A DNA stretch of 64,000 bases, taken from assembly GCA_016704465.1 (NCBI GenBank), contig JADJAD010000006.1, positions 380,021-444,020 on the forward strand, written 5' to 3'. This document shows positions 1 through 64,000 of this stretch, in pieces (position 1 is the first letter of the stretch; each line of letters begins with the position of its first letter). The notes under the pieces were generated by a model. That model saw only the letters and a program-made list of their open reading frames with translations, ran no database searches and was not told the DNA's origin. The stretch comes from Gemmatimonadota bacterium. GTDB taxonomy: Bacteria; Gemmatimonadota; Gemmatimonadetes; Gemmatimonadales; Gemmatimonadaceae. The position numbers were made by a program, and so were the translations under genes.

Positions 1-212
1 TCCAGTCCGTCGTCACCGCCGGCTGCAACTGGACGACGTCGTACGTGACCTGTCCCTTCACGACGACCGCTGTCGGGGCGACGAAGGTGTTCGTCATTTT
101 CGTCAGGGCCATCGCGAGCGGCAACACCACCATCACCGCGACCGTCACTGGACAGCAACCCGATGCAGTCCCTGCGAACAACAGTGCGGCGGCGCTGTTC
201 GTGGCGCAGTAG
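1..212 (+). CDS. 3' end of an upstream gene (partial); Thr/Val-rich surface-repeat-like tail
   Basis: Frame 3 is open from the window edge to TAG 210-212. The tail ...GNTTITATVTGQQPDAVPANNSAAALFVAQ resembles the ends of DUF11/CARDB-type repeat proteins. It is too short to be sure. Confidence 0.3.
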   Translation, partial: QSVVTAGCNWTTSYVTCPFTTTAVGATKVFVIFVRAIASGNTTITATVTGQQPDAVPANNSAAALFVAQ

Positions 213-320
213 GGCGCCGCACGGCGTGGAGGGCCGCGCAGCGGTGGCGCGAATGCAGTCATCGTGCTTGACTGCACCCGTCGACAGGTCGTATCTCCGG
301 TGTCCCCTCTGGAGCAGTCC

Positions 321-2690
321 ATGCGTATCCCTCTCCGCGGCGTCATCGCCCTCGCCGCCCTCGCCGCCCTTGTCTCCGATGGCTCGTGGCTCGCTGCGCA
401 GTCAGCTCCGGCCCCGCAAGCGCCAGGGCACGCGCAAGCGAGCACCGCCCGCTATGCGCGCGCCGACGCCTTCCTCCCGTGGAACGTGCAGGCGCTCGTC
501 TCGGGGAACCAGCTCGACCCTCACTGGCTCGAGAACGATCGTTTCTGGTTCCGGGGCGCCCGCGGGCTCGGCGGCGAATTCCTCGTCGTCGACCCGGTAC
601 GGGGAACGCGCGCCGTCGCCTTCGATCACGCACGGCTGGCCGCCGCGCTCTCGGTTGCCGCCGACACGGCGTACGTCGCCGAGCGGCTCCCGTTCACCGA
701 GTTCGACTTCGTGCGCAATGGTCAGGCGATTCGCTTCAACGTCGCCGACTCGGCGCGCTTCACGTGCGACATCGTTGCCTACACGTGCGCAGCGAAAGAG
801 AAGGCGACCGCCCCGGCGAAGGATGAGATCCTCTCGCCCGACGGGAGGTGGGCCGCCTTCTCGCGCAACGAGAACCTCTGGGTACGCGCGGTTGCCACCG
901 GGCAGGAGACGCAGCTCTCCACCGATGGCGAGGCCTACTGGGGATACGGCGTCGTGCCGGAGGGGTGCTGCCAGGAGATCACCAATCGCCGTGCCAAGCG
1001 AAAGGTCTGGCCCGTGCTGCGCTGGTCTCCCGATTCCAAGCGCATCGCCACCCATCGGTATGACGAACGCAGGGTGGAGCCGCTGAACCTCATCGAGACC
1101 GTCTCAGGCGGGAGGCCCAAGCTCCACAGCTACCGCTACGCCCTGCCCGGGGACTCCGTCGTCCCTACGTGGCAGCCGTATGTCTTCGACGTCGAGGCCA
1201 GGCGCGGGACCAAGATCGACATCGCTCCCGTTCCCGGATTCTTCACCTCCGCCGATTCCTCGTTCCGCGATGTGCAGTGGACGCAGGATGGCAGCTCGCT
1301 CTTCGTCACGGCGCGCAGCCGGGACTTCAAGAAGTACCAGCTGTTCCAGGTCGATCCCGCCAGCGGCACGGCGCGCCTCGTCTTCACCGACTCGGGACAG
1401 ACCTATCGTGAACTCAACCAGTTCAGCGGCGCGCCCAACTGGCGCGTGCTCAAAAACGGCAAGGAAGTGCTCTGGTGGTCCGAGCGTGACGGGTGGGGGC
1501 ACCTCTATCGCGTGGACGCCACCACGGGACGGGTGATCGCGCAAGTCACCAGCGGCCCGTGGCTTGTGCTCGACCTGCTCGCCGTCGACGAGACGCTGGG
1601 CACCGTGCACTTTACCGGCGTCGGACGCGAGCGGGGAGTCGATCCCTACTATCGCATGCTCTACCAGGTCGGCCTCGATGGCTCGGGATTCACGCGCCTC
1701 TCGGCGGAGAACGCCGATCACCAGGTGTGGGCCACGCCGTCGGGGCGCCATTTCGTCGACCTGTACTCGCGCCGCGATGCGGCTCCGGTCGGTGTCGTTC
1801 GTGCGCCTGACGGGCGCGTGCTGCAGACCATCGAGCAAGGGGACATCTCGCGCCTTCAGGCCATCGGGTGGAAGCCGCCGGTCGCGTTCAGCGCCAAGGG
1901 ACGGGATGGGGTGACCGATGTGCACGGCTATCTCTACTTCCCCACCAACTTCGACTCCACCGCCAGCTATCCGGTCGTCGACTACATCTATCCCGGCCCG
2001 CAGGTCGGCGCCGTCGCCTCGCGCTCGTTCGTCACCAGCGCCCCCGGCAATGGCCAGGCGATGGCCGAGCTGGGCTTCATCGTCTTCACCGTCGATGCGT
2101 TAGGCTCGCCGCTGCGCTCCAAGGCGTTCCACGACGCGTATTACGGCAACATGACCGACAACGGCCTCCCCGATCACATCTCGGCGATGCAGGCGCTGGC
2201 CTCCACCTATCGCCAGATGGACTTGGACCGCGTCGGGATCTACGGCCACTCCGGGGGCGGCTTCTCCGGTACCGACGCCATCCTGCGCTATCCTGAGTTC
2301 TTCAAGGTCGCCGTGTCGGGGGCGGGAAACCACGACCAGCGTGGCTACCATTTCCCGTGGGGGGAGAAGTATCACGGCTTGTTGGTGAAGAACGCGACCG
2401 GCGGAGACAACTACGACTCGCAGGCCAACCAGAACCTCGCCGGGAACCTCAAGGGGAAGCTCCTCCTGTCGTACGGCACGCTCGACGACAACGTCCATCC
2501 CAACATGACGCTCGCCGTCATCGACGCCCTCATCAAGGCCAACAAGAAGTTCGACGTATTCGTGTATCCCAACCGGAATCACTCGTATGCCGGAGAGCCG
2601 TACGCCATCCAGCAGACATGGGACTACTTCGTGCGGCACCTGCGGGGGGAGGAACCGCCGACGGATTTCGTGATTCGGCAGCCGCGGTAA
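321..2690 (+). CDS. Secreted dipeptidyl-peptidase IV / prolyl-oligopeptidase family (S9) serine peptidase
   Basis: Track ORF 264-2690. ATG 321 is preceded by GGAG and followed by the signal peptide MRIPLRGVIALAALAAL. The long N-terminal region is propeller-like. The C-terminal alpha/beta-hydrolase part has the nucleophile elbow YGHSGGGF, then GTLDDNVHP and NRNHSY. Confidence 0.9.
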   Translation: MRIPLRGVIALAALAALVSDGSWLAAQSAPAPQAPGHAQASTARYARADAFLPWNVQALVSGNQLDPHWLENDRFWFRGARGLGGEFLVVDPVRGTRAVAFDHARLAAALSVAADTAYVAERLPFTEFDFVRNGQAIRFNVADSARFTCDIVAYTCAAKEKATAPAKDEILSPDGRWAAFSRNENLWVRAVATGQETQLSTDGEAYWGYGVVPEGCCQEITNRRAKRKVWPVLRWSPDSKRIATHRYDERRVEPLNLIETVSGGRPKLHSYRYALPGDSVVPTWQPYVFDVEARRGTKIDIAPVPGFFTSADSSFRDVQWTQDGSSLFVTARSRDFKKYQLFQVDPASGTARLVFTDSGQTYRELNQFSGAPNWRVLKNGKEVLWWSERDGWGHLYRVDATTGRVIAQVTSGPWLVLDLLAVDETLGTVHFTGVGRERGVDPYYRMLYQVGLDGSGFTRLSAENADHQVWATPSGRHFVDLYSRRDAAPVGVVRAPDGRVLQTIEQGDISRLQAIGWKPPVAFSAKGRDGVTDVHGYLYFPTNFDSTASYPVVDYIYPGPQVGAVASRSFVTSAPGNGQAMAELGFIVFTVDALGSPLRSKAFHDAYYGNMTDNGLPDHISAMQALASTYRQMDLDRVGIYGHSGGGFSGTDAILRYPEFFKVAVSGAGNHDQRGYHFPWGEKYHGLLVKNATGGDNYDSQANQNLAGNLKGKLLLSYGTLDDNVHPNMTLAVIDALIKANKKFDVFVYPNRNHSYAGEPYAIQQTWDYFVRHLRGEEPPTDFVIRQPR

Positions 2691-2804
2691 GCCCAACGGA
2701 GTTTGCGAATCGGCCGACCCTAGCGCATCACGGAGCGCTCGCGCCGCTCCACCGAAGCGGGTCAGGTACAACTACAGCTGCATCACGCGCAGGCGCCTCC
2801 CACC

Positions 2805-4334
2805 TCACGGCTGGTGACGCTTGTAGATGATCGGATTCAGGGGAAGCTTGTCACGGTCGATGATCACGCCGTCCTTCATGACCATCCGGATCATGCGGAT
2901 GTTGGTGATGTCGGCGAGGGGATCAGCGTCCAGCATCACCATATCGGCGATCTTGCCTCGCTCAATCGTGCCGAGGGAGTCGCCCATGTGGTGCGGAAGC
3001 GCCTGCGCGCCCGTCCTTGTGCCGGCGACGATGGCCTGCGACGGGGTCATCCCGAACTCGACGAGCGCCTCGATCGCCGCGAGCGTGCCCACTCCTGGCT
3101 GGCGCATGCCCCACTGGTTGGGGTCACGCGAGAACTCGATGGCCTGCGCCACCTGATTGTCGGTCGCCGTCGTGATTGGGCAGCTTGTCTTCACGATCTG
3201 CTCGGCGTTGGCCCGCATGACGCGCGAGTTGGTGGTCCGGATCGAGTCCTCGATCATCTTCTCCGTCATCGCCGGCTTTGGCCAGCTTCGCAGTTCCGTC
3301 GGCCCGTTGCTCGCGGCACTGGCAGCGCTTGCCCCTCCGGTCCGGTTGGCGCCGGCGCGTGCCAGCGCCATCTGGTAGCCGCGCCCCGCGTGGTTGTTGC
3401 CGTGGATCGAGCAGAACGGCCTTTTCTCGCTCAGGAGCTTGAGCACCTCGTTGGTGATGGGAACTCCCCCAACCTCTGGGTGCTGAATGAGGTCGATGCC
3501 GGAGACGAGGGCGATGTACATCCCCTCGGGCGTGGTGGAGTGCGTCTCGGCCATGAGTCCGCGCGCGTGCACCGCGTCGACGATCGCCTTGAACTGTCGC
3601 TCGGAGAAGACGAGCCCGGGCTCGGTGTGTGTGTGGGTTGTCCCGCCGATCTTCACGAAGTCGACGCCTTTGTCGATGTAGGCATTGACGATGACCTTGA
3701 GCGAGTCGGGGCCGAACCAGGGCATGAGTTCACCGGCGCCCTGCGTGATCTGGTCGTTGAGCCACTCCTCGTAGTAGTTCTCCGGGTCGCGGCCCCGGAA
3801 CGTCTTGGAGAAGGTCCCGCCCCAGCCGATGATGTTCCCGGCGACGTACATGCGCGCGCCGATCGCCGTGCCGCTCTTGATCGCATCGCGCGCCACGAGC
3901 AGCGGCGCGAGCGTGCCGTACGAATCACGAATCGAGGTGACGCCGTACTTGAGGTGCATCTGCGCCCCTTCGATCGCGATGTCACTCAGCCGTTCCCAGT
4001 ATCTCGCATATTCGGCGGCGCTCGTCGGCATGCCGTTGTGCACGTTGGTGTCGACGAAGCCCGGGGTGACGTACTTGCCGGCCCCGTCGACCTTCTGGGC
4101 GCAGGCAGGCACCTGCACGTTGGCCCGCCTGCCGATTTCGGCGAACTTGCCGGCGCGCACGAGAATGGTGGCATCGGCGAGCGGCACCCCGCCGTTGCCG
4201 TCGATGACGGTGGCACCAATGATCGCGATGGCACAGGGCTGCGCGGTCGGGCGCGGCGCGGCGCTGAGCGACGCGGATGACAGGTGTACTGCGGTCGCGA
4301 CGAACGCTGGGATCCGGAGGCGGTGCATGGACAT
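2805..4334 (-). CDS. Secreted amidohydrolase-superfamily protein
   Basis: Track ORF 2805-4361. The likely start is MSMHRLRIPAFVATAV at 4334. IIGATVIDGNGG lies near the N-terminus. GFVDTNVH occupies the HxH metal-site position, with the first His reading Asn. The C-terminal GTIERGKIADMVMLDADPL is typical of the family. Confidence 0.85.
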   Translation of the reverse strand: MSMHRLRIPAFVATAVHLSSASLSAAPRPTAQPCAIAIIGATVIDGNGGVPLADATILVRAGKFAEIGRRANVQVPACAQKVDGAGKYVTPGFVDTNVHNGMPTSAAEYARYWERLSDIAIEGAQMHLKYGVTSIRDSYGTLAPLLVARDAIKSGTAIGARMYVAGNIIGWGGTFSKTFRGRDPENYYEEWLNDQITQGAGELMPWFGPDSLKVIVNAYIDKGVDFVKIGGTTHTHTEPGLVFSERQFKAIVDAVHARGLMAETHSTTPEGMYIALVSGIDLIQHPEVGGVPITNEVLKLLSEKRPFCSIHGNNHAGRGYQMALARAGANRTGGASAASAASNGPTELRSWPKPAMTEKMIEDSIRTTNSRVMRANAEQIVKTSCPITTATDNQVAQAIEFSRDPNQWGMRQPGVGTLAAIEALVEFGMTPSQAIVAGTRTGAQALPHHMGDSLGTIERGKIADMVMLDADPLADITNIRMIRMVMKDGVIIDRDKLPLNPIIYKRHQP

Positions 4335-4441
4335 GGCAGGACTGGGCTGTGGGAGTGGCAAACTGGAGCCGGGCGACCATTCGCGACGCCGGAGCGCTGG
4401 CCGGCACGCACCGGCGAGAACGAGACGCCGTACCGCGGCGC

Positions 4442-6440
4442 CTAACGAACGGCGCGCCCCTTCACCCGGAAGTCGAGAGCGGTATCGAAGCCGGCGCCGG
4501 GCCGGAGCTTGAGCACCACCTCAACCGCCTCGCTCATCTCGCGTGGCGCGAGCCGATCGGCGGAGCCGAGCTTGCCGGAGAATGCCACGGTGGACGCCGA
4601 CAGCGCGACGCCGGCCGAGTCCACCAGCTCGGCGGTCGGCTGCCCGCCAGCCGTCGCGATGCCGACGATGTCCAGGCGAAGCGGGCCGTAGACAGGTTGG
4701 CGCGAGACGTTGCGCAGTTGCAGCTGCAGGCGTGCAGTCCCACTGGCGGCGTCGTAGACGGGAGTTCCGGCCACCACCTCCACACGATCGGTGAGGTCCG
4801 CCTCCGTCAGGGCGCCCGGTACCGCGGTGGGAGCGCCGAGCGTGATGCGAGCGCCGTACAACTCCTGCTTGCCGCTGCGGCGATCGGCCCAAACCGCGTT
4901 GAAGGCGCCGTCTCGGTCGGCCGCAAGCCCGGTGTAGTGCCCGGCGAAGAGGTTGCGCGTGCCGTCGAACGAGAGCACGATGCGCCCGTTGGTGAGCGCC
5001 TTGTGCGCCTCGTCGCGCGCGCGGCGCACGAACTCGGGGCCGGTGAGCGCGAACCGCTCCATCGTCGAGAGCCTGGTCGCCGTGGAGTCGGGGGGACGAT
5101 TCGGGTCGTCGAAAGGGCTCAGGTTGTGCACGTAGGCGCCCGGCCCCTGGCTGGGCGGCGGACAACTTGCCGCTGACGACACGGTGTGGTTGGCGCTGAA
5201 GCGCTGGCCCCCGTCGATGGAAAAGGCGAACAGGTACTCCCAGCAGCGACGTGCCGGATCGCCGCGTCGATCGTACCAGGCGATCCCGATCTCACCGCGT
5301 GGCGCGACCGCGACCACGGGCGTCATGCGAAAGTCGGCGACACCAAGCGGCACGTTTCGTGTGTTGTCGTTGACCCGCAAGGGGGGCGACCAGCTTCTCC
5401 CCTTGTCGGTCGAGCGCGAAAACCAGATGTCGGAGTGGCCGCTGCGCGTATCGTCCCAGGTGGCATAGATGTGGTCACGATTCGGGCTGGTCGATGACGT
5501 ATCGGCGACGACGATGGGCAGGCTGAACGCGCGGGGGAACTCGCCGCGCCGCGCCGGCCAGATATGCGGACCGAAGTCGAACACCTTCTCAGGGGGCGAG
5601 AAGGTCTTCGCACCGTCGGTCGACCGGCGCACGAACATGGGGAGCCTCTCGTTGCGCGGGTCGCCGAGGCGGATTCCAGTACTGGTAGTAGGTGACCAGG
5701 ACGGTGCCATCAGAGAGCACGACCGGCTCGGTTGCCACGAGCTTCCCGCCGGGCTGGAGGTCGATCAGCGTCGGATCGGAAAAGCTCTTGCCGTGATCGT
5801 CGGAGTACTGGAGGAACATGGCGTACTGGTCGCGCACGAACGAATCGTACACGTCGTTCCAGGCGAGGTAGACGCGCCCGCGATGCGGCCCCTGGCTCAT
5901 GTCGACGACGAGCCGGGCATGATCGGGCTGCACCGAGGGATGAATTTCGGTGGGGCCGTCCCACGTCCACGCATCGCCGGTGGTCGTCCAGATGCGGATC
6001 GCCGCCGGCTGCGACGCCTCGGGCCCGCTCATCGCGCGCGCGAAGCTCCCGCCAATGACGCATTGCATCACGTAGAAGCGCCCGTCGGGGCCGACGACGA
6101 CCATCGGGTCGAAGGCGCCGGCTGTGTAACCAGGCAGGCTCACGGTGACCCATGTGTTCCCGCCGTCCCGGGACACCATGGTCGCGGAATGTCGGCCGCC
6201 CGTCCCGCCGTCACCCGAGCCCACCTGCGCCACGGCGACCATCACGTTCGGGGTGGTGGGACTCACCGCCACCCACATTTCGTTGTACTCGCCCGGCACG
6301 AGCCGGCGGTTCGGCCCGACCGACACCGTTGACGGCGTTGCCGCTGGCGGCGGCTGCGCCGCTGGCACCGAGCTCCCGAGCAGGGTCAGCGCGACGAGCG
6401 TGACGCACGGTGCGACTTGCGGGAACCGGGCAGTGTGCAT
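4442..6440 (-). pseudogene. BNR/sialidase-like beta-propeller exoprotein, interrupted by one frameshift near 5660-5675
   Basis: Track ORFs 5589-6887 and 4442-5710 overlap. They read ...SDGTVLVTYYQYWNP and then, in another frame, ...LGDPRNERLPMFVRRSTDGAKTF. Asp-box-like motifs are SRDGGNTW, SDDHGKSF, STDGAKTF and STDKGRSW. The start ATG 6440 (MHTARFPQVAPCVTLVALTLL, signal peptide) is preceded by GGAGA. Confidence 0.6.
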
Positions 6441-6705
6441 GGAAGGTCTCCGGTGAAACGTCGGGCGGCGCTGGGCGCGCGTACGCCGGGAGAGGTATCG
6501 CAGCGCCCCAAGATCGGTGCCGCGCGCGTGATCGTCAACGAAACCAGCGCGATGGTGCGCGGCCACGACGCCCCGTGCACACCGGTGCTGCGCAGCTGCT
6601 CTCTGGACGCGCAGCAACCGCAGCACAACATTGCAGGACGACGTCGGCGGTGGCGGCACATCCCCGCGTTCCGTACCCGCCCCGACCCCACAGGACAACG
6701 CATCC

Positions 6706-7227
6706 ATGGCCTCGATCCGGCGCCCCCTCCTGTCCGCCTGCGCCCTGGCTTTACTCAGCAGCGCCTGCTTCAATCGTGGGACGGCCGGCGGCGCGCCGCC
6801 CCCCGTGAACGGCAAGGAACGGACGCAGTTCACCATGCGATACATCGACCTGACGCCCGGCTCGGGTGCCGAGGCCGCGCCTGACAAGTGCTACTACGTG
6901 CACTACACAGGCTGGCTGACCGACGGCAAGAAATTCGACTCGTCACGCGATACGGCGAGCAACGGACAGCCGCGAACGCCGCTCCCCTTCCAGCAGGGCA
7001 AGCGGACCGTGATTCCGGGCTGGGACCAGGGCTTCGAGGGAATGAGAGTCGGGGCACGTCGCCGCCTGATCATTCCGTATCAGCTTGCGTACGGGGTCAA
7101 CGGGCGCCCGACGCTCATTCCGCCCAAGGCCACGCTCATCTTCGACGTCGAGCTGATGGACGTGCGGGATGCGCCGCCGGCTGCACCGCAGGGCGCCCCA
7201 CCGGCGCGCTGCCCCACCTGGTCGTAG
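6706..7227 (+). CDS. FKBP-type peptidyl-prolyl cis-trans isomerase, lipoprotein-like signal
   Basis: Track ORF 6631-7227. ATG 6706 gives MASIRRPLLSACALALLSSAC. FKBP motifs are YVHYTGWLTDGKKFDSS, IPGWDQGFEGMRVG and LIFDVELMDV. Confidence 0.9.
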   Translation: MASIRRPLLSACALALLSSACFNRGTAGGAPPPVNGKERTQFTMRYIDLTPGSGAEAAPDKCYYVHYTGWLTDGKKFDSSRDTASNGQPRTPLPFQQGKRTVIPGWDQGFEGMRVGARRRLIIPYQLAYGVNGRPTLIPPKATLIFDVELMDVRDAPPAAPQGAPPARCPTWS

Positions 7228-7234
7228 CCGCGCT

Positions 7235-7819
7235 ATGTCCCGTCACATCGCAGCCCTGCTTGCGGCATTGCTCGTCGTGGTACAGCCCATGGCGGCGCAG
7301 TCGCTTCCCCACGTCGTCTTCGGCACGGAGCGTGGCGAGATCGAGGTTGAGGTCGACACGATCCGCGCCCCGATCACCGGAAAGAACTTCCTGCGGTACG
7401 TCGAGGGTGGATTCTTCACGAACGGCTCATTCTTTCGCGTCGTCCGGCCGGACAACCAGCCGAATGACTCGATCCGGATCGACGTGATCCAGGGGGGACA
7501 GAGTCGCGAGCCGCGTCGCCAGGGCTTTCCGCCCATCGAGCTTGAACGAACGGCCGTCACCGGAATCACGCACGTCGATGGCGCCATCTCGATGGCGCGC
7601 GGCGGGGTGTCGAGCGCCACCTCGAGCTTCTTCATCTGCCTCGGGCCGCAGCCCTCGCTCGACTACGGCGGCATGCGGAATCCGGACGGCCAAGGCTTTG
7701 CCGCCTTCGGGCGCGTAGTGCGTGGGCTCGACGTGGCGCGCCGCATCCAAGCCGAGGCAGCCAACGGCCAGAACCTCGTCACCCCCGTGCTCATCCTCGA
7801 CGCCAGACGCACGCCGTAG
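7235..7819 (+). CDS. Cyclophilin-type peptidyl-prolyl cis-trans isomerase (secreted)
   Basis: Track ORF 7169-7819. ATG 7235 gives MSRHIAALLAALLVVVQPMAAQ. Cyclophilin-like motifs are PITGKNFLRYVEGGFF, FFRVV, FFICLG and GFAAFGRVVRGLDV. Confidence 0.85.
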   Translation: MSRHIAALLAALLVVVQPMAAQSLPHVVFGTERGEIEVEVDTIRAPITGKNFLRYVEGGFFTNGSFFRVVRPDNQPNDSIRIDVIQGGQSREPRRQGFPPIELERTAVTGITHVDGAISMARGGVSSATSSFFICLGPQPSLDYGGMRNPDGQGFAAFGRVVRGLDVARRIQAEAANGQNLVTPVLILDARRTP

Positions 7820-7906
7820 ACGCGACGAGCGGTTCGGACCACAACGTAGAGGGGGGCGCGATCCAGTCGGATCGCGCCCCCCTCGCCTTGCATCGTGTAC
7901 CGCGGA

Positions 7907-9199
7907 CTACGGATTCTTGTCCGCGCAGACACGCACGTTCGGGTTCGCCTGCTCCGAGAGCGTCAGGATGAACACCACATCTGTTCCATAACTCACACCA
8001 GCCTTGTACGGACCCTTGGGCCAAACGTTCGCCTCGGCGCGTGTGTACTGCCGCATCAGTCGCCGCAGGTCGCCCGCCCGGTGACCGGTGCCGAACAGCC
8101 AGAAGGCACGCTCGCGGAAGAGCAGGTCCACGCGGGTTTCGAAGCTGCCTGGGTCTGCCAACGGCGCCATCGCCGGCGTGATGCCGGTCGCCCGCAGCGC
8201 GTTGAGGATCCCGAGCCACCCGTTGCCGGTCGTGGCGTTGTCGTTCCGGTTGGCCTGGAGGGCCGCCTCGGCCTCGATCAACCGCGCTTCAATCCCGGTC
8301 ACCATCGGAATCGGCGAAGACAGCGAGCCGTACTTCCCGAACACCGCGACGCTCGTAATGCCATCGGTCCCCACGCCGTTCGCCGTCGTGGGAATGCGCG
8401 GATCTGCCGCGCTCACGAAGTTCAGGCCATTCACGCCCTCACGATCCGAGACGGTGATCGTGCGGAGATTGTTGCCGTTGAAGACCAAGTTGGTCTGGCC
8501 GGCGACGGTCAGTGTCGCCTCGGCATTGAACACGTAGTTCGTCGGGACGCCGCTAACGGCCGCCGCCGCCTGCGCATACTGGGCACGATTGAGCAAGGCG
8601 CGACCGCGTGCCACCTTGGCCAGGTTCAGCACCCGGGCGCTGTCGGCGCCGTAGACGAGCGCCGAGTCGAAGTTCGCGATGGCGACCTTCAGCACGCTGT
8701 CGCTCGTGAGCGGGCCGCTGAAGATTGCCTCCGTTCCATTGATGTCGGTGAGCGGGGTGCCGTTGCAGCTCGTCTCTCCGATGAACAGCTCGGCCAGCCC
8801 CTTGGTGGCAAAGAGCTGTCCCATGCGCGAGCGCGGCGTGGGGGCAAACTGCCGGCGGGACTCAATTGCCTGCTGCGTCTGCGTCCGCACCCGGTGCATA
8901 AGGATCGGGCCATACTCGGTGAAGGTCAGCGACTGCGACCGGAAGTCGATGTCGGCCTGTGAAATGAATGCCGTGGCGAACTTGAACTCGTCGCTGAAGA
9001 TGCCGGTGTTGTACGCGAACGTCATGAACGGCGACATGATCGACGCGAGGGCGCCGCTCGTGAGTGCCTCGGCGCCCGCCGCGTTGGCGAGCTGTTCCGG
9101 CTGCACCACGTCGGGTGAGTCCACGTCCGTCAGCGAGGAGCAGGCGGACGCGAGCAGGAATCCGGCCGCGGTGGCGAGCCGATAGAATCGCTGGGTCAT
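7907..9199 (-). CDS. SusD/RagB-like nutrient-binding outer-membrane lipoprotein
   Basis: Track ORF 7907-9214. The MTQRFYRLATAAGFLLASAC lipobox start is at 9199. The size is about 430 aa, and the gene lies 12 bp downstream of a SusC-like gene on the same strand. Confidence 0.7.
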   Translation of the reverse strand: MTQRFYRLATAAGFLLASACSSLTDVDSPDVVQPEQLANAAGAEALTSGALASIMSPFMTFAYNTGIFSDEFKFATAFISQADIDFRSQSLTFTEYGPILMHRVRTQTQQAIESRRQFAPTPRSRMGQLFATKGLAELFIGETSCNGTPLTDINGTEAIFSGPLTSDSVLKVAIANFDSALVYGADSARVLNLAKVARGRALLNRAQYAQAAAAVSGVPTNYVFNAEATLTVAGQTNLVFNGNNLRTITVSDREGVNGLNFVSAADPRIPTTANGVGTDGITSVAVFGKYGSLSSPIPMVTGIEARLIEAEAALQANRNDNATTGNGWLGILNALRATGITPAMAPLADPGSFETRVDLLFRERAFWLFGTGHRAGDLRRLMRQYTRAEANVWPKGPYKAGVSYGTDVVFILTLSEQANPNVRVCADKNP

Positions 9200-9210
9200 C
9201 GGTCGGCGCC

Positions 9211-12200
9211 TCACAGTCCGAGGGAAAGTCGAATGATGAAATACTTGGGGAGCGGCGAGACCGGGTTGTCATAGCCCAGGTCCCAGACCGTGCCGAAGTT
9301 GCCGGTGAGGTCGGGGTTGGCGGTGACTTCCGGATCCAGGCCGCTGTACTTCGTCCATAGCGCCAGGTTGCGCGCGCTGAACGTCACGGAAGCCGTCCGG
9401 GAGCCAAGCAGGTTCTTGAGGTTGCGTGTGGCATCCCACACGATCGAGGCTTCGGCCCATCGGGTAAACGTGCCGTCTTCTGCGTAGCCCGCGTACGTCA
9501 GCGTCGGTCCGGCAAAGCCGGCGTAGGCCGCCTGCGACGCGACGGAGGCGTTGGGGTCATTGCGGGCCTTGCACGACCCGAAGCTCGCGCACTTGTTCAG
9601 TTCGGTGAAGTTCGTCTGGATGAAGTTGCCCTTGTAGACGAACATCGAACTCAGGCGAAGCGCTCCGTTGAAGAGGGAGAGACTTGGCGTCACCGTGAGC
9701 ATGTCGGTCGGGTTCGTCACCCCGATGAAGGTGATCGAATCGTCGACCTGGACCTCGCTGATCTGCAGGACACCGTCGTTGTTGGCGTCGTTGTAGCCGC
9801 GGATCTTGCGGTCCCACATCCCGAACAGCGGGAAGTCCTGGACAAACTTGATGAAGCGATCTTCCGGTGGACGCAGGCTGGAGTCGAGTTCGAGCAGCTT
9901 GGAGTGGTTGATCGAGCCGTTGAGGCTCAGGTCAAACTGCGCGCCTCGCGCCTGGAAGACGGTGGCGGTAATGATGCCCTCGACGCCGCGGTTGCGCACG
10001 CGCCCCACGTTGTCGAGCTGTCCGGTGGCGATCAGCCCAGCCGAGCGCGGATAGGAGCGCTGTACCAGCGCATCCTTGCTCTTCTTCTCGTAGGCGGTCG
10101 CCTCCAGGCTGATCCGGCCGTCGAAGAAGTCGATGTCGAAGCCGCCTTCGAGCTCTGTCGTGCGCTCGGGTGCGAGGTTCGGGTTGCCGAGCGTCTGCAG
10201 CTGTGCGCCTGATGCCGTCGTGCCATTGACGAAGACCGTGGCCAGCTGCAGCCGCGTGAGCGCGGCGTCGGCCGGCGGCTGTACGCCCGAGGACCCGTAG
10301 GCCGTGCGGAACCGGAAGCTGGAGATCGCCTTGGTCTTCGGGAACCAGTCTTCGCTCGAGACGAGCCAGGAGACGCTGGCCTTGGGATAGTAGGCCGTCT
10401 TGAAGTTCTTGCCGAAGGTGCTGGCCCCGTCGGCGCGCATGGCGCCGGTGACGAACAGCCGGTCGTTGAGCGCGAACTGCTGCTCCACGTAGCCACCTGC
10501 GACTACCGACTGGATCGTCGCCTCGGCGTTGGAGACGGTTGCGGCGCCGGCGACCGTACTCGATCCCGGCGGAAGGTTGGCGGCGATCGCCGTCGTGATC
10601 CCGCGGTCGCGTCGATTGTACTGCGCGCCGACCGACGTCTTGGAGACGATCGACGGGAGAAGGTTGAAGGTGGCGGTCGTGCCAACATCGCCGGTGAACA
10701 GGACGGTGTTGGAGCGCGAATCGAGACGTCGGCCGAGGCTCGGCGCCAGGGCGGTGCCTCCCTCGCCGCGGCGCTGCAGGTTGTCGGAGAAGTTGGAGCT
10801 GACGTCAACGCCGACGGTGGCACGCGCCAGGAGCCATGGGAGCGGCGTGAAGTTTCCGTTCGCGGAGCTCGTCAGGCGCACGAGCCGCTCGGCCGCTCGG
10901 GTGGCGAACGACTCACCGGGGCGGCGCTGGTTGAGCCAGCCGTCGTAGTCGTCCTTGAATCCCCGTCCCCAGGCCGCGTCGGTGAAGACCGTGTTGGTGG
11001 GAATCTGGCTGCGCTGGAACTGGAGGCTGTTGGAGAGGTTGAGGTCCGCCTTTGGGCCAAGCATCGCCGAGGCGTTGGCGCGCATCGCCGCGCGATTGAG
11101 GTAGTTCGGGTGGATCTGTTCGTCGGGGATGTCGGCGCCCCCGCGCTCGACCTTCAGGCGCGAGATCTCGGAATCGGACAGCTCGAGGTAGCCACGCTCA
11201 CGTTCCCAGTCGCCAGCCACAAAATATCGGAACTGCTGTGCGCCGCCCGACACCTGCGCACCAGCCTGACGACGATAGCCGGTGCCGACCGGTGAACTGA
11301 TGGCGTCGGCCATGGGATTCCACTGGCTGACGCTGTCCACGGTGCACTGACCCGCCGTCCGCGCGAGGTTCACGCAGTTTACCTGCTGCCCCAGCGTGTT
11401 CTTGCCGAAGGCGTAGTAGTTCTCGTTCCACTTCGTCGGGCCGGGGATCACCCCTCCCTCGCCAAACAGGGTCCACTTGGGAGAGCCGGCGACGCCGCGC
11501 TTGGTCCGGATCACGATGACGCCATTGGCGGCGTCCGTGCCGTAGAGTGTGGCGGCGGCGGGGCCCTTCACGATCTCCATTGACTCGATTTCGTCCGGGT
11601 TGATCGCCGTGACCGATCCGGCCGTCCATCCGTAGGACTGGATGTTGGTGCCGCCCCCGCTCCCTGCGCCCGTCGTATTGTCGACGCGGGCGCCGTCGAC
11701 GATGATGAGCGGATTGTTCGGCTGCGACAGCGAGTTGAATCCGCGGATGCGGATGCGCGGCGCCGATCCAGTCATCCCGGCGTTGGCAAAGGTCATGAGC
11801 CCGGCGACGCGTCCCTGCAGCAGGTCGCCCACCGAAGTGATCGGGGCGGACATCGTGAGCGAGTCGGCGCGCAGCGTCGAGACGGCGTTACCGAGCTCGA
11901 CCCTGCGCTGGTCGCCGGTCGCGGTGACGACGACCTGCGAGAGTTGCGATGCCGAGCGCTCGAGCGCGAAGTCCGCCACCACCTCCCCGTTGTCCGACAC
12001 CGTGACTCGCTCCGTCTTGGGCGCGTAGCCCAGCATGCGGACGGTCACCGCGTGCGTTCCCGCGGGAACCTGGCCCACCACGTAGCGACCCTCATTGTCC
12101 GCCACCGCACCTAGTCGGGTGTTGGCAATGACCACCGTTGCTCCCGCTACCGGTGTTCCGGATCCCTGCTCGGTAATCCTGCCGCGAATCGTGCCGGCGA

Positions 12201-12318
12201 AGCGGACAGACTCCCGCTCGCTGTCGGGGCTTGGGGGGCCATGACTGCCGGCACCCAGCATCGGCGACGAAGCGAGGCCGAGGGGCAACAACATGGCCGG
12301 CAACAGACTGAGGCGCAT
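9211..12318 (-). CDS. SusC/RagA-type TonB-dependent outer-membrane receptor
   Basis: Track ORF 9211-12681. ATG 12318 is preceded by AAGGAG. The signal peptide is MRLSLLPAMLLPLGLA. A CarboxypepD_reg-like domain reads GTIRGRITEQGSGTPVAGATVVIANTRLGAVADNEGRYVV. The plug motif is INPDEIESMEIVKGPAAATLYGTDAANGVIVIRTKRG, followed by a roughly 800-aa barrel. Confidence 0.9.
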   Translation of the reverse strand: MRLSLLPAMLLPLGLASSPMLGAGSHGPPSPDSERESVRFAGTIRGRITEQGSGTPVAGATVVIANTRLGAVADNEGRYVVGQVPAGTHAVTVRMLGYAPKTERVTVSDNGEVVADFALERSASQLSQVVVTATGDQRRVELGNAVSTLRADSLTMSAPITSVGDLLQGRVAGLMTFANAGMTGSAPRIRIRGFNSLSQPNNPLIIVDGARVDNTTGAGSGGGTNIQSYGWTAGSVTAINPDEIESMEIVKGPAAATLYGTDAANGVIVIRTKRGVAGSPKWTLFGEGGVIPGPTKWNENYYAFGKNTLGQQVNCVNLARTAGQCTVDSVSQWNPMADAISSPVGTGYRRQAGAQVSGGAQQFRYFVAGDWERERGYLELSDSEISRLKVERGGADIPDEQIHPNYLNRAAMRANASAMLGPKADLNLSNSLQFQRSQIPTNTVFTDAAWGRGFKDDYDGWLNQRRPGESFATRAAERLVRLTSSANGNFTPLPWLLARATVGVDVSSNFSDNLQRRGEGGTALAPSLGRRLDSRSNTVLFTGDVGTTATFNLLPSIVSKTSVGAQYNRRDRGITTAIAANLPPGSSTVAGAATVSNAEATIQSVVAGGYVEQQFALNDRLFVTGAMRADGASTFGKNFKTAYYPKASVSWLVSSEDWFPKTKAISSFRFRTAYGSSGVQPPADAALTRLQLATVFVNGTTASGAQLQTLGNPNLAPERTTELEGGFDIDFFDGRISLEATAYEKKSKDALVQRSYPRSAGLIATGQLDNVGRVRNRGVEGIITATVFQARGAQFDLSLNGSINHSKLLELDSSLRPPEDRFIKFVQDFPLFGMWDRKIRGYNDANNDGVLQISEVQVDDSITFIGVTNPTDMLTVTPSLSLFNGALRLSSMFVYKGNFIQTNFTELNKCASFGSCKARNDPNASVASQAAYAGFAGPTLTYAGYAEDGTFTRWAEASIVWDATRNLKNLLGSRTASVTFSARNLALWTKYSGLDPEVTANPDLTGNFGTVWDLGYDNPVSPLPKYFIIRLSLGL

Positions 12319-12966
12319 GAGTTCTCCTTTCAATTGTGCGGGGCACCGATGTGCGGGACAGTCTGGTGCGACGACGACACACGAGACCGCGAGAATCAGT
12401 GGCGATAGTGCATCATTATTCGCATACAAATATGAAGACGTCAAGTAAGCCGCTGCACAATGCGACACACGCCGCGCGCCGCTGTCGCAATTCCACACGT
12501 GATGCGTTCGCGCGCACGCGATTTGATGTGAGGCGCGCGCTGCGAGGGACGGATGCGCGATGTTTGACGCTCGGGAAGGAGCCGAACCAGGTCGGCCGCT
12601 GAGACGGACGATGCCAGCTACATCATCAACACTGTTGGGTTTGCCACAGCACGAGTGCGCGAGCGACCGACCCGATCGCACGTCCCGAACGATTCGGGGA
12701 TTTCCGGGCGTTGAGTCACTGGACCTTCATGCACCGGGCTGCATGACTTGCGGTACGATGGACCACTCGGGCGTTGTGCCCCATCTGGTGCCCGACGGCG
12801 GAAAGACGGCCGAACGGGTCGCCTCACACCGGCTCCCCTGCGGGATCTGGGACCCAGAGACCAGACCGGCGCCGTCGCTGCTTCACGCACGGCGCTAGCT
12901 GCCTCAGCATTGCGCACCGCCTGCGGATGTGGTACGCTCGCAGTCTCCACTCACTTGGAGCTGACC

Positions 12967-14010
12967 GTGACTCTTCGCATCTCGCGCGTCACCCTGCTCA
13001 CGCTGATTGTGGCCGCTGCCGCGCTGCATCCCCACCAGCTCGCGGCGCAGGACAGTACCGCGGCGCCTGGCACCGGCGTCTGGCGCAACTATGACTTTGT
13101 TCGCGGCGACAGCATCTGGTACGCCAGCGACTTCCGCGATGAGCGTGTGGGTCGCTTTCCGGCCAGCCAGCTGGAATTCGTGAGCGGGAACATGGAGATC
13201 GTCGAGCGGAACGGCGCAAAGCTGCTTGAAGCCAAGAGCGCGGCGGTGGTGCGTATCCCCCTCCCAACCGAACTTCCTGCGCAATATTCCGTCGAGTTTC
13301 GGCTGGAGATCGGTGCGGCCAATTTCTTTACCAGCCTGTACAGCTCGCCGCACGAGGGGTCGAACGGACGTTACGCCACGGACTACGTGCACCTGTACTC
13401 ACGTCCGGGCATTTACCGCGGCTCGGCGGAGCGTTCGGCCGCCACGGAGCGCTCGTTCGTCAAGAACATGGTGCCGATTCGCCTGCAGGTTGACGGCGAG
13501 TACGCCATTCTTTACGTGGGCTCGACACGTGTGGGCATGGTGCCTAACGCGAATTTCGCCCGAAGCAAGACGCTGCAGCTCTCAATGAACGGGCAACCGG
13601 GGCGCGAAACGTACCTGAGTGACATCGTGGTTGCCGTGGGGTTGGATCCGCTGTACGAAACGCTCCTGAAGACGGGGGAAGTCACGACGTATGGCCTCTA
13701 CTTCGACGTCGACAGCGACCGTCTGCGTCCGGAATCAACGCCGCAGCTCGACGCGCTCACCAAGATGCTGACCGATCACGCGGATCTCACAGTCGCGATT
13801 GAAGGTCACACCGATGCGACAGGCGACGACGCACACAATCAGTCATTGTCCGAGCGACGGGCGGCAGCAGTCGTTGCATATCTCACGACGAATGGAATCG
13901 CGGCGGCTCGGCTCGCGGCGGTTGGCAAAGGAGAATCGGTGCCCGTGGGAGACAACGGGACTGCGTTGGGTCGAGCGCAGAACCGACGCGTCGTGATTCG
14001 CAAACAGTAG
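12967..14010 (+). CDS. OmpA-family (peptidoglycan-associated) protein with unknown N-terminal domain
   Basis: Track ORF 12748-14010. GTG 12967 follows GGAG and gives the signal-like VTLRISRVTLLTLIVAAAAL. The C-terminal OmpA_C domain reads TVAIEGHTDATGDDAHNQSLSERRAAAVVAYL...NRRVVI. Confidence 0.8.
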   Translation: MTLRISRVTLLTLIVAAAALHPHQLAAQDSTAAPGTGVWRNYDFVRGDSIWYASDFRDERVGRFPASQLEFVSGNMEIVERNGAKLLEAKSAAVVRIPLPTELPAQYSVEFRLEIGAANFFTSLYSSPHEGSNGRYATDYVHLYSRPGIYRGSAERSAATERSFVKNMVPIRLQVDGEYAILYVGSTRVGMVPNANFARSKTLQLSMNGQPGRETYLSDIVVAVGLDPLYETLLKTGEVTTYGLYFDVDSDRLRPESTPQLDALTKMLTDHADLTVAIEGHTDATGDDAHNQSLSERRAAAVVAYLTTNGIAAARLAAVGKGESVPVGDNGTALGRAQNRRVVIRKQ

Positions 14011-14028
14011 CGCCACCCTGCCAATCAT

Positions 14029-15465
14029 ATGAACCGCCTGTTCACCGCCTGGCTGCTCGCTGCCCTGCTCCTCCCCGCGCCCTCCCTTGCCCAGCAGAAG
14101 GAGACGTTCGACGCCTGGGCGCCGCAGCGTGAAATGATCCGCCGAGGACAGCAGGCCGTCTTCATGTGCAACGGACTCTTCACCTCCAACCGAACGCTGG
14201 AGCAGGTCTTCGCGCAGGAACTGGCGTTCTTCCCCGAGCCGATCGGGACGCCGCGGGGTGGTGACTACCTGGTCGACAAGGCGCGGAAAGCGGTGGCCAT
14301 CGGGTCGCCATGGAGCGGAGCGCCGGTCATGCGCGCCGCGTTCCGCGAGGGACTGGGCTGCGTCGTCATGTCGCCGGATCAGGGCTTCGAGGACATCGAC
14401 GCACTCCCGATCCTGAAAACGCCGCCGCTGGCCGGCGACCCGGCCACCATCCCGTGGCCCAACGGGGACCTGGTGAAGAAGCAGCCCCTCCCCGCGAACG
14501 TGGACGCGGCAGCGTTGCAAGCGGCATCGGATTGGGCGTTCAACCGGCCGACGCCCGAGCAGGTCACGCTGAGCCTCATGGTCATCCAGAACGGCCAGAT
14601 CATCCACGAACGGTATGCCCCGGGCGTGGACATGCACACCCGCACGCGCACCTGGTCCACGGCCAAGAGTATCGCCGGGACGCTCATCGGCATCCTGGTA
14701 GACCAGGGAGAGCTGCGCCTCGACGAACCCCTTGGCTTCGCCTGGCAACCGAAGGCGCTGCTGTCCGAGAGCGACCCGCGGAACGCCATCACGCTCCGGC
14801 ACGTGCTGAACATGTCGAGCGGGCTGTACCCCATCGACAACGCTGGACTCGAGTACGCCACGGGCTCGGGCCTGTCGTACTGGGCGGGGACCAGCTCCGT
14901 GCAGGGCGCGCTCCACAAGGCGCTGGTGCGCACGCCCGGCACCGTGTGGGACTACGAGAACTACGAGACGCTGCTGGCGGTCTACAAGATGAAGCAGGCC
15001 ATCGGCGACCCGCAGGCGTACCTGGAATTTCCCCGCAAGGCGCTGCTGGACAAGCTCGGGATGCGCAGCACGCTGCTCAGCACCGACCGCTTCGGCGACT
15101 TCATCCTCAGCAGCCAGGTCTACACCAACGCCCGTGACCTGGCGCGACTCGGCATCCTCTACCAGCAGGGCGGCATGTGGAACGGTGAGCGCATCCTGTC
15201 CAAGGAGTGGATCGACTTCGAGCGCACGCCGGCGCCGGCCACCGCGAAGATCGGCAATGCCTACGGCGGCCAGTGGTGGCTCGTCCCCGACAACCGGAAG
15301 GGCGAGGTACCGGCGGACGCGTATACCACCGCGGGCAATCGTGGCCAGTACGTGATCGTGGTCCCCTCGAAGCACCTGGTCATCGTCCGCCGCGGGCTCG
15401 ACTGGGGGCGCCAGGGTTTCGACCAGTGGGGGATCACGCGCGAGGTGTTGAAGGCGATTCGTTAG
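14029..15465 (+). CDS. Beta-lactamase-fold serine hydrolase (class C / DD-peptidase-like)
   Basis: The signal peptide is MNRLFTAWLLAALLLPAPSLA. The SxxK motif is in WSTAKSIAGTL. Length is 478 aa. Confidence 0.85.
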   Translation: MNRLFTAWLLAALLLPAPSLAQQKETFDAWAPQREMIRRGQQAVFMCNGLFTSNRTLEQVFAQELAFFPEPIGTPRGGDYLVDKARKAVAIGSPWSGAPVMRAAFREGLGCVVMSPDQGFEDIDALPILKTPPLAGDPATIPWPNGDLVKKQPLPANVDAAALQAASDWAFNRPTPEQVTLSLMVIQNGQIIHERYAPGVDMHTRTRTWSTAKSIAGTLIGILVDQGELRLDEPLGFAWQPKALLSESDPRNAITLRHVLNMSSGLYPIDNAGLEYATGSGLSYWAGTSSVQGALHKALVRTPGTVWDYENYETLLAVYKMKQAIGDPQAYLEFPRKALLDKLGMRSTLLSTDRFGDFILSSQVYTNARDLARLGILYQQGGMWNGERILSKEWIDFERTPAPATAKIGNAYGGQWWLVPDNRKGEVPADAYTTAGNRGQYVIVVPSKHLVIVRRGLDWGRQGFDQWGITREVLKAIR

Positions 15466-15602
15466 GCGGGCACGGCCGGCGCGACCGTACGAGAAGCAGC
15501 CTGTTCCTTCAGCCGGTCTCGAGCACCAGTCGCGCCATTGTCACCTGCCGAATGCCGTTCTCGACCGGTGACGTCGGCGATGGTGGACGGGTCACTCGTT
15601 GC

Positions 15603-16211
15603 ATGGCCACCAGTCTCCGCGTACGGCGCACGGTACGACGCGTGCTGCTGCTTGCCAGCATGGGCCTGGGCATGCCGATCGGCGCTCAGCGCCCGACGGT
15701 ACAGCGGAACGTGGCGCTCGGGGTGCTCTGGCAGTCAGCACCCTCGTTCATTTGGGAGCGCGGTGTCCTTGTGGACGCTGGCATCCGAATTCCCGTTGGC
15801 GCCTGGTTGTACGTGCATCCGAACCTCGAGATGTCCCGCTCCACGTTCTCCGGTTCGGGCGGGGACATTTGCATACCCGTTGATCGCCAACCTACCGAAC
15901 AACTGCCTCGATGTTTTGACCGGCCACTGCACGAAGTCACCGGTGGACTTGGCGTGCGTTTGGAGGGCGCGAACACCACGCACAACCGGAGGCACCTCCG
16001 AGGCGCCATCGGTTTCGCCGTGCTGCGGAGCTTCGAGCAAGCCAATCCCGGCGAGCGGGCGCATTTCGTGGTCCCCGAGGCGGCCCTCGGCGTTGGCTCA
16101 CGCCTGACTGGACCCGCCTGGGGCATGGAGGCACGCCTGCGCCGCCTGTCGCGGTGGGGCACGGAAGGCCCGCACACGCAACTGGCCCTGCGTACCTTCG
16201 TAACGTGGTAG
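15603..16211 (+). CDS. Hypothetical secreted / outer-membrane beta-barrel-like protein
   Basis: This is the inner part of track ORF 15207-16211. ATG 15603 gives MATSLRVRRTVRRVLLLASMGLGMPIGAQ. The C-terminus ends ...ALRTFVTW (aromatic terminus). I recognised no family. Confidence 0.4.
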   Translation: MATSLRVRRTVRRVLLLASMGLGMPIGAQRPTVQRNVALGVLWQSAPSFIWERGVLVDAGIRIPVGAWLYVHPNLEMSRSTFSGSGGDICIPVDRQPTEQLPRCFDRPLHEVTGGLGVRLEGANTTHNRRHLRGAIGFAVLRSFEQANPGERAHFVVPEAALGVGSRLTGPAWGMEARLRRLSRWGTEGPHTQLALRTFVTW

Positions 16212-16314
16212 CGGCGGTCACGATCGACGACCGACACGCTGTTCCGTACGATCGCGTCGCAACGCCAGCGGTCGCGCCGGGCTGACTGGCATCGGCGATG
16301 CACGCACCCGCCGC

Positions 16315-17571
16315 CTAACGCCGCACCTCGTACCGCCGAAACCCGAAGCCCAACCGCTTCGCCGCCGGGTGCTGGATGGGGACGGCGACGCCGAGGCTCC
16401 CATCCTGCAGGAACGACATCCCCAGGTACTCGCCCGCGGCGCTGCGCACGGTCGCCGTGTCTGGAGGAAAGCCCCCTTCGAACGCCTCCGGACGAAACAC
16501 GGACGCGCGCGCGACCCGCGGCGCCGAGTCACCCGCGGACTCAATCCACGCCACGGAGGCCGTCAGGCTGTCGCCCATGCCGGTGAACCAGGTCGCGGCG
16601 AGCTGGCCGTCGCCACGTGCAATGAGATAGGGGAAGTACGTCACGGCACTGTCGCGGGCGATTTCCCAGGTAGTCCATGTGGCGCCCTGGTCCCGCGAGC
16701 GCGCCAACCACATCGCCCGCTCATGCGCCCACAACAGGAAGAGTGCGCCCGTCGAATCCCAGGCGACGGGTTCGACCCAGCGCGGCTGCGGCGCCTCGCT
16801 CCAGGTCGGGGGATTGGTCGTCGTGTCGCGCATCGCCTGCCACGCCCTCGTGCCAGGGGGGGTGCGCTTGGTCCAGGTCGCACCGCGATCGGTGGAGACA
16901 AAGAGCCAGTCCTCGCCAGCATTGAACGAGTTGCCGGAGACGGAGATCGGAACAACGCGGGCCGCCAGCTCCCCGGTCGGGCCGATGGCGAAGTGGCTCG
17001 ACCCTCCCATCGGGTGAATGCGCGACAGTTCGGTCCAGGTGCGCCCGCCGTCGACGCTGCGCACGTGCGTGACGCCGGCACCGTCGTTCCAGATGGCGTG
17101 CGCGCTGTTCGTCGCCGAGACATCGATCCACGGGCGATCGTCGAGGCGCGTGTCGGAGAGCTGCTGCCACTGCCAGGTCGCACCGCCATCGCGGCTGGTC
17201 GCGAGATCGATGCGCGTCCCCACGGACTCCGTGCGGTCGAAGCTCATGTGGAGGAAGTACAACGTGCTGTCGGGTCCCACGGCAAGCTCTACATCGGAGT
17301 TGCCGACCGCACCGTCAGCGCGAGTGCCGATGTTGACGGTCGCCCACGAGTGACCATTGTCGTCGCTGCGATAGAGGTGCGGCACGGTGTCGCCGTAGCC
17401 GGCGACGAAGATGCTGCCCGACGGGTGCTGCACCACCATGGGCTCCCGACCAAGCCGATTCACGAACTCGCTGGAGTCAACAAGGACGAGCGATGGGGTC
17501 GCTGGGACGGCGGGAGCGCGATCGCCGCACGCGGCGACGCAGAGAACGGCGATGCTCAGCAGGCCACGCAT
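16315..17571 (-). CDS. BNR (Asp-box) repeat beta-propeller lipoprotein, sialidase-like fold
   Basis: The lipobox is MRGLLSIAVLCVAAC. Five Asp-boxes are present: SDDNGHSW, SRDGGATW, SVDGGRTW, STDRGATW and SRDQGATW. Confidence 0.8.
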   Translation of the reverse strand: MRGLLSIAVLCVAACGDRAPAVPATPSLVLVDSSEFVNRLGREPMVVQHPSGSIFVAGYGDTVPHLYRSDDNGHSWATVNIGTRADGAVGNSDVELAVGPDSTLYFLHMSFDRTESVGTRIDLATSRDGGATWQWQQLSDTRLDDRPWIDVSATNSAHAIWNDGAGVTHVRSVDGGRTWTELSRIHPMGGSSHFAIGPTGELAARVVPISVSGNSFNAGEDWLFVSTDRGATWTKRTPPGTRAWQAMRDTTTNPPTWSEAPQPRWVEPVAWDSTGALFLLWAHERAMWLARSRDQGATWTTWEIARDSAVTYFPYLIARGDGQLAATWFTGMGDSLTASVAWIESAGDSAPRVARASVFRPEAFEGGFPPDTATVRSAAGEYLGMSFLQDGSLGVAVPIQHPAAKRLGFGFRRYEVRR

Positions 17572-17991
17572 GCGGGGGCTCCGTAGGTTGTGAGGGCGTC
17601 AGGACGTGCCTGACCAAGCGGTTTCTTACCGAGAGGTAACAGCGCAAGCAGTTTTCGTCGAAACACTCGGCCGGCAACTGTCAGGCGACACCGCTGACCT
17701 GACAAGAATGCACGGCGTACTCCGCGTCGGCGATCCCCCGGTACCGCCGTATCGCACGACGGGCTTCTCGAAGCGCACACTGCCGGCGTCGACGTCCAGC
17801 AGGTGTTCCCTCGGGTCGCCGGTTCCGGAAGAGTGAGGAGGAGGTCCCGGACGGCCTGCGGGCTGCCTCGCCTAGCAGCGTTCTACGCGGTTGGGCATCG
17901 GACGGCGCTCCCGACGCTCCGTCCTCGATTGACCACCGTGCGGCCGCGCCGCAGCTTATTCCTTGGACGGACAGGATTCAGGGTGACGACG

Positions 17992-18423
17992 ATGCATACG
18001 CCGCAAACCATTCGAGCCGCAGCCACGGCGCTCTGTATCGCAGGAGCCAGCCTCGCGTGCCACGGGTCGCCGACTTCGCCCGCCACGGAGCTGACGGTCA
18101 GCCTCCGTGCCATCGCCGACGGCGCATTCGAGATGCGCGTCAGCAACACGGGCACCGGCCCGGTGCTGCTCTCAGGCTGCCCGGACGCGCCCAGTTTTGT
18201 CGTGGAACGACGCGACGGCGAGCGGTGGTCAGAATCCACGTCCTTCAATGTTATGTGTATTGCGATCCTCACCCCGAAGACGCTCGCCCTCGCGCCCGGC
18301 GACACCGTTGTCCGGCGCGTGGACGTGGCGCAGCGGGGTACCTTTCGCGCGCGCCTGTACGTCGGGCCGGACTACGGACGACCGCAGCAGGTGCTCACGT
18401 CGGGTCCCGTATCCTTGCCGTAG
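17992..18423 (+). CDS. Small hypothetical lipoprotein
   Basis: This is the inner part of track ORF 17803-18423. ATG 17992 gives MHTPQTIRAAATALCIAGASLAC. No family was recognised. Confidence 0.45.
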   Translation: MHTPQTIRAAATALCIAGASLACHGSPTSPATELTVSLRAIADGAFEMRVSNTGTGPVLLSGCPDAPSFVVERRDGERWSESTSFNVMCIAILTPKTLALAPGDTVVRRVDVAQRGTFRARLYVGPDYGRPQQVLTSGPVSLP

Positions 18424-18603
18424 CGGCCGCCATTTTCCTTGGTCGGCACAACAGCGCCTGCAGCCGATAGCAAGGGGTGCCTGAGCGCTTCGCGCGCGTG
18501 AGCAGAACGTGACTGCCGCTTTCGACGCGCGCCAGGCACGGAAACTCCACAGAGGAGTGACGCATGTACCGCTCGATATTCGTTGGACTGTTACTCGGAA
18601 GGC

Positions 18604-18616
18604 GGGGGGGGGGGGG
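18604..18616. repeat. Homopolymer G13
   Basis: The sequence ggc(g)13cgg is read directly from the window. It lies in a region with no secure gene call. Confidence 0.9.
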
Positions 18617-18808
18617 CGGATTGCCCTCGCCGTCTGTTGGAGGGCCGGGCGGGTCGTGGCGTCCGCAGGCACAGCCGACTCGGGCCGGGACTGTATCCGC
18701 GCACGCCCGCCGGCGCAGCATGTCCTTCAAGAGCGCGCTCGTCGGCGCTCTGGTGCTCCCCACCGTCTGGATCGTGCGTGCCTCGACACGATAGCCGCGA
18801 GGCCGCTG

Positions 18809-19372
18809 GTGCAGTTCGATTCCAGTAATCCGGTCGTCGCGCTTTGCATCGCCGGCATTCAAGTGGAGGGCGATGCCGCCGAGGCGCGCGCGCGCTTCGA
18901 GCGTGCGTGGGCAATCCGAAAGGATGACTTCGACGCGTGTGTCGCGGCGCACTACCTGGCGCGGCATCAGCCGGACGCCCGCACCACGCTGCACTGGAAC
19001 GAGGTCGCACTCGCTCACGCGGAACGCGTCGAGGACAGCGAGCGTGAGGCGCTCCTGCCCTCGCTCTGTCTCAACCTCGGCGATTCCTACCTAGCAGTCG
19101 GCAGCCTGGCAGACGCGCGCCGCCTGGCGCAACGCGGGCTCAGCGCTGTAGAGGCGCTCCCCGCGGACGGCTATCGTGAGTTCATCCGCGGCGGCCTGAC
19201 TCGACTCGAGTCACGCGTCGCAGCCGCGGAGTCGTTGGACGCGGCCACCCGGGGCGCCGAGCCGGCGCTCGGTGACGGTCCGGGCAGGATCTACGTGGTG
19301 GAACCGACCGGTCCGATCGCCGACGACCCCAACCTGCCGGACAAGAAGTTTCCGGGAAACCCGACGAAGTAG
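18809..19372 (+). CDS. Hypothetical helical-repeat (TPR-like) protein; start uncertain
   Basis: This is the C-terminal part of track ORF 18509-19372. In-frame GTG 18809 follows GAGG. The Ala/Leu/Arg-rich helical sequence reads ...AEARARFERAWAIRKDDFDACVAAHYLARH...LGDSYLAVGSLADARRLAQRGL. Confidence 0.4.
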   Translation: MQFDSSNPVVALCIAGIQVEGDAAEARARFERAWAIRKDDFDACVAAHYLARHQPDARTTLHWNEVALAHAERVEDSEREALLPSLCLNLGDSYLAVGSLADARRLAQRGLSAVEALPADGYREFIRGGLTRLESRVAAAESLDAATRGAEPALGDGPGRIYVVEPTGPIADDPNLPDKKFPGNPTK

Positions 19373-19397
19373 TACCGCTCGCGTACTCCACTTCGCG

Positions 19398-20909
19398 TCA
19401 CGGCACCCGCACTTCCAACACCCGGCCGCGATACGCGCGTGGGTCGACCGCTGCCACGCGCTTTGTCATCCGCTCGCTGGCCACGAGCGACGTGATTTCT
19501 ACGTCGACCGGTGCCAGCGAGGGGAGCGCCACGTGCACGGGCGTGATGCCCTGCGAGTCGTATCCGCCCCCGGTGTCCACGAGCCGCGCGCCGAGCAGGC
19601 GTCGAGTGCCCGCGACATACACGCGCACCTCGCTTCCGGCCCGCGTCGCCCGGCCGCGCGCATCACGCACCGCCACCTGCAACGACCGCGCAGCGACGCT
19701 GCCGGGCAGCGTACTCCGGAACAACGGGTGTGTGCCGGCCGTGTGGTTGTTGGTGAGGGCGAGGTCGAGGTCGCCGTCGCGGTCGAAGTCGGCCCACGCC
19801 ACGCCGTGGCTTCCGTTGTTGATCGCGATGGCGGGTGGCATGACGTTGACGAAGCGGTCGCTACGGTTATGGAAGAAGTGGTCGGGGGTGTCGCGCTCAC
19901 CGGTGAGGTACGACACGACGAACAGGTCGAGCCGTCCGTCATGGTCAGCGTCGCCCCAGGCGGCACTGACAGAGTGATAGTCGCCCGCCAGCCCCACCGA
20001 CTCGGCGACGTTGGTGAAGCGAGCGCCGTCGTCGCGATACAGGGCATCGGGGCCATAGTTGGCGACGAAGAGGTCGAAGTCGCCGTCGTTGTCGAAGTCC
20101 CCGAGCGCGGGTCCCACGCCGCCCAGGTCGGCGGCGCGGCCCCGTTCGGACAGGCCGAGCGAGTCGGCCACGTCCATGAAGCGCCCGCCAACGTTGCGGT
20201 AGAAGCCGTTGGCGTCGCCGTCCTGGTTGGCCACGAACGCGTCCAGGTCGCCGTCCTGCTCCCAGTCCCACCAAGTCACGCCAACGGTCTTGCGCAGGTC
20301 GGCGATGCCGAGCGCTGCGGCCACATTGGTGAAGCGCCCGCCGTCGTTGCGGTACAGGGCGTTCGGGCGATCGCGGAAGGCGACGAACAGGTCGACGTCG
20401 CCGTCGTTGTCGTAGTCGATGAAGGCAGGCTGGCGGGTGGTACCGCGATCGATCAGGCCTACGACTGGCGCCACGTCGCCGAATCGCGCCCCGCCGCCCG
20501 GATTGCGATACAGCTTGTTAGGCACGGTCGCTGCAGGGGTGAAGCCGACGTACAGGTCGGCGTGCCCGTCGGCATCGAAGTCGCCCCACGCCGCGGCGCG
20601 CACCTCGAGCGAGTCGTCCAGGCCCAGCGCGGCGGCCACGTCGGTGAACGTGCCGCCGTCGTTGCGATAGAGCCGGGCACGCACGCCGCCGCGGAAGCCG
20701 ACATACAAGTCAAGGTCGCCATCGTTGTCGAAGTCGGCCCACGCGTTCGGCTGGCCGCCCGGGGTGACGAACAGCTCGGGTTGTACCGACTCGAAGGCGG
20801 GCATGACGACCGCGTCTCCCCCCAACATTGGGACCATCGTCACGCCAGCCCCAGGGCGCGACACGCCGCCCCCGCAGGCGGTGAGCATCGCGCATGCAAT
20901 CACAAACAT
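19398..20909 (-). CDS. FG-GAP/VCBS-repeat protein with ASPIC/UnbV-like C-terminus (CRTAC1-like), lipoprotein
   Basis: Track ORF 19398-20972. The start MFVIACAMLTAC is at 20909. There are seven repeats of the type DFDNDGDLDLYV / GDFDADGHADLYV / DYDNDGDVDLFV. Confidence 0.85.
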   Translation of the reverse strand: MFVIACAMLTACGGGVSRPGAGVTMVPMLGGDAVVMPAFESVQPELFVTPGGQPNAWADFDNDGDLDLYVGFRGGVRARLYRNDGGTFTDVAAALGLDDSLEVRAAAWGDFDADGHADLYVGFTPAATVPNKLYRNPGGGARFGDVAPVVGLIDRGTTRQPAFIDYDNDGDVDLFVAFRDRPNALYRNDGGRFTNVAAALGIADLRKTVGVTWWDWEQDGDLDAFVANQDGDANGFYRNVGGRFMDVADSLGLSERGRAADLGGVGPALGDFDNDGDFDLFVANYGPDALYRDDGARFTNVAESVGLAGDYHSVSAAWGDADHDGRLDLFVVSYLTGERDTPDHFFHNRSDRFVNVMPPAIAINNGSHGVAWADFDRDGDLDLALTNNHTAGTHPLFRSTLPGSVAARSLQVAVRDARGRATRAGSEVRVYVAGTRRLLGARLVDTGGGYDSQGITPVHVALPSLAPVDVEITSLVASERMTKRVAAVDPRAYRGRVLEVRVP

Positions 20910-20978
20910 CCAGGTTCTGGCCACCCGATTCTCCCTATCGCGTGTGACAGTGCAGCTGCACCGCCGTCGCAAATCCGG

Positions 20979-21833
20979 TCACGAACCACTCTCAGTGAAC
21001 ACGTGCACGTCGCGCTGCGGGAAGGGAATGCTGATACCCTCCGCGTCGAAGGCTTCCTTCACCGCCTTGGTGAAGTCGAACTTGACACCAAAGTAGTCGC
21101 TGCTGTTCACCCACGGACGCACCACGAAGTCCACGCTGCTGTCGCCGAGGTTGGCGACGGCGACGACGGCGGGCGGATCCTTCAGCACGCGATCGTCCTC
21201 GGCCAGGAGGCGTTCGATGACCTGCTTCGCCTTGTTGAGATCGTCGCCGTAGCCGACGCCGACCGTCATGTCCACGCGGCGAGTCGGGTGGGCGAAGATG
21301 TTGGTGATCGAGCCGCCCATGACGGCCGAGTTGGGCATGATGATCTGCACGTTGTCCGGCGTCTTGAGCTCGGTGGTGAGGATTCCCACCACCACAACAG
21401 TGCCCGTTTCGCCACCGGCCTTGATGAGGTCTCCAGCCTTGAACGGCTTGAAGATGATGAGCAGCACCCCGGAGGCGAAGTTGGACAGCGAACCTTGCAG
21501 GGCGAGTCCGACCGCCAACCCCGCCGCACCGATCACCGCCACGAACGATGTGGTCTGCACACCGAGCTTGCCCACCGCGGCAATGACGATGAAGACGACG
21601 AATGCGCCGTACACGAGGCTCGAGAGGAACCCGACGAGCGTGGCATCGGTGCCGCGCTTCTCGAGCGCGGCGACGGACAGCGTTTGCACCTTCCTGGCCA
21701 GCCAGAGGCCAACGACCAGGATGAGGATGGCAGCAACCACTCGGAGTCCGTACTCCGCGAGATACGCGAGCATGCGGTCACCGACGGAGGAATCGAAGGA
21801 AGTCGCAACAGATTGCAGCAGGGCAGGGATCAT
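20979..21833 (-). CDS. Small-conductance mechanosensitive channel (MscS family)
   Basis: Track ORF 20979-21896. The start MIPALLQSVATS is at 21833. Three TM helices are followed by the beta-domain signature VGILTTELKTPDNVQIIMPNSAVMGGSITN. Confidence 0.9.
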   Translation of the reverse strand: MIPALLQSVATSFDSSVGDRMLAYLAEYGLRVVAAILILVVGLWLARKVQTLSVAALEKRGTDATLVGFLSSLVYGAFVVFIVIAAVGKLGVQTTSFVAVIGAAGLAVGLALQGSLSNFASGVLLIIFKPFKAGDLIKAGGETGTVVVVGILTTELKTPDNVQIIMPNSAVMGGSITNIFAHPTRRVDMTVGVGYGDDLNKAKQVIERLLAEDDRVLKDPPAVVAVANLGDSSVDFVVRPWVNSSDYFGVKFDFTKAVKEAFDAEGISIPFPQRDVHVFTESGS

Positions 21834-22233
21834 GATGCAGGGACGTGTTGGTGGATGTGACCTGGCACGTAGGCGTTGCTTGCAGTCGCAGTTCACGAGC
21901 GCGACTCACCATCGCGACTCACACAGGTGCCGTGTCGTACGTCGTTCATAATACGACATCGGCCAACGCCGCGCGCGCATCGATCCGCTGGCAGCATCGG
22001 TGCATACCAGCGACACCGCCCGTAACCCTAACCGCTGACTACATCCGCGACTTCGTCACAGCGCATCGAGGTCGACGACGACGGCGCGCACCGCCCTCAA
22101 GTATCGACGACGCCCCAAACGTGCGGGAGTATCCCGCGAACGTCGCCCCCAGCCCCTCGTCGCGGAACGACGCCCCGCGCGGCGACGTTGATCACCGGGC
22201 ACGCCGCCCCGACTCACGCGCAGCGACCCACCT

Positions 22234-22255
22234 CCCGTCCCCCGTCCCCCGTCCC
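22234..22255. repeat. Tandem heptad (CCCGTCC)x3; the complementary strand is G-tract rich
   Basis: Read directly from the sequence, about 160 bp upstream of the first usp gene. The same heptad tract occurs at 24994-25023. Confidence 0.9.
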
Positions 22256-22417
22256 AAGTAGGGGTTTCGCCTCGCCCTATTGGTAGAGTCGCTGGGAGCG
22301 CAGGGCGCATCGCCGTGCTATCGTCCAAGCGGTCCCCGCTCCATCATGGTCGCCGCATCTCTCTGACTCGGCGCCGGACTCTGGTCGAGCGCATTCGCCT
22401 TCACACGGGAGCCCCTC

Positions 22418-23353
22418 ATGTTCACGTCGATTCTCGTCCCGGTGGACGGATCCGGCCTTTCGGAGGCCGCACTCACGGTGGCCGTCCCACTGGCGCGCCA
22501 GTACAACGCCGAACTGCACGTCGTCACGGTGCAGGCTCCCCCACCCAGACTCAGCGGGAGCGGTGGCGCCCCGGTCACGGACACGCTGTTCGACGTCGAG
22601 CGGCGGCAGGCCGCCATGGAGTACCTGACGCAGCTCGGCGCCCGAATCTCGGCTGAGGCCGACGGCGTTCGCATCCATACGGAGCGCCTCGAAGGTCGCG
22701 TCGCTGATGCGCTCGCCGATCGCGTTACCGAGCATCCGCACGACCTCGTGGTCATGACCACGCACGGCCACCGCGGGGCCAGCCGGCGCTGGCTGGGGAA
22801 TGTGGCCGATAGCCTGGTGCGCATGAGCCCGGCCCCGGTGCTCCTGCTCACCGACGCCAGTCTCGGCGCCACGCCGGCCGGCGCCCCTCCCTTCGCCAAC
22901 GTGCTCGTCCCCATCGCGCCGACCGAAGAGAGCGAAGAGATCCTGAGCGACGCCATCGCGCTGGCCGGCGTCGCCGCGTCGTATCTGCTGTTCGCGGTGG
23001 TCGAACCGCTGCCGTTCTTGCCGCGTTCGCCGCTCGATCTCATGTCGGTGACCGACGCGGCGGGCGAGGAATCACACGCACCCAGGTCGGAGTTCGACGT
23101 GGCGGTCGCGCACCTTGACGAACTGGCGGCCGCACTGCGGCGCCGCGGGCTGACGGTGCACACCAGCGTGGCGATCCATCGTCACCCGGCCGAGGCGATC
23201 CTCGCCCAGGCGGCTGAGCTGTCGTCACCGCTCATCGCGATGTTCACCCGCGGGCACGGCAGCACTCGGCGCTTCTTCCTCGGCAGCGTCACGGACAAGG
23301 TGCTGCGCGGAAGCAGCGTGCCGGTCCTGCTTCGCGCCCCCGACAGGAGCTGA
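22418..23353 (+). CDS. Tandem-domain universal stress protein (UspA family)
   Basis: The start is MFTSILVPVDGSGLSEAAL. The second domain begins NVLVPIAPTEESE. The C-terminal motif is GSTRRFFLGSVTDKVLRGSSVPVLL. Confidence 0.85.
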   Translation: MFTSILVPVDGSGLSEAALTVAVPLARQYNAELHVVTVQAPPPRLSGSGGAPVTDTLFDVERRQAAMEYLTQLGARISAEADGVRIHTERLEGRVADALADRVTEHPHDLVVMTTHGHRGASRRWLGNVADSLVRMSPAPVLLLTDASLGATPAGAPPFANVLVPIAPTEESEEILSDAIALAGVAASYLLFAVVEPLPFLPRSPLDLMSVTDAAGEESHAPRSEFDVAVAHLDELAAALRRRGLTVHTSVAIHRHPAEAILAQAAELSSPLIAMFTRGHGSTRRFFLGSVTDKVLRGSSVPVLLRAPDRS

Positions 23354-24294
23354 TGCCCATGGGTGAGCCTGCCCACCCGATTCCACCGGTCACCACGCAC
23401 GAGCGCGTGGTCATCGGCGTCGACTTCTCCGAGGCGTCGATCGCCGCGATCCACTGGGTCCGGCGGGCGCTCGCGCCAGACGCGGAGTTGGTGCTCGTAC
23501 ACGCCATCGAGGTGCCCGAACCGCCGCCCTTCCTGCGCGGACTGCACGCGCCGCGCGAGGACGTCGTCTCGACGGCGAGACGAGGTGCCGAGGTCCGCTT
23601 CCGCGAGTTGCGCGCTTCGGTGGCCCCTGGGCGCGTGTGGACCGAGATACGCGTCGCGCGCGCCAGCGAGTGCCTGGCGACGGTGGCGAGCGAGTACGGC
23701 GCAAGCCTGGTGGTCATCGGGACGCATCGCGAGCGCCCTGGCGTGTGGAATCGGCTGGGGACGACCGCCGAACGCGTGCTGTCCATCTCCCCGGTGCCGG
23801 TCGTGTTGACGACGGGCGAGCTGCGCGATGCGCCGCAGCACCTGCTTGTCCCGGTAGACGACGCCGAGAGCTTCACGCGGCTGCTCGGCTGGCTGCAGGC
23901 GCTCATGCGCGTGCACGGCAGCCGAGTGACGACGCTGCATGTGGTGCCGTCGTCGACCCTTGGGTACCTGCTCACCGGGGTCGGCGTCGGCGTCGGTTCG
24001 GTGGCACCGGTGGTCACCGCCCCCGACGACCTGCTCGCGCTCGAGGCCGAGCAATGGAAGCAACGCCTGCTCGCCGCCGGGTTGGACGCGGATCGGGTCA
24101 GCTGCGAAGTGATCTTTGGCGAGCCTGGACGGGCGATCGTCGAGGCCACCACTCGGCTCTCTGCCGACATGATCGTGATGGGGCGATCGGGGGCTGGGAA
24201 GATCCGGCGTGCCCTCATGGGGAGCGTGACCCGCGAGGTGCTGCGCGGGGCGACCTGCCCCGTGCTCGTGATCGTGGAGGGTGGGGGCGAATAG
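23353..24294 (+). CDS. Tandem-domain universal stress protein (UspA family)
   Basis: The start overlaps the upstream stop (TGATG). Domain starts are ERVVIGVDFSEAS and HLLVPVDDAES. The C-terminal motif is GAGKIRRALMGSVTREVLRGATCPVLVI. Confidence 0.85.
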   Translation: MPMGEPAHPIPPVTTHERVVIGVDFSEASIAAIHWVRRALAPDAELVLVHAIEVPEPPPFLRGLHAPREDVVSTARRGAEVRFRELRASVAPGRVWTEIRVARASECLATVASEYGASLVVIGTHRERPGVWNRLGTTAERVLSISPVPVVLTTGELRDAPQHLLVPVDDAESFTRLLGWLQALMRVHGSRVTTLHVVPSSTLGYLLTGVGVGVGSVAPVVTAPDDLLALEAEQWKQRLLAAGLDADRVSCEVIFGEPGRAIVEATTRLSADMIVMGRSGAGKIRRALMGSVTREVLRGATCPVLVIVEGGGE

Positions 24295-24407
24295 TCCGGG
24301 CGAGCCGCCATCGGCGCCGGAGTGCGCTCCCTTGAATCATCCGGGCCGGGTGACACGTAGGTCAGGGAGCATTCGTTGTCCCCCCCACCCCTGCCTCGGA
24401 GCTTGTC

Positions 24408-24656
24408 ATGGGACTCATCTTCGCCGCCGTATTCGGACTCATTGTCGGCGCGCTTGCCCGCATGTTCTACCCCGGCCGTCAGGACATGTCGATCCTCAAG
24501 ACGATGCTGCTGGGCATCGGCGGCGGCTTTGTGGCTGGCCTGATCGGCCGCATGGTCGGCTGGTATCCCGCGGGTCAGGGCGCAGGACTCATCGCGTCAG
24601 CGCTAGGTGCAATGCTCCTGATCTGGGCCGTGGGAAAGATGCAGTCGAACGCGTAG
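24408..24656 (+). CDS. GlsB/YeaQ/YmgE-family small stress membrane protein
   Basis: 82 aa and Gly-rich, with TM helices: MGLIFAAVFGLIVGALARMF...LLGIGGGFVAGLIGRMVGWY. Confidence 0.85.
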   Translation: MGLIFAAVFGLIVGALARMFYPGRQDMSILKTMLLGIGGGFVAGLIGRMVGWYPAGQGAGLIASALGAMLLIWAVGKMQSNA

Positions 24657-24993
24657 GCGCTGGGGGGCGCCGGCGAGCTGCACGTCACGCGAGTGCACGT
24701 CGCGGCCTGCGCCCCCAGCGACCCACCCCCCCCACCGTTCCAGCCACCTCAACATCTCGGAGCGCGTCCGTCCGGTAGACGTCCGCGTGGCCCACCAGAC
24801 AGCCCACGCCCCCGCCGCACCCCACCCGGCGGATCGCGCGCGTAAGCCGCCCGCGAGCCCACCTGCCGAACGAAGTCCCCCGCCCGCGCCCGCGGCCCAC
24901 TCCGGAAAGGAGCGGGCCGCGTTTTTTCATCGCGCCCGACCGACCCAGCCCCGCCTCCTCACCCTCGGACGGAGGTACCCAGCCTCTCTGTCT

Positions 24994-25023
24994 CCCGTCC
25001 CCCGTCCCCCGTCCCCCGTCCCC
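24994..25023. repeat. Tandem heptad (CCCGTCC)x4, directly abutting a TTGACA box
   Basis: Read directly from the sequence. The complement has four or more G4-5 tracts separated by AC. Confidence 0.9.
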
Positions 25024-25073
25024 TTGACATCCTCGCCCTCGACCCCGACTTTGTTTCCCACTCGAACAAAGTC
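25024..25073 (+). promoter_or_regulatory. Putative promoter (-35 TTGACA at 25024-25029) plus palindromic operator GACTTTGTT-N9-AACAAAGTC (25047-25073)
   Basis: A perfect 9-bp inverted repeat with a 9-nt spacer ends 58 nt upstream of ATG 25131. A near-identical site lies at 55838-55860. Confidence 0.6.
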
Positions 25074-25130
25074 TGGTTCGGACCCCCCGCTCGGTCCGGT
25101 CACCAGCCCGCCATTCAGAACGAGGCACGC

Positions 25131-28100
25131 ATGGGTCCGATTCGCCCCCCCGCTCCCCGACTCCTGCACAGGCGCTGGGTTGCGGTCGCAACCGCCGCGG
25201 CGCTCGCCATCCTCCCCGCCCAAACGCTTTCCGCCCAGACGCTCTCCGCCCAGCGCGTGCAGGTCGTCAGCGACGCCTCCGGCTCGCGTCTCCAGGTCGA
25301 CGGCAAGGACTTCCTGGTTCAGGGGATGAACTGGGACTACTTCCCGATCGGGACGACCTACTCGTACAACTTCTGGGGGCAGTCGGACGCCTTCATCAAG
25401 ACGGCGCTCGATCGCGAGATGTCGCTGCTCAAGAGCATGGGGGTCAACGCGATCCGCCAGTACAACGGCGTCCCCCCCAAATGGGTGCGCTACATCTATG
25501 AGCAGCACGGGATCTTCACCGTCCTGAACCACCCGCTCGGCCGCTACGGCTACACCGTCCGCGGCTCCTACGTCCAGAACACCGACTACTCCGACCCCGA
25601 CGTGCGCAAGGCGCTCGTCGCCGAGGTCGCCGCGCTGGTGGAGCAGTTCCGCGGGACGCCGGGCGTGCTCATGTGGCTGCTCGGCAACGAGAACAACTAT
25701 GGCCTGAGCTGGAAGTCGGCAGAGACCGAGGACCTCCCCGTCGGCGAGCGCGACGCCGCCAAGGCGCGCTACCTGTATTCGCTGTTCGGCGAGACGATCC
25801 GCGCCATCAAGGCGATCGACACCGAGCACCCGGTCGCCATGGCCAACGGCGACCTGCAGTACATCGACATCATCGCCGAGGAGACCAAGGGGCTCGACGT
25901 CTTCGGCGCCAACGTGTATCGCGGCATCTCGTTCGGCGACCTCTTCCAGCAGGTCAAGACCAAGCTGGATATCCCGGTGATGTTCACCGAGTTCGGCGCC
26001 GACGCCTGGAACGCCCGCGAGCTGCGCGAGGACCAGCAGTCGCAGGCGCGCTACCTGCTGGGGCAGTGGGAGGAGATCTACCTCCAGACCGCAGGCAAGG
26101 GACGCGTAGGGAACGCGATCGGCGGCATGACCTTCCAGTGGTCCGACGGCTGGTGGAAGGTGAAGCAGGAGGAACGCCTCGACGTGCACGATACCGACGC
26201 CGGGTGGGGGAACGACGCCTACGGCGACGACTACACGCCCGGCGAAAACAACATGAACGAGGAGTGGTGGGGGGTGGTGGCCAAGGGGCCGGCCGACTTC
26301 CGCGGCCACTTCCAGCTCTTCCCGCGCGCCGCCTTCTATGCGCTGCAGCGCGCGTACGCGCTCGCGCCGTACGGGGCGGGGACAGATCCCGCGGCGATCC
26401 GCTCGCACTTCGCCGGCATCCTCCCCTCGGAGATGGAGCTGCGCGCGCGCGGCGACCGCGCCGCCCTCGCCTCGAGCATCTCGGAGCGCGTGCGTGTGAG
26501 CGGGATGCGCCTGGAACTCTCAACGTTCAGCACCGGCGGCACGAGCATCAGCACCCCGTCATCGGCAACGCCGAGCCCCAACACGTATCCCTCGTTCCAG
26601 GGCTTCGACCGGCTGGAGTCGTTCTTCGCCGAGGTGCAGGCCCAGCCGTCGCAGAACGTGCTGGCGACCATGTCGTTCAACATGCTCGGCAACGTCCCGA
26701 CGAATCCCATTGACGAGATCTTCTACGAGAACCGCGGCCGCCCGCGCACCTTTGTCCAGGCCGACGGCAGCAACTACACCAACACCGGGATCGAGCGCTT
26801 CAAGATGTACCGCGCCAGCGTGGCGTGGGACGAGCGCGACTTCCGCCTCGACGGCTTTTATCGCACCGGGCATTACCACTGGGGCTATGAGGGCGACTTC
26901 TTCGGCCTGTACCGCGAGGCCAACTACGGCCCCAACATCGACATCTACAACGGCGACGCCCCGTTAGGGCGTGGAGTTCACCGGCAAGCGCAAGTTCGAG
27001 GGACTCAAGCTCGCCGCCGGCCCGCAGCTCTGGTGGGGAGCCAACCCCACCGTCCTGGCCAAGTACCGCCGCAAGGTCGGCGCCTTCGACGTGACGACCG
27101 TGTTCCAGGAGGATCTCACGGCGCTCGGCGGAACAGCCTCCTCGTTCGCCGTCCCGCTCCCCGTGCAGCGTACCGCGACCTTGCACCTGGCCACCACCCG
27201 CGGCCGAGCCGGCCTCGAGGTCGGCGGCATCTGGGGCGGGAACACCAAGAACGGGCGCATCTTCCAGATCGCCGACGGCGAACCCGGCAGCTACCGCGTG
27301 CTGCAGGACCGCCTGCGCGATAGTGATGCGTTAGGCGCCAAGGCCAAGGTCACCTATTCGCGCGGCCGCTGGAACTGGTACGCCCAGGGGGCCGCGATGG
27401 GGATCGTGGCCGAAGGGGGACCGACGGCCACCATGACCTACACCGGCTGGGGGCTCAAGGACAGCGGGAGCGGCAACCAGTGGAACGCCCTCTCCGGCTT
27501 CACCTACGCCGTCGGTAACTTCCAGATCGCCCCCAACTTCCTCTGGCAGAAGCCGCTCGTCGGCCCCGTGCCCAACGACGTCCCCGCCCCGGGGCGTCCG
27601 CGCAACATCCTCGCCGACCCGTTCGTCGTGCGCGGCAACCGCGAACAGGTCGCCGGCGAGCTGCTCATCTCGTTCGACCCGACGCCGGCCACGTTCATGT
27701 ACGCCTGGGACGCCGACGTGCGCGAGGATGCCCGCTTGGCCATGAACCTCGGCTTCATCTTCCGCCACCTCCCCACCACGCAGGACGCCGCCGTCGGCAT
27801 CTTCGCCGACGGACGCACGCTGTTCGCCTTCCCCGGCGCCCCGCCGGCCAAGGACCTGTGGGAGGTGCGCTCCCGCATCGTCTCGCGCGTCACCCCCGAC
27901 CTGCGCTTCATCGTCAACCTGTACGGCGGCCCGGCACAGCCTAACGGCAACAGCGCACGCACCGTCAAGCGCTACGGCGGCGACCTGCGCCTCGCCCATG
28001 GCCAGACCAAGGTCATGGCCGCGGCCAAGTTCAACGACTGGGGGCCGTTCGACTACCATCGCGACTTCAACCTCACGTTCCCCTCGCAGCTCATGGGCGA

Positions 28101-28314
28101 CGTGTCGTACGTCCTCGGCCTCCCATCCTGGTTCAACGTGCCGGGGACCCGTTTCGGCCTGCGCGGCACCTGGCGCACACTCGATCGCTTCTCCCCCCGC
28201 TATTGTCCGGATCGCATCCCCGACGCCACCGGGACCGCCGTCTGCGACCCGACCGCTCCGGCCAAGACCGGCCGGGAATGGGAGATTCGTTCGTATCTCA
28301 CCGTCGGATTCTGA
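25131..28314 (+). CDS. Clan GH-A (TIM-barrel) glycoside hydrolase fused to a large beta-barrel-like C-terminal region; frame broken once at 26963-26970
   Basis: Track ORFs 25131-27323 and 26971-28314. The signal peptide is ...AAALAILPAQTLSA. The acid/base-type motif is LLGNENNYGL and the nucleophile-type motif is VMFTEFGADAW. The second frame continues ...VEFTGKRKFEGLKLAAGPQLWWG and ends with an OMP-type terminal strand, EWEIRSYLTVGF. Deleting one G from TTAGGGC joins the frames as ...GDAPLGVEFTG... Confidence 0.65.
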
Positions 28315-28366
28315 CGAACGCCAGGCCGCCTCGCGCGGCCGCCGTTCGCCTGGAGAGAGGAGCTGC

Positions 28367-30595
28367 ATGACCGAGTCGATGGACACCGAGCAGGCCGAGC
28401 CCACTTCGGGCTCGGCCTTTCTCGAGGAACGCATACGCACCCTCCTCCAGCAGATGACGCTGGAGGAGAAGATCGGGCAGATGGCGCAGGTCCCGAGCGG
28501 GGGCGGTCACCTCCCGCACCACCTGCGTGAGGCGATCCAGCGCGGGCAGGTGGGCTCCGTGATCAACGAGGTGGACGTCGCCACCGTCAACGAGTTGCAG
28601 CGCACCGCGGTCGAGGAGTCCCGGCTCGGCATCCCGCTGCTCGTGGGACGCGACGTCATCCACGGCTTCGCCACCGTCTTCCCCATCCCGTTGGGCCAGG
28701 CCGCCAGCTGGAACCCGCGGCTGGTCGAACTCGGCGCGCGCATCGCCGCCCACGAGGCGGCCTCGCGCGGCGTGAACTGGACCTTCGCCCCCATGATCGA
28801 CATCTCGCGCGACCCGCGCTGGGGGCGCATCGCCGAGTCGCTGGGCGAGGACCCGTTCCTGACCGGCTCGTTAGGTTCGGCGATGGTGCGCGGCTTTCAA
28901 GGCGAGGACCTCTCGGCCCCGGGTAGCATCGCCGCCTGCGCCAAGCACTTCGCCGGCTACGGCGCCAGCGAGAGCGGCAAGGACTACAACACCACCAACA
29001 TCCCCGAGGGGGAGCTGCGCAACGTCTACCTCCCGCCGTTCCAGGCGGCGGTGGATGCCGGCGTCGCTTCGATCATGACCTCGTTCAGTGACCTGAACGG
29101 CGTCCCGGCGACCGCGAACACGCTCATCCTGCAGCAGATCCTGCGCGATGAGTGGGGCTTTGACGGGTTGGTCGTGAGCGACTGGGACTCGATCCACCAA
29201 CTGGCGGTGCACGGCTTCACCGCCGGCGACCGCGACTCGGCGTTCGAGGCGGCGACTGCGGGCGTGGACATGGAGATGGCCAGCCAGACGTACGCCCACC
29301 ACCTGGCCTCGCTCGTCCACGACGGTCGCATGACCATCGAGCACATCGACACGATGGTGTCGAACATCCTGCGCACCAAGTTCCGGCTCGGGCTCTTCGA
29401 CACGCCGTACACCGACCCGTCGATGCTCCCCGACATCGCCGCCCCCGAGCACCTCGCCGCCGCGCGACACGCTGCGGTGGAGAGCCTCGTATTGCTCAAG
29501 AACGACGTTCGCGTGCTCCCGCTCTCGGCCGAGTCGCTCGCGTCGGTGGCAGTCATCGGCCCCTTGGCCGACGATCCGCAGGAACAGCTCGGAACGTGGA
29601 TCTTCGATGGCGATGCACGGCACAGCGTCACCGCGCTGCAGGCGATCCGGGACATGGTCGGCGACCGGGTAACCGTCCATCACGCCCGCGGTGTGGACAC
29701 GACGCGCAGCCACGATCGCAGTGGATTTGATGACGCCGTGCGCGCCGCCGAGCAGTCCGACGTCGTCGTGATGTTCCTCGGCGAGGAGGCCATTCTCAGC
29801 GGCGAGGCGCACTGCCGTGCGGACATCGCGCTCCCCGGCAACCAGGAGGCGCTGATTGACGCGCTCGCCGCGACCGGCAAGCCTCTCGTGCTCGTCCTGA
29901 TGACCGGGCGCCCGCTCGCCCTCGAGCGCGTGGTGCCGAAGGTGCACGCCGTGGTGTGCGCCTGGCACCCGGGGAGCCTCGGCGGCCCCGCCATCGCCGA
30001 CGTGCTGTTCGGCGTCGAGTCGCCTTCTGGCAAGCTCCCGGTCACGTTCCCAAGAGTGACCGGCCAGATCCCCATCTATTACAGCCACAAGCACGGCGGA
30101 AAGCCCGGCACCCCTGAGACCTTCGTCCACATCGACGACATCCAGGCGAGGGCGCCTCAGCTCTCCGTCGGCAACACGTCGTTTCACTTCGACGTGCATT
30201 ACTCCCCACTCTATCCGTTCGGGCACGGCCTGTCGTACACCACGTTCGAGTACGACAGCGTGCGGGTCGATCCGCCGGAGCTGGCCGTGAGCGGCACCAT
30301 CACCGTGAGCGCCGAGGTGACCAACACCGGCGATCGCGACGGCACCGAAGTCGCGCAGCTGTACGTGCGTGACCTCGTCGGGAACGTCACCCGCCCCGTA
30401 AAGGAGCTCAAGGGATTCCAGCGGGTCTTCCTTGCGGCGTACGAGCGACGCACCGTCTCGTTCACGCTCACGCCCGAGGATCTTTCGTTCTTTGGCCGAG
30501 CGAACACGCGCATCGTCGAGCCCGGGCGTTTTCATGTCTGGATCGGCGGGAGCAGCGACACCCAAACGCGCGCAGAGTTCGACCTCACTGACTGA
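28367..30595 (+). CDS. GH3 beta-glucosidase (BglX-like)
   Basis: Inner part of track ORF 27998-30595. ATG 28367 follows GGAGAGAGGAG. Motifs: LEEKIGQM, GRDVIHG, KHFAGYG, the nucleophile region GLVVSDW, and a C-terminal FnIII-like domain. Confidence 0.9.
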   Translation: MTESMDTEQAEPTSGSAFLEERIRTLLQQMTLEEKIGQMAQVPSGGGHLPHHLREAIQRGQVGSVINEVDVATVNELQRTAVEESRLGIPLLVGRDVIHGFATVFPIPLGQAASWNPRLVELGARIAAHEAASRGVNWTFAPMIDISRDPRWGRIAESLGEDPFLTGSLGSAMVRGFQGEDLSAPGSIAACAKHFAGYGASESGKDYNTTNIPEGELRNVYLPPFQAAVDAGVASIMTSFSDLNGVPATANTLILQQILRDEWGFDGLVVSDWDSIHQLAVHGFTAGDRDSAFEAATAGVDMEMASQTYAHHLASLVHDGRMTIEHIDTMVSNILRTKFRLGLFDTPYTDPSMLPDIAAPEHLAAARHAAVESLVLLKNDVRVLPLSAESLASVAVIGPLADDPQEQLGTWIFDGDARHSVTALQAIRDMVGDRVTVHHARGVDTTRSHDRSGFDDAVRAAEQSDVVVMFLGEEAILSGEAHCRADIALPGNQEALIDALAATGKPLVLVLMTGRPLALERVVPKVHAVVCAWHPGSLGGPAIADVLFGVESPSGKLPVTFPRVTGQIPIYYSHKHGGKPGTPETFVHIDDIQARAPQLSVGNTSFHFDVHYSPLYPFGHGLSYTTFEYDSVRVDPPELAVSGTITVSAEVTNTGDRDGTEVAQLYVRDLVGNVTRPVKELKGFQRVFLAAYERRTVSFTLTPEDLSFFGRANTRIVEPGRFHVWIGGSSDTQTRAEFDLTD

Positions 30596-30603
30596 CCACC
30601 ACC

Positions 30604-32441
30604 GTGACCACTCACGACACTCATATGAAAGATTCCACGCAGGATGACACCACGCCCGCCCGTGTGATGGACTTGCTCGCGCGAATGAGCCTGGACCAGA
30701 AGTTGGGGCAGATGCTGCAGCCCGAGCGTTTGTCCGTCACTCCCGACGACGTACGCGCGCATCACTTCGGCTCCATCCTGAGTGGTGGCGGCTCCACGCC
30801 AGGGGAGAACCGTCCGACCGACTGGGTCGCCATGAACGACGCCTACTGGGCCGCGTCGATGAGTGACGAGGAAGGCCGCGTCCCCATCCCGTTGCTGTAC
30901 GGCGTCGATGCCATCCACGGCAACGCCAATGTGTTAGGCGCGACGGTCTTCCCGCACAACATCGGGCTGGGGGCGGCCAACGATCCCGACCTGCTGCAGC
31001 GCATCGCCGAGGCGACCGCGAAGGAGATCCTGTCCACCGGCGTCGAGTGGACCTTTGCCCCGACGCTGGCCGTGGCGCGCGACATCCGGTGGGGACGCAC
31101 GTACGAGTCGTACTCCGAGGACCCGGCCCTCGTCGCGAGTTATGCCGGGCGCTTCGTGCGCGGGCTGCAGGGCGATTTAGGGCGCGACGGCGTGGTGGCA
31201 TGCGCGAAGCACTGGGTCGGCGACGGCGGCACACGGGACGGCTTCGACCAGGGGGAGACCGACATTCCCGAGCGCGAACTCGTCGAGACCCACATCGCTC
31301 CGTATCTCCCGGCGCTCGCCGAGGGGGTGCTGACCGTCATGGCGTCGTTCAACAGCTGGAACGGGGTCAAGTGCCATGGGCATCGCTACTTGTTGACCGA
31401 CGTGCTCAAGGCGCAGCTCGGCTTTGCGGGCTTTGTCATCAGCGACTGGGACGGCGTGGACTACCTGGACGCCGACTACGCCACCGCCATCGCCAAGGCG
31501 GTCAACGCCGGCGTGGACATGCTGATGGTGTCGGTGGAATGGCGCGCCTGCCTGGAACACCTCAAGCGCCTCGTGAGCGACGGGACGATTCCGCTGACGC
31601 GCATCGACGACGCCGTGCGGCGCATTCTGCTGGTGAAGCATCGTTACGGCCTGTTCGAGCGCCCGCGTCCCGGCAAGCGATACTGGTCCAGGCACAACGT
31701 GCTCGGGGCGCCCGAGCATCGCGCGATTGCCCGCGAGGCCGTGCGGAAGTCGCTCGTGTTGCTCAAGAATGAAGGGGGCGTGTTGCCCATCGATAAGGGG
31801 GCGCGCATCCTGGTCGCCGGGCGCAACGCGGACAACCGGGGGCATCAGTGTGGCGGGTTCACCGTGGCGTGGCAGGGGGCGTCGGGGAACGACTTCATCC
31901 ACGGGGGGACATCGATCTGGGAGGGGATTCGGGAGGTGGCGCCGCAGGCGGAGCTCAGCGTCGATGGCAGCGCTGCGGAGGCAGGGTCGCATGATGTGGC
32001 GATCGTGGTGATCGGGGAGCGGCCGTATGCGGAGGGGATGGGGACCTGCGGGGGGCGGAGACGGCGGGGGCGGGGTCAGGGCCGGGGGGGAAGCACAATC
32101 GGTTGAAGCCGTATGGCGACACGCTGGAGCTGGCGGCGTTGCATCCTGAGGACTTGGCGACGATTCGGGGGATTCAGGAGAAGGGGATTCCGGTTGTGAC
32201 GGTGTTGGTGTCGGGGCGGCCGTTGGTTGTGAATCGGGAGTTGGAATGCTCGGCGGCGTTTGTGGCGGCGTGGTTGCCGGGGTCGGAGGGGGGTGGGGTT
32301 GCCGACGTCTTGTTTGGCGCGCAGGAGTTCCAGGGGAGGTTGTCGTTTGCGTGGCCGGGGACGGGTGATGCGACGACGGCTGTGGCTCGGGGGGAGGAGT
32401 CGCTGCTTTCGCGCGGGTACGGGCTGCGGCTGGCGGTGTAG
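30604..32441 (+). CDS. GH3 beta-glucosidase / exo-beta-glucanase, frame broken once in a G-run near 32034-32045
   Basis: Track ORFs 30604-32106 and 32103-32441. Motifs: LDQKLGQM, GVDAIHG, KHWVGDGG and GFVISDW. The first frame ends ...ERPYAEGMGTCGGRRRRG*. The other frame reads GDLRGAE...KPYGDTLELAA...VSGRPLVV...WLPGSEGG. The start could be GTG 30604 or ATG 30625. Confidence 0.75.
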
Positions 32442-32491
32442 GGGTGAGGTGGGGCTCGCGGTTGAAGTCGGCTGCGGGCGGCTGGTGTGCG

Positions 32492-32522
32492 AACCGCGAG
32501 GTGCCTTGGGCATCTCGCGGTT
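32492..32522 (+). terminator. Hairpin AACCGCGAG-N13-CTCGCGGTT followed by TTTG
   Basis: A 9-bp perfect stem lies 50 nt after the GH3 stop. The T-tract is weak. Confidence 0.35.
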
Positions 32523-33048
32523 TGTCCGTCGGAGGGGGCCAAATACGGCGCGGACTTCACGTGCTTTGGCGGGCGCTACGAGAGTGGTCCCTCTTGTAGC
32601 GGTCCTCGCCGGGATGGAGCAAATTCACCCTCGCAGCGACGGATTGCGTCCCACGTGCCGGTCCGTCGTTGTTCAACGTGCGGCGGGGGGCAGCACCTGG
32701 TCCGCCGGCCCCCTCCGATGGCTATTGTGATTATCACGTGTTGTGTCGCATGATAATCCGGGCGGTTCCCGGGGAGCCCGGTGTCGAAGTCGGTGACTCT
32801 CAAGGGTTTGGATCGCCCGACGCGAATGCGACTGTCCGGAATTCGCATGCGCGGCGCCGGGCTGATAATGTGGTGGTTGCAGGTGTTCGCTGGATTCTCA
32901 ACTTCCGGTGAAGTAGCGTTGAACTAAACCGCTGCGCGGTAGTTGTTGTTGAGGACGGTTCTCCGAGCGGGGCCGTCCTTTTGCGTGTAGGGGAGTGTCC
33001 GTAACGTCGCGGGTGCAGGTCCTGCTTCCCCCGCTGACGGAGGTTTCG

Positions 33049-33924
33049 ATGCAGACGCTCACCGACCGGATGAGCGAAGACATGCGGCTGCGTGGCTTCG
33101 CGCGCACGACCCAGCTGGCGTATCGCGGTGCCGTGGTCCGATTGGCCGCGCATTTCGCGCGATTGCCCGACACGTTGGACACGCTCACCGAAGCCGAGCT
33201 GCGCGCGTTCTTCGTGGAGCTGGTCACGACGCGCCACGTGTCGCGCAGCACGTTGATCGTGTATCGCACCGGCATTCGGTTTTTGTACGAAGTGACGTTG
33301 CAGCGCACCTGGCCGGTGTTCGATCTCGTGCGCCCGGCGAAGCGCCACGTCCTGCCCGTCGTGCTGTCGCCCGAGGAAGTGCGCGCGCTGCTGGCGTCCG
33401 TGCAGGATCTCCGCGCCCGCATGGCGCTGATCGCGATCTATTCGTGCGGGCTCCGCGTGTCCGAAGGCGTCAGTCTGCACACCCGGGACATCGATAGTGT
33501 CCGCATGCTCGTCCATGTGCGCGCCGGCAAAGGCGGGCGGGATCGCTATGTGCCGCTGCCGCAGCGCACGCTCGAGCTGTTGCGGGTGTACTGGCGCACC
33601 GCCGCGCCGCGCCCCCGGTTCGGGCTCCCGCGTGGCCCGTGGCTCTTCGCGAATCGCGCAGCCACCGGCCCGTTGCAGGCGACGAGCCTGCAGAAGACGT
33701 TTGCGGCCGTCGTGCGCCGCAGCGCGCTGACCAAACACGCGTCGATCCACACCCTGCGGCATTCGTATGCGACGCATCTGCTCGAGTGCGGCGTGCATCT
33801 CCGCGCGATTCAGGAGCTGTTGGGCCATAAGAGTCCGGCGACCACCGCCGTCTACACGCACATCACCCCGCAGGTGACGAGTGTGTTGCAGCGCACGCTG
33901 AATGCCCTGATGGCCCCGCTGTAG
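33049..33924 (+). CDS. Tyrosine site-specific recombinase (phage-integrase family; Xer-like, not IntI-like)
   Basis: Inner part of track ORF 32995-33924. ATG 33049 follows GGAGG. Motifs: CGLRVSE, GKGGRDRYVPLP, HTLRHSYATHLLECG and LLGHKSPATTAVYTH. The GKG-to-LRH spacing is about 79 aa, so the IntI-specific insertion is absent. Confidence 0.85.
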   Translation: MQTLTDRMSEDMRLRGFARTTQLAYRGAVVRLAAHFARLPDTLDTLTEAELRAFFVELVTTRHVSRSTLIVYRTGIRFLYEVTLQRTWPVFDLVRPAKRHVLPVVLSPEEVRALLASVQDLRARMALIAIYSCGLRVSEGVSLHTRDIDSVRMLVHVRAGKGGRDRYVPLPQRTLELLRVYWRTAAPRPRFGLPRGPWLFANRAATGPLQATSLQKTFAAVVRRSALTKHASIHTLRHSYATHLLECGVHLRAIQELLGHKSPATTAVYTHITPQVTSVLQRTLNALMAPL

Positions 33925-33943
33925 CCTCCCGGCGGGACCGGCC

Positions 33944-35074
33944 ATGACCGTGGCCGCGGTCGTGCGAGAGTTCGGGCCGGCGTACGTGGCGCGCTTCGGC
34001 GCCACGATGCCGCCGGGCCATCGGCGTGCCCTCGAGGACCTGGCGGCCTGTCGCACCGCCGCCATGGGCGGACACGTCACGCAGTGCGACGCGTGCGGCC
34101 ACGAGCACTTCGTGTATCACTCGTGCCGCAATCGGAGCTGCCCGTCGTGTCATGGCGCGAGCACGCGCGCGTGGCTCGCCGCGCGCGCGACGGAGCTGCT
34201 CCCCGTGCCGTACTTCCATGTGGTGTTCACGCTCCCCGCCGACTTGCGGGCGATCGTGCGCACCCATCAGCGCGTCCTGCTCCCGGTGCTGCTGCAAACG
34301 GCGGCCGCCTCGCTCCAGGCGCTCGCCGCCGATCCGCACCATCTCGGCGGCACCGTCGGCATGCTCGCCGTCTTGCACACGTGGACCCGCACGCTCGTCT
34401 ATCATCCGCATGTGCACTGCTTGGTGCCCGGCGGCGCCCTCGCGCCCGATGGGGTCACGTGGCGCCCTGCGCGTGGACAGTATCTGGTCCCGGTGCGCGC
34501 GCTGTCGGCTGGCTTTCGCGCGCGCTTCCTGTTGCGCCTGAAGCGGGTCCTCCCCGCGGTCGTCGTGCCGGCCACCGTGTGGACGACGCCCTGGGTCGTG
34601 TACGCGAAGCCCACGGTGCAGGGCGCGGCCCTCGTGCTTCGGTATCTCGCGCGGTATGTCCATCGCGCGGCCATCACCGACGCGCGCATCCTGCGCGTCG
34701 ACGCCGCGACCGTGACGTTTCGCTATCAGGACGCCCGAGCGCGGGCGTGGCGCACGATGACGCTCCCGGGCGAGGAGTTCCTGCGGCGCTTCCTGCAGCA
34801 CGTGTTGCCGCGCGGCTTGCATAAAGTCCGCTACTACGGCTGGTGGCGCCCGCAGGCGGCGGCCGTCCGCGTGCGGCTGCACCAGCAACTCACCGCCCCG
34901 GCGTCCCGTCCCCCTCCGGGTGATCCGCCGCCAGACGCCGCAGCCGCGCCCGCCCCCGGCTGCCCCCCCTGCCCACCCTGCCCACACTGTGGGGCCGGGC
35001 ACCTGATCCGAACGCGACGCCTCCTCCGTACGCACACGGTCGCGTCCGACCGGACGCGCGCGAGGCCGCCGTAG
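33944..35074 (+). CDS. IS91-family (Y2, HUH-type) transposase
   Basis: The N-terminal zinc-binding region is CDACGHEHFVYHSCRNRSCPSCH. The core motifs are LHTWTRTLVYHPHVHCLVPGGAL and YLARYVHRAAI. Confidence 0.85.
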   Translation: MTVAAVVREFGPAYVARFGATMPPGHRRALEDLAACRTAAMGGHVTQCDACGHEHFVYHSCRNRSCPSCHGASTRAWLAARATELLPVPYFHVVFTLPADLRAIVRTHQRVLLPVLLQTAAASLQALAADPHHLGGTVGMLAVLHTWTRTLVYHPHVHCLVPGGALAPDGVTWRPARGQYLVPVRALSAGFRARFLLRLKRVLPAVVVPATVWTTPWVVYAKPTVQGAALVLRYLARYVHRAAITDARILRVDAATVTFRYQDARARAWRTMTLPGEEFLRRFLQHVLPRGLHKVRYYGWWRPQAAAVRVRLHQQLTAPASRPPPGDPPPDAAAAPAPGCPPCPPCPHCGAGHLIRTRRLLRTHTVASDRTRARPP

Positions 35075-35418
35075 TGCGCGCGCCGTCGTCGCGTCGTCCC
35101 GTACCCCCACCACCCGCCCGTCCGGCGCGCGCCACCGCCCGTGGCGTCGACGGGTCGCGCGCATGCGTCGGCCAAACCCCCGTGCGCACCGGCGACGATG
35201 CGTCCCCCACGTCACAGCCACGACCGACACGCCGCGCGCGCCGGACGACACGGCGCGGTCGCCCCCGGTGGTCCAGGTAGCGCCGAGCGCGCAACGGGTG
35301 CAAACTCCATAGAGCCAGGTCGGCGGTTCAGTTCAACTGAGGTTTGGCGTCGGCTGCGCGACGCAAAACCTCTGATTCGTTCGGCCGCTCCATCACTCTC
35401 CGGGACTCGGGTTAAGGA

Positions 35419-36513
35419 ATGACATTTCGACCGCAAGAGCCTGCCGAGCCACTTCGCTACACGGTAGAAGGAGTCGTACTGGAAAGTGATGAGGGAGACG
35501 TGAGATTGGCGGGCACATTCACTCGCCCACAATCAGGCCTCAGGACAGCCGCCGTCCTACTCATTCCGGGATCGGGCGCTCATGACCGTGACGAGCAGGT
35601 GTGTGGACATCGCCCATTCCTCGTCCTCGCGGATCACCTGACCCGTTCCGGAATTGCCGTGCTGCGTTTGGATGATCGCGGTGTTGGCGAATCGACGGGC
35701 GACAAGGATCAGTGCACGCACAACGACCTACTGCGGGATGTGCGCTTGGCGCTGGAGTTTCTGGCCGCGCACGAGGATGTCGATGCAACCCGACTTGGCC
35801 TCATCGGCCATAGCGAGGGAGCCGTGTTGGCGGCGGCCGCTGCGACGCGGTACAAGCAGCTTGCGTTGATAGTGCTCATGGGGTGTCCGACACTTCCGGG
35901 CGAACAGACTATTCACGAACAGTCAGCGCTCATCTCCCGGCAGGCAGGAGCTACCGATGCACAAGTTGCACACGAGCGGCGAATGAATGAAGAGGTGTTT
36001 GCGGTTCTCAAGTGCCCAATCAGACACGAGTCTGCGCGCGAGCAGATTCTTTCGATTCTCGCATCCCACCTGAAATCTTGGCAGGACCAGCCGGTCGAGG
36101 ATGACGAAGTGGCAACGCACATTAACCGGATGGCTGATACCGTGCTGACGCCGGCTTTTCGGTCGTTCTTGAACTGCGAGCCTGCCCTCCATTTTCGGCG
36201 GGTTCGCTGCCCCGTACTGGCTCTCTTCGGCGAACTCGACATTCAGGTGCCACCGGCCTTGCATATGCAGGTGCTTAGGGAAGCATTGTCGGCAGCAGGC
36301 AATCCTGATGTCACAATCGAGGAGTTTCCTGGCTTGAACCATCTTTTTCAGACTGCAACAAGCGGCGCGATATCGGAATACGAGGTGATTGAAGAGACCA
36401 TCGCGCCTTCGGTGCTGGAGCGACTTTCCGATTGGATTCGTTCGCGCACTCATGACGGCGCTGCCGAACAACAGCATGCAGCGGACGTCGCTGCGCGCCG
36501 CCGCTCATGCTGA
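35419..36513 (+). CDS. Alpha/beta hydrolase (cassette ORF 1)
   Basis: The nucleophile elbow is LIGHSEGAVLAA. Also present are LLIPGSGAHDRDE and the late motif GLNHLF. GC is lower than the flanks. GTTAAGG precedes the ATG. Confidence 0.8.
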   Translation: MTFRPQEPAEPLRYTVEGVVLESDEGDVRLAGTFTRPQSGLRTAAVLLIPGSGAHDRDEQVCGHRPFLVLADHLTRSGIAVLRLDDRGVGESTGDKDQCTHNDLLRDVRLALEFLAAHEDVDATRLGLIGHSEGAVLAAAAATRYKQLALIVLMGCPTLPGEQTIHEQSALISRQAGATDAQVAHERRMNEEVFAVLKCPIRHESAREQILSILASHLKSWQDQPVEDDEVATHINRMADTVLTPAFRSFLNCEPALHFRRVRCPVLALFGELDIQVPPALHMQVLREALSAAGNPDVTIEEFPGLNHLFQTATSGAISEYEVIEETIAPSVLERLSDWIRSRTHDGAAEQQHAADVAARRRSC

Positions 36514-36522
36514 GCGTTCGGC
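36463..36522 (+). other. attC-like site (60 bp): GCCGAAC ... GTTCGGC
   Basis: The sequence is GCCGAACAACAGCATGCAGCGG-acgtcgctgcgcgccg-CCGCTCATGCTGAGCGTTCGGC. The outer 7-mers are perfectly complementary, the spacers are unpaired, and the inner arms have one bulged base. The site overlaps the last 17 codons of the hydrolase ORF. Confidence 0.6.
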
Positions 36523-36598
36523 AGACCGATGAGTAGCAGCGTATTTGCTGCGCACTACGCCACGCTCCAGCGCTTTTCCGGCTTTGATGGGACATTGA

Positions 36599-36904
36599 GT
36601 GCTGCATCACTTCCTCCTCCTTCGAGATCGCTTGGCCGGCAAGTTGTTCGGTCTCACGGTCCTTGCCGTTCTTGTCGTGGGGTGGGCGTGGGTCACCATG
36701 CGGGCGCGCTCCCTCCATGATCGGGAGGACTGGGTCTGGTGCCAAGGCGCCTACGCGCGCGCTAAGACGGCTGCTGAATCCACCGGGCTTGACGCCTCCT
36801 ACCCACCCAACCGCGGGCGTTCAACGGTACTGAGCTTGCGATGTCGCGATCGGCGACGCCAATTCGAGCAGCCGTCCGTCGCACCTACTCGGTCCAATCC
36901 ATAG
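36599..36904 (+). CDS. Small hypothetical membrane protein (cassette ORF 2)
   Basis: 101 aa with one TM-like segment (KLFGLTVLAVLVVGWAWV). It is bracketed by attC-like sites. No family was recognised. Confidence 0.35.
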   Translation: MLHHFLLLRDRLAGKLFGLTVLAVLVVGWAWVTMRARSLHDREDWVWCQGAYARAKTAAESTGLDASYPPNRGRSTVLSLRCRDRRRQFEQPSVAPTRSNP

Positions 36905-36914
36905 TGCGCGCGCT

Positions 36915-37012
36915 GCCGAACGGACGCTGCAACAGACAGCGGATCTATTGAATCGTGCGGCCTGCGGCCGCACTCTATTTGCCTCCGCTGCAGTTGAGCT
37001 CAGGCGTTAGGC
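36915..37012 (+). other. attC-like site (98 bp): GCCGAAC ... GTTAGGC
   Basis: The left arm GCCGAACGGACGCTGCAACAGACAGCGG pairs with the right arm CCGCTGCAGTTGAGCTCAGGCGTTAGGC. The central hairpin is GTGCGGCC-tgc-GGCCGCAC. The site starts 10 nt after the ORF stop. Confidence 0.55.
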
Positions 37013-37172
37013 CGCTAGTAAGGCGATCGAAGCGAGCAAGGAACCGCGCCGCCACCCGCGGGATGCGACGGAGGAATAGCGGCTTCCAACGACGGCAGCG
37101 TTTCCAGTCAGCGACGCGTACCTGACACATATGGCTTGCTTAGCACGCTGACACATCTACAGGGAGGGGAAG

Positions 37173-37937
37173 TTGACCAATGCACTCGAAGGTCGCACCG
37201 TCAGACTCAGGCCACCGGCAACGGCCCTGATCTTCACTCTGAGCCTCGCCACCTTGGCGTGTTCGAGCGATCCAACGCAACCTGTCACGTCCGCTCCCGA
37301 TCTCGGCAAGCCGTCGGTTGCGCTGGCCACCCTCGTGACCAGCTCCGGGATTGCCGATCAGTTCACGACGCTCAACACCTCCGTCTGGTGGCAATCGGCA
37401 TACCAGACTCCCACGAAGAACGGCTACTTTCGGACTTCGAACGCCACGGTCGCTGGTGGGAATCTGGAATTGTGGCTACCGAAGAACACGTATGACGGTG
37501 GGCAAGTGGAGACCAGGCTCTCGTACGGGTACGGGACATACGAGGCGATCATGAAGTGTTCGCCCGCCCGCTCAGCCCTTTGCACCGTGTACTCGTATGC
37601 CAGCAATGGGGATGAGATTGACATCGAGGTCTACTACAGCGGCGGCTGGAAGCTCGACTTCCTAGTATGGAAGCGCGGGGTGAAGAGCTGTCGACAAGCG
37701 ATTGCGGCGCCGTTCGATCCGAGCGCTGCCTATCACACCTACACATACGCCTTTTCGTCATCAGCAGTCCGATTCTACGTTGACGGCGTATTGAAGTCTT
37801 CGTGTGTGTCGACACTGAGTCTGCCAGCTCCGAGTATGAAGTTTCTCTTGTCCGCATGGCAGCCCAGCTGGCTGAACGTAAGCAAGCCTACAAGTACGAC
37901 CGCCACGCGCGTAACGGCCGCCTACTATCGTCCGTAG
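37173..37937 (+). CDS. GH16 / concanavalin-like glucanase-fold lipoprotein (cassette ORF 3)
   Basis: The TTG start follows GGGAGGGG. The lipobox is LSLATLAC. The GH16-type catalytic strand is SNGDEIDIEVYY (ExDxE). Confidence 0.7.
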   Translation: MTNALEGRTVRLRPPATALIFTLSLATLACSSDPTQPVTSAPDLGKPSVALATLVTSSGIADQFTTLNTSVWWQSAYQTPTKNGYFRTSNATVAGGNLELWLPKNTYDGGQVETRLSYGYGTYEAIMKCSPARSALCTVYSYASNGDEIDIEVYYSGGWKLDFLVWKRGVKSCRQAIAAPFDPSAAYHTYTYAFSSSAVRFYVDGVLKSSCVSTLSLPAPSMKFLLSAWQPSWLNVSKPTSTTATRVTAAYYRP

Positions 37938-37968
37938 TCCAATGAAAGATGCAAAGGGCGCGGGAGCG

Positions 37969-38217
37969 GCCTAACAAGCGCTTGAGGCTGGCGCCAGCGC
38001 GCTCCGCGCGCTGGCGCTCCGTTGAAATGCGGCGCAGCTTAAGCGTAGCGTTGAGGATGTAGGATAAGTCGACGGTCGAATCCGAACCGTTCGTTGTGGA
38101 AAATTCGACGGCCACAGTTGCCCCAGGATCGACGATCGCCTCATCGATGATGGTTTCGGTATGGAGGAAATCGGATCAAGCGGCGGGGCTCGGACTTATC
38201 TTACAGCCTCGTTAGGC
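37969..38217 (+). other. Long attC-like composite (249 bp): GCGGCCTAAC ... GTTAGGCCGC
   Basis: The outer 10-mers are perfectly complementary. Internally there is a 12-bp GC hairpin (37990-38020) and a second pair of arms, GAGGATGTAGGATAAGTC (about 38054) and GACTTATCTTACAGCCTC (about 38193). This may be two sites enclosing an ORF-less cassette. Confidence 0.4.
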
Positions 38218-38233
38218 CGCTTCCCAATTGCTG

Positions 38234-39106
38234 ATGACTCGTCGCAGCTCGACGCTCTGGCGCCGCTTTGAACTGGTCGTTGCCTCCTTGGAGCGAGCGC
38301 TGAGTCCCCAAGGCGCGGTCGTTACGTCTCCAGATCGCTTGCGCGATCGGGTCACCGGTCGACTCCGCGAGGTGGACGCGACCGTGCGCATTGTACGTCC
38401 CAACGGAACCGAGGAGCTGACAGCAATCGAATGTCGACGCCGGAAATGCCGACAGGATGACCCGTGGATCGAACAGCTCGCCTCGAAGCAGCACAAGATC
38501 GGAGCCGATCGCGTGATCGCCGTCTCCTCTAGGGGATTCTCCGAATCTGCCAAGCTGTCGGCCAATCACTTCGGCATCGCTCTCCGCACACGTGCTGAGC
38601 TTTCCGACCCCCGCGAAGTCGAAAAGTTGTTCGCTGGCTATTCGTTGGCGGCAACCATTACGGACTTCCAAGTGTTCTCGATCGATCTAGTCGATCGTGA
38701 CGGGGTTCAGTTGCCTCGACACGAACTGGAAGCGCTCTTTTCGAGTACCTCACTCGATACCAAGTTCCTTCTCGACGAGAACGGGCGTCCATGGGGCTCA
38801 GCTGATGGCGTCTGCCGCAGGATTGGCGATCACGACGTCCCAGTCGATGGCACGCCAGTAGAGAAGTGGTCGACAATCATATTTCCCGCACGCCTGGCCT
38901 TCGTGCGCCTTACAAGCGGACTTCGAGAGCTCGGCTCAATGAGACTTGGAGTCCGCTTCGCACGATACACGCGCTCTTTTACGAAGTCCTATTCCGCCTC
39001 GTATTCATCGCTCGACGCGAAGCTGACGACAGTTCTGTCTGGCGACGCGGTCCTCGATGGCGGGGAACGACTGGTCATGACGGTTCATCTCGCTGAGCCG
39101 TCGTAG
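38234..39106 (+). CDS. Hypothetical protein with N-terminal PD-(D/E)xK (restriction-endonuclease-like) signature (cassette ORF 4)
   Basis: Track ORF 38228-39106. ATG 38234 lies 16 nt after GTTAGGC. The N-terminal 120 aa resemble Mrr-type nuclease cores: FELVV...REVDATVRI...LTAIECRRRK...VIAVSSRGFSESA. The C-terminal roughly 170 aa are unassigned. Confidence 0.5.
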   Translation: MTRRSSTLWRRFELVVASLERALSPQGAVVTSPDRLRDRVTGRLREVDATVRIVRPNGTEELTAIECRRRKCRQDDPWIEQLASKQHKIGADRVIAVSSRGFSESAKLSANHFGIALRTRAELSDPREVEKLFAGYSLAATITDFQVFSIDLVDRDGVQLPRHELEALFSSTSLDTKFLLDENGRPWGSADGVCRRIGDHDVPVDGTPVEKWSTIIFPARLAFVRLTSGLRELGSMRLGVRFARYTRSFTKSYSASYSSLDAKLTTVLSGDAVLDGGERLVMTVHLAEPS

Positions 39107-39147
39107 CCCGCCGCGGCCTAACGGTAGTTGGAGCAGACGGCGGAACC

Positions 39148-40390
39148 TGCCTCACTTTGGTTGACACTTCCACCTAACTGAGATCGGAGGTGTCTGATGC
39201 CACGCGCGGGGCCGAGGAAGATTCAGAAGTACAGCGATGCGTTCAAGCTGACGGCGGTGCGCATGACCCAGCAGCCGGGGATGCAGGTGAAGACGGTGGC
39301 GGCGGGACTCGACATTCACCCCTTCATGCTGTCGCGCTGGCGCAAGGAAGTGCGCGACGGCGTCATTCGTGGGCGTCTCCCGCGCCGCACACCGGCCGGT
39401 CCGTCCCGGGATCTGGTGCAGCTGCAGGCTCGAGCGAGCGCGCACGCGCTGTTGCAGGAGGAGCACGACCTCCTAAAAAAAGCCATCCGGTTCTGTTCCG
39501 CTCGAAGGCCGAAACGTTCGCCTTCATCGACACCCAGTACGCCACGTACGGCGTGACGCGGCTCTGTCGTCGCTACGGGGTCACGCGCGCCGGGTATTAC
39601 GCCTGGCGCCGCCGCCCCCTCAGCGCCCATGCGCAACAGGACCGGACGTTGCTCACCGAGATTGCGCGCGTCTTCGCCCAGCACCACGGCCGCTACGGCA
39701 GTCCGCGCATCCATCAGGTGCTGACGACGCGTGGCTGGGCGGTAAGCCGCCGTCGCGTCGCCCGCCTAATGTACACCGCCGGGCTCCGCGCCAAGGCGGT
39801 GCGCGGCTATCGCGCGAAGGTCGGCACGCATCGCTTCTACGAACAGCATCCCAACCGCGTGCGCGCCCTCGCCGTCCAGCGTCGCAATCAGGTGTGGGTG
39901 GGCGACATCACCTACCTCACCGTCGCAGGCGAATGGCGCTACCTGGCCGTCGTGATGGATCGCTTCTCCCGCCGGATCCTCGCGTGGACCCTGCAGCGGC
40001 GCCGGGACGCACGGGTGACCACGGCCGTCCTACGGACCGCGGTGCGACACCGCCGCCCCCCGGCGGGCCTCACGTTTCACAGCGACCGCGGGTCCGAATA
40101 TCTGGCCGCCCCGTTTCGCGATCGCCTCCGTGCGCTCGGCATTCAGCAGAGCGCCAGCGTCAGCGGTCCGGGAGACAATGCGCACATGGAGTCCTTCTTC
40201 CACTCCTTCAAGGCCGAGGCGGTCCGCGGCGTCGCGTTCGCGACCGAGCGCGCGCTCCGGCAGGTGCTCCGGCACTACTTCCGCTACTACAACCACACCC
40301 GCTTGCATTCCGCGCTTGGCTTTCGGTCTCCAGTTGACTACGAGTCGGAGGCGGCGTAGTTCCCTACGAGCTGTCAACCAAAGTGGAGCA
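39148..40390 (+). mobile_element. IS3-family insertion sequence (about 1243 bp)
   Basis: The terminal inverted repeats TGCCTCACTTTGGTTGACA (39148-39166) and TGTCAACCAAAGTGGAGCA (40372-40390) match at 17 of 19 positions and have TG...CA ends. The element carries the orfA/orfB transposase with an A7G slippery site. No clean direct repeat was seen; the flanks are GGAACC and GGATCC. Confidence 0.85.
39197..40359 (+). CDS. IS3-family transposase OrfAB (programmed -1 frameshift at AAAAAAAG, 39475-39482)
   Basis: OrfA (track 39197-39556) has an HTH region, SDAFKLTAVRM...FMLSRWRKE. OrfB is in the -1 frame (track 39190-40359) with a DDE core: WVGDITYL, FHSDRGSEY and NAHMESFFHSFKAE. Confidence 0.85.
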
Positions 40391-40519
40391 GGATCCCAAG
40401 GGATCTATCGTGTGCGCGCGGCTCCCCCGCGCGCTCTATCAAGTTCCCTTGCAGGTGAACTAGGACGTTATGCCGTCAAGTGAGCGTAGGTGCTCGCATC
40501 AACAGAGGGAGTCGTCGCT

Positions 40520-41347
40520 ATGTCGAACTACTCCGAGGCAGTGAATGAGCACTATGGCCCGACTGACATCTCCGCGCGGATCATCGAGAGGCTAAAGGAC
40601 GCGGGGAAGGACATCGGCAATCTCTCCCGGGACGATCTTTCTCCATTCGATGAGTTTCACACTGGCGGGCGAGAATCGACGCGCGAACTCGCTCGGTTCG
40701 CAGCACTTCGGCCTGGCCGCAAGCTTCTCGATGTGGGGAGCGGAATTGGCGGCCCGGCGCGTACCCTAGCGGCAGAATTCGCGTGCGAAGTAACCGGGGT
40801 GGATCTCACCGAGGAGTATTGCCGAGCCGCCGAGATGCTCACTGACAAGCTCGGCCTAGGGAGCAAGGTTCAGTTCCGATGCGCCAATGCCCTCGACATG
40901 CCCTTTGCCGACGGGTCGTTCGATGTTGTGTGGTCGCAGAACACCTTGATGAACATTGAGGACAAGATGCGACTGTTCCAGCAAATTCGTCGCGTACTGC
41001 GGCCTGGAGGGATCTTCGCATTCGAGACGGTCCTGGCCGGAACAACCCCCGATATCCACTTTCCTGTGTTTTGGGCCGATTCTCCGGCGCTGAGCTTTCT
41101 GCCCAAGCCCTCAGAACTCAAGGGACAACTATCGTCCGCAGGTCTACGCGAAACCGCGTGGGAAGATACAACAGCGCGATCGATCGCGAATCAACGGAAG
41201 CGCAAAGGAGCCATCCAACGCGACGGACCGCCTGTGCTTGGCCTAGGAGTCATTGTGCCGAAGGACGTACTTGCGAAAATGGACAATGTCCTCCGCAATA
41301 GCGAAGAGTCTCGAACCATGACAGCGCAGGCTGTGTACACCGTATGA
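40520..41347 (+). CDS. Class I SAM-dependent methyltransferase (cassette ORF 5)
   Basis: Track ORF 40490-41347. ATG 40520 follows GAGGGAG. SAM motif I is LLDVGSGIGGPARTLA. Also present: FDVVWSQNTLMNI and LRPGGIFAF. Confidence 0.85.
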   Translation: MSNYSEAVNEHYGPTDISARIIERLKDAGKDIGNLSRDDLSPFDEFHTGGRESTRELARFAALRPGRKLLDVGSGIGGPARTLAAEFACEVTGVDLTEEYCRAAEMLTDKLGLGSKVQFRCANALDMPFADGSFDVVWSQNTLMNIEDKMRLFQQIRRVLRPGGIFAFETVLAGTTPDIHFPVFWADSPALSFLPKPSELKGQLSSAGLRETAWEDTTARSIANQRKRKGAIQRDGPPVLGLGVIVPKDVLAKMDNVLRNSEESRTMTAQAVYTV

Positions 41348-41389
41348 CGGTTGAGTGCAACGAGCAAATGCAACACGCATGAATGCCAC

Positions 41390-41450
41390 GCCTAACCACT
41401 CGGTTGAGCCGACTTGCCTTCGGCAAGCGGCTCACCTCGGACGGTTCGAC
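41390..41450 (+). other. attC-like site (61 bp): GCCTAAC ... GTTCGAC
   Basis: The sequence is GCCTAACCACTCGGTTGAGCCGACTTGCC-ttc-GGCAAGCGGCTCACCTCGGACGGTTCGAC, an imperfect palindrome with bulged bases that starts 42 nt after the ORF stop. Confidence 0.55.
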
Positions 41451-41627
41451 ATCAGCCTGACTTCGCCGCTATTTCCAGCGATGTCTCATGCTCGTCCCAC
41501 CATTTCGAATCGCCTCCCGAAGGAACTAGCACTCATCTACCGCTGATAGCCTGAGGTGCATGACGCGTGCAGTCGACTCCTCAGGTAATACTCTCTCTCC
41601 GAGATCGCCACTTGGGCGCAGACAACA

Positions 41628-41654
41628 ACGGGCGCCCCTCATCAGGGCGCCCGT
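41628..41654 (-). terminator. Hairpin ACGGGCGCCC-N7-GGGCGCCCGT downstream of the 41680-43512 gene
   Basis: A 10-bp GC stem lies 26 nt beyond the stop and is followed on the - strand by TTGTTGTC. It also marks the right edge of the lower-GC island. Confidence 0.5.
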
Positions 41655-41679
41655 CGTCATTCACGTCTCGATCCGCGAC

Positions 41680-43512
41680 CTACTTGGACGCCGCCGCGAG
41701 ACGCCGGATCTCGCCGGCCATGGTACGCACGCGCGCACCGTCCTTCGCTCCAGCGACATCCTTGTCCACGTCCCGCGCGAGTGCGTTCAACGCGGTTGCA
41801 CGGGCGACACCACTCTTCATCTCCGCGATGTCGAGAGCGGAGGAGATGGCTGCCGTTCGCGCCGATGCGAGCCCGCTGTTCCGCACCAGCTGATCGAGAT
41901 ACGACCGCACGACAACGAACGCAGGCGGCCACGTCATCTTCGGCTGGCTCTGCGGGTTGTAGGCATCGAATCGCACCAGCTTCGCCGCCGCAATCTCGTT
42001 CGCCGACAGCTGAGCGCTCGGCGTCAGCTCCAGGATGTCCATCCCGCGGTCGAGCTCCGACGAGAAGATCAGGCCGTTCCAGTAGTACGCCCCCCACGAA
42101 CCGCCGATGGCATTGCCTCCGCCTCGCACGTTGGGATCCACAGGTGGTTGCGGCACATCGGCGCCCCGTGGAGGAGTGATGGAGCCGCGGTCGAAATACC
42201 CGATCTCGAAGGCCGAGTCGGCGCTGGTGAAGTCCATGATGTTCACGCCACCCTGATACCACCCCTGCACGTACAGGTCGCGCCCGGGCACCGGGATGAT
42301 CCCGCCGTTGTGCGATACGCAGTTCTCCTCGGCAGCCTGCGCCGATGGGAGCTTGAAGTAGGCACGCTGCGTCTGCTTCTTCTTCGCGTCGAGCGTGATC
42401 ACCGTGTTGCCGCCCAGCTCGATCATGCTCGACGCCTGGCACATCGGGCCGGTGCCGCCGCCCCACTCATCGGTCTGGATCAGCTTCTTCCCATCGTTGC
42501 TGAATGCCGCCGTATGCCGGCCCTGGAAGTTGTTCGTATCGGTGAGCGCGTCGAGGCGAACCGGCTTCTCTGGGTTCGAGATGTCCACGACGATCGAGTG
42601 CGTGGAGCAGGACGCCGCGAGCAGGTTCATCTCGGGATACGCCGTCACGTCGTGGCAATTGCGCGGTCCGGTCGGCATCTCCGGATCCGGCGCCGTGCGG
42701 TTGGCCATGGCCGCCTGCCGGCGCGGGTCTGCCGGTGCGCAGAACTGCTTGCACTCCCCCTCACCATCGAGGCCGGTGAAGATGCGCGCCCCCGGAATCA
42801 CGTGGGCCTGCTCGGGGTGATCGAGCGGCACCTTGATGATGTCGAGCTGGAAGAGCGAGTTCGTGGGGTCGGAAGGGTCCGTGCCGTTGTTGCACCCCGC
42901 CAGTTCCGTCTCCGGCCGGGCGGCCTGCTGTCCCGAGACGTACAGGTATATGGTCCGTGGATCCTTCGGGCTGGGAACCAAGGTGTGCGTGTGGGAGCCT
43001 TTGCAGGTCTGCACGTTCTTCACGAGCTTCGGCGCCTTCGGATTGGACACGTCGAAGATGCGCACGCCGGCCATGTGGTCCTTCGGATCCTGCACGCCGC
43101 CGTCGCCGCAATCGTTGCGGTTGCCCGCCCCCTCGGCGGACAGGAAGAGCAGGTTGCCGACGATGGTCGGATCACCCTGCGAGGTGATGCACTTCGTCGC
43201 CGACGCCATCACGGGGTTGGCGGGGTCCGTAATGTCCCAGATCGTGAAGCCGGCGAAGTTGGCCTGGTAGACGTAGTGCGTGCCGAATGCCAAGTCCGAG
43301 TTGATGTACTTCAAGCCGGCCGCCGAGTCGAATGCCGCCGGCTTCTTCACGTGCGACACCTGCTTCATGTTGCTGATCGCAATGCCCGCGTCATACCGGC
43401 CGGGCTTGAGGTTGCTTCGGGGATCCTTGCTGGTCGGATACGTCTGTGCCAACACAATCGACGGCACGACGCTGGTCGCCAGCAGCAAGATGAAGCCACG
43501 CATCATACGCAT
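41680..43512 (-). CDS. Secreted beta-propeller-like hypothetical protein (possibly LVIVD-repeat/COG5276-like)
   Basis: 610 aa with signal peptide MRMMRGFILLLATSVVPSIVLA. It is cotranscribed with a DUF305 gene. The family assignment comes from memory of this gene pairing, not from a clear motif. Confidence 0.45.
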   Translation of the reverse strand: MRMMRGFILLLATSVVPSIVLAQTYPTSKDPRSNLKPGRYDAGIAISNMKQVSHVKKPAAFDSAAGLKYINSDLAFGTHYVYQANFAGFTIWDITDPANPVMASATKCITSQGDPTIVGNLLFLSAEGAGNRNDCGDGGVQDPKDHMAGVRIFDVSNPKAPKLVKNVQTCKGSHTHTLVPSPKDPRTIYLYVSGQQAARPETELAGCNNGTDPSDPTNSLFQLDIIKVPLDHPEQAHVIPGARIFTGLDGEGECKQFCAPADPRRQAAMANRTAPDPEMPTGPRNCHDVTAYPEMNLLAASCSTHSIVVDISNPEKPVRLDALTDTNNFQGRHTAAFSNDGKKLIQTDEWGGGTGPMCQASSMIELGGNTVITLDAKKKQTQRAYFKLPSAQAAEENCVSHNGGIIPVPGRDLYVQGWYQGGVNIMDFTSADSAFEIGYFDRGSITPPRGADVPQPPVDPNVRGGGNAIGGSWGAYYWNGLIFSSELDRGMDILELTPSAQLSANEIAAAKLVRFDAYNPQSQPKMTWPPAFVVVRSYLDQLVRNSGLASARTAAISSALDIAEMKSGVARATALNALARDVDKDVAGAKDGARVRTMAGEIRRLAAASK

Positions 43513-43553
43513 TCAGGGTTTCTCCGGAGGAGGCAACGTGGGGCGATTCACTC

Positions 43554-44162
43554 TCAAGGGAGCTGCGACAGCAGGCGCCGCATGATACCTATTTCGGCGG
43601 TCTGGGACGTGACGACATCGTTAGCGAAGACATTGGCATCCACTTCCTGACCGGCGCCCGGGGACTTGAAGAGGTCGTCCACCATTTTGAGCGCGCCGGC
43701 GTGGTGCTTGATCATTCCGACCAGAAAGAGCCGGTCAAAGGCAACGCCCTTCGCCTCGCTCATCGCCTTGAGCTCGTCGTCGGTGAGCATGCCGTCCATC
43801 CGCATGCCATGCCAGGAGGCCGTGTCCGGGGCGAACTGCCCATGCCGGCGGAGCCACTCCTGCATGATGACGATCTCAGGCACCTGCGACTGGTCGATCT
43901 TCCGCGAGAGCTTGAGCACCTGCGGATTGGCGCCGTTCGACTCCGCCATCCGCGACATCACGATGGCCTGGGCGTGGTGGGCGATCATCCCCTGCATGAA
44001 CTCGACATCCGCCTTCGTATAGAGCGCGCCCTTCGGGATGACGATCTCAGCGCCCATGCTGTGCTTGCTGTGATCCATGCCCGCCTGTGCGACGGCGCGT
44101 GACGAGGCGCCGGCAAGCAGGCAGGCAACGGTGAAAGCGAGTATCGGACGAGACGCAGTCAT
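43554..44162 (-). CDS. DUF305-family (ferritin-like four-helix) periplasmic protein
   Basis: A signal peptide is present. The characteristic motifs occur in duplicate: FMQGMIAHHAQAIVMS and FLVGMIKHHAGALKMV. Confidence 0.8.
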   Translation of the reverse strand: MTASRPILAFTVACLLAGASSRAVAQAGMDHSKHSMGAEIVIPKGALYTKADVEFMQGMIAHHAQAIVMSRMAESNGANPQVLKLSRKIDQSQVPEIVIMQEWLRRHGQFAPDTASWHGMRMDGMLTDDELKAMSEAKGVAFDRLFLVGMIKHHAGALKMVDDLFKSPGAGQEVDANVFANDVVTSQTAEIGIMRRLLSQLP

Positions 44163-44270
44163 GGCAAATGTGCTCCGGAGGCAACCGACTTATGAAGCAC
44201 GCCGGCGGAGAATGGCGCAAGGGAGGACCCGCGATCTCGCACGAATACGTGGCGAGCATATGGAGCGTTT

Positions 44271-44741
44271 ATGCCCATCCGTGGGGGCCGGTGCAGCCGG
44301 GCGCCGGCGCCGGTGTCCCTTCGTGCCTCGTGCGCGCGGAACGCATTGACGCACGCCCTCCGCGCCATCGGCTTGGGCAGGGATCTGTCCCAAGCTCAGG
44401 TGACATTCAACGGATTCGCGAAGCGGTTCGTGATCCGTGACGCCGAAGGCATGTACTTCGTGCCCGTCGCGGACGTCGACCGCGTGGAGGCGGACGGTGA
44501 CTACGTGGCGGTCATCGCCGGGGGGCGACACCACCTCGTGCGTCAAGCAATGCACGTCCTCGAATCGCGGCTCGACCCGGCGGAGTTCGTGCGCGTGCAC
44601 CGGTCGCACATGGTGCGAATCGAGCGGATCCGCCGGGTGGAACCGTGTGGCCACGGCGAGTACGAGCTGACGCGAGCGGACGGCATCCGGGTCACCTCGA
44701 GCAGGAGCTACCGGGAGCAGGTGCGGCGGCTGCTCCGCTGA
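44271..44741 (+). CDS. LytTR DNA-binding domain protein lacking a receiver domain
   Basis: The LytTR domain reads KRFVIRDAEGMYFVPVADVDRVEADGDYVAVIAGGRHHLVRQAMHVLESRLDPAEFVRVHRSHMVRIERI. Only about 50 aa precede it, and only 108 bp separate it from the divergent DUF305 gene. Confidence 0.7.
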   Translation: MPIRGGRCSRAPAPVSLRASCARNALTHALRAIGLGRDLSQAQVTFNGFAKRFVIRDAEGMYFVPVADVDRVEADGDYVAVIAGGRHHLVRQAMHVLESRLDPAEFVRVHRSHMVRIERIRRVEPCGHGEYELTRADGIRVTSSRSYREQVRRLLR

Positions 44742-44768
44742 CGCGCTGACACCAGTCGCGCCCCAGGG

Positions 44769-44790
44769 GTGGCGGAGACATCTCCGCCAC
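44769..44790 (+). terminator. Hairpin GTGGCGGAG-acat-CTCCGCCAC after the LytTR gene
   Basis: The perfect stem lies 28 nt after the stop. There is no T-tract. Confidence 0.35.
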
Positions 44791-45390
44791 GACCCGCACG
44801 TGCGCCCCGAGCTCCCCGGACGCCGCGGCGCCACCTCCTACGCCTTCCGCGCCTTTCGCGCCCCCAGCACCGTCGCCTCCTGCTGCGGCGCCAGCGCGAA
44901 CCGCTGCGCCCTCTGCCTCGCCTGGCGCGCTACATCCGCGTTACCGCCACCAACCCCGCGCTGTACGCCGTGGCCCTTGCGACACCGCGTCTTCCGGGCC
45001 GGGCAGACACACGTGCGCGCGATCGGATCGCAGGCACAGTGTTGTGCGCTCGCTCCGCTCGCACCAGTTCCTTCGGCTGCAACTGAGCGTCGCTGCTGAT
45101 ATGACTTGGTTGTTGTCAGGGGTTGGGGCACGATCGTGAGAACAGCGTACAGTTGGACCGACGTGGGCGGGAGGCAGCATGCCCTCGCTGCTCAATTACA
45201 CGTCGGGCGGTCGCGGGCTGATGTCCGAGATTCGTCGTGCGACCATCACGGTCCGTTAATACGCGCACCATAGGCCGACCGGTCGTGCGCACGGGGATGG
45301 GAGTGGTGGCAGTGATCTGGATAGCGAGCAGCGCGAGCGCCGTCGGCACCGACGACATGACGGGAGGGCGTGACGCTTCCCACGGCACGG

Positions 45391-46008
45391 CTAGAAATTG
45401 AAACCGAAGTGCAGGCCCGGCTGCCCGTAGAAGAATCGTGGCCATCTATCGTCCACCTGTTTGAACGCATCTGGCATTCGTGACTGATACGGACGATGCG
45501 TAATGGCGATGGACGGTTGGAAGAACACCCTGTCCCTGAAGAGTCTCACGTGGTACCCGATGGAATACGTATTAAAGACTTGAAAGCCCTTGTCGATCTT
45601 CACATCGCTATCGTCTACAAACGTTTGCCACGCAGGCATCACGTCTACCTGCCCGAACCAACGCTTCCGGAAGAATCGTTGATAGTTCAGTGACACGCCG
45701 TGCTCCCGAATATGGCCTGGGAACCCTTCTCCTTCCGCTTCGAACTTGCTGCCATAGGGAATGCCGATCGGCCAGCCATATCTCCATGTCTTGAACTCGA
45801 GCGACACGACATCGTGTCCTGTGATGCGATAGCCTACGTTCAGGTAGGTCATCTCAGGCGGATTATTGTCAGGGACAAGATTCGCCAGCATGAACAGGGT
45901 ACTGCCGACAAAGTACCGCTTGAAGGTGCTGTCTTGTGCGGCGTACTGTGCTCTCGCTTGGTGAGGGCTGGCCATCATCACGGCCAAGGCGAAGACGACA
46001 GTTCTCAT
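45391..46008 (-). CDS. Hypothetical outer-membrane beta-barrel protein (low-GC gene)
   Basis: This is the inner part of track ORF 45391-46959. ATG 46008 gives the signal peptide MRTVVFALAVMMASPHQARA. The protein has alternating-hydrophobic strands and a C-terminal ...GLHFGFNF. GC is clearly lower than in neighbouring genes. Confidence 0.5.
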   Translation of the reverse strand: MRTVVFALAVMMASPHQARAQYAAQDSTFKRYFVGSTLFMLANLVPDNNPPEMTYLNVGYRITGHDVVSLEFKTWRYGWPIGIPYGSKFEAEGEGFPGHIREHGVSLNYQRFFRKRWFGQVDVMPAWQTFVDDSDVKIDKGFQVFNTYSIGYHVRLFRDRVFFQPSIAITHRPYQSRMPDAFKQVDDRWPRFFYGQPGLHFGFNF

Positions 46009-46080
46009 GTGTATACTCTTGCTTACTCGGTTTGAGAGCATGGTGACCGCGGCGCAGGGCGCTGCCACGTGTCGTTGGCA

Positions 46081-46917
46081 TACCAGCACACTCCCGCATT
46101 TCCGGCCTGTCTCCACGCGCGCGTGTGCTGCGGCGATGTCGTCGAGCGAGAAGCGTGAGTCGATCAGCGGTGTGAATCGTCCGTCGGTCGCCATGGCGAC
46201 GAGCGTGCGCAAGTCCTCCACGCGCATGCGGGCGTACGGTGCGTTACCCACGGTGTCGCCGATGACAGGATAGCGAATGCCTTCGGACGCGAAATCGGTG
46301 CGCGTGTAGTCGACCACCTGTGTGGCGCCGAGTTGTTGGACCAGCTGGCGATTGGCCCCACTGCAGACCGCCGTGACATCCGCGACGGCGGCGACGGCGA
46401 GCTGCACCATCGCGGACCCCACCGTTCCCGAGGCGCCGTTGATGAGCACGCGCTCGCCGGCCTCGAGCGCGCCGCGTCGGAAGCAGTCGAGCGCGGTGGT
46501 ACCGCCAAAGGCGAGTGCTGCCGCCGAGGTGTAGGAGAGCGCCGCTGGTTTGTGCGCGATCGCGGCGTTCGCGGTCATGCAGCAATACTCCGCGTGGGCG
46601 CCAAGCTTCAGGCCTGGATATGCCACCACCGCATCGCCACAGGCAAAGTTGCGCACCGACGCACCAACGGCGAACACAGCACCGGAGCATTCGCTTCCCA
46701 GCACGGCCTGTCGCGGCGCGGTCACGCCGAATGCGAGTCTCCCTGCGAGGCCAACGCCGTGCGGCATGCTGAGGCTGCGCATTCTCCAGTCGGCGGACGA
46801 CACGGTGGATGCGCACACGCGAATGAGCACCTCGGCGGGACCGGGCTCTGGCCACCGGATCTGTTCAATCTCGACCACGTGCGGCGGTCCGTAGCGTCGG
46901 ACCACCCCTGCTTTCAT
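46081..46917 (-). CDS. Zinc-type (MDR) NADPH:quinone oxidoreductase-like protein; no stop codon of its own
   Basis: The start is MKAGVVRRYGPPHVVEIEQIRWPEPGPAEVLIRV (ATG 46917). The Rossmann motif is VLINGASGTVGSAMVQLA. The conserved end is ...AHARVETGRKCGSVLV. The frame then runs on without a stop into the next gene, to 45391. Confidence 0.6.
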
Positions 46918-46931
46918 GTGCGATGACATGG

Positions 46932-47672
46932 TCAGGGCGTGGCCCTGCGACGGCCCCACCTCCAGGCTGTGGTCACGCCAACCCTGATCGCGTAGAGCTC
47001 GGCATTCGAACGTTTGATATCGAAGGCGAGCGAGCCATCCGGATTGTCCGACACGCCGCCCTGGATGAGGTAGTTGCGGCGACCGTGTCCCTGATAGGCC
47101 ACGCCAACGTCGATGGTGGTGCTCCGGTGCACCGGCACGTGAATGCCAAGGCCGCCACTCCAGGCCAGCCCGGTATCGCCGAAATTCTCGTCGCCTGCGA
47201 CGATGTTCGGCAGGATGCCCCCACCGAGTCCGCTCACGGTTGCAATGCGGCTTACCCCGAGCAGTCCGTAAGCGTATGTACGGAGCGGTCCGACGGGGAA
47301 TGCAAACTGAGGACCCACGCCGAACGAGAGGATTCCGTTGGCCGTGGTGACATCCACCGCAATCCGACAGCCCGGAGTGGTGCCGACGCAGGTGCGCTGA
47401 CTCTCATGACCGTAATTGAGCCAACCGCCCTGGAGACGGATCGCGGCCAGACCATGGCGGTCGATCCGGAGCAGGACGTGCGCCTGTAGCCCTGCGGCGT
47501 TGTTGACGTTCTGTTTGAATGCGCCGACCGGTTGGCCAATGTCGGCGGCCAGACCAACGTACCACCGTGGAATGACCACGGTACTGGAGTCGACCGCAGG
47601 CGGGCTGGCCTGTCCCGACAGCGGGGATCCGACAGAACCGAACCCGACGAGCAAGGTGACGACGAAACGCAT
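46932..47672 (-). CDS. Hypothetical outer-membrane beta-barrel protein
   Basis: The signal peptide is MRFVVTLLVGFGSVGSPLSGQA. The sequence is Gly/aromatic-rich with alternating strands. No family was recognised. Confidence 0.55.
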   Translation of the reverse strand: MRFVVTLLVGFGSVGSPLSGQASPPAVDSSTVVIPRWYVGLAADIGQPVGAFKQNVNNAAGLQAHVLLRIDRHGLAAIRLQGGWLNYGHESQRTCVGTTPGCRIAVDVTTANGILSFGVGPQFAFPVGPLRTYAYGLLGVSRIATVSGLGGGILPNIVAGDENFGDTGLAWSGGLGIHVPVHRSTTIDVGVAYQGHGRRNYLIQGGVSDNPDGSLAFDIKRSNAELYAIRVGVTTAWRWGRRRATP

Positions 47673-47698
47673 GGCAGAAAAGCGATGGGTGAGAAAGA

Positions 47699-47776
47699 CC
47701 TTACAGTGTAAGGTTCAACGTACGCCGTAAGCGTGACGGAGTCAAGCCGCCTGGCCGCTTGCCTTACACTGTCAGT
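47699..47776. promoter_or_regulatory. Two copies of a TetR-type palindrome: CCTTACAgTGTAAGG (47699-47713) and CCTTACAcTGTCAG (47762-47775)
   Basis: Read directly from the 120-bp divergent intergenic region between the 46932-47672 gene and the TetR gene. Confidence 0.5.
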
Positions 47777-47792
47777 ACCTCTAGTGTACCGC

Positions 47793-48443
47793 ATGCCTGC
47801 TGCCCGACGCCTTCCACTCAGCCCGGATCGCATTCTGCGCGCTGCCATCAAGCTGGCCGATCGGCAGGGGCTCGAGGCGCTCTCCATGCGAAGGCTCGCC
47901 ACGACGCTCAAAGTCGAGGCGATGTCGCTCTACAATCACGTCGCCGGCAAAGACGTGTTGCTCGACGGCATGGTGGATATGATTATCGGCGAAATCACAC
48001 TGCCCGAGCGCGGTGGTGATTGGAGATCCGCCATGCGTGCGCGCGCCATGTCCGCGCTTGCGGTGCTGACGGCCCATCCGTGGGCGCCGATGCTGATCGT
48101 GTCGCGCATCAACGCCGGACCCAACATGCTGCGCTACATCGACGCAACGCTCGGCACGCTGCGCGAGGCAGGACTCTCATGGGAAGAGACGGATCGCGCG
48201 TGGAACACCATGGACAACTACATCTACGGTTTTGCGCTGCAGCAGCAGAACTTCCCCGTGAACCCGGACGACTACGCGTCGGCCGCCGCCAGCTACCTGC
48301 CGATGTTGCCCGCCGACCGCTATCCGTACATGCATGCAATGACCGCTCGCGTTGCAGACGGTTCGCACGACGGCACGCTCGACTTCGGCTTCGGCCTGGA
48401 AGTGATCCTCAACGGACTGGAGCGGCTGCGAGAGCAACAATAG
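47793..48443 (+). CDS. TetR-family transcriptional regulator
   Basis: Inner part of track ORF 47733-48443. The HTH region is ILRAAIKLADRQGLEALSMRRLATTLKVEAMSLYNHVAGKD. Confidence 0.85.
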   Translation: MPAARRLPLSPDRILRAAIKLADRQGLEALSMRRLATTLKVEAMSLYNHVAGKDVLLDGMVDMIIGEITLPERGGDWRSAMRARAMSALAVLTAHPWAPMLIVSRINAGPNMLRYIDATLGTLREAGLSWEETDRAWNTMDNYIYGFALQQQNFPVNPDDYASAAASYLPMLPADRYPYMHAMTARVADGSHDGTLDFGFGLEVILNGLERLREQQ

Positions 48444-48455
48444 GGACGGTGTAGC

Positions 48456-48764
48456 TGGACCGTGTTCCATCCGCCCCGCGGCAGCGGGTGAGCGGGGCTG
48501 CGGCCCGTCCTGATCCTCAGTCACGACGTCGTCAACGCGCGCCCCGGGACGGCCATCGCCTTCGCCCGCACCAGCCAACCGCAGCAGGCGGGGTTTTCCC
48601 TCAGGCTGGAGTCGGCCGGCGTGAACCTCCCGAAGCGCTCGTCGGTAAAGAGCAGCCAGATTCGCACGATCGCTGCGGAACGAATCGGCCGGCGCATCGC
48701 GCGTGCCTCACACGAGGAACTGGCGCAAGTGCCCGAAGGGCTCAAAGAGATTCGTGGCGCCTAA
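48456..48764 (+). pseudogene. MazF/PemK-family toxin remnant (no start codon, in-frame TGA at 48489)
   Basis: The frame reads WTVFHPPRGSG*AGLRPVLILSHDVVNARPGTAIAFARTSQPQQAGFSLRLESAGVNLPKRSSVKSSQIRTIAAERIGRRI. It begins 3 codons after the TetR stop, and there is no antitoxin gene upstream. Confidence 0.5.
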
Positions 48765-48936
48765 CGGGCGCTGGGGCAGACGCGGGCACGACTGACTCGT
48801 GCGCCTTCGGGGCGCACTCGATATGACGCCCGCGCTGCTCAACGTGGACGTCTACCCCGCTTCCGACTGGGGTTGCCACCGCAGGTCGATGTCCGGCATG
48901 GCCGACTAGCAGTTCACCCCCGACTTCGAACCGGAA

Positions 48937-49140
48937 GTGCTGCGCACGTGGCCTTACCTCCGACGCGAGTGGTGTACGTGGGTGATCGAGCATGCCGTGC
49001 GAGAGGAACCCCAGGAGAACAATCGGGTCCGATTCTGGGCCGCGATTCCGGAGCTGGAAGGACGATACCTCCGCGTCGTCACCCTGGCCGACCGCACAAC
49101 GATTCACAACGCCGTCCTCGACTGCGGGTTCGTCCCATGA
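48937..49140 (+). CDS. Small hypothetical protein, translationally coupled to the next ORF (toxin-like partner?)
   Basis: 67 aa: ...WVIEHAVREEPQENNRVRFWAAIPELEGRYLRVVTLADRTTIHNAVLDCGF. The stop overlaps the next ATG (ATGA at 49137-49140). Confidence 0.4.
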   Translation: MLRTWPYLRREWCTWVIEHAVREEPQENNRVRFWAAIPELEGRYLRVVTLADRTTIHNAVLDCGFVP

Positions 49141-49634
49141 AGCTCAACTACCATCCCGACACGGATTCGCTCTACATCGACCTCTCCGAGCAACCCAGTG
49201 CGGAGCGCCGAGAAGTCTCGGCCGGCATCGTGCTCGCCTACGACGCCGACGGCAATCTGGTCGGGATCGACATCGACAATGCGCGTCGCAAGGTCCGGTT
49301 GGAGCAACTCGTGCTGAGTCTCCTCGACGCCTCCATCGAGCGCATCGCGGGTCAACGAACGCTGCACCAGCCGGGCGGGACGCGGTGGCGCTGCCTCTGG
49401 CCGCGCTTCAATTTGAGCCGCGAAAGAAGCCGCAGAACGCCTACCGCCTGGACCGGCTCGTCGATGATCCGGTGGTGGTCGAGCTCCAGGCAGTCGAGAA
49501 GCTCGCACCCGTGCACCCGGCGCAGCTCCTCACCTACCTCACGCTGTCCCCGCGCCGCATCAGCTTGCGCATCAACCTCCACACCCTGCACCTCCGCGAC
49601 AGATGCAGGCGCATGGTCCACGGCTAGCAGCTGA
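49137..49634 (+). CDS. DUF2283-like small protein whose frame runs on into gene debris
   Basis: The N-terminus MKLNYHPDTDSLYIDLSEQPSAERREVSAGIVLAYDADGNLVGIDIDNA matches the DUF2283 pattern, which is normally about 70-80 aa. Here there is no stop until 49634. Confidence 0.5.
   Translation: MKLNYHPDTDSLYIDLSEQPSAERREVSAGIVLAYDADGNLVGIDIDNARRKVRLEQLVLSLLDASIERIAGQRTLHQPGGTRWRCLWPRFNLSRERSRRTPTAWTGSSMIRWWSSSRQSRSSHPCTRRSSSPTSRCPRAASACASTSTPCTSATDAGAWSTASS
49385..49627 (+). pseudogene. C-terminal fragment of a GxxExxY-family protein
   Basis: The frame of track ORF 48992-49627 reads YRLDRLVDDPVVVELQAVEKLAPVHPAQLLTYLTLSPRRISLRINLHTLHLRD. This is typical of the family C-terminus. The N-terminal GxxExxY half is missing. 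Confidence 0.5.
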
Positions 49635-49712
49635 CGGGCCGACGGGCGGTAGAGCCGGGAGATCGCCGCAATTGCGCCAGTCCCCCTCGTTCTCCCTTGC
49701 CTCGTGGTCGCG

Positions 49713-51260
49713 TCAGGTCGCCGCCGCGGCCGCACTCCCGCGCCGCCGCTCCAACTCGACCCGCACGTCGTGCGCGCGCTCCTCCGTGATCGGATACGTC
49801 GCAATCGCCCAAATCGCGATCCCCGAGGTGAGGAATGGAATGAAGGCATCGCAGATACGCATGAGCACGATGGTCTGCGCGCTTTGCGCCCCCGCCAGCT
49901 CCACGCTGAAACCGGTCGCGTTCAACAGGAACCCACCCATCGCCAGCGCGGCCGCCATGCCGAGCTTCACGACCCACCAGAAGATCGAGCCGAACATCCC
50001 CTCGCGCCGCTGGTGCGTCTGCAGTTCATCCACGTCCACGACGTCGGCGATCATCGAACCCATGAGGGTGAACAGCCCGCCCAGGCCGAACGCGATCAGC
50101 GGGGCCGGCAGGAGGAGGAGCAGCGGATACTGCGGGTCGTAGCACAACCACTTGAGCGCATATCCCACCATCGACACGCCGGTGGACACATAGAAGGCCG
50201 TGCGCTTGCCGACGCGGGTGCTGAGCCACGTGATGAAGAAGATCACCAGGAAGGTGGAAGCCGCGCCTAACGTTCCCGAGTAGCCCGCATACTTCGCCCC
50301 CAGCTCCTGGTTGCCGCCGAACACGTAGTAGATGATCACGTAGAACTGGAACGACGAGATCATGATGAAGCCGTTGAACACCAGGAACGTCGCCGCGCAC
50401 AGCTTGATGAACGGCTTCGACTTGAGCGTCGTCCCGAATCCCTTCGAAAACTCGGCCAGGTTGCGGCGCATGGCCCCCCAGCGGCTCTCGACCCGCGCCT
50501 GCTGCTCGGCGGTGACCGCGGCGTGCTGAAAGCGCTCGAGCAGGAAGATCGCGGGCAGGATACCGATGGCGATCGTCATGATCCCGATGCCCACCGCCAG
50601 CCACCGCGCGCCCTCGACCTGTGTGGGATACCAGTCCTTGTTGGACATGATCCACAGGAACCACGGCGACACGAGGTACGCGAGCTGGCCGATGAAGTTC
50701 TGCACCCCCATGAGGCGGGTGCGCTCGTGATAGTCGGGGGTGAGCTCGTAGCCTAACGCGACCCACGGCGTGGCAAAGATGGTGTAGGCCAGGTAGAAGA
50801 TGATCGACCCGACCAGGAAGAACCAGAAGTAGAAGGTCTCGCTGCGGCCGAGCGGCAGCTGCCAGAGCAGCGCGTAGATGATCCCGGCCGCGATCGCACC
50901 AATGAAGATGTAGGGTCGGCGTCGCCCCCACCGCGAGCGCGTGTTGTCCGAGATGTACCCCATGAGGGGATCGGTGAGCGCGTCGGTGATGCGCGGTAGC
51001 GCGCCCAGTAGCCCGACGAGGGCCGGGTTCATCCCCAGCCCCAGGTTCAGCACGATGACCATGCCGCCAATGGCTGCTGCGAGCATGTTGTTGACGAACG
51101 CTCCCATGCCGTACGCGATCTTGCGCGGGAACGAGATACGGTCCTCGGGCGCGGTCTCGAAGTGGACGGCATGCTCCGCCGTCCGACCGATGCCGAGCTT
51201 CGCGTGCCAGGCGGCGACGGCGCGTTGCGCGAGTGTCCGGCGCGGGGTGCGCGCGCTCAT
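49713..51260 (-). CDS. MFS transporter, glycoside-pentoside-hexuronide (GPH):cation symporter type
   Basis: Inner part of track ORF 49713-51392. The start ATG 51260 overlaps the GH16 stop (ATGA). There are 12 TM-like segments. The motif LGALPRITDALTDPLMGYISDNTRSRWGRRRPY is typical of MelB/GPH. Confidence 0.85.
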   Translation of the reverse strand: MSARTPRRTLAQRAVAAWHAKLGIGRTAEHAVHFETAPEDRISFPRKIAYGMGAFVNNMLAAAIGGMVIVLNLGLGMNPALVGLLGALPRITDALTDPLMGYISDNTRSRWGRRRPYIFIGAIAAGIIYALLWQLPLGRSETFYFWFFLVGSIIFYLAYTIFATPWVALGYELTPDYHERTRLMGVQNFIGQLAYLVSPWFLWIMSNKDWYPTQVEGARWLAVGIGIMTIAIGILPAIFLLERFQHAAVTAEQQARVESRWGAMRRNLAEFSKGFGTTLKSKPFIKLCAATFLVFNGFIMISSFQFYVIIYYVFGGNQELGAKYAGYSGTLGAASTFLVIFFITWLSTRVGKRTAFYVSTGVSMVGYALKWLCYDPQYPLLLLLPAPLIAFGLGGLFTLMGSMIADVVDVDELQTHQRREGMFGSIFWWVVKLGMAAALAMGGFLLNATGFSVELAGAQSAQTIVLMRICDAFIPFLTSGIAIWAIATYPITEERAHDVRVELERRRGSAAAAAT

Positions 51261-52045
51261 GCGCGCACGTACACGCGGACCCAGTCCACGAGCATCGTCT
51301 GCGGGAAGACCGTGCCACCGTCCGGCGGCCCCACGTAGCCGCCGCCGACGGCGAGGTTCAGGATGATGTAGAACGGGTGGTCGAACACCCACGCGCCGGA
51401 GACGTAGCTGCGCTTGACCTCATGGTACAGCCGACCATCGACGCGCCATTCGATCTGGTCCTCGTCCCACTCGACAGAGAAGATGTGGAAGTCGTCATCA
51501 AACCGCCCCTCGCCCAGGTCGAACCTGCGGGTCAGGGCGTTGCCCGCCGAGTAGCCGGGCCCGTGCAGCGACCCATGCACCAGGTTGGGCTCCTGCCCGC
51601 GGTATTCCATGATGTCGATCTCGCCCGCCTGCGGCCAGCCGACCTGGTCCACGTTGGCACCGAGCAGCCAGAAGGCCGGCCAGAGCCCGCGACCCGTCGG
51701 GAGCTTCATGCGCGCCTCGAACCGGCCGTACCGCTGCTCGAGCAGCCCCGCGGTGGTGAGGCGCGCCGAGGTGAAGGCACTCCCCAGGAACGACTCGGCG
51801 CGGGCGACGATCGCCAGGTTGCCCGCGCCGTCCAGCGAGGCGTTGGACGCGCGATCGGTGTCGTACTCGAGCTGCGCGTTCCCCCAGTCGGTGCCGACGT
51901 CGTAGCGCCAGTTGGCCTGGTTGGGCCGCGTCCCCGCCGCCCCGGTGAACTCATCCTCCCATGTGAGGACCCAGGGGCCGGGCGGTTCGGTGCAGCCGAC
52001 GAGGCCGGCCAGCGCGAGGACGAGCGGGAGGGTGAGTCGGCGCAT
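51257..52045 (-). CDS. GH16 endo-beta-1,3-glucanase (laminarinase-like) lipoprotein
   Basis: Inner part of track ORF 51257-52534. The start is MRRLTLPLVLALAGLVGC. Motifs: WEDEFTG, WPAFWLLG, the catalytic GEIDIMEY, and FHIFSVEW. Confidence 0.9.
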   Translation of the reverse strand: MRRLTLPLVLALAGLVGCTEPPGPWVLTWEDEFTGAAGTRPNQANWRYDVGTDWGNAQLEYDTDRASNASLDGAGNLAIVARAESFLGSAFTSARLTTAGLLEQRYGRFEARMKLPTGRGLWPAFWLLGANVDQVGWPQAGEIDIMEYRGQEPNLVHGSLHGPGYSAGNALTRRFDLGEGRFDDDFHIFSVEWDEDQIEWRVDGRLYHEVKRSYVSGAWVFDHPFYIILNLAVGGGYVGPPDGGTVFPQTMLVDWVRVYVRA

Positions 52046-52074
52046 GGACTGCACGGGAGAGGGGGACGACCCGC

Positions 52075-53313
52075 CTAACGCGGGCCCACGGAGGGAAAGA
52101 GCGATGGGTCCGCGAGCGCGGCGTCGAGGATCAGCGTCGCGGCGCCGATCGCGATGCCGCGCGGCCCCAGGGCGCTGGTGACGATCTCGGAGGTGGCCAG
52201 CGAACTCACGAAGGTTCGCCGCAGCACGGTCTCGCGGAGCGGCACCAGGAGGCGCTCGCCCATGCGGGCGATCCCCCCACCGATGATCACCGCACCGGGG
52301 TTCATCAGGTTGAGCACGTTGGCCACGGCGATCCCCAGGTAGGTGGCCGCGTCGCGAATCACGCGCTCGGCGAGCGGATCGTCCTGGAGCGCGGCGTCCT
52401 CGATGGCGCCCACCGTGAGCTCGCCACGATGCAGCACGCTGTCCGGGTAGTCCGGGAGAAGGTGCCGCGCGCGGCGCACCAGCGCCGAAGCGCCCACGAA
52501 CGTCTGCAGGCATCCGCGGTTGCCGCAGTCGCACGGATCGCCGGAGAGGTCGATCGTCAGGTGCCCGATCTCACCCGCCACCCCGCCCGCCCCACGCGCG
52601 ATGCGCCCGCCAACCATGTGCCCGGCGCCCGCGCCCGTGGCAACCTTGATGTAGGTGAAGTCCTGCTGCCCGCGTCCGGCCCCCCACCACCGCTCGGCCA
52701 ACGCGCCGAGGTTCGCATCGTTGTCCACGTGGACCGGGACGCCGAACTGCTGGCGCAGCGCCTCGAACCCAGTGCGCCCGTCCCATGCCGGGAGCACGTG
52801 CGTGGAGAGCCGCTCCTGGTGCTTGGGGTCCACCCAGCAGGGGACCGCCACGCCGATGCCGACCAGCCGGCTGCGCACCCCGCCCCACCGCGCGAGACAT
52901 CGCTCGCAGAACTCGGCGATCAGCGCACGTGTCCCCGGCGCATCCGCGCGCACCGGGAACTCGCCATGCTCCCACTCCAGCACCCGCCCGCGCAGGTCGG
53001 TGAGCGCCACCGAGACGTGCGTCGCCCCCATGTCCACACCGAGAATGACGCAGGCGTCGTCCTGGAACTCGAGCACGATCGGGCGGCGCCCTCCGCTGGA
53101 CTCCCCCTCTCCCGCTTCGCGCACCAGGCGCGTCTCCAGCAGTTCACTCACGACCTCCGAGACCGTGGAACGCGAGAGCCCCGCCTGCCGGGCAATGTCG
53201 GCACGCGAAATCGCCCGCTCGTGCCAGATGAGGCGAAGCAACGAGTGCGTGAGCGTCGCGGGACGCGCGACCTCGGCGATTCCTGTCACCTTCCCTTTCG
53301 ACGACTGGGGCAC
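52075..53313 (-). CDS. ROK-family transcriptional repressor (NagC/Mlc/XylR-like)
   Basis: The N-terminal winged HTH is ISRADIARQAGLSRSTVSEVVSELLETRLV. The ROK sugar-kinase-like body has VGIGVAVP, GAGHMVGG and the Cys cluster GDPCDCGNRGCLQT. Confidence 0.85.
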   Translation of the reverse strand: MPQSSKGKVTGIAEVARPATLTHSLLRLIWHERAISRADIARQAGLSRSTVSEVVSELLETRLVREAGEGESSGGRRPIVLEFQDDACVILGVDMGATHVSVALTDLRGRVLEWEHGEFPVRADAPGTRALIAEFCERCLARWGGVRSRLVGIGVAVPCWVDPKHQERLSTHVLPAWDGRTGFEALRQQFGVPVHVDNDANLGALAERWWGAGRGQQDFTYIKVATGAGAGHMVGGRIARGAGGVAGEIGHLTIDLSGDPCDCGNRGCLQTFVGASALVRRARHLLPDYPDSVLHRGELTVGAIEDAALQDDPLAERVIRDAATYLGIAVANVLNLMNPGAVIIGGGIARMGERLLVPLRETVLRRTFVSSLATSEIVTSALGPRGIAIGAATLILDAALADPSLFPSVGPR

Positions 53314-53333
53314 TCGTTCCTCCGCGACATGGC

Positions 53334-55772
53334 CTACTTGTGCAAGAGCACGTTGTCGACGAAGAACGTGGGGAGATCGCCGACCAGGATCATCTGGGCA
53401 AGATGGCCCCGTGTCGTGAGTCCCGTGAAGGCGGTGAGCGGGATGTCGAAACGCACCCAGTTGCCGGTGGTCAGCGGCGGCGTCGAGGCGCGCGAGAGCG
53501 TCAGCTCGTGCTCCGCGTCGTCATTGCCGCCGAACGCACCGTTCGCGCCGAAGTCCACCAGCTTGATGCGGAAGTTCTTCGGCGCATCGGTCGGGTCCGG
53601 CGTCCACAGGTCGAGGGTGAAGTGGGTCATCGCCGTGGCGTTGATCGTCTGCGACGTGAATTCGATGCCGGCAAAGACCACGTTGGTGTACTTCTTCACG
53701 TCGTTGCCGGCGACCTGCACGTCGGCGACATCGGCCTGGTCCCACCCGGCGGACCAGGTGTCGATGGTCCGGTTCGGGTAGGCGTTGCTGAACAGCGAGA
53801 TCACGTCGCCGGCTGCAAACGTCGGCGCCGGGGCAGGACTCACCGGCGCGGTGAGGGTGGCCGAGGTCGAGAAGTACACGTTGTCCAGGAAGAACGTCCC
53901 CAGGTCCCCGACGAGGATCATCTGGGCGAGATGCGCCCGTGCCGTCAGCCCGGTGAAGTCGGACATCGGGATGTTGATCGAGACCCACGACCCGGTCACG
54001 AGCGGCGGCGTGGACGACGCGTTCACGGTGTACTCGTGCTCCGAGTCGTCGCCCCCGTCGAACGTGCCGTTGGCACCGAAGTCCACGAGCTTGATGCGGA
54101 ACGACTTCGGCAATGCCGTGGCATCCGGCGTCCAGACGCTCATGTGGAAGTTGGTCATCGCCGATGCGTCGATCGGTGCCGACGTGAACTCGATCCCGGC
54201 GAAGACGACATTCGAATACTTCTTCGTGTCATTGCCCGCCACCTGCAGGTCTTCGACGTCGGCCTGGTCCCAGTCGGCCGACCAGGTGTTGACCTGGCGA
54301 TTCGGGTACGCGTTGCTGTACAGCGAGATGACGTTGCCGGCCGGGGCGGTCGGCGTCGGCGCAGCGACCGGCGGCGATGTGGGGACCGGGACCTTGTAGA
54401 AGTAGACGTTGTCCAGGTAGATGGTCGGAGAGGCGCCGGCGATGATCATCTGGGCGATGTGCCCGCGCCCGGTCAGTCCGGTAAAGGCCGACAGCGGAAT
54501 GTCGAGACTGTTCCACGCGCCGGTGGAGAGCGACGGAGTCGAGGTGCGCGACAGCGTGACTTCGAACTCCGAATCGTCATTGCCGCCGAAGACGCCGTTG
54601 GCGCCGAAATCGACGAGCTTCACGCTGAACCTCGACGGATCCTGCGTCCACAGGTCGATGTGGAGGTGCGTCATCGCAGACGCGTTGAACTGGTTCGAGA
54701 TGAACTCGACACCGGCGAAGGCGAGCTTGGTGTACTTCTTGGCCACGTTGCCGCCGACCGGCACATCGGCGACATCGGCCTGGTCCCACGTGGCGGACCA
54801 GGTATCGACCGGGCGATTGGTGTAGACGTCGCTGAACAGCGAGATGACGTCGGCAGGGGCGCGCGTCGGCACCGGCGATGCGATGGTGGGAGGGGCAGCG
54901 GCGTTGAGCGTGATCGTCCCGGACGCGTCGGTCGAGCCGAGCGAGGCCGTGACGGTCGCCGCTCCGGCCCCGACGACCCTGATCGAGCCGTCGGCCGCAA
55001 CCCGGGCAACCGTTTCGTTTGAGGAGCGGAAGGTGAAGTATGCCGGCGCAGCGCTCACCGTCTGGTCTACGCCCGCCACCGCGAACGTCACCGATGTACC
55101 CGACACGCTGAAGGTGGCACCGACCTCGTCGTAGATCGTCGCGGTCGTTATTGCCGGGCGCGCGTTTGCGACCGTGCTGAGGTTCTCGAACTGGATCTCG
55201 TCGAACCAGATGGTATTCCCGACTCCGTTCTCGGGACCCTCGGCGAAGAAGAAGGCCCCGCGCTCCCGCTCGAGCTTTGCGGCCAGCGGGATCGGGATGA
55301 CGTACTTCTTCCACGAGGTGGTGAGCGCCAGGCCGTTGACCTGGGCGACGTAGGGCGAGTTGCCCGAGTTGTCGTTACCGAAGCCGGCGACATCGAGCGA
55401 CGCGTTGGACGCGGCCTTTGCGTAGAACGTCAGGGCGTTGTAGCCCGTGAGGTTGCGGGGGACGATGGCGACGAACGCGCCACCCGCGTAGCCACCCGAC
55501 GCATCACCGGGGGCAGGGATCGCGACCTTGATCGCCGCCGCCCCTCGAAATCGCGTCGCCGGATCGACCGAGACGGCATCGACCTTGGAGCCACCAAACG
55601 CCTCGAACGACACACCGGCGTACACGTCGTTGAAGATCGCCGCCGTGGTGGGAAAGGCCGCCGGGGCCAGGGTGTCGAGATCCCGGGCGCAGGCCGTCAG
55701 GACCGCGAGGGAGGCCACGAGCATGGCGCCAACCAGAGGCGGGAAACGACGCGAATATGAAGACGGGGGCAT
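53334..55772 (-). CDS. Surface glycan-binding-like lipoprotein: CBM-like domain, Big_2-like Ig domain, then three tandem beta-sandwich modules of about 165 aa
   Basis: Inner part of track ORF 53334-55880. ATG 55772 follows GGAG. The lipobox is AMLVASLAVLTAC. Three repeats share ...VISLFSNAYPNR.IDTWSA.WDQADV...KLVDFGANG.FGG.DD.E...AQMILVGD...DNV. Confidence 0.7.
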   Translation of the reverse strand: MPPSSYSRRFPPLVGAMLVASLAVLTACARDLDTLAPAAFPTTAAIFNDVYAGVSFEAFGGSKVDAVSVDPATRFRGAAAIKVAIPAPGDASGGYAGGAFVAIVPRNLTGYNALTFYAKAASNASLDVAGFGNDNSGNSPYVAQVNGLALTTSWKKYVIPIPLAAKLERERGAFFFAEGPENGVGNTIWFDEIQFENLSTVANARPAITTATIYDEVGATFSVSGTSVTFAVAGVDQTVSAAPAYFTFRSSNETVARVAADGSIRVVGAGAATVTASLGSTDASGTITLNAAAPPTIASPVPTRAPADVISLFSDVYTNRPVDTWSATWDQADVADVPVGGNVAKKYTKLAFAGVEFISNQFNASAMTHLHIDLWTQDPSRFSVKLVDFGANGVFGGNDDSEFEVTLSRTSTPSLSTGAWNSLDIPLSAFTGLTGRGHIAQMIIAGASPTIYLDNVYFYKVPVPTSPPVAAPTPTAPAGNVISLYSNAYPNRQVNTWSADWDQADVEDLQVAGNDTKKYSNVVFAGIEFTSAPIDASAMTNFHMSVWTPDATALPKSFRIKLVDFGANGTFDGGDDSEHEYTVNASSTPPLVTGSWVSINIPMSDFTGLTARAHLAQMILVGDLGTFFLDNVYFSTSATLTAPVSPAPAPTFAAGDVISLFSNAYPNRTIDTWSAGWDQADVADVQVAGNDVKKYTNVVFAGIEFTSQTINATAMTHFTLDLWTPDPTDAPKNFRIKLVDFGANGAFGGNDDAEHELTLSRASTPPLTTGNWVRFDIPLTAFTGLTTRGHLAQMILVGDLPTFFVDNVLLHK

Positions 55773-55837
55773 CGAAATAGCTCCGGTTGGTGCGGACCTG
55801 GCGAGCCGGACGGGCGCCGAAACGGGCAGTCGACGGG

Positions 55838-55887
55838 CTTTGTTTGGCGAGCGAACAAAGAATGCTGTCCGCAGGCGCATGTGTCAA
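55838..55887 (-). promoter_or_regulatory. Operator CTTTGTT-N9-AACAAAG (55838-55860) plus - strand TTGACA box (55882-55887) upstream of the 55772 operon
   Basis: The half-sites and 9-nt spacer are the same as at 25047-25073. TTGACA lies 21 nt upstream of the operator (19 nt at the other locus). Confidence 0.6.
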
Positions 55888-56070
55888 GAACAGCGTGCGC
55901 CAAATTCGTCCCGGCGGACGGTTCCAGCCTGTCCGAGGCTGCGCGTTCGGTGGCCGCGAAGCTGGCGCGCCGGTCACCGATACTTTGTTCGACGTGGAGC
56001 GGCGGCACGCGGGCGCAGGCAAGCTGCACGTCACGCGAGTGCACGCCGCGCCCTGCGCCCCCAGCGACCG
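55881..56070 (+). pseudogene. Remnant of a universal-stress-protein gene
   Basis: KFVPADGSSLSEAARSVAAKLAR parallels ILVPVDGSGLSEAALTVAVPLAR of usp 22418. An internal deletion and frame change follow. PVTDTLFDVERR matches 22567-22605, and KLHVTRVHAAPCAPSD matches the 24668-24722 repeat. Confidence 0.45.
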
Positions 56071-56076
56071 ACGTCC

Positions 56077-59000
56077 CTACCGCCGCAACGCTTCCAGCGC
56101 CTCCCGCTCCTGCACCCAGTACGGCTTGGGGAAGGGGCGCGCACTCGGCCAGACGCGATCCAGCGTGGCCCCATCGAACAACTCGCCGTCCTTCATGACG
56201 TAGCGGATGTCGGTCGAATTGCGGATGTCGTCCAGCGGATTGGAGTTGAGCACGACGAGGTCGGCCAGCTTGCCCGCTTCCAGCGACCCCAGGTCCCGGC
56301 CGTAGCCGATGGTCTCGGCGCCGATGACTGTGGCAATGCGCAGCGCTTCCATCGGCGTCATGTCGCCGCTCTGCAGCATCCAGAGCTCCCAGTGCGCGGC
56401 GATCCCGTCCTGCTGGCCGTGCGACCCGAGTCCCGCGCGCCCACCCGCGCGCACGATGTCGCGCACGCCGCGGGCGATGGCTGGGAAGTTGTAGTCTTCC
56501 TCCACGATCATCGGCCGGCGGCGCGCCTGGCGGGTGAGCAGCTCGGTGGGCGTGAAGAAGGCCGCCTTGGCATCCTTGTCGAGGTCGATGCGTGCCCGCC
56601 AGTACGTGTCGCCGGCCGGCGCGCCGTAGGCGACGACGAGCGTCGGTGTGTAGGCAATGCGCGAGTCGGCCATGACCGTGATGACGTCCTTGTAGAGCGG
56701 GACGTGGCCGATGGAGTGCTCGAGCGCGGTGAAGCCGTCGATGGCCATGGTGATGTCGGCCTTGAGGTCGGCGGCCCCTTCGTTCGTCGCGCTGATCCCT
56801 TCGGCCATCGCCGCCTGCAGGATCCACTGCCGCTGGATGCGGCGCGGTTGCAGGTACTGCTTGAGCGAGTTGACCCCCTGCCCCTTGTAGCGACGCACCA
56901 CGTTCAGGGCGTCGTCGTAGGACTTGATCGGGGTGTTGTTGCTGGTGAGGGGGAAACCGGTGGCGTAGATGCGCGATCCGACCATTTCGCCGGCATCGAT
57001 CAGCTCCCCCCACGCCACGTTCCAGCGCGTCCCGCTCGGGTTGCGCGTGGTCGTCACGCCGTAGGCGAGGTTGGCGGCGATCGACCATTCCTGGTCGGGG
57101 GCCATCTCGCGTCCCGTCTTGGGGTGGGCGTGCACGTCCACGAGGCCGGGGATGATCGTCTTGCCGCTGACGTCGATCACTTGTGCACCTGACGGCGCGG
57201 CAATGCTGGGCCCCACCTGGGCGATCCGGTTGTTGGTGACGAGCACGTCGCCGCGCTCCAATACTTCCTCGCCCGTCATGGTCACGATGCGTGCGCCGCG
57301 CAGCAGCACGCTCCCCTGCGGCGTGGCGCGCGGCACCGAGAGCGCGATCGTCGAGCGCGAGACGCCCCAGGTTGCGCTGTCGGCTGAGGACATGACGCGA
57401 TCGGTGGCCGCCCGATAGTAGTGGTTGGCGAAACTCCAGGTGATCGTGCGTCCGCCATCGCCCCACTCCGCGTAGTTGGCGCCCTGTGTGGTGAGGCGGC
57501 GCAGGGGAACAGACGGCGAGGCGAAGTTGACGGCGAGCCCGTCACTGCCCGCATCGGCGAGCGGGAAGACATAGAGGTCGTCCCGATCGAGCACCATCAC
57601 GTGTCGGCCGTCTGGTGCAACTCGCGCCGAGATGCCGAGGGCCTGGTTGGTGGTGATCTTGGCGTGGGTGAGCTTGTCGGTTCCATCCAGGCGCACGGAG
57701 ACGAGCGCCGCGGTGGCCGAGGCGTTGAAGCCCGGGGTCGGATTGGGCACCGCCTCGGTGAAGAAGACGCGCGTTGGTCCGGCCGCCGCCGCAGAGACGC
57801 CCGCCGGCTCGGACGCTGCCGAGGTGATGCGGCTCGCGACGCCGCCAGCCGCCGGGACCCAGCGCAGCTCACCTAACGAGGCCACGGGACCACCGCCCAG
57901 CCCGGCCTGGCGCGGGGACCAGGCCACCACGATGCGGTCCCCCTCGGGCGACCAGCGCGGCGCGGTGATCCACGCCGGGTCGCGGGTCAGCTGCATCGGC
58001 GCCCCCGTCCCGTCGGCGCGCGCCTTCCACAGCGCCCCGCCCGACGAGTCTGACCATGTCACGTACGCCACCCACGCCCCGTCGGGCGACCAGGCCGGGA
58101 AGTATTCGCGTGCTGCTGCGCGCGTCAGCCGGCGCGGGGCCGCGATCGTGGCACCGTCGCGCGCGGCCAGCCAGAGCTTCCCGAGCGCCGAGAAGGCGAC
58201 TTGGCGGCCGTTCGGTGTCTCGCTCACCGATAGCAGCTGCGTAACCGGCAGTGGCGCGTCGCTCACCGAGAGCGGGACCGCGTGCCGCTTTGCCATCCCC
58301 AGCTCGACATTTGCCGAGAACGGGATGACGGCCACCGCGCGGGTGGCGAGGTCGACGCGCTTGATCTTGCCGCCGCCGTAGAAGACCACGGCGCGCGAGT
58401 CGGGGGTGAAGGCGTATCCCGGAAAGACATCGTTCGGGGCATATCCCTCCGAGTCGTCGCGCTGCGTCTCGCCGACCAGCCAGCGGTCCTCCTGCGTAGC
58501 CAGGTCGCGCACGCGGAGCGCCGTCCTGGTACCGGCACGCGTCGCGTAGACCAGCCACTTTCCGTCGCGCGACACGATGGGGCGCAACCCGCCCCCTGCG
58601 CCAGCGGTCATGGGCGTCTCGGTCCCGGTCTGCCGATCGAAGGCAATCACCTGGTAGGCACCGAGGTTCTCGCCCGTGTAGCCGCCGCCGTGCGACCCGA
58701 AGTAGAGCGTGCGCCCGTCGGGAGAAAAGGCCGCGCCGGTGTTGGTCGTCTTTCGGGTCGGCGCGGAGGGGAAGAGCTGCATCCCGCTCCCGCCATTCAC
58801 GTGGTACATCCACAGCGGCACGTTGGTCAGGTAGTTCTCGGCGCTGGGATACGGACCGAAGCGACGGGCGACGATATAGTTCCCGTCAGGAGTCCAGGCT
58901 GGGGAGGAGAGCGCGTTGTCGACTTCCTTGGTTATGCGGCGGGCCCCCGAACCATCGGCGCGGACGAGCCACAGGTTATCGCTGCCGTCCCGGTCGGAGA

Positions 59001-59346
59001 TGAAGGCGATGGTTTGGCCGTCGGGCGACCATCGCGGCATCGCATCCCACGCCATGCCGCTCGTCAGGCGCGTCGTCTGGCCGCCGGCGATCGGGATGGT
59101 GTACAGGTCGCCGAGCAGGTCGAAGACGATGCGCTGGCCATCGGGCGAGACGTCCACCGAGAGCCATGTCCCCTCGTCTGTGGTGAAGCGCAGCGTGCGT
59201 TCGGGCTGCAGGGGGAGCGCCACTACCGTGTCGGCCGGAACGGGGGTGGACTGCTGCGCCTGGAGTGGCAGCGCGATCGTGATGGCCAGCAGAAGACCGG
59301 TGCGGCGTGCAGCGTGGCGCGGCGCGGGGAGGCGGAGAGGAGTCAT
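56077..59346 (-). CDS. Secreted TolB-like beta-propeller(s) fused to a C-terminal amidohydrolase domain
   Basis: Inner part of the 1428-aa track ORF. ATG 59346 gives the signal MTPLRLPAPRHAARRTGLLLAITIALPLQA. Repeated WSPDG/SPDG propeller blades are present. The amidohydrolase part has IPGLVDVHAH and a C-terminal GSLEAGKLADLVVLNSNPL. Confidence 0.85.
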   Translation of the reverse strand: MTPLRLPAPRHAARRTGLLLAITIALPLQAQQSTPVPADTVVALPLQPERTLRFTTDEGTWLSVDVSPDGQRIVFDLLGDLYTIPIAGGQTTRLTSGMAWDAMPRWSPDGQTIAFISDRDGSDNLWLVRADGSGARRITKEVDNALSSPAWTPDGNYIVARRFGPYPSAENYLTNVPLWMYHVNGGSGMQLFPSAPTRKTTNTGAAFSPDGRTLYFGSHGGGYTGENLGAYQVIAFDRQTGTETPMTAGAGGGLRPIVSRDGKWLVYATRAGTRTALRVRDLATQEDRWLVGETQRDDSEGYAPNDVFPGYAFTPDSRAVVFYGGGKIKRVDLATRAVAVIPFSANVELGMAKRHAVPLSVSDAPLPVTQLLSVSETPNGRQVAFSALGKLWLAARDGATIAAPRRLTRAAAREYFPAWSPDGAWVAYVTWSDSSGGALWKARADGTGAPMQLTRDPAWITAPRWSPEGDRIVVAWSPRQAGLGGGPVASLGELRWVPAAGGVASRITSAASEPAGVSAAAAGPTRVFFTEAVPNPTPGFNASATAALVSVRLDGTDKLTHAKITTNQALGISARVAPDGRHVMVLDRDDLYVFPLADAGSDGLAVNFASPSVPLRRLTTQGANYAEWGDGGRTITWSFANHYYRAATDRVMSSADSATWGVSRSTIALSVPRATPQGSVLLRGARIVTMTGEEVLERGDVLVTNNRIAQVGPSIAAPSGAQVIDVSGKTIIPGLVDVHAHPKTGREMAPDQEWSIAANLAYGVTTTRNPSGTRWNVAWGELIDAGEMVGSRIYATGFPLTSNNTPIKSYDDALNVVRRYKGQGVNSLKQYLQPRRIQRQWILQAAMAEGISATNEGAADLKADITMAIDGFTALEHSIGHVPLYKDVITVMADSRIAYTPTLVVAYGAPAGDTYWRARIDLDKDAKAAFFTPTELLTRQARRRPMIVEEDYNFPAIARGVRDIVRAGGRAGLGSHGQQDGIAAHWELWMLQSGDMTPMEALRIATVIGAETIGYGRDLGSLEAGKLADLVVLNSNPLDDIRNSTDIRYVMKDGELFDGATLDRVWPSARPFPKPYWVQEREALEALRR

Positions 59347-59622
59347 GCGGTGATCCGTGGCGATTGACACGAGCGGCGGGTATGGCGGCAGGTCGCTCGG
59401 CGGCTGCGGCGACACCGGCGGGGTGGCGGGGCAGCATCGCGGGAGCGACTGCAGGACGGAGGTCGGGCGAAGATGCGGCGTGGCGCGGGGGGTCGCAACG
59501 CGCGTCCGCTGGCGCGGATGCGTCGTCGCGGACACGCGGGCCAGGGGTGACACCGCCACCTGCGTCTCGCCGTAAGGCGTACAGAATTGTATACTAATTA
59601 CCTGCCCCCATCCCCACATGCC

Positions 59623-61215
59623 ATGACGCACCGTTTCCACTCTCGTGCGAGCGCCATCGGCGCCCGGCTGGCCGCGCTCGCCCTCATTGGCGCGCTCGCC
59701 TCCCTCCTCGCCCCATCCGCCGCGACCGCGCAGCGCACGGACCGGCGCGCGACGCTCGCCGAGCTGGATCGCTACATCCCGAAGGCGCTGGCGGAATGGA
59801 ACGGCGCGGGCGTCGCTGTCGGGATCGTGGAGAACGACTCGCTGGTGTACGCGCGCGGCTTCGGCGTGCGCGAGGTGGGCAAGGCGGATCCGGTCGATGC
59901 CGCGACCGTCTTCGCCATCGGCTCCAATACCAAGTTCTTCACCGCCGTGGCCGCCGCGATGCTCGCCGACGATGGCGTGCTCTCGCTCGACGACCGGATC
60001 ACCCGGTTCCTGCCGCAGTTTCAGTTGTACGATCCGTGGGTCACCCGCGAGTTCACCCTGCGCGACGCCATGTCGCACCGAAGCGGGCTGGGACGGCGCG
60101 GCGACGCGTTGTGGCACGGCACGCCTCTGTCCCGCGACGAAATCGTGCGCCGCGTGCGCTACCTCGTGCCCAGCAGCTCCTTCCGCTCGGAGTACGGGTA
60201 CCAGAACATCATGTTCCTCACCGCCGGGCAGACGATCGCTGCGGCGGCGGGCAAGAGCTGGGACGACGTCATCCGTGACCGAATCTTCCAGCCGCTGGGC
60301 ATGGTCGCGTCCAACACCAGCGTCAAGCAGCTGGCGGGGCGCCCGAACGTCGCGTCGCCGCACAACCTCGCTCCCGGAGAAACGCGCCCGGTCCAGATTC
60401 CCTGGATGGACATCGACAACATCGCCCCGGCCGGCTCAATCAACTCCAACGTGCAGGACATGGCGCGGTGGATGCGATTCATCCTCGGCGGCGGCACCGC
60501 AGGAGGTCGTCAGCTCGTCAAGCAGTCCACGCTCGCCGACATCACCGGACCGCACAGCATCGCCACCCGCGTCGTCGCCGACACGCTCAACCCGACCCGA
60601 CACTTCTCGCTCTACGGCCTCGGCATCGGCATCTCGGACCTGCACGGCGTGAAGGTGCTGCAGCACACGGGCGGCATCGACGGGATGCTGTCGTTTGTGG
60701 CAATGGTACCGGAGCGCAACCTGGGCATCGTCGTGCTCACCAACGTGGCCGGGCACAATGCGCTGTATACCGCGGTTGGAAGCCGCATCCTCAACGACTT
60801 CCTCGGCGGTCCCACGCGCGACTGGAGCGCGATTGCCCTGCAACAGACGCGGCGCGCCGAGGAGGAGGCGGCGAAGCGCGCGCAGGCACGGTACGCCGCG
60901 CGGGTCGTGGATGCGAAGCCTTCGCGCGCGCTGGGGGAGTACGCCGGTATCTATCGGCACGAAATGTACGGCGACGCCACGATCACGCTCGAGGACGGGA
61001 CGTTGCGACTGCGATATCCCGCCGCCGTGGACGTACGGCTGCGGCACCTGCACTACGATACGTTCCTGGGGGGCGCGCCGAGCACCCCGCCGGACTCGCC
61101 AGATGGGGCGGTGGTGCGCTTTGCGCTCGACGCTCGGGGACGCGTGGCGTCGGTCGATGTAGAGGGCATTGCCGAGTTTGCTCGTGTGCGCGACACGGAG
61201 GCGGGCGCGCGTTGA
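59623..61215 (+). CDS. Beta-lactamase-fold serine hydrolase with C-terminal lipocalin-like extension
   Basis: Inner part of track ORF 59587-61215. A signal peptide is present. The SxxK motif is in FAIGSNTKFFTAVAAAML, and YQN is also present. Confidence 0.85.
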   Translation: MTHRFHSRASAIGARLAALALIGALASLLAPSAATAQRTDRRATLAELDRYIPKALAEWNGAGVAVGIVENDSLVYARGFGVREVGKADPVDAATVFAIGSNTKFFTAVAAAMLADDGVLSLDDRITRFLPQFQLYDPWVTREFTLRDAMSHRSGLGRRGDALWHGTPLSRDEIVRRVRYLVPSSSFRSEYGYQNIMFLTAGQTIAAAAGKSWDDVIRDRIFQPLGMVASNTSVKQLAGRPNVASPHNLAPGETRPVQIPWMDIDNIAPAGSINSNVQDMARWMRFILGGGTAGGRQLVKQSTLADITGPHSIATRVVADTLNPTRHFSLYGLGIGISDLHGVKVLQHTGGIDGMLSFVAMVPERNLGIVVLTNVAGHNALYTAVGSRILNDFLGGPTRDWSAIALQQTRRAEEEAAKRAQARYAARVVDAKPSRALGEYAGIYRHEMYGDATITLEDGTLRLRYPAAVDVRLRHLHYDTFLGGAPSTPPDSPDGAVVRFALDARGRVASVDVEGIAEFARVRDTEAGAR

Positions 61216-61268
61216 TTGAATCGGGGGCGCACCTTGCGCTGACCGCCACCCATGCGGACACTACGTAC

Positions 61269-61883
61269 ATGTCACTCCCTCTTCTCCGGCGCCCGCTGCT
61301 CGGCGCCCTCGCCGCCCTTACCCTGCTCGCCGTGCATCCCATCGGCGCCCAACAGCTCGGCCCCGTCGATGGGGCCGACCTCTCCCCGACCGACACCGGC
61401 CGCGTTCGCGCCGGGATGCTCGCCCCCGACTTCACCTTGGAGTCGTTCACCGGTGAGCGCATCAAGCTCTCCGACTATCGAGGCAAGAAGACGATCCTGC
61501 TCGCCTTCTATCGGGGGCATTGGTGACCCTACTGCGCCCGTCAGCTCGGTGAGCTGAGAGCCCTGTTGTCCCCCGCGCAGCGCGCGAACACCGAGATCCT
61601 CGCGGTGTCGATCGACGATCGTGCCAAGATCCAGCTCATGCTGGACCGCGTCGCCAAGGAGTACGGACCGCCCGCGCCCGACTTCACCTTCCTGTCAGAC
61701 CCAGGGCACCGAGTCATTGACCGGTACGGCCTGAAGAACGAGGGCAACCCGAACGGGATCCCGCATCCCACGGTTTACGTGATCGACAAGAAGGGGATGG
61801 TGCGCTGGAAGTTCACCGAGGTGAACTACAAGATCCGTCCCACGAACGAGATGATCCTCAAGGCGCTGGGTGAGGTGCAGTAG
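61269..61883 (+). CDS. Secreted AhpC/TSA (PRX-like) thiol-disulfide oxidoreductase with in-frame TGA at the first redox Cys position (candidate selenoprotein, codon 86)
   Basis: Track ORFs ending at 61526 and starting at 61566 are in the same frame. Read through TGA 61524-61526, the sequence is ...KTILLAFYRGHW-U-PYCARQLGELRALLSPAQRANTEILAVSIDD...PHPTVYVIDKKGMVRW. Family consensus here is FYRGxWCPxC. Confidence 0.6.
61541..61557 (+). other. Hairpin UCAGCUC-GGU-GAGCUGA 15-33 nt downstream of the in-frame UGA (bacterial SECIS candidate)
   Basis: A 7-bp stem with a G-starting apical loop. A possible lower stem is CUGCGC (61532-61537) with GCGCAG (about 61575-61580). Confidence 0.4.
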
Positions 61884-61989
61884 GGAGACTGCTGCGCATC
61901 GCCCTGCGGCGTGAACGACAGAGGCCGGCGTCGGGAATCCACCCCCGCGCCGGCCTCGTCGTGTCGCTGCCTGCGTTCACTGCGCCTGC

Positions 61990-63935
61990 TTAGCGCCCTC
62001 CCGCCGCGCCGTCGGCGCGCGTGACACCGGATCCCATCCCCTTGAGGTGCTGGTCGAAGTAGGCGACGATGTCCTGGTACATCTGCATCGTGTTCTCGCG
62101 CCGGCGCACGTAGTAATTCTCGTTGGGGTAGGTCTTGAGCACGAACGGCTTGTAGTTCATCTCCAGCCGGTCGGCGAAGATGCGCAGGCTTCCGAGCGCG
62201 GGAGCGCGGCGCCCACGCCGTGCAGCAGCATCAGCGGCGTCTGGATGTCGGTGATGTTGAAGATCGGCGACGACGCCTTGTACTTCGCCTCGTTGGTGGC
62301 CAGCGGGCCGAACTCGTACTCGAGGAGCTTGAGGTGGCGCAGCTCCTGCTCCTGGATCATGTGGATCCAGTCGCCGTAGCCCGAGACCGAGACGCCAGCC
62401 TGGAAGACGCCCGGCGCAAAGGCCGCGGCGGCCAGCGTCATGCAGCCGCCGTAGCTGGTGCCGGTGATCCCCATGTGCTGGCCGTCGACGTACGGCAGCG
62501 TGCGCAGGTACTCCACCCCCGCCGTCACGTCCACGAGGTCACAGCGCCCCCAGCACCCATTGTTCGCGTCCTCGAACACTTTCCCGTATCCGGAGCTCCC
62601 CCTGATGTTAGGCAGCAGGACCGCGTAGCCGCGCATGGCGAGGTACTGCACCTCGGACTGGTACGTGTCGTTGAACGACGAGGTCGGACCGCCGTGGATA
62701 TACAGGATGCCCGGGGCCTTCTTCCCGGCTGGCAGCACCGGCTCGTACAGGTAGGCACTGACGGTGAAGCCGTCGGGGGTCTTGTAGCTGATCTTCTTCG
62801 GCCGGATGAGCGCATTGCTGATGTAGGTCGGACCGGCCGACTGCGTGAGGCGGCGGGGACTTCCGCCGGCGGCCGGCACCACGTACAGGTCGGCCGGATC
62901 GACCGGTGTCTGCATGGTGTAGGCGATGCGCGTGCCGTCGGGGGACCACTGCGCGTTGGAGACCATCCCCACGGCTCCGGGCGACGCGACGACCCGCGGC
63001 GCGCCTCCGGTCACACCAACGACCCGCACGTCCTGCATCCCGTTCCACAGCGCCGCGTACAGGATCGATTTTCCGTCTGGCGACCAGCTGGCGTCGCTCT
63101 GGTTCGCGGCCTCGGCCGCCACCTGGCGGGGCGTGCCGCCCCCCATGGGGACGGTCCAGTAGTTGACCCAGCCGCTGCGATGTGACCGGAAGAGCAGCGT
63201 GGAGCCATCGGGCGAAACGCGCGGATAGCCGAAGTTTCCGCCGGCCTGGTAGTCGAAGAAGTCGGTGTCGCTGACGATCACCCGCGGCGTGCCGCGCCCG
63301 CCGGCGTCGAGCTCCAGCACGTCATGGTCGAGCCACTTCTCGTCCATGCGCGCGTAGACGACCTTGGCACCGTCGGGCGTCCACGTCGGGAAGACTTCGT
63401 AGCGCTGGTCGGTCGTCAGTCGCTCGGCCGCACCGCTGGCCACATCGGCGATCCAGACGTCATAGCTCCCGTACTTGTCGCCGGCGAGCGCGAGCCGACG
63501 CCCGTCGGGCGACCAGGAGTACGAGTTGATGCGCCCCCCGAGCCGAGTGACCTGGCGCTCGCGCCCGTCCACCAGCGACCTGACGAACAGCTCGGCGGAT
63601 GCGCCGGCTGCAGAGATGTAGGCCAGGTGCGTGCCGTCGGGCGAATACTGCGGCTGGTGGGCCTGCAGGAAGGCGATCTCGCCCATGCGGATGTTGAGCG
63701 ACTCGGGGAAGCCGCCATCGGCGGGGATCGTCCACAGGTCGGAACCGCCGAGGGATCCTCCGATGAGGAGTTTGCGGCCGTCGGGCGCCCACTGCACCAC
63801 CCCCCCGACGACCGACCGGATCGACGTGACTTCCTCGGCGCTCAGGACCTGACGAGCACCCGACGGCTGGGCGTTTGACGATGCGGCAGCCGCCGGCAGA
63901 AGGGCGACGACGAGCAGGTGACGCGTGAGGCGCAT
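61990..63935 (-). CDS. S9-family serine peptidase with N-terminal TolB-like propeller; frame broken once near 62185-62215
   Basis: Track ORF 62157-63935. The signal is MRLTRHLLVVALLPAAAA. There are multiple WSPDG blades. The nucleophile is GITGTSYGG. After ...TPLMLLHG the family C-terminus continues in another frame (LRIFADRLEMNYKPFVLKTYPNE...VAYFDQHLKG) to TAA 61990-61992. Confidence 0.7.
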
Positions 63936-64000
63936 GGCACTTCTCCGGATGAATGGTTCGGCGGCCTGCGGGCAGCCACAGGAGCCAACTTATCGACGGG

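Follow-up and report, generated by a model that had tools for sequence, protein, structure and literature searches.

An interrupted redoxin gene and its surroundings

The window, meaning the whole 64,000-nucleotide stretch of Gemmatimonadota DNA under analysis, contains an AhpC/TSA-type gene whose frame of 204 codons is interrupted by a single internal stop codon, in the context FYRGHW-TGA-PYC (translation of 61269-61883, plus strand). The features of the locus are listed below, with A1 denoting a 17-sequence alignment of full-length homologues that includes this gene.

61269..61883, plus strand: predicted selenoprotein gene of 204 codons with Sec86 among them, running from an ATG start to a TAG at 61881-61883
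61269..61349, plus strand: predicted signal peptide, residues 1-27, MSLPLLRRPLLGALAALTLLAVHPIGA followed by QQ (hydropathy, alignment consensus)
61524..61526, plus strand: proposed selenocysteine (Sec) codon U86, an in-frame UGA with which the U-P-Y-C redox motif begins, in a conserved column
61533..61535, plus strand: Cys89 (TGC), the UxxC partner and putative resolving Cys, invariant in A1 and aligned with the peroxidatic Cys of peroxiredoxins (HMMER against 2ywn)
61541..61557, plus strand: predicted SECIS element, 7-bp stem 61541-61547/61551-61557 with GGU apical loop 61548-61550, codons R-Q-L-G-E-L-R
61758..61769, plus strand: I-P-H-P loop, residues 164-167, with P165, H166 and P167 invariant in A1
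61915..61962, no strand assigned: highly stable, GC-rich hairpin located between the convergent selenoprotein and S9 peptidase genes (RNA fold)

The original prediction described an AhpC/TSA-type frame with one in-frame TGA at the first Cys of W-C-P-x-C that continues unbroken to 61883; translation and alignment bear out the first point, and translation the second. In public databases the frame does not appear as one gene. The JGI gene callers divide the identical gene into two pieces of 85 and 105 aa, and the ENA and NCBI records likewise carry two ORFs; the downstream piece is called from a TTG start, 13 codons separating the UGA from the first possible start. Gene callers routinely split UxxC Prx-like selenoprotein genes in this way. 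Among the matches listed from a collection of 5.8 billion sequences there is no full-length Sec-form protein, and the best full-length protein matches listed are Cys forms of at most 59% identity.

The region between the convergent genes (61884-61990) folds at -61.7 kcal/mol, and the hairpin at 61915-61962 is a probable transcription terminator without a U-tract; a scan of 61000-62100 for consensus promoters and terminators found nothing and did not call this hairpin. Around 114 Sec-form loci, no conserved neighbor occurs in more than 20 loci except the two halves of the gene itself, and the surroundings therefore give no operon clue to the redox partner or substrate. We consider it very probable that the product of the locus is an exported 204-residue selenoprotein with a thioredoxin fold ('Prx-like'), and that selenocysteine is inserted at the UGA (61524-61526).

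Domain, fold and predicted activity of the protein

With Cys put at the stop, the translation matches the Pfam AhpC-TSA domain (PF00578) at 102.1 bits (E 2.7e-29, cut-off 26) and the Redoxin domain at 75.6 bits; no NCBIfam model reaches its cut-off for this protein. The N-terminus carries RR, then a hydropathy peak of 2.0-2.5 over residues 9-23, then IGA immediately before QQ, and in the alignment consensus the region ends with Ala-Gln directly before the conserved LGPVDG. These characteristics suggest export to the periplasm. The AlphaFold model (pLDDT 81.7) matches AhpE, PrxQ and ResA structures from the PDB at TM 0.76-0.85 and places U86 directly before helix 88-99.

A Prx-like class of UxxC selenoproteins is documented (PMC1088965, PMC2398784, PMC13188914; Kryukov & Gladyshev, Zhang et al.). 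The family was defined by its thioredoxin-like UxxC (PMC1088965), is also named 'Prx-like 1' or 'Prx-like thiol:disulfide oxidoreductase' (PF00578; exemplar WP_010940744.1), and is listed in the literature as a thiol:disulfide oxidoreductase of unknown function. Domain and motif place the gene as a member of this class, in keeping with the earlier claim that Sec/Cys redoxins are an established class of bacterial selenoproteins; no new mechanism and no new selenoprotein class is revealed. The likeness extends to PF00578, to UxxC rather than TxxU, to the existence of Cys homologues, to a small SECIS after the UGA with G in the loop, and to the status of a family that is predicted without biochemical characterization. 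The gene differs from the family as described in belonging to a clade from Gemmatimonadota and Acidobacteriota and in its predicted signal peptide.

The protein also resembles ResA, TlpA and CcmG (PDB 1st9, 1jfu), with which it shares an exported or anchored thioredoxin fold, the W-C-x-x-C site and a Pro loop before the beta3-beta4 hairpin. The best PDB sequence match is a Geobacter 'thioredoxin family protein' with WCPYC (3hdc, E 6.6e-15), and ResA structures match the model at TM 0.76-0.81. Unlike in ResA and TlpA, Sec would take the place of the N-terminal Cys. Scores lie far below the NCBIfam cut-offs for ResA (NF002854, 55.8 against 170 bits) and TlpA (NF047696, 30.2 against 230), and neither cytochrome c maturation genes nor CcdA/DsbD genes are linked to it. 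We would thus call the protein ResA/TlpA-like in its modeled fold, its motif site and its N-terminal signal (the last by hydropathy only), and not an equivalog. In the alignment to PrxQ (2ywn), P167 lines up with the catalytic Arg that peroxiredoxins conserve, and it is likely to act as a thioredoxin-type cis-Pro.

Judged by motif and fold, the protein is exported and most likely acts as a selenol/thiol oxidoreductase of the thioredoxin-like kind. Once the Sec pathway had exported it and the signal peptide had been cleaved, W-U-P-Y-C at the N-terminus of helix alpha1 of the mature protein would constitute a selenol/thiol redox pair, with Sec86 as the attacking nucleophile and Cys89 resolving via a selenosulfide. 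Within the cell envelope, the enzyme would probably reduce disulfides, or sulfur or selenium species in oxidized form, much as ResA/TlpA-type oxidoreductases do; both its substrate and the direction in which electrons flow are presumptive.

It is possible, if rather unlikely, that the protein is instead a genuine peroxidase similar to glutathione peroxidase or PrxU, in which Sec86 would attack peroxides and Cys89 resolve. AhpE, a 1-Cys peroxiredoxin, and PrxQ/BCP are among the top structural matches, NCBI and JGI name the Cys homologues 'peroxiredoxin family protein', and selenols react fast with peroxides without the need for activating residues. The AhpC/TSA fold is common to AhpE, PrxQ/BCP and PrxU, the last of which is also a selenoprotein. 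In PrxU, however, Sec is the peroxidatic residue (TxxU), whereas Sec86 here lies at the position of the peroxiredoxin Thr and Cys89 at the peroxidatic position. The designation 'PRX-like redoxin' given in the original prediction stands as far as Prx-like is concerned, but needs the refinement that this is not a canonical peroxiredoxin, as the catalytic Thr and Arg are missing: in place of the Pro and Thr of PxxxTxxC and of the Arg, the protein has R82, U86 and P167, respectively (against 2ywn). By contrast, W-[C/U]-P-x-C combined with Pro at the cis-Pro loop position is the signature of thioredoxin, ResA and TlpA. The NCBIfam score for PrxU is 41.8 bits against a cut-off of 270 (NF040737), with 43.2 against 120 for the SelL-related model (NF040769) and 29.8 against 300 for the WAxxUGC protein (NF041054). 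The thiol:disulfide oxidoreductase label of the UxxC class in the literature likewise speaks against a peroxidase, and we prefer to regard the protein as an oxidoreductase of the thioredoxin type.

Conservation of the UGA column and of the downstream frame

The TGA at column 86 is present in all 116 close homologues from Gemmatimonadota and Acidobacteriota, which comprise this gene, 61 loci from GTDB species representatives (50 Gemmatimonadota, 11 Acidobacteriota) and 54 metagenome genes. TGC or TGT occupies the column in 31 more distant loci, and Cys in 16/16 full-length homologues of A1. A motif count over 120 listed database homologues gave 116 that match the pattern, with Cys at the column in 112 of these, while 4 registered as W. 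Homologues had been expected to carry Cys at this position, and they do so, with TGA in its place in the closer relatives.

After the UGA, the frame remains open for 115-127 codons in 115 of the 116 genes and for 88 codons in one, similar to the Cys forms, and no other internal stop occurs in the TGA-form genes. Pairwise differences at the first, second and third codon positions amount to 0.37/0.29/0.56 downstream of the UGA versus 0.29/0.24/0.59 upstream, so that divergence is biased towards third positions alike on both sides. To judge from this pattern, purifying selection acts downstream of the UGA. It appears to begin before the called TTG start: the 13 intervening codons include the invariant P87, C89, Q92 and L93 (17-sequence alignment). 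These conserved residues, and a frame that reaches the normal C-terminus in all 116 genes, refute a real stop between two separate genes in close homologues, the outcome named as fatal to the original prediction.

A true stop, with the locus being either a pseudogene or two genes (85-aa N-terminal and 105-aa C-terminal products), would agree with the two ORFs given by the JGI, ENA and NCBI gene callers and with the absence of visible Sec machinery from the 64-kb window. It is nevertheless very improbable: the UGA coincides exactly with the column of the catalytic Cys, coding-type conservation with four invariant columns marks the 13 codons before the TTG start, and neither half would make up a complete thioredoxin fold. 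A pseudogene would not hold an open frame under purifying selection in 116 lineages of two phyla, nor would a true stop select for a covarying hairpin that is found in TGA forms only.

A compact SECIS hairpin under selection

The hairpin UCAGCUC-GGU-GAGCUGA follows 14 nt after the UGA, its first base being the 15th nucleotide; the earlier description of a 7-bp hairpin with a GGU loop at 61541-61557 is exact. In isolation it folds at -8.6 kcal/mol. The published bSECIS model has a loop of 3-9 nt, a stem of 4-16 bp, G in the first two loop positions, a UGA-to-loop distance of 16-37 nt and an MFE of <=-7.5 kcal/mol (PMC13188914, Fig. 2 legend), and the hairpin conforms to all of these rules with its 3-nt loop starting with G, its 7-bp stem and its spacing of 21 nt. 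Spacing and MFE are thus those of the consensus bSECIS, and the placement within the coding sequence directly after the UGA, as well as the G followed by G/U that starts a small loop, are shared with the E. coli fdhF SECIS. The element is unlike the fdhF type in its minimal 7-bp stem, its 3-nt loop and the lack of a bulged U; SelB binding is predicted. An Rfam scan of the window gave no RNA family and no bacterial SECIS match, which is uninformative on the hairpin.

Single-sequence folding does not make the hairpin significant: the 86-nt segment scores z = -0.07 against shuffles, at a GC content of 66.6%. Because any sequence with this composition folds well, the shuffle-fold test was set aside and comparative tests were used. 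As a chance level, 16 of the 1477 TGA triplets in the window (1.1%) are followed by a hairpin with 7 bp or more whose loop and spacing fit the SECIS rules. The comparative results go far beyond what chance would give. The hairpin is in register in 62/62 aligned genes, with 96.1% of cells paired; slid controls give 30-49%, shuffles 0/500. Two pairs covary. At pair 18-34, 31 genes have U-A and 23 have G-C. At pair 21-31, 54 of the 62 genes have G-C and 8 have A-U, none has a broken pair, and both exchanges are synonymous (CAG to CAA for Gln, CUG to UUG for Leu). In the full set of 116 genes, 101 combine CAG with CUG at the two codons involved and 13 combine CAA with UUG, and the two sets are never mixed; the remaining two genes have a non-pairing partner codon.

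Peptide conservation is controlled for by the sequences that share Q-L-x-E-L: all six core pairs form in 90/95 Sec forms versus 1/14 Cys forms. The first Leu of this peptide is encoded by CUC in 90/95 Sec forms, versus 32% CUC elsewhere in these genes. An MFE of <=-7.5 kcal/mol is reached by 97/116 Sec forms versus 0/31 Cys forms, and the hairpin is absent from the Cys-form genes at those 31 loci. In the apical loop, the first nucleotide is G in 116/116 genes and the second is G or U in 115/116, and the protein therefore has Gly or Val at this position; Cys forms mostly have Lys or Thr there. Taken as a comparison of sequences, this argues that the hairpin is under selection.

By analogy with the known bacterial mechanism, when the UGA is in the A site, the 7-bp/GGU hairpin would stand 14 nt downstream at the mRNA entrance and would recruit SelB-GTP-Sec-tRNA(Sec), outcompeting release factor 2.

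Selenocysteine use in the lineage

No selA, selB, selD or tRNA-Sec was found in the 64-kb window or in ~12 kb of a sister contig (ARAGORN, Rfam, tBLASTn). The tBLASTn search, with E. coli SelA, SelB and SelD from NC_000913 as queries, covered the window plus 165 loci. Matches to selD were obtained in loci L027, L047 and L159-L164, with a weak one in L144; selA and selB gave no match in this set or in any of the ~0.8 Mb of related DNA, and the Gemmatimonadota selD contigs show no selA or selB neighbors within 10-kb flanks. The selD genes of L027, L047, L160 and L162 contain an in-frame TGA at GAG-TGA-ACK, the known Sec site, and after this UGA, at 33 nt, comes a hairpin of 8 bp with the loop GUU. 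Among the 120 Gemmatimonadota SelD gene calls listed, most lack part of the N-terminus and measure 325-326 aa (~90% query coverage), as expected if the calls start after the selD UGA. The recurrence of a 7-8 bp stem with a G[G/U]U triloop after both UGA codons suggests a compact SECIS that is typical of the lineage. In some related Gemmatimonadota, selD lies ~2 kb from the Prx-like gene.

The Sec-type selD thus points to the use of Sec in the related Gemmatimonadota lineage, and SelB, SelA and tRNA-Sec are presumably encoded in the host genome. Bryobacterales-type Acidobacteria (Solibacter, Koribacter) have SelA, SelB and SelD according to Table S1 of PMC5029168. Our literature search, in which this table was available in part, found no paper on selenoproteins in Gemmatimonadota.

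The UGA might alternatively be read as Trp, Gly or Cys through stop reassignment or near-cognate suppression. It is followed by C in 110/116 genes, and UGA-C is a leaky termination context in E. coli. We regard such readthrough as highly unlikely. This genome uses UGA as a normal stop codon, as in the upstream 542-aa gene that ends with TGA at 61213-61215, in agreement with the JGI call, and a scan for coding-like sequence flanking TGA yielded one other match in the window, at 50527. The residue aligned with the UGA is a redox Cys, for which Sec is the only functional substitute, the downstream hairpin fits the SelB-type SECIS model, and a Sec-type selD is present in the lineage. The TGA at 50527 was itself rejected as a candidate, as it lies in a non-coding frame, judged by its peptide alone. 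Decoding as selenocysteine remains our preferred explanation.

The TGA itself is authentic. The sister contig, a separate JGI assembly, has the same TGA at 99.27% nucleotide identity, with 35 SNPs and one indel; this indel, the only one in the window relative to that contig, is a G missing from the window at ~62186, which frameshifts the S9 peptidase gene. It had been claimed that indel-type errors in the window do not account for the TGA, and the defect at 62186 is indeed an indel and not a substitution. A sequencing or assembly error, with TGC or TGT as the true codon and the A at 61526 as an artefact, could appeal to this one or more indel-type defects, but is effectively refuted by the identical TGA in a separately assembled contig differing at 35 SNPs, by its presence in 115 homologues from different species and samples, and by the nature of the defect.

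A possible subfamily and its significance

The Sec forms may represent a distinct, uncatalogued subfamily of exported Sec-containing Prx-like proteins, characteristic of Gemmatimonadota and shared with Bryobacterales and Terriglobia, with at least 61 GTDB species representatives; we put this forward tentatively, at somewhat less than an even chance. Its features may include a lineage-typical, ultra-compact SECIS whose 7-bp stem and G[G/U]N triloop impose the protein sequence Q-L-[G/V]-E-L, a linkage to Sec-type selD in one Gemmatimonadota subclade, which might hint at a dedicated selenium or redox function in the envelope, and, in public databases, a systematic misannotation that makes two ORFs of the gene.

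For annotation, the full-length reading corrects a systematic database error, in which the gene is split into two 'AhpC/TSA' fragments. The gene is also a clean teaching example of an RNA signal within a coding sequence that restricts which codons are used and, at its loop, even which amino acid (Gly/Val). Gemmatimonadota are an abundant phylum of soil and sediment with few cultured members, and the locus adds evidence that many of them decode UGA as selenocysteine and carry at least two selenoproteins, the Prx-like protein and SelD.

A peroxiredoxin-like gene interrupted by a conserved UGA

Translation of the window gives the following frame:

61269-61883, + strand: peroxiredoxin-like (Prx-like) gene, continuous frame of 204 codons with an ATG start and a TAG stop (61881-61883)

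Its sole internal stop is the TGA at 61524-61526, in the context ...LAFYRGHW-TGA-PYCARQLGELR..., after which the frame runs unbroken to 61883. When this stop is replaced by Cys, Pfam finds AhpC-TSA (102 bits, E 2.7e-29) and also Redoxin in the protein. The interrupted column is the first Cys of FYRGxWCPxC, and Cys occupies it in 16/16 full-length database homologues, all of them Gemmatimonadota-type 'peroxiredoxin family proteins' with at most 59% identity to the window protein. The interrupted gene and the hairpin behind it, which the original prediction had read from the sequence alone, are confirmed at these positions.

A GTDB scan with one genome per species returned 76 loci, 61 of which carry TGA at exactly this column: by record titles, 50 from Gemmatimonadota (including Longimicrobiales) and 11 from Acidobacteriota (Bryobacterales, Terriglobia). 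Six more distant loci have TGC or TGT there. Together with a metagenome scan, the totals reach 116 TGA-form genes (Sec forms, the window counted) and 31 Cys-form loci. The nearest relatives (78-85% identity) are among the TGA-form loci and do not appear among the protein-database matches listed, presumably because gene callers split them. Of the 116 TGA genes, 115 have 115-127 open codons after the TGA and one has 88 (Cys forms, ~119), and a search for further internal stops in TGA-form genes found none. Split by codon position, pairwise nucleotide differences are alike downstream (0.37/0.29/0.56) and upstream (0.29/0.24/0.59) of the UGA, indicating that both halves are under the same purifying selection as protein.

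A pseudogene and a pair of separate genes are both excluded by the stretch of 13 codons that separates the UGA from the TTG taken by gene callers as the start of a 'second gene'. The two-gene model leaves this stretch untranslated, and yet it is conserved as protein, with P87, C89, Q92 and L93 invariant in a 17-sequence alignment; close homologues with a real stop and two genes, the outcome that the original prediction had named against itself, were not what we found. A sequencing error is rejected, since the same TGA is present in the JGI contig Ga0138256_10003403 (sample 3300012533), found in the metagenome scan and 99.27% identical to window positions 59053-64000. The 35 SNPs and one indel between them mark this contig as a separately assembled, closely related strain; within the Prx-like gene the only difference is at 61697, by our reading of the frame a third codon position. 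Indel errors elsewhere in the window were correctly judged to have no power to explain a substitution at the TGA: the window defect, at ~62186, is an indel. Here one G present in the JGI contig is missing from the S9 peptidase (prolyl-oligopeptidase) gene on the - strand, so that this gene, intact in the JGI contig (648 aa), is frameshifted near its C-terminus in the window (ORFs 62157-63935 and 61990-62160, - strand). An assembly indel error in the window is the probable cause, or else the gene is a pseudogene specific to this strain.

UGA otherwise acts as a stop, as in the TGA at 61213-61215 that ends the upstream gene, which means that recoding has to be a local event. A rough NJ tree, too crude to carry any further claim, was built from 115 Sec and 142 Cys forms; both states group mostly in large pure clades (Sec 49, 38, 12; Cys 105), and the state changes at least 7 times. 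This pattern is consistent with the Sec/Cys interconversion described for bacterial selenoproteins (PMC1794560).

A covarying SECIS hairpin

The hairpin is present exactly as predicted:

61541-61557, + strand: SECIS hairpin UCAGCUC-GGU-GAGCUGA, 14 nt past the UGA, 7 bp, GGU loop

By itself it carries little weight as evidence: the 86-nt region is no more stable than its dinucleotide shuffles (z = -0.07), a single-sequence fold being uninformative at 66.6% GC, where any sequence folds. However, just 16 of the 1477 TGA triplets in the window (1.1%) precede a hairpin of at least 7 bp obeying the SECIS loop and spacing rules.

In an ungapped alignment of 48 nt from the UGA, the hairpin keeps the same register in 62/62 genes. 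Standard pairs fill 96.1% of its cells, against 30-49% in slid controls, and 0/500 shuffles reach the observed value. Numbered from the UGA, pair 21-31 is never broken: 54 of these genes have G-C and 8 have A-U, and the two substitutions (CAG to CAA in a Gln codon, CUG to UUG in a Leu codon) are both silent. At pair 18-34, 31 genes have U-A and 23 have G-C. Across 116 genes the codon pairs are CAG/CUG (101) or CAA/UUG (13) and never mixed; in the other two, CAG stands opposite a codon that does not pair with it (UUC or CUC). When only genes encoding the same peptide, Q-L-x-E-L, are compared, all six core pairs are found in 90/95 Sec forms versus 1/14 Cys forms. The first Leu of this peptide is CUC in 90/95 Sec forms; elsewhere in the same genes CUC makes up 32% of Leu codons. 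An MFE of -7.5 kcal/mol or lower for the 17-nt hairpin is reached by 97/116 Sec forms versus 0/31 Cys forms. The loop begins with G in 116/116 genes, followed by G or U in 115/116, so that only Gly (93) or Val (22) can be encoded there; in Cys forms the residue is mostly Lys, Thr, Ser, Ala or Arg. The RNA signal thus leaves a visible mark on the protein sequence.

The bacterial SECIS model in the Fig. 2 legend of PMC13188914 has a loop of 3-9 nt, a stem of 4-16 bp, a UGA-loop distance of 16-37 nt, an MFE of at most -7.5 kcal/mol and a G within the first two nucleotides of the loop, as a rule G[G|U]. The window element (GGU, 7 bp, 21 nt, -8.6 kcal/mol) agrees with every one of these published rules. 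Two metagenome contigs, L098 and L099, each carry two Sec-form paralogues; one L098 copy (reading PYCNRQLADFQSHI after the UGA) lacks an in-register hairpin (4/7 pairs, -0.4 kcal/mol), and this copy may use a SECIS in another register or may be decaying.

Selenocysteine machinery

The 64-kb window lacks tRNA genes, Rfam families, selA, selB and selD, and selA, selB, selD and tRNA-Sec were likewise not found in the extra ~8 kb of the JGI contig. In two related loci, L027 (Longimicrobiales) and L047 (Gemmatimonadales), selD lies ~2 kb downstream of the Prx-like gene, and three further contigs have a split AhpC-TSA gene 2.3 kb from selD. This selD has its own in-frame TGA, at G-A-G-stop-A-C-K, the position of E. 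coli SelD Cys17 and of Sec in Sec-type SelD:

L027, 5732-5734: in-frame TGA of selD
L047, 5789-5791: in-frame TGA of selD
L160, 6391-6393: in-frame TGA of selD
L162, 9983-9985: in-frame TGA of selD

An 8-bp hairpin with a GUU triloop follows 33 nt on, sharing its compact architecture with the SECIS hairpin of the Prx-like gene. Most of the best 120 SelD homologues listed are N-terminally truncated calls (325-326 aa, ~90% query coverage), as expected if gene calls start just after the selD UGA; some of those listed carry the NCBI names Gemmatimonadetes or Gemmatimonadota SelD. Between selD and the Prx-like gene, ~2 kb apart, several contigs have a GCV_T-like gene and a transglutaminase/TPR gene. 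For Acidobacteriota, Table S1 of PMC5029168 gives SelD, SelA and SelB in Ca. Solibacter usitatus (order Bryobacterales) and Ca. Koribacter versatilis, and its Table S2 gives 8 and 11 known selenoproteins, respectively. As good indirect evidence, the selD of relatives and the Acidobacteriota machinery argue for Sec use.

The only other TGA in the window with more than 40 open codons and high GC3 on both sides, at 50527 (+), is an unlikely second selenoprotein candidate: judged by the peptide around it, TRACCSAVTAAC-stop-KRSS, it looks like an off-frame or antisense reading.

The Prx-like gene very probably encodes Sec at UGA 61524-61526; some doubt remains because we infer the Sec machinery of this particular genome. 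The reading of this UGA as Sec in a UxxC PRX-like redoxin is borne out by sequence comparisons, which show a UGA conserved at the redox Cys, an open frame under translation-type constraint through it and a conserved, covarying SECIS. Decoding would proceed by the standard bacterial mechanism: by analogy with the established pathway, SelB-GTP-Sec-tRNA(Sec) would bind the hairpin loop with the UGA in the A site and insert Sec.

Genomic surroundings

No neighbouring gene was found to be conserved across 114 loci, and the Prx-like gene looks monocistronic. It is flanked by two features:

59587-61215, + strand: serine hydrolase gene, 542 aa, Pfam Beta-lactamase and DUF3471 (JGI annotation)
61915-61962: GC-rich inverted repeat ACGACAGAGGCCGGCG...CGCCGGCCTCGTCGT, very stable, between the convergent Prx-like and S9 peptidase genes

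The 107 nt around the repeat fold at -61.7 kcal/mol; a consensus terminator scan did not call it because it has no U-tract. The serine hydrolase gene sits between an amidohydrolase gene and the Prx-like gene. Nucleotide similarity to the closest species (L001-L003) extends over window positions 56.5-59.26 kb and 61.3-61.9 kb and is absent at 59.26-61.29 kb, so the hydrolase gene looks like a lineage-specific insertion. A mechanically called ORF of 1428 aa (56077-60363, - strand) overlaps it with a long N-terminal extension; this length is a high-GC artefact, and the real gene, with TolB/WD40-like repeats and an amidohydrolase domain, probably starts near MTPLRLPAP...

Protein class and function

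In its pattern of charged, hydrophobic and small residues, the N-terminus (MSLPLLRRPLLGALAALTLLAVHPIGA/QQ) matches a Sec-type signal peptide, and the alignment consensus closes this region with Ala-Gln directly ahead of a conserved LGPVDG; the protein is predicted to be exported. Its AlphaFold model (pLDDT 81.7, pTM 0.77) has a thioredoxin/peroxiredoxin fold with U86 just ahead of helix 88-99. Foldseek places the model between the 1-Cys peroxiredoxin AhpE, PrxQ/BCP and the thiol-disulfide oxidoreductase ResA (TM 0.76-0.85 on target), and among PDB sequences the protein is closest to 3hdc, a 'thioredoxin family protein' from Geobacter (WCPYC, E 6.6e-15), followed by PrxQ and ResA. A canonical peroxiredoxin is rejected: in the HMMER alignment with PrxQ 2ywn the signature PxxxTxxC is not conserved, its Pro, catalytic Thr and catalytic Arg being replaced by R82, U86 and P167, the last within an invariant P-H-P loop, and its peroxidatic Cys corresponding to C89. 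These residues mark the protein as 'Prx-like' with a thioredoxin-type redox motif.

After export, Sec86 would act as nucleophile and Cys89 as resolving residue, forming a selenosulfide, and the protein may, like ResA/TlpA, reduce disulfides or other oxidised chalcogen species in the envelope. Direct peroxidase activity, with peroxide attack at Sec86 and Cys89 resolving, is less likely but a serious functional rival; in its favour are the presence of AhpE and PrxQ among the structural neighbours and the fact that selenols do not need Thr/Arg activation.

The UxxC Prx-like reading agrees with an established selenoprotein class, as originally claimed. The literature defines it in the same way, by PF00578 and a thioredoxin-type motif (PMC1088965), as 'Prx-like 1, pfam00578, UxxC' (PMC2398784) and as 'Prx-like thiol:disulfide oxidoreductase, PF00578, UxxC', predicted with high confidence (PMC13188914). 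All NCBIfam models stay below their cut-offs (score/cut-off: ResA 55.8/170, PrxU 41.8/270, SelL-related 43.2/120). The gene is a new member of a class known since 2004-2005, and its clade is possibly a new subfamily. The value of the finding lies in annotation repair, in evidence for Sec use in Gemmatimonadota and in an unusually clean case of SECIS-driven constraint on codons and residues.
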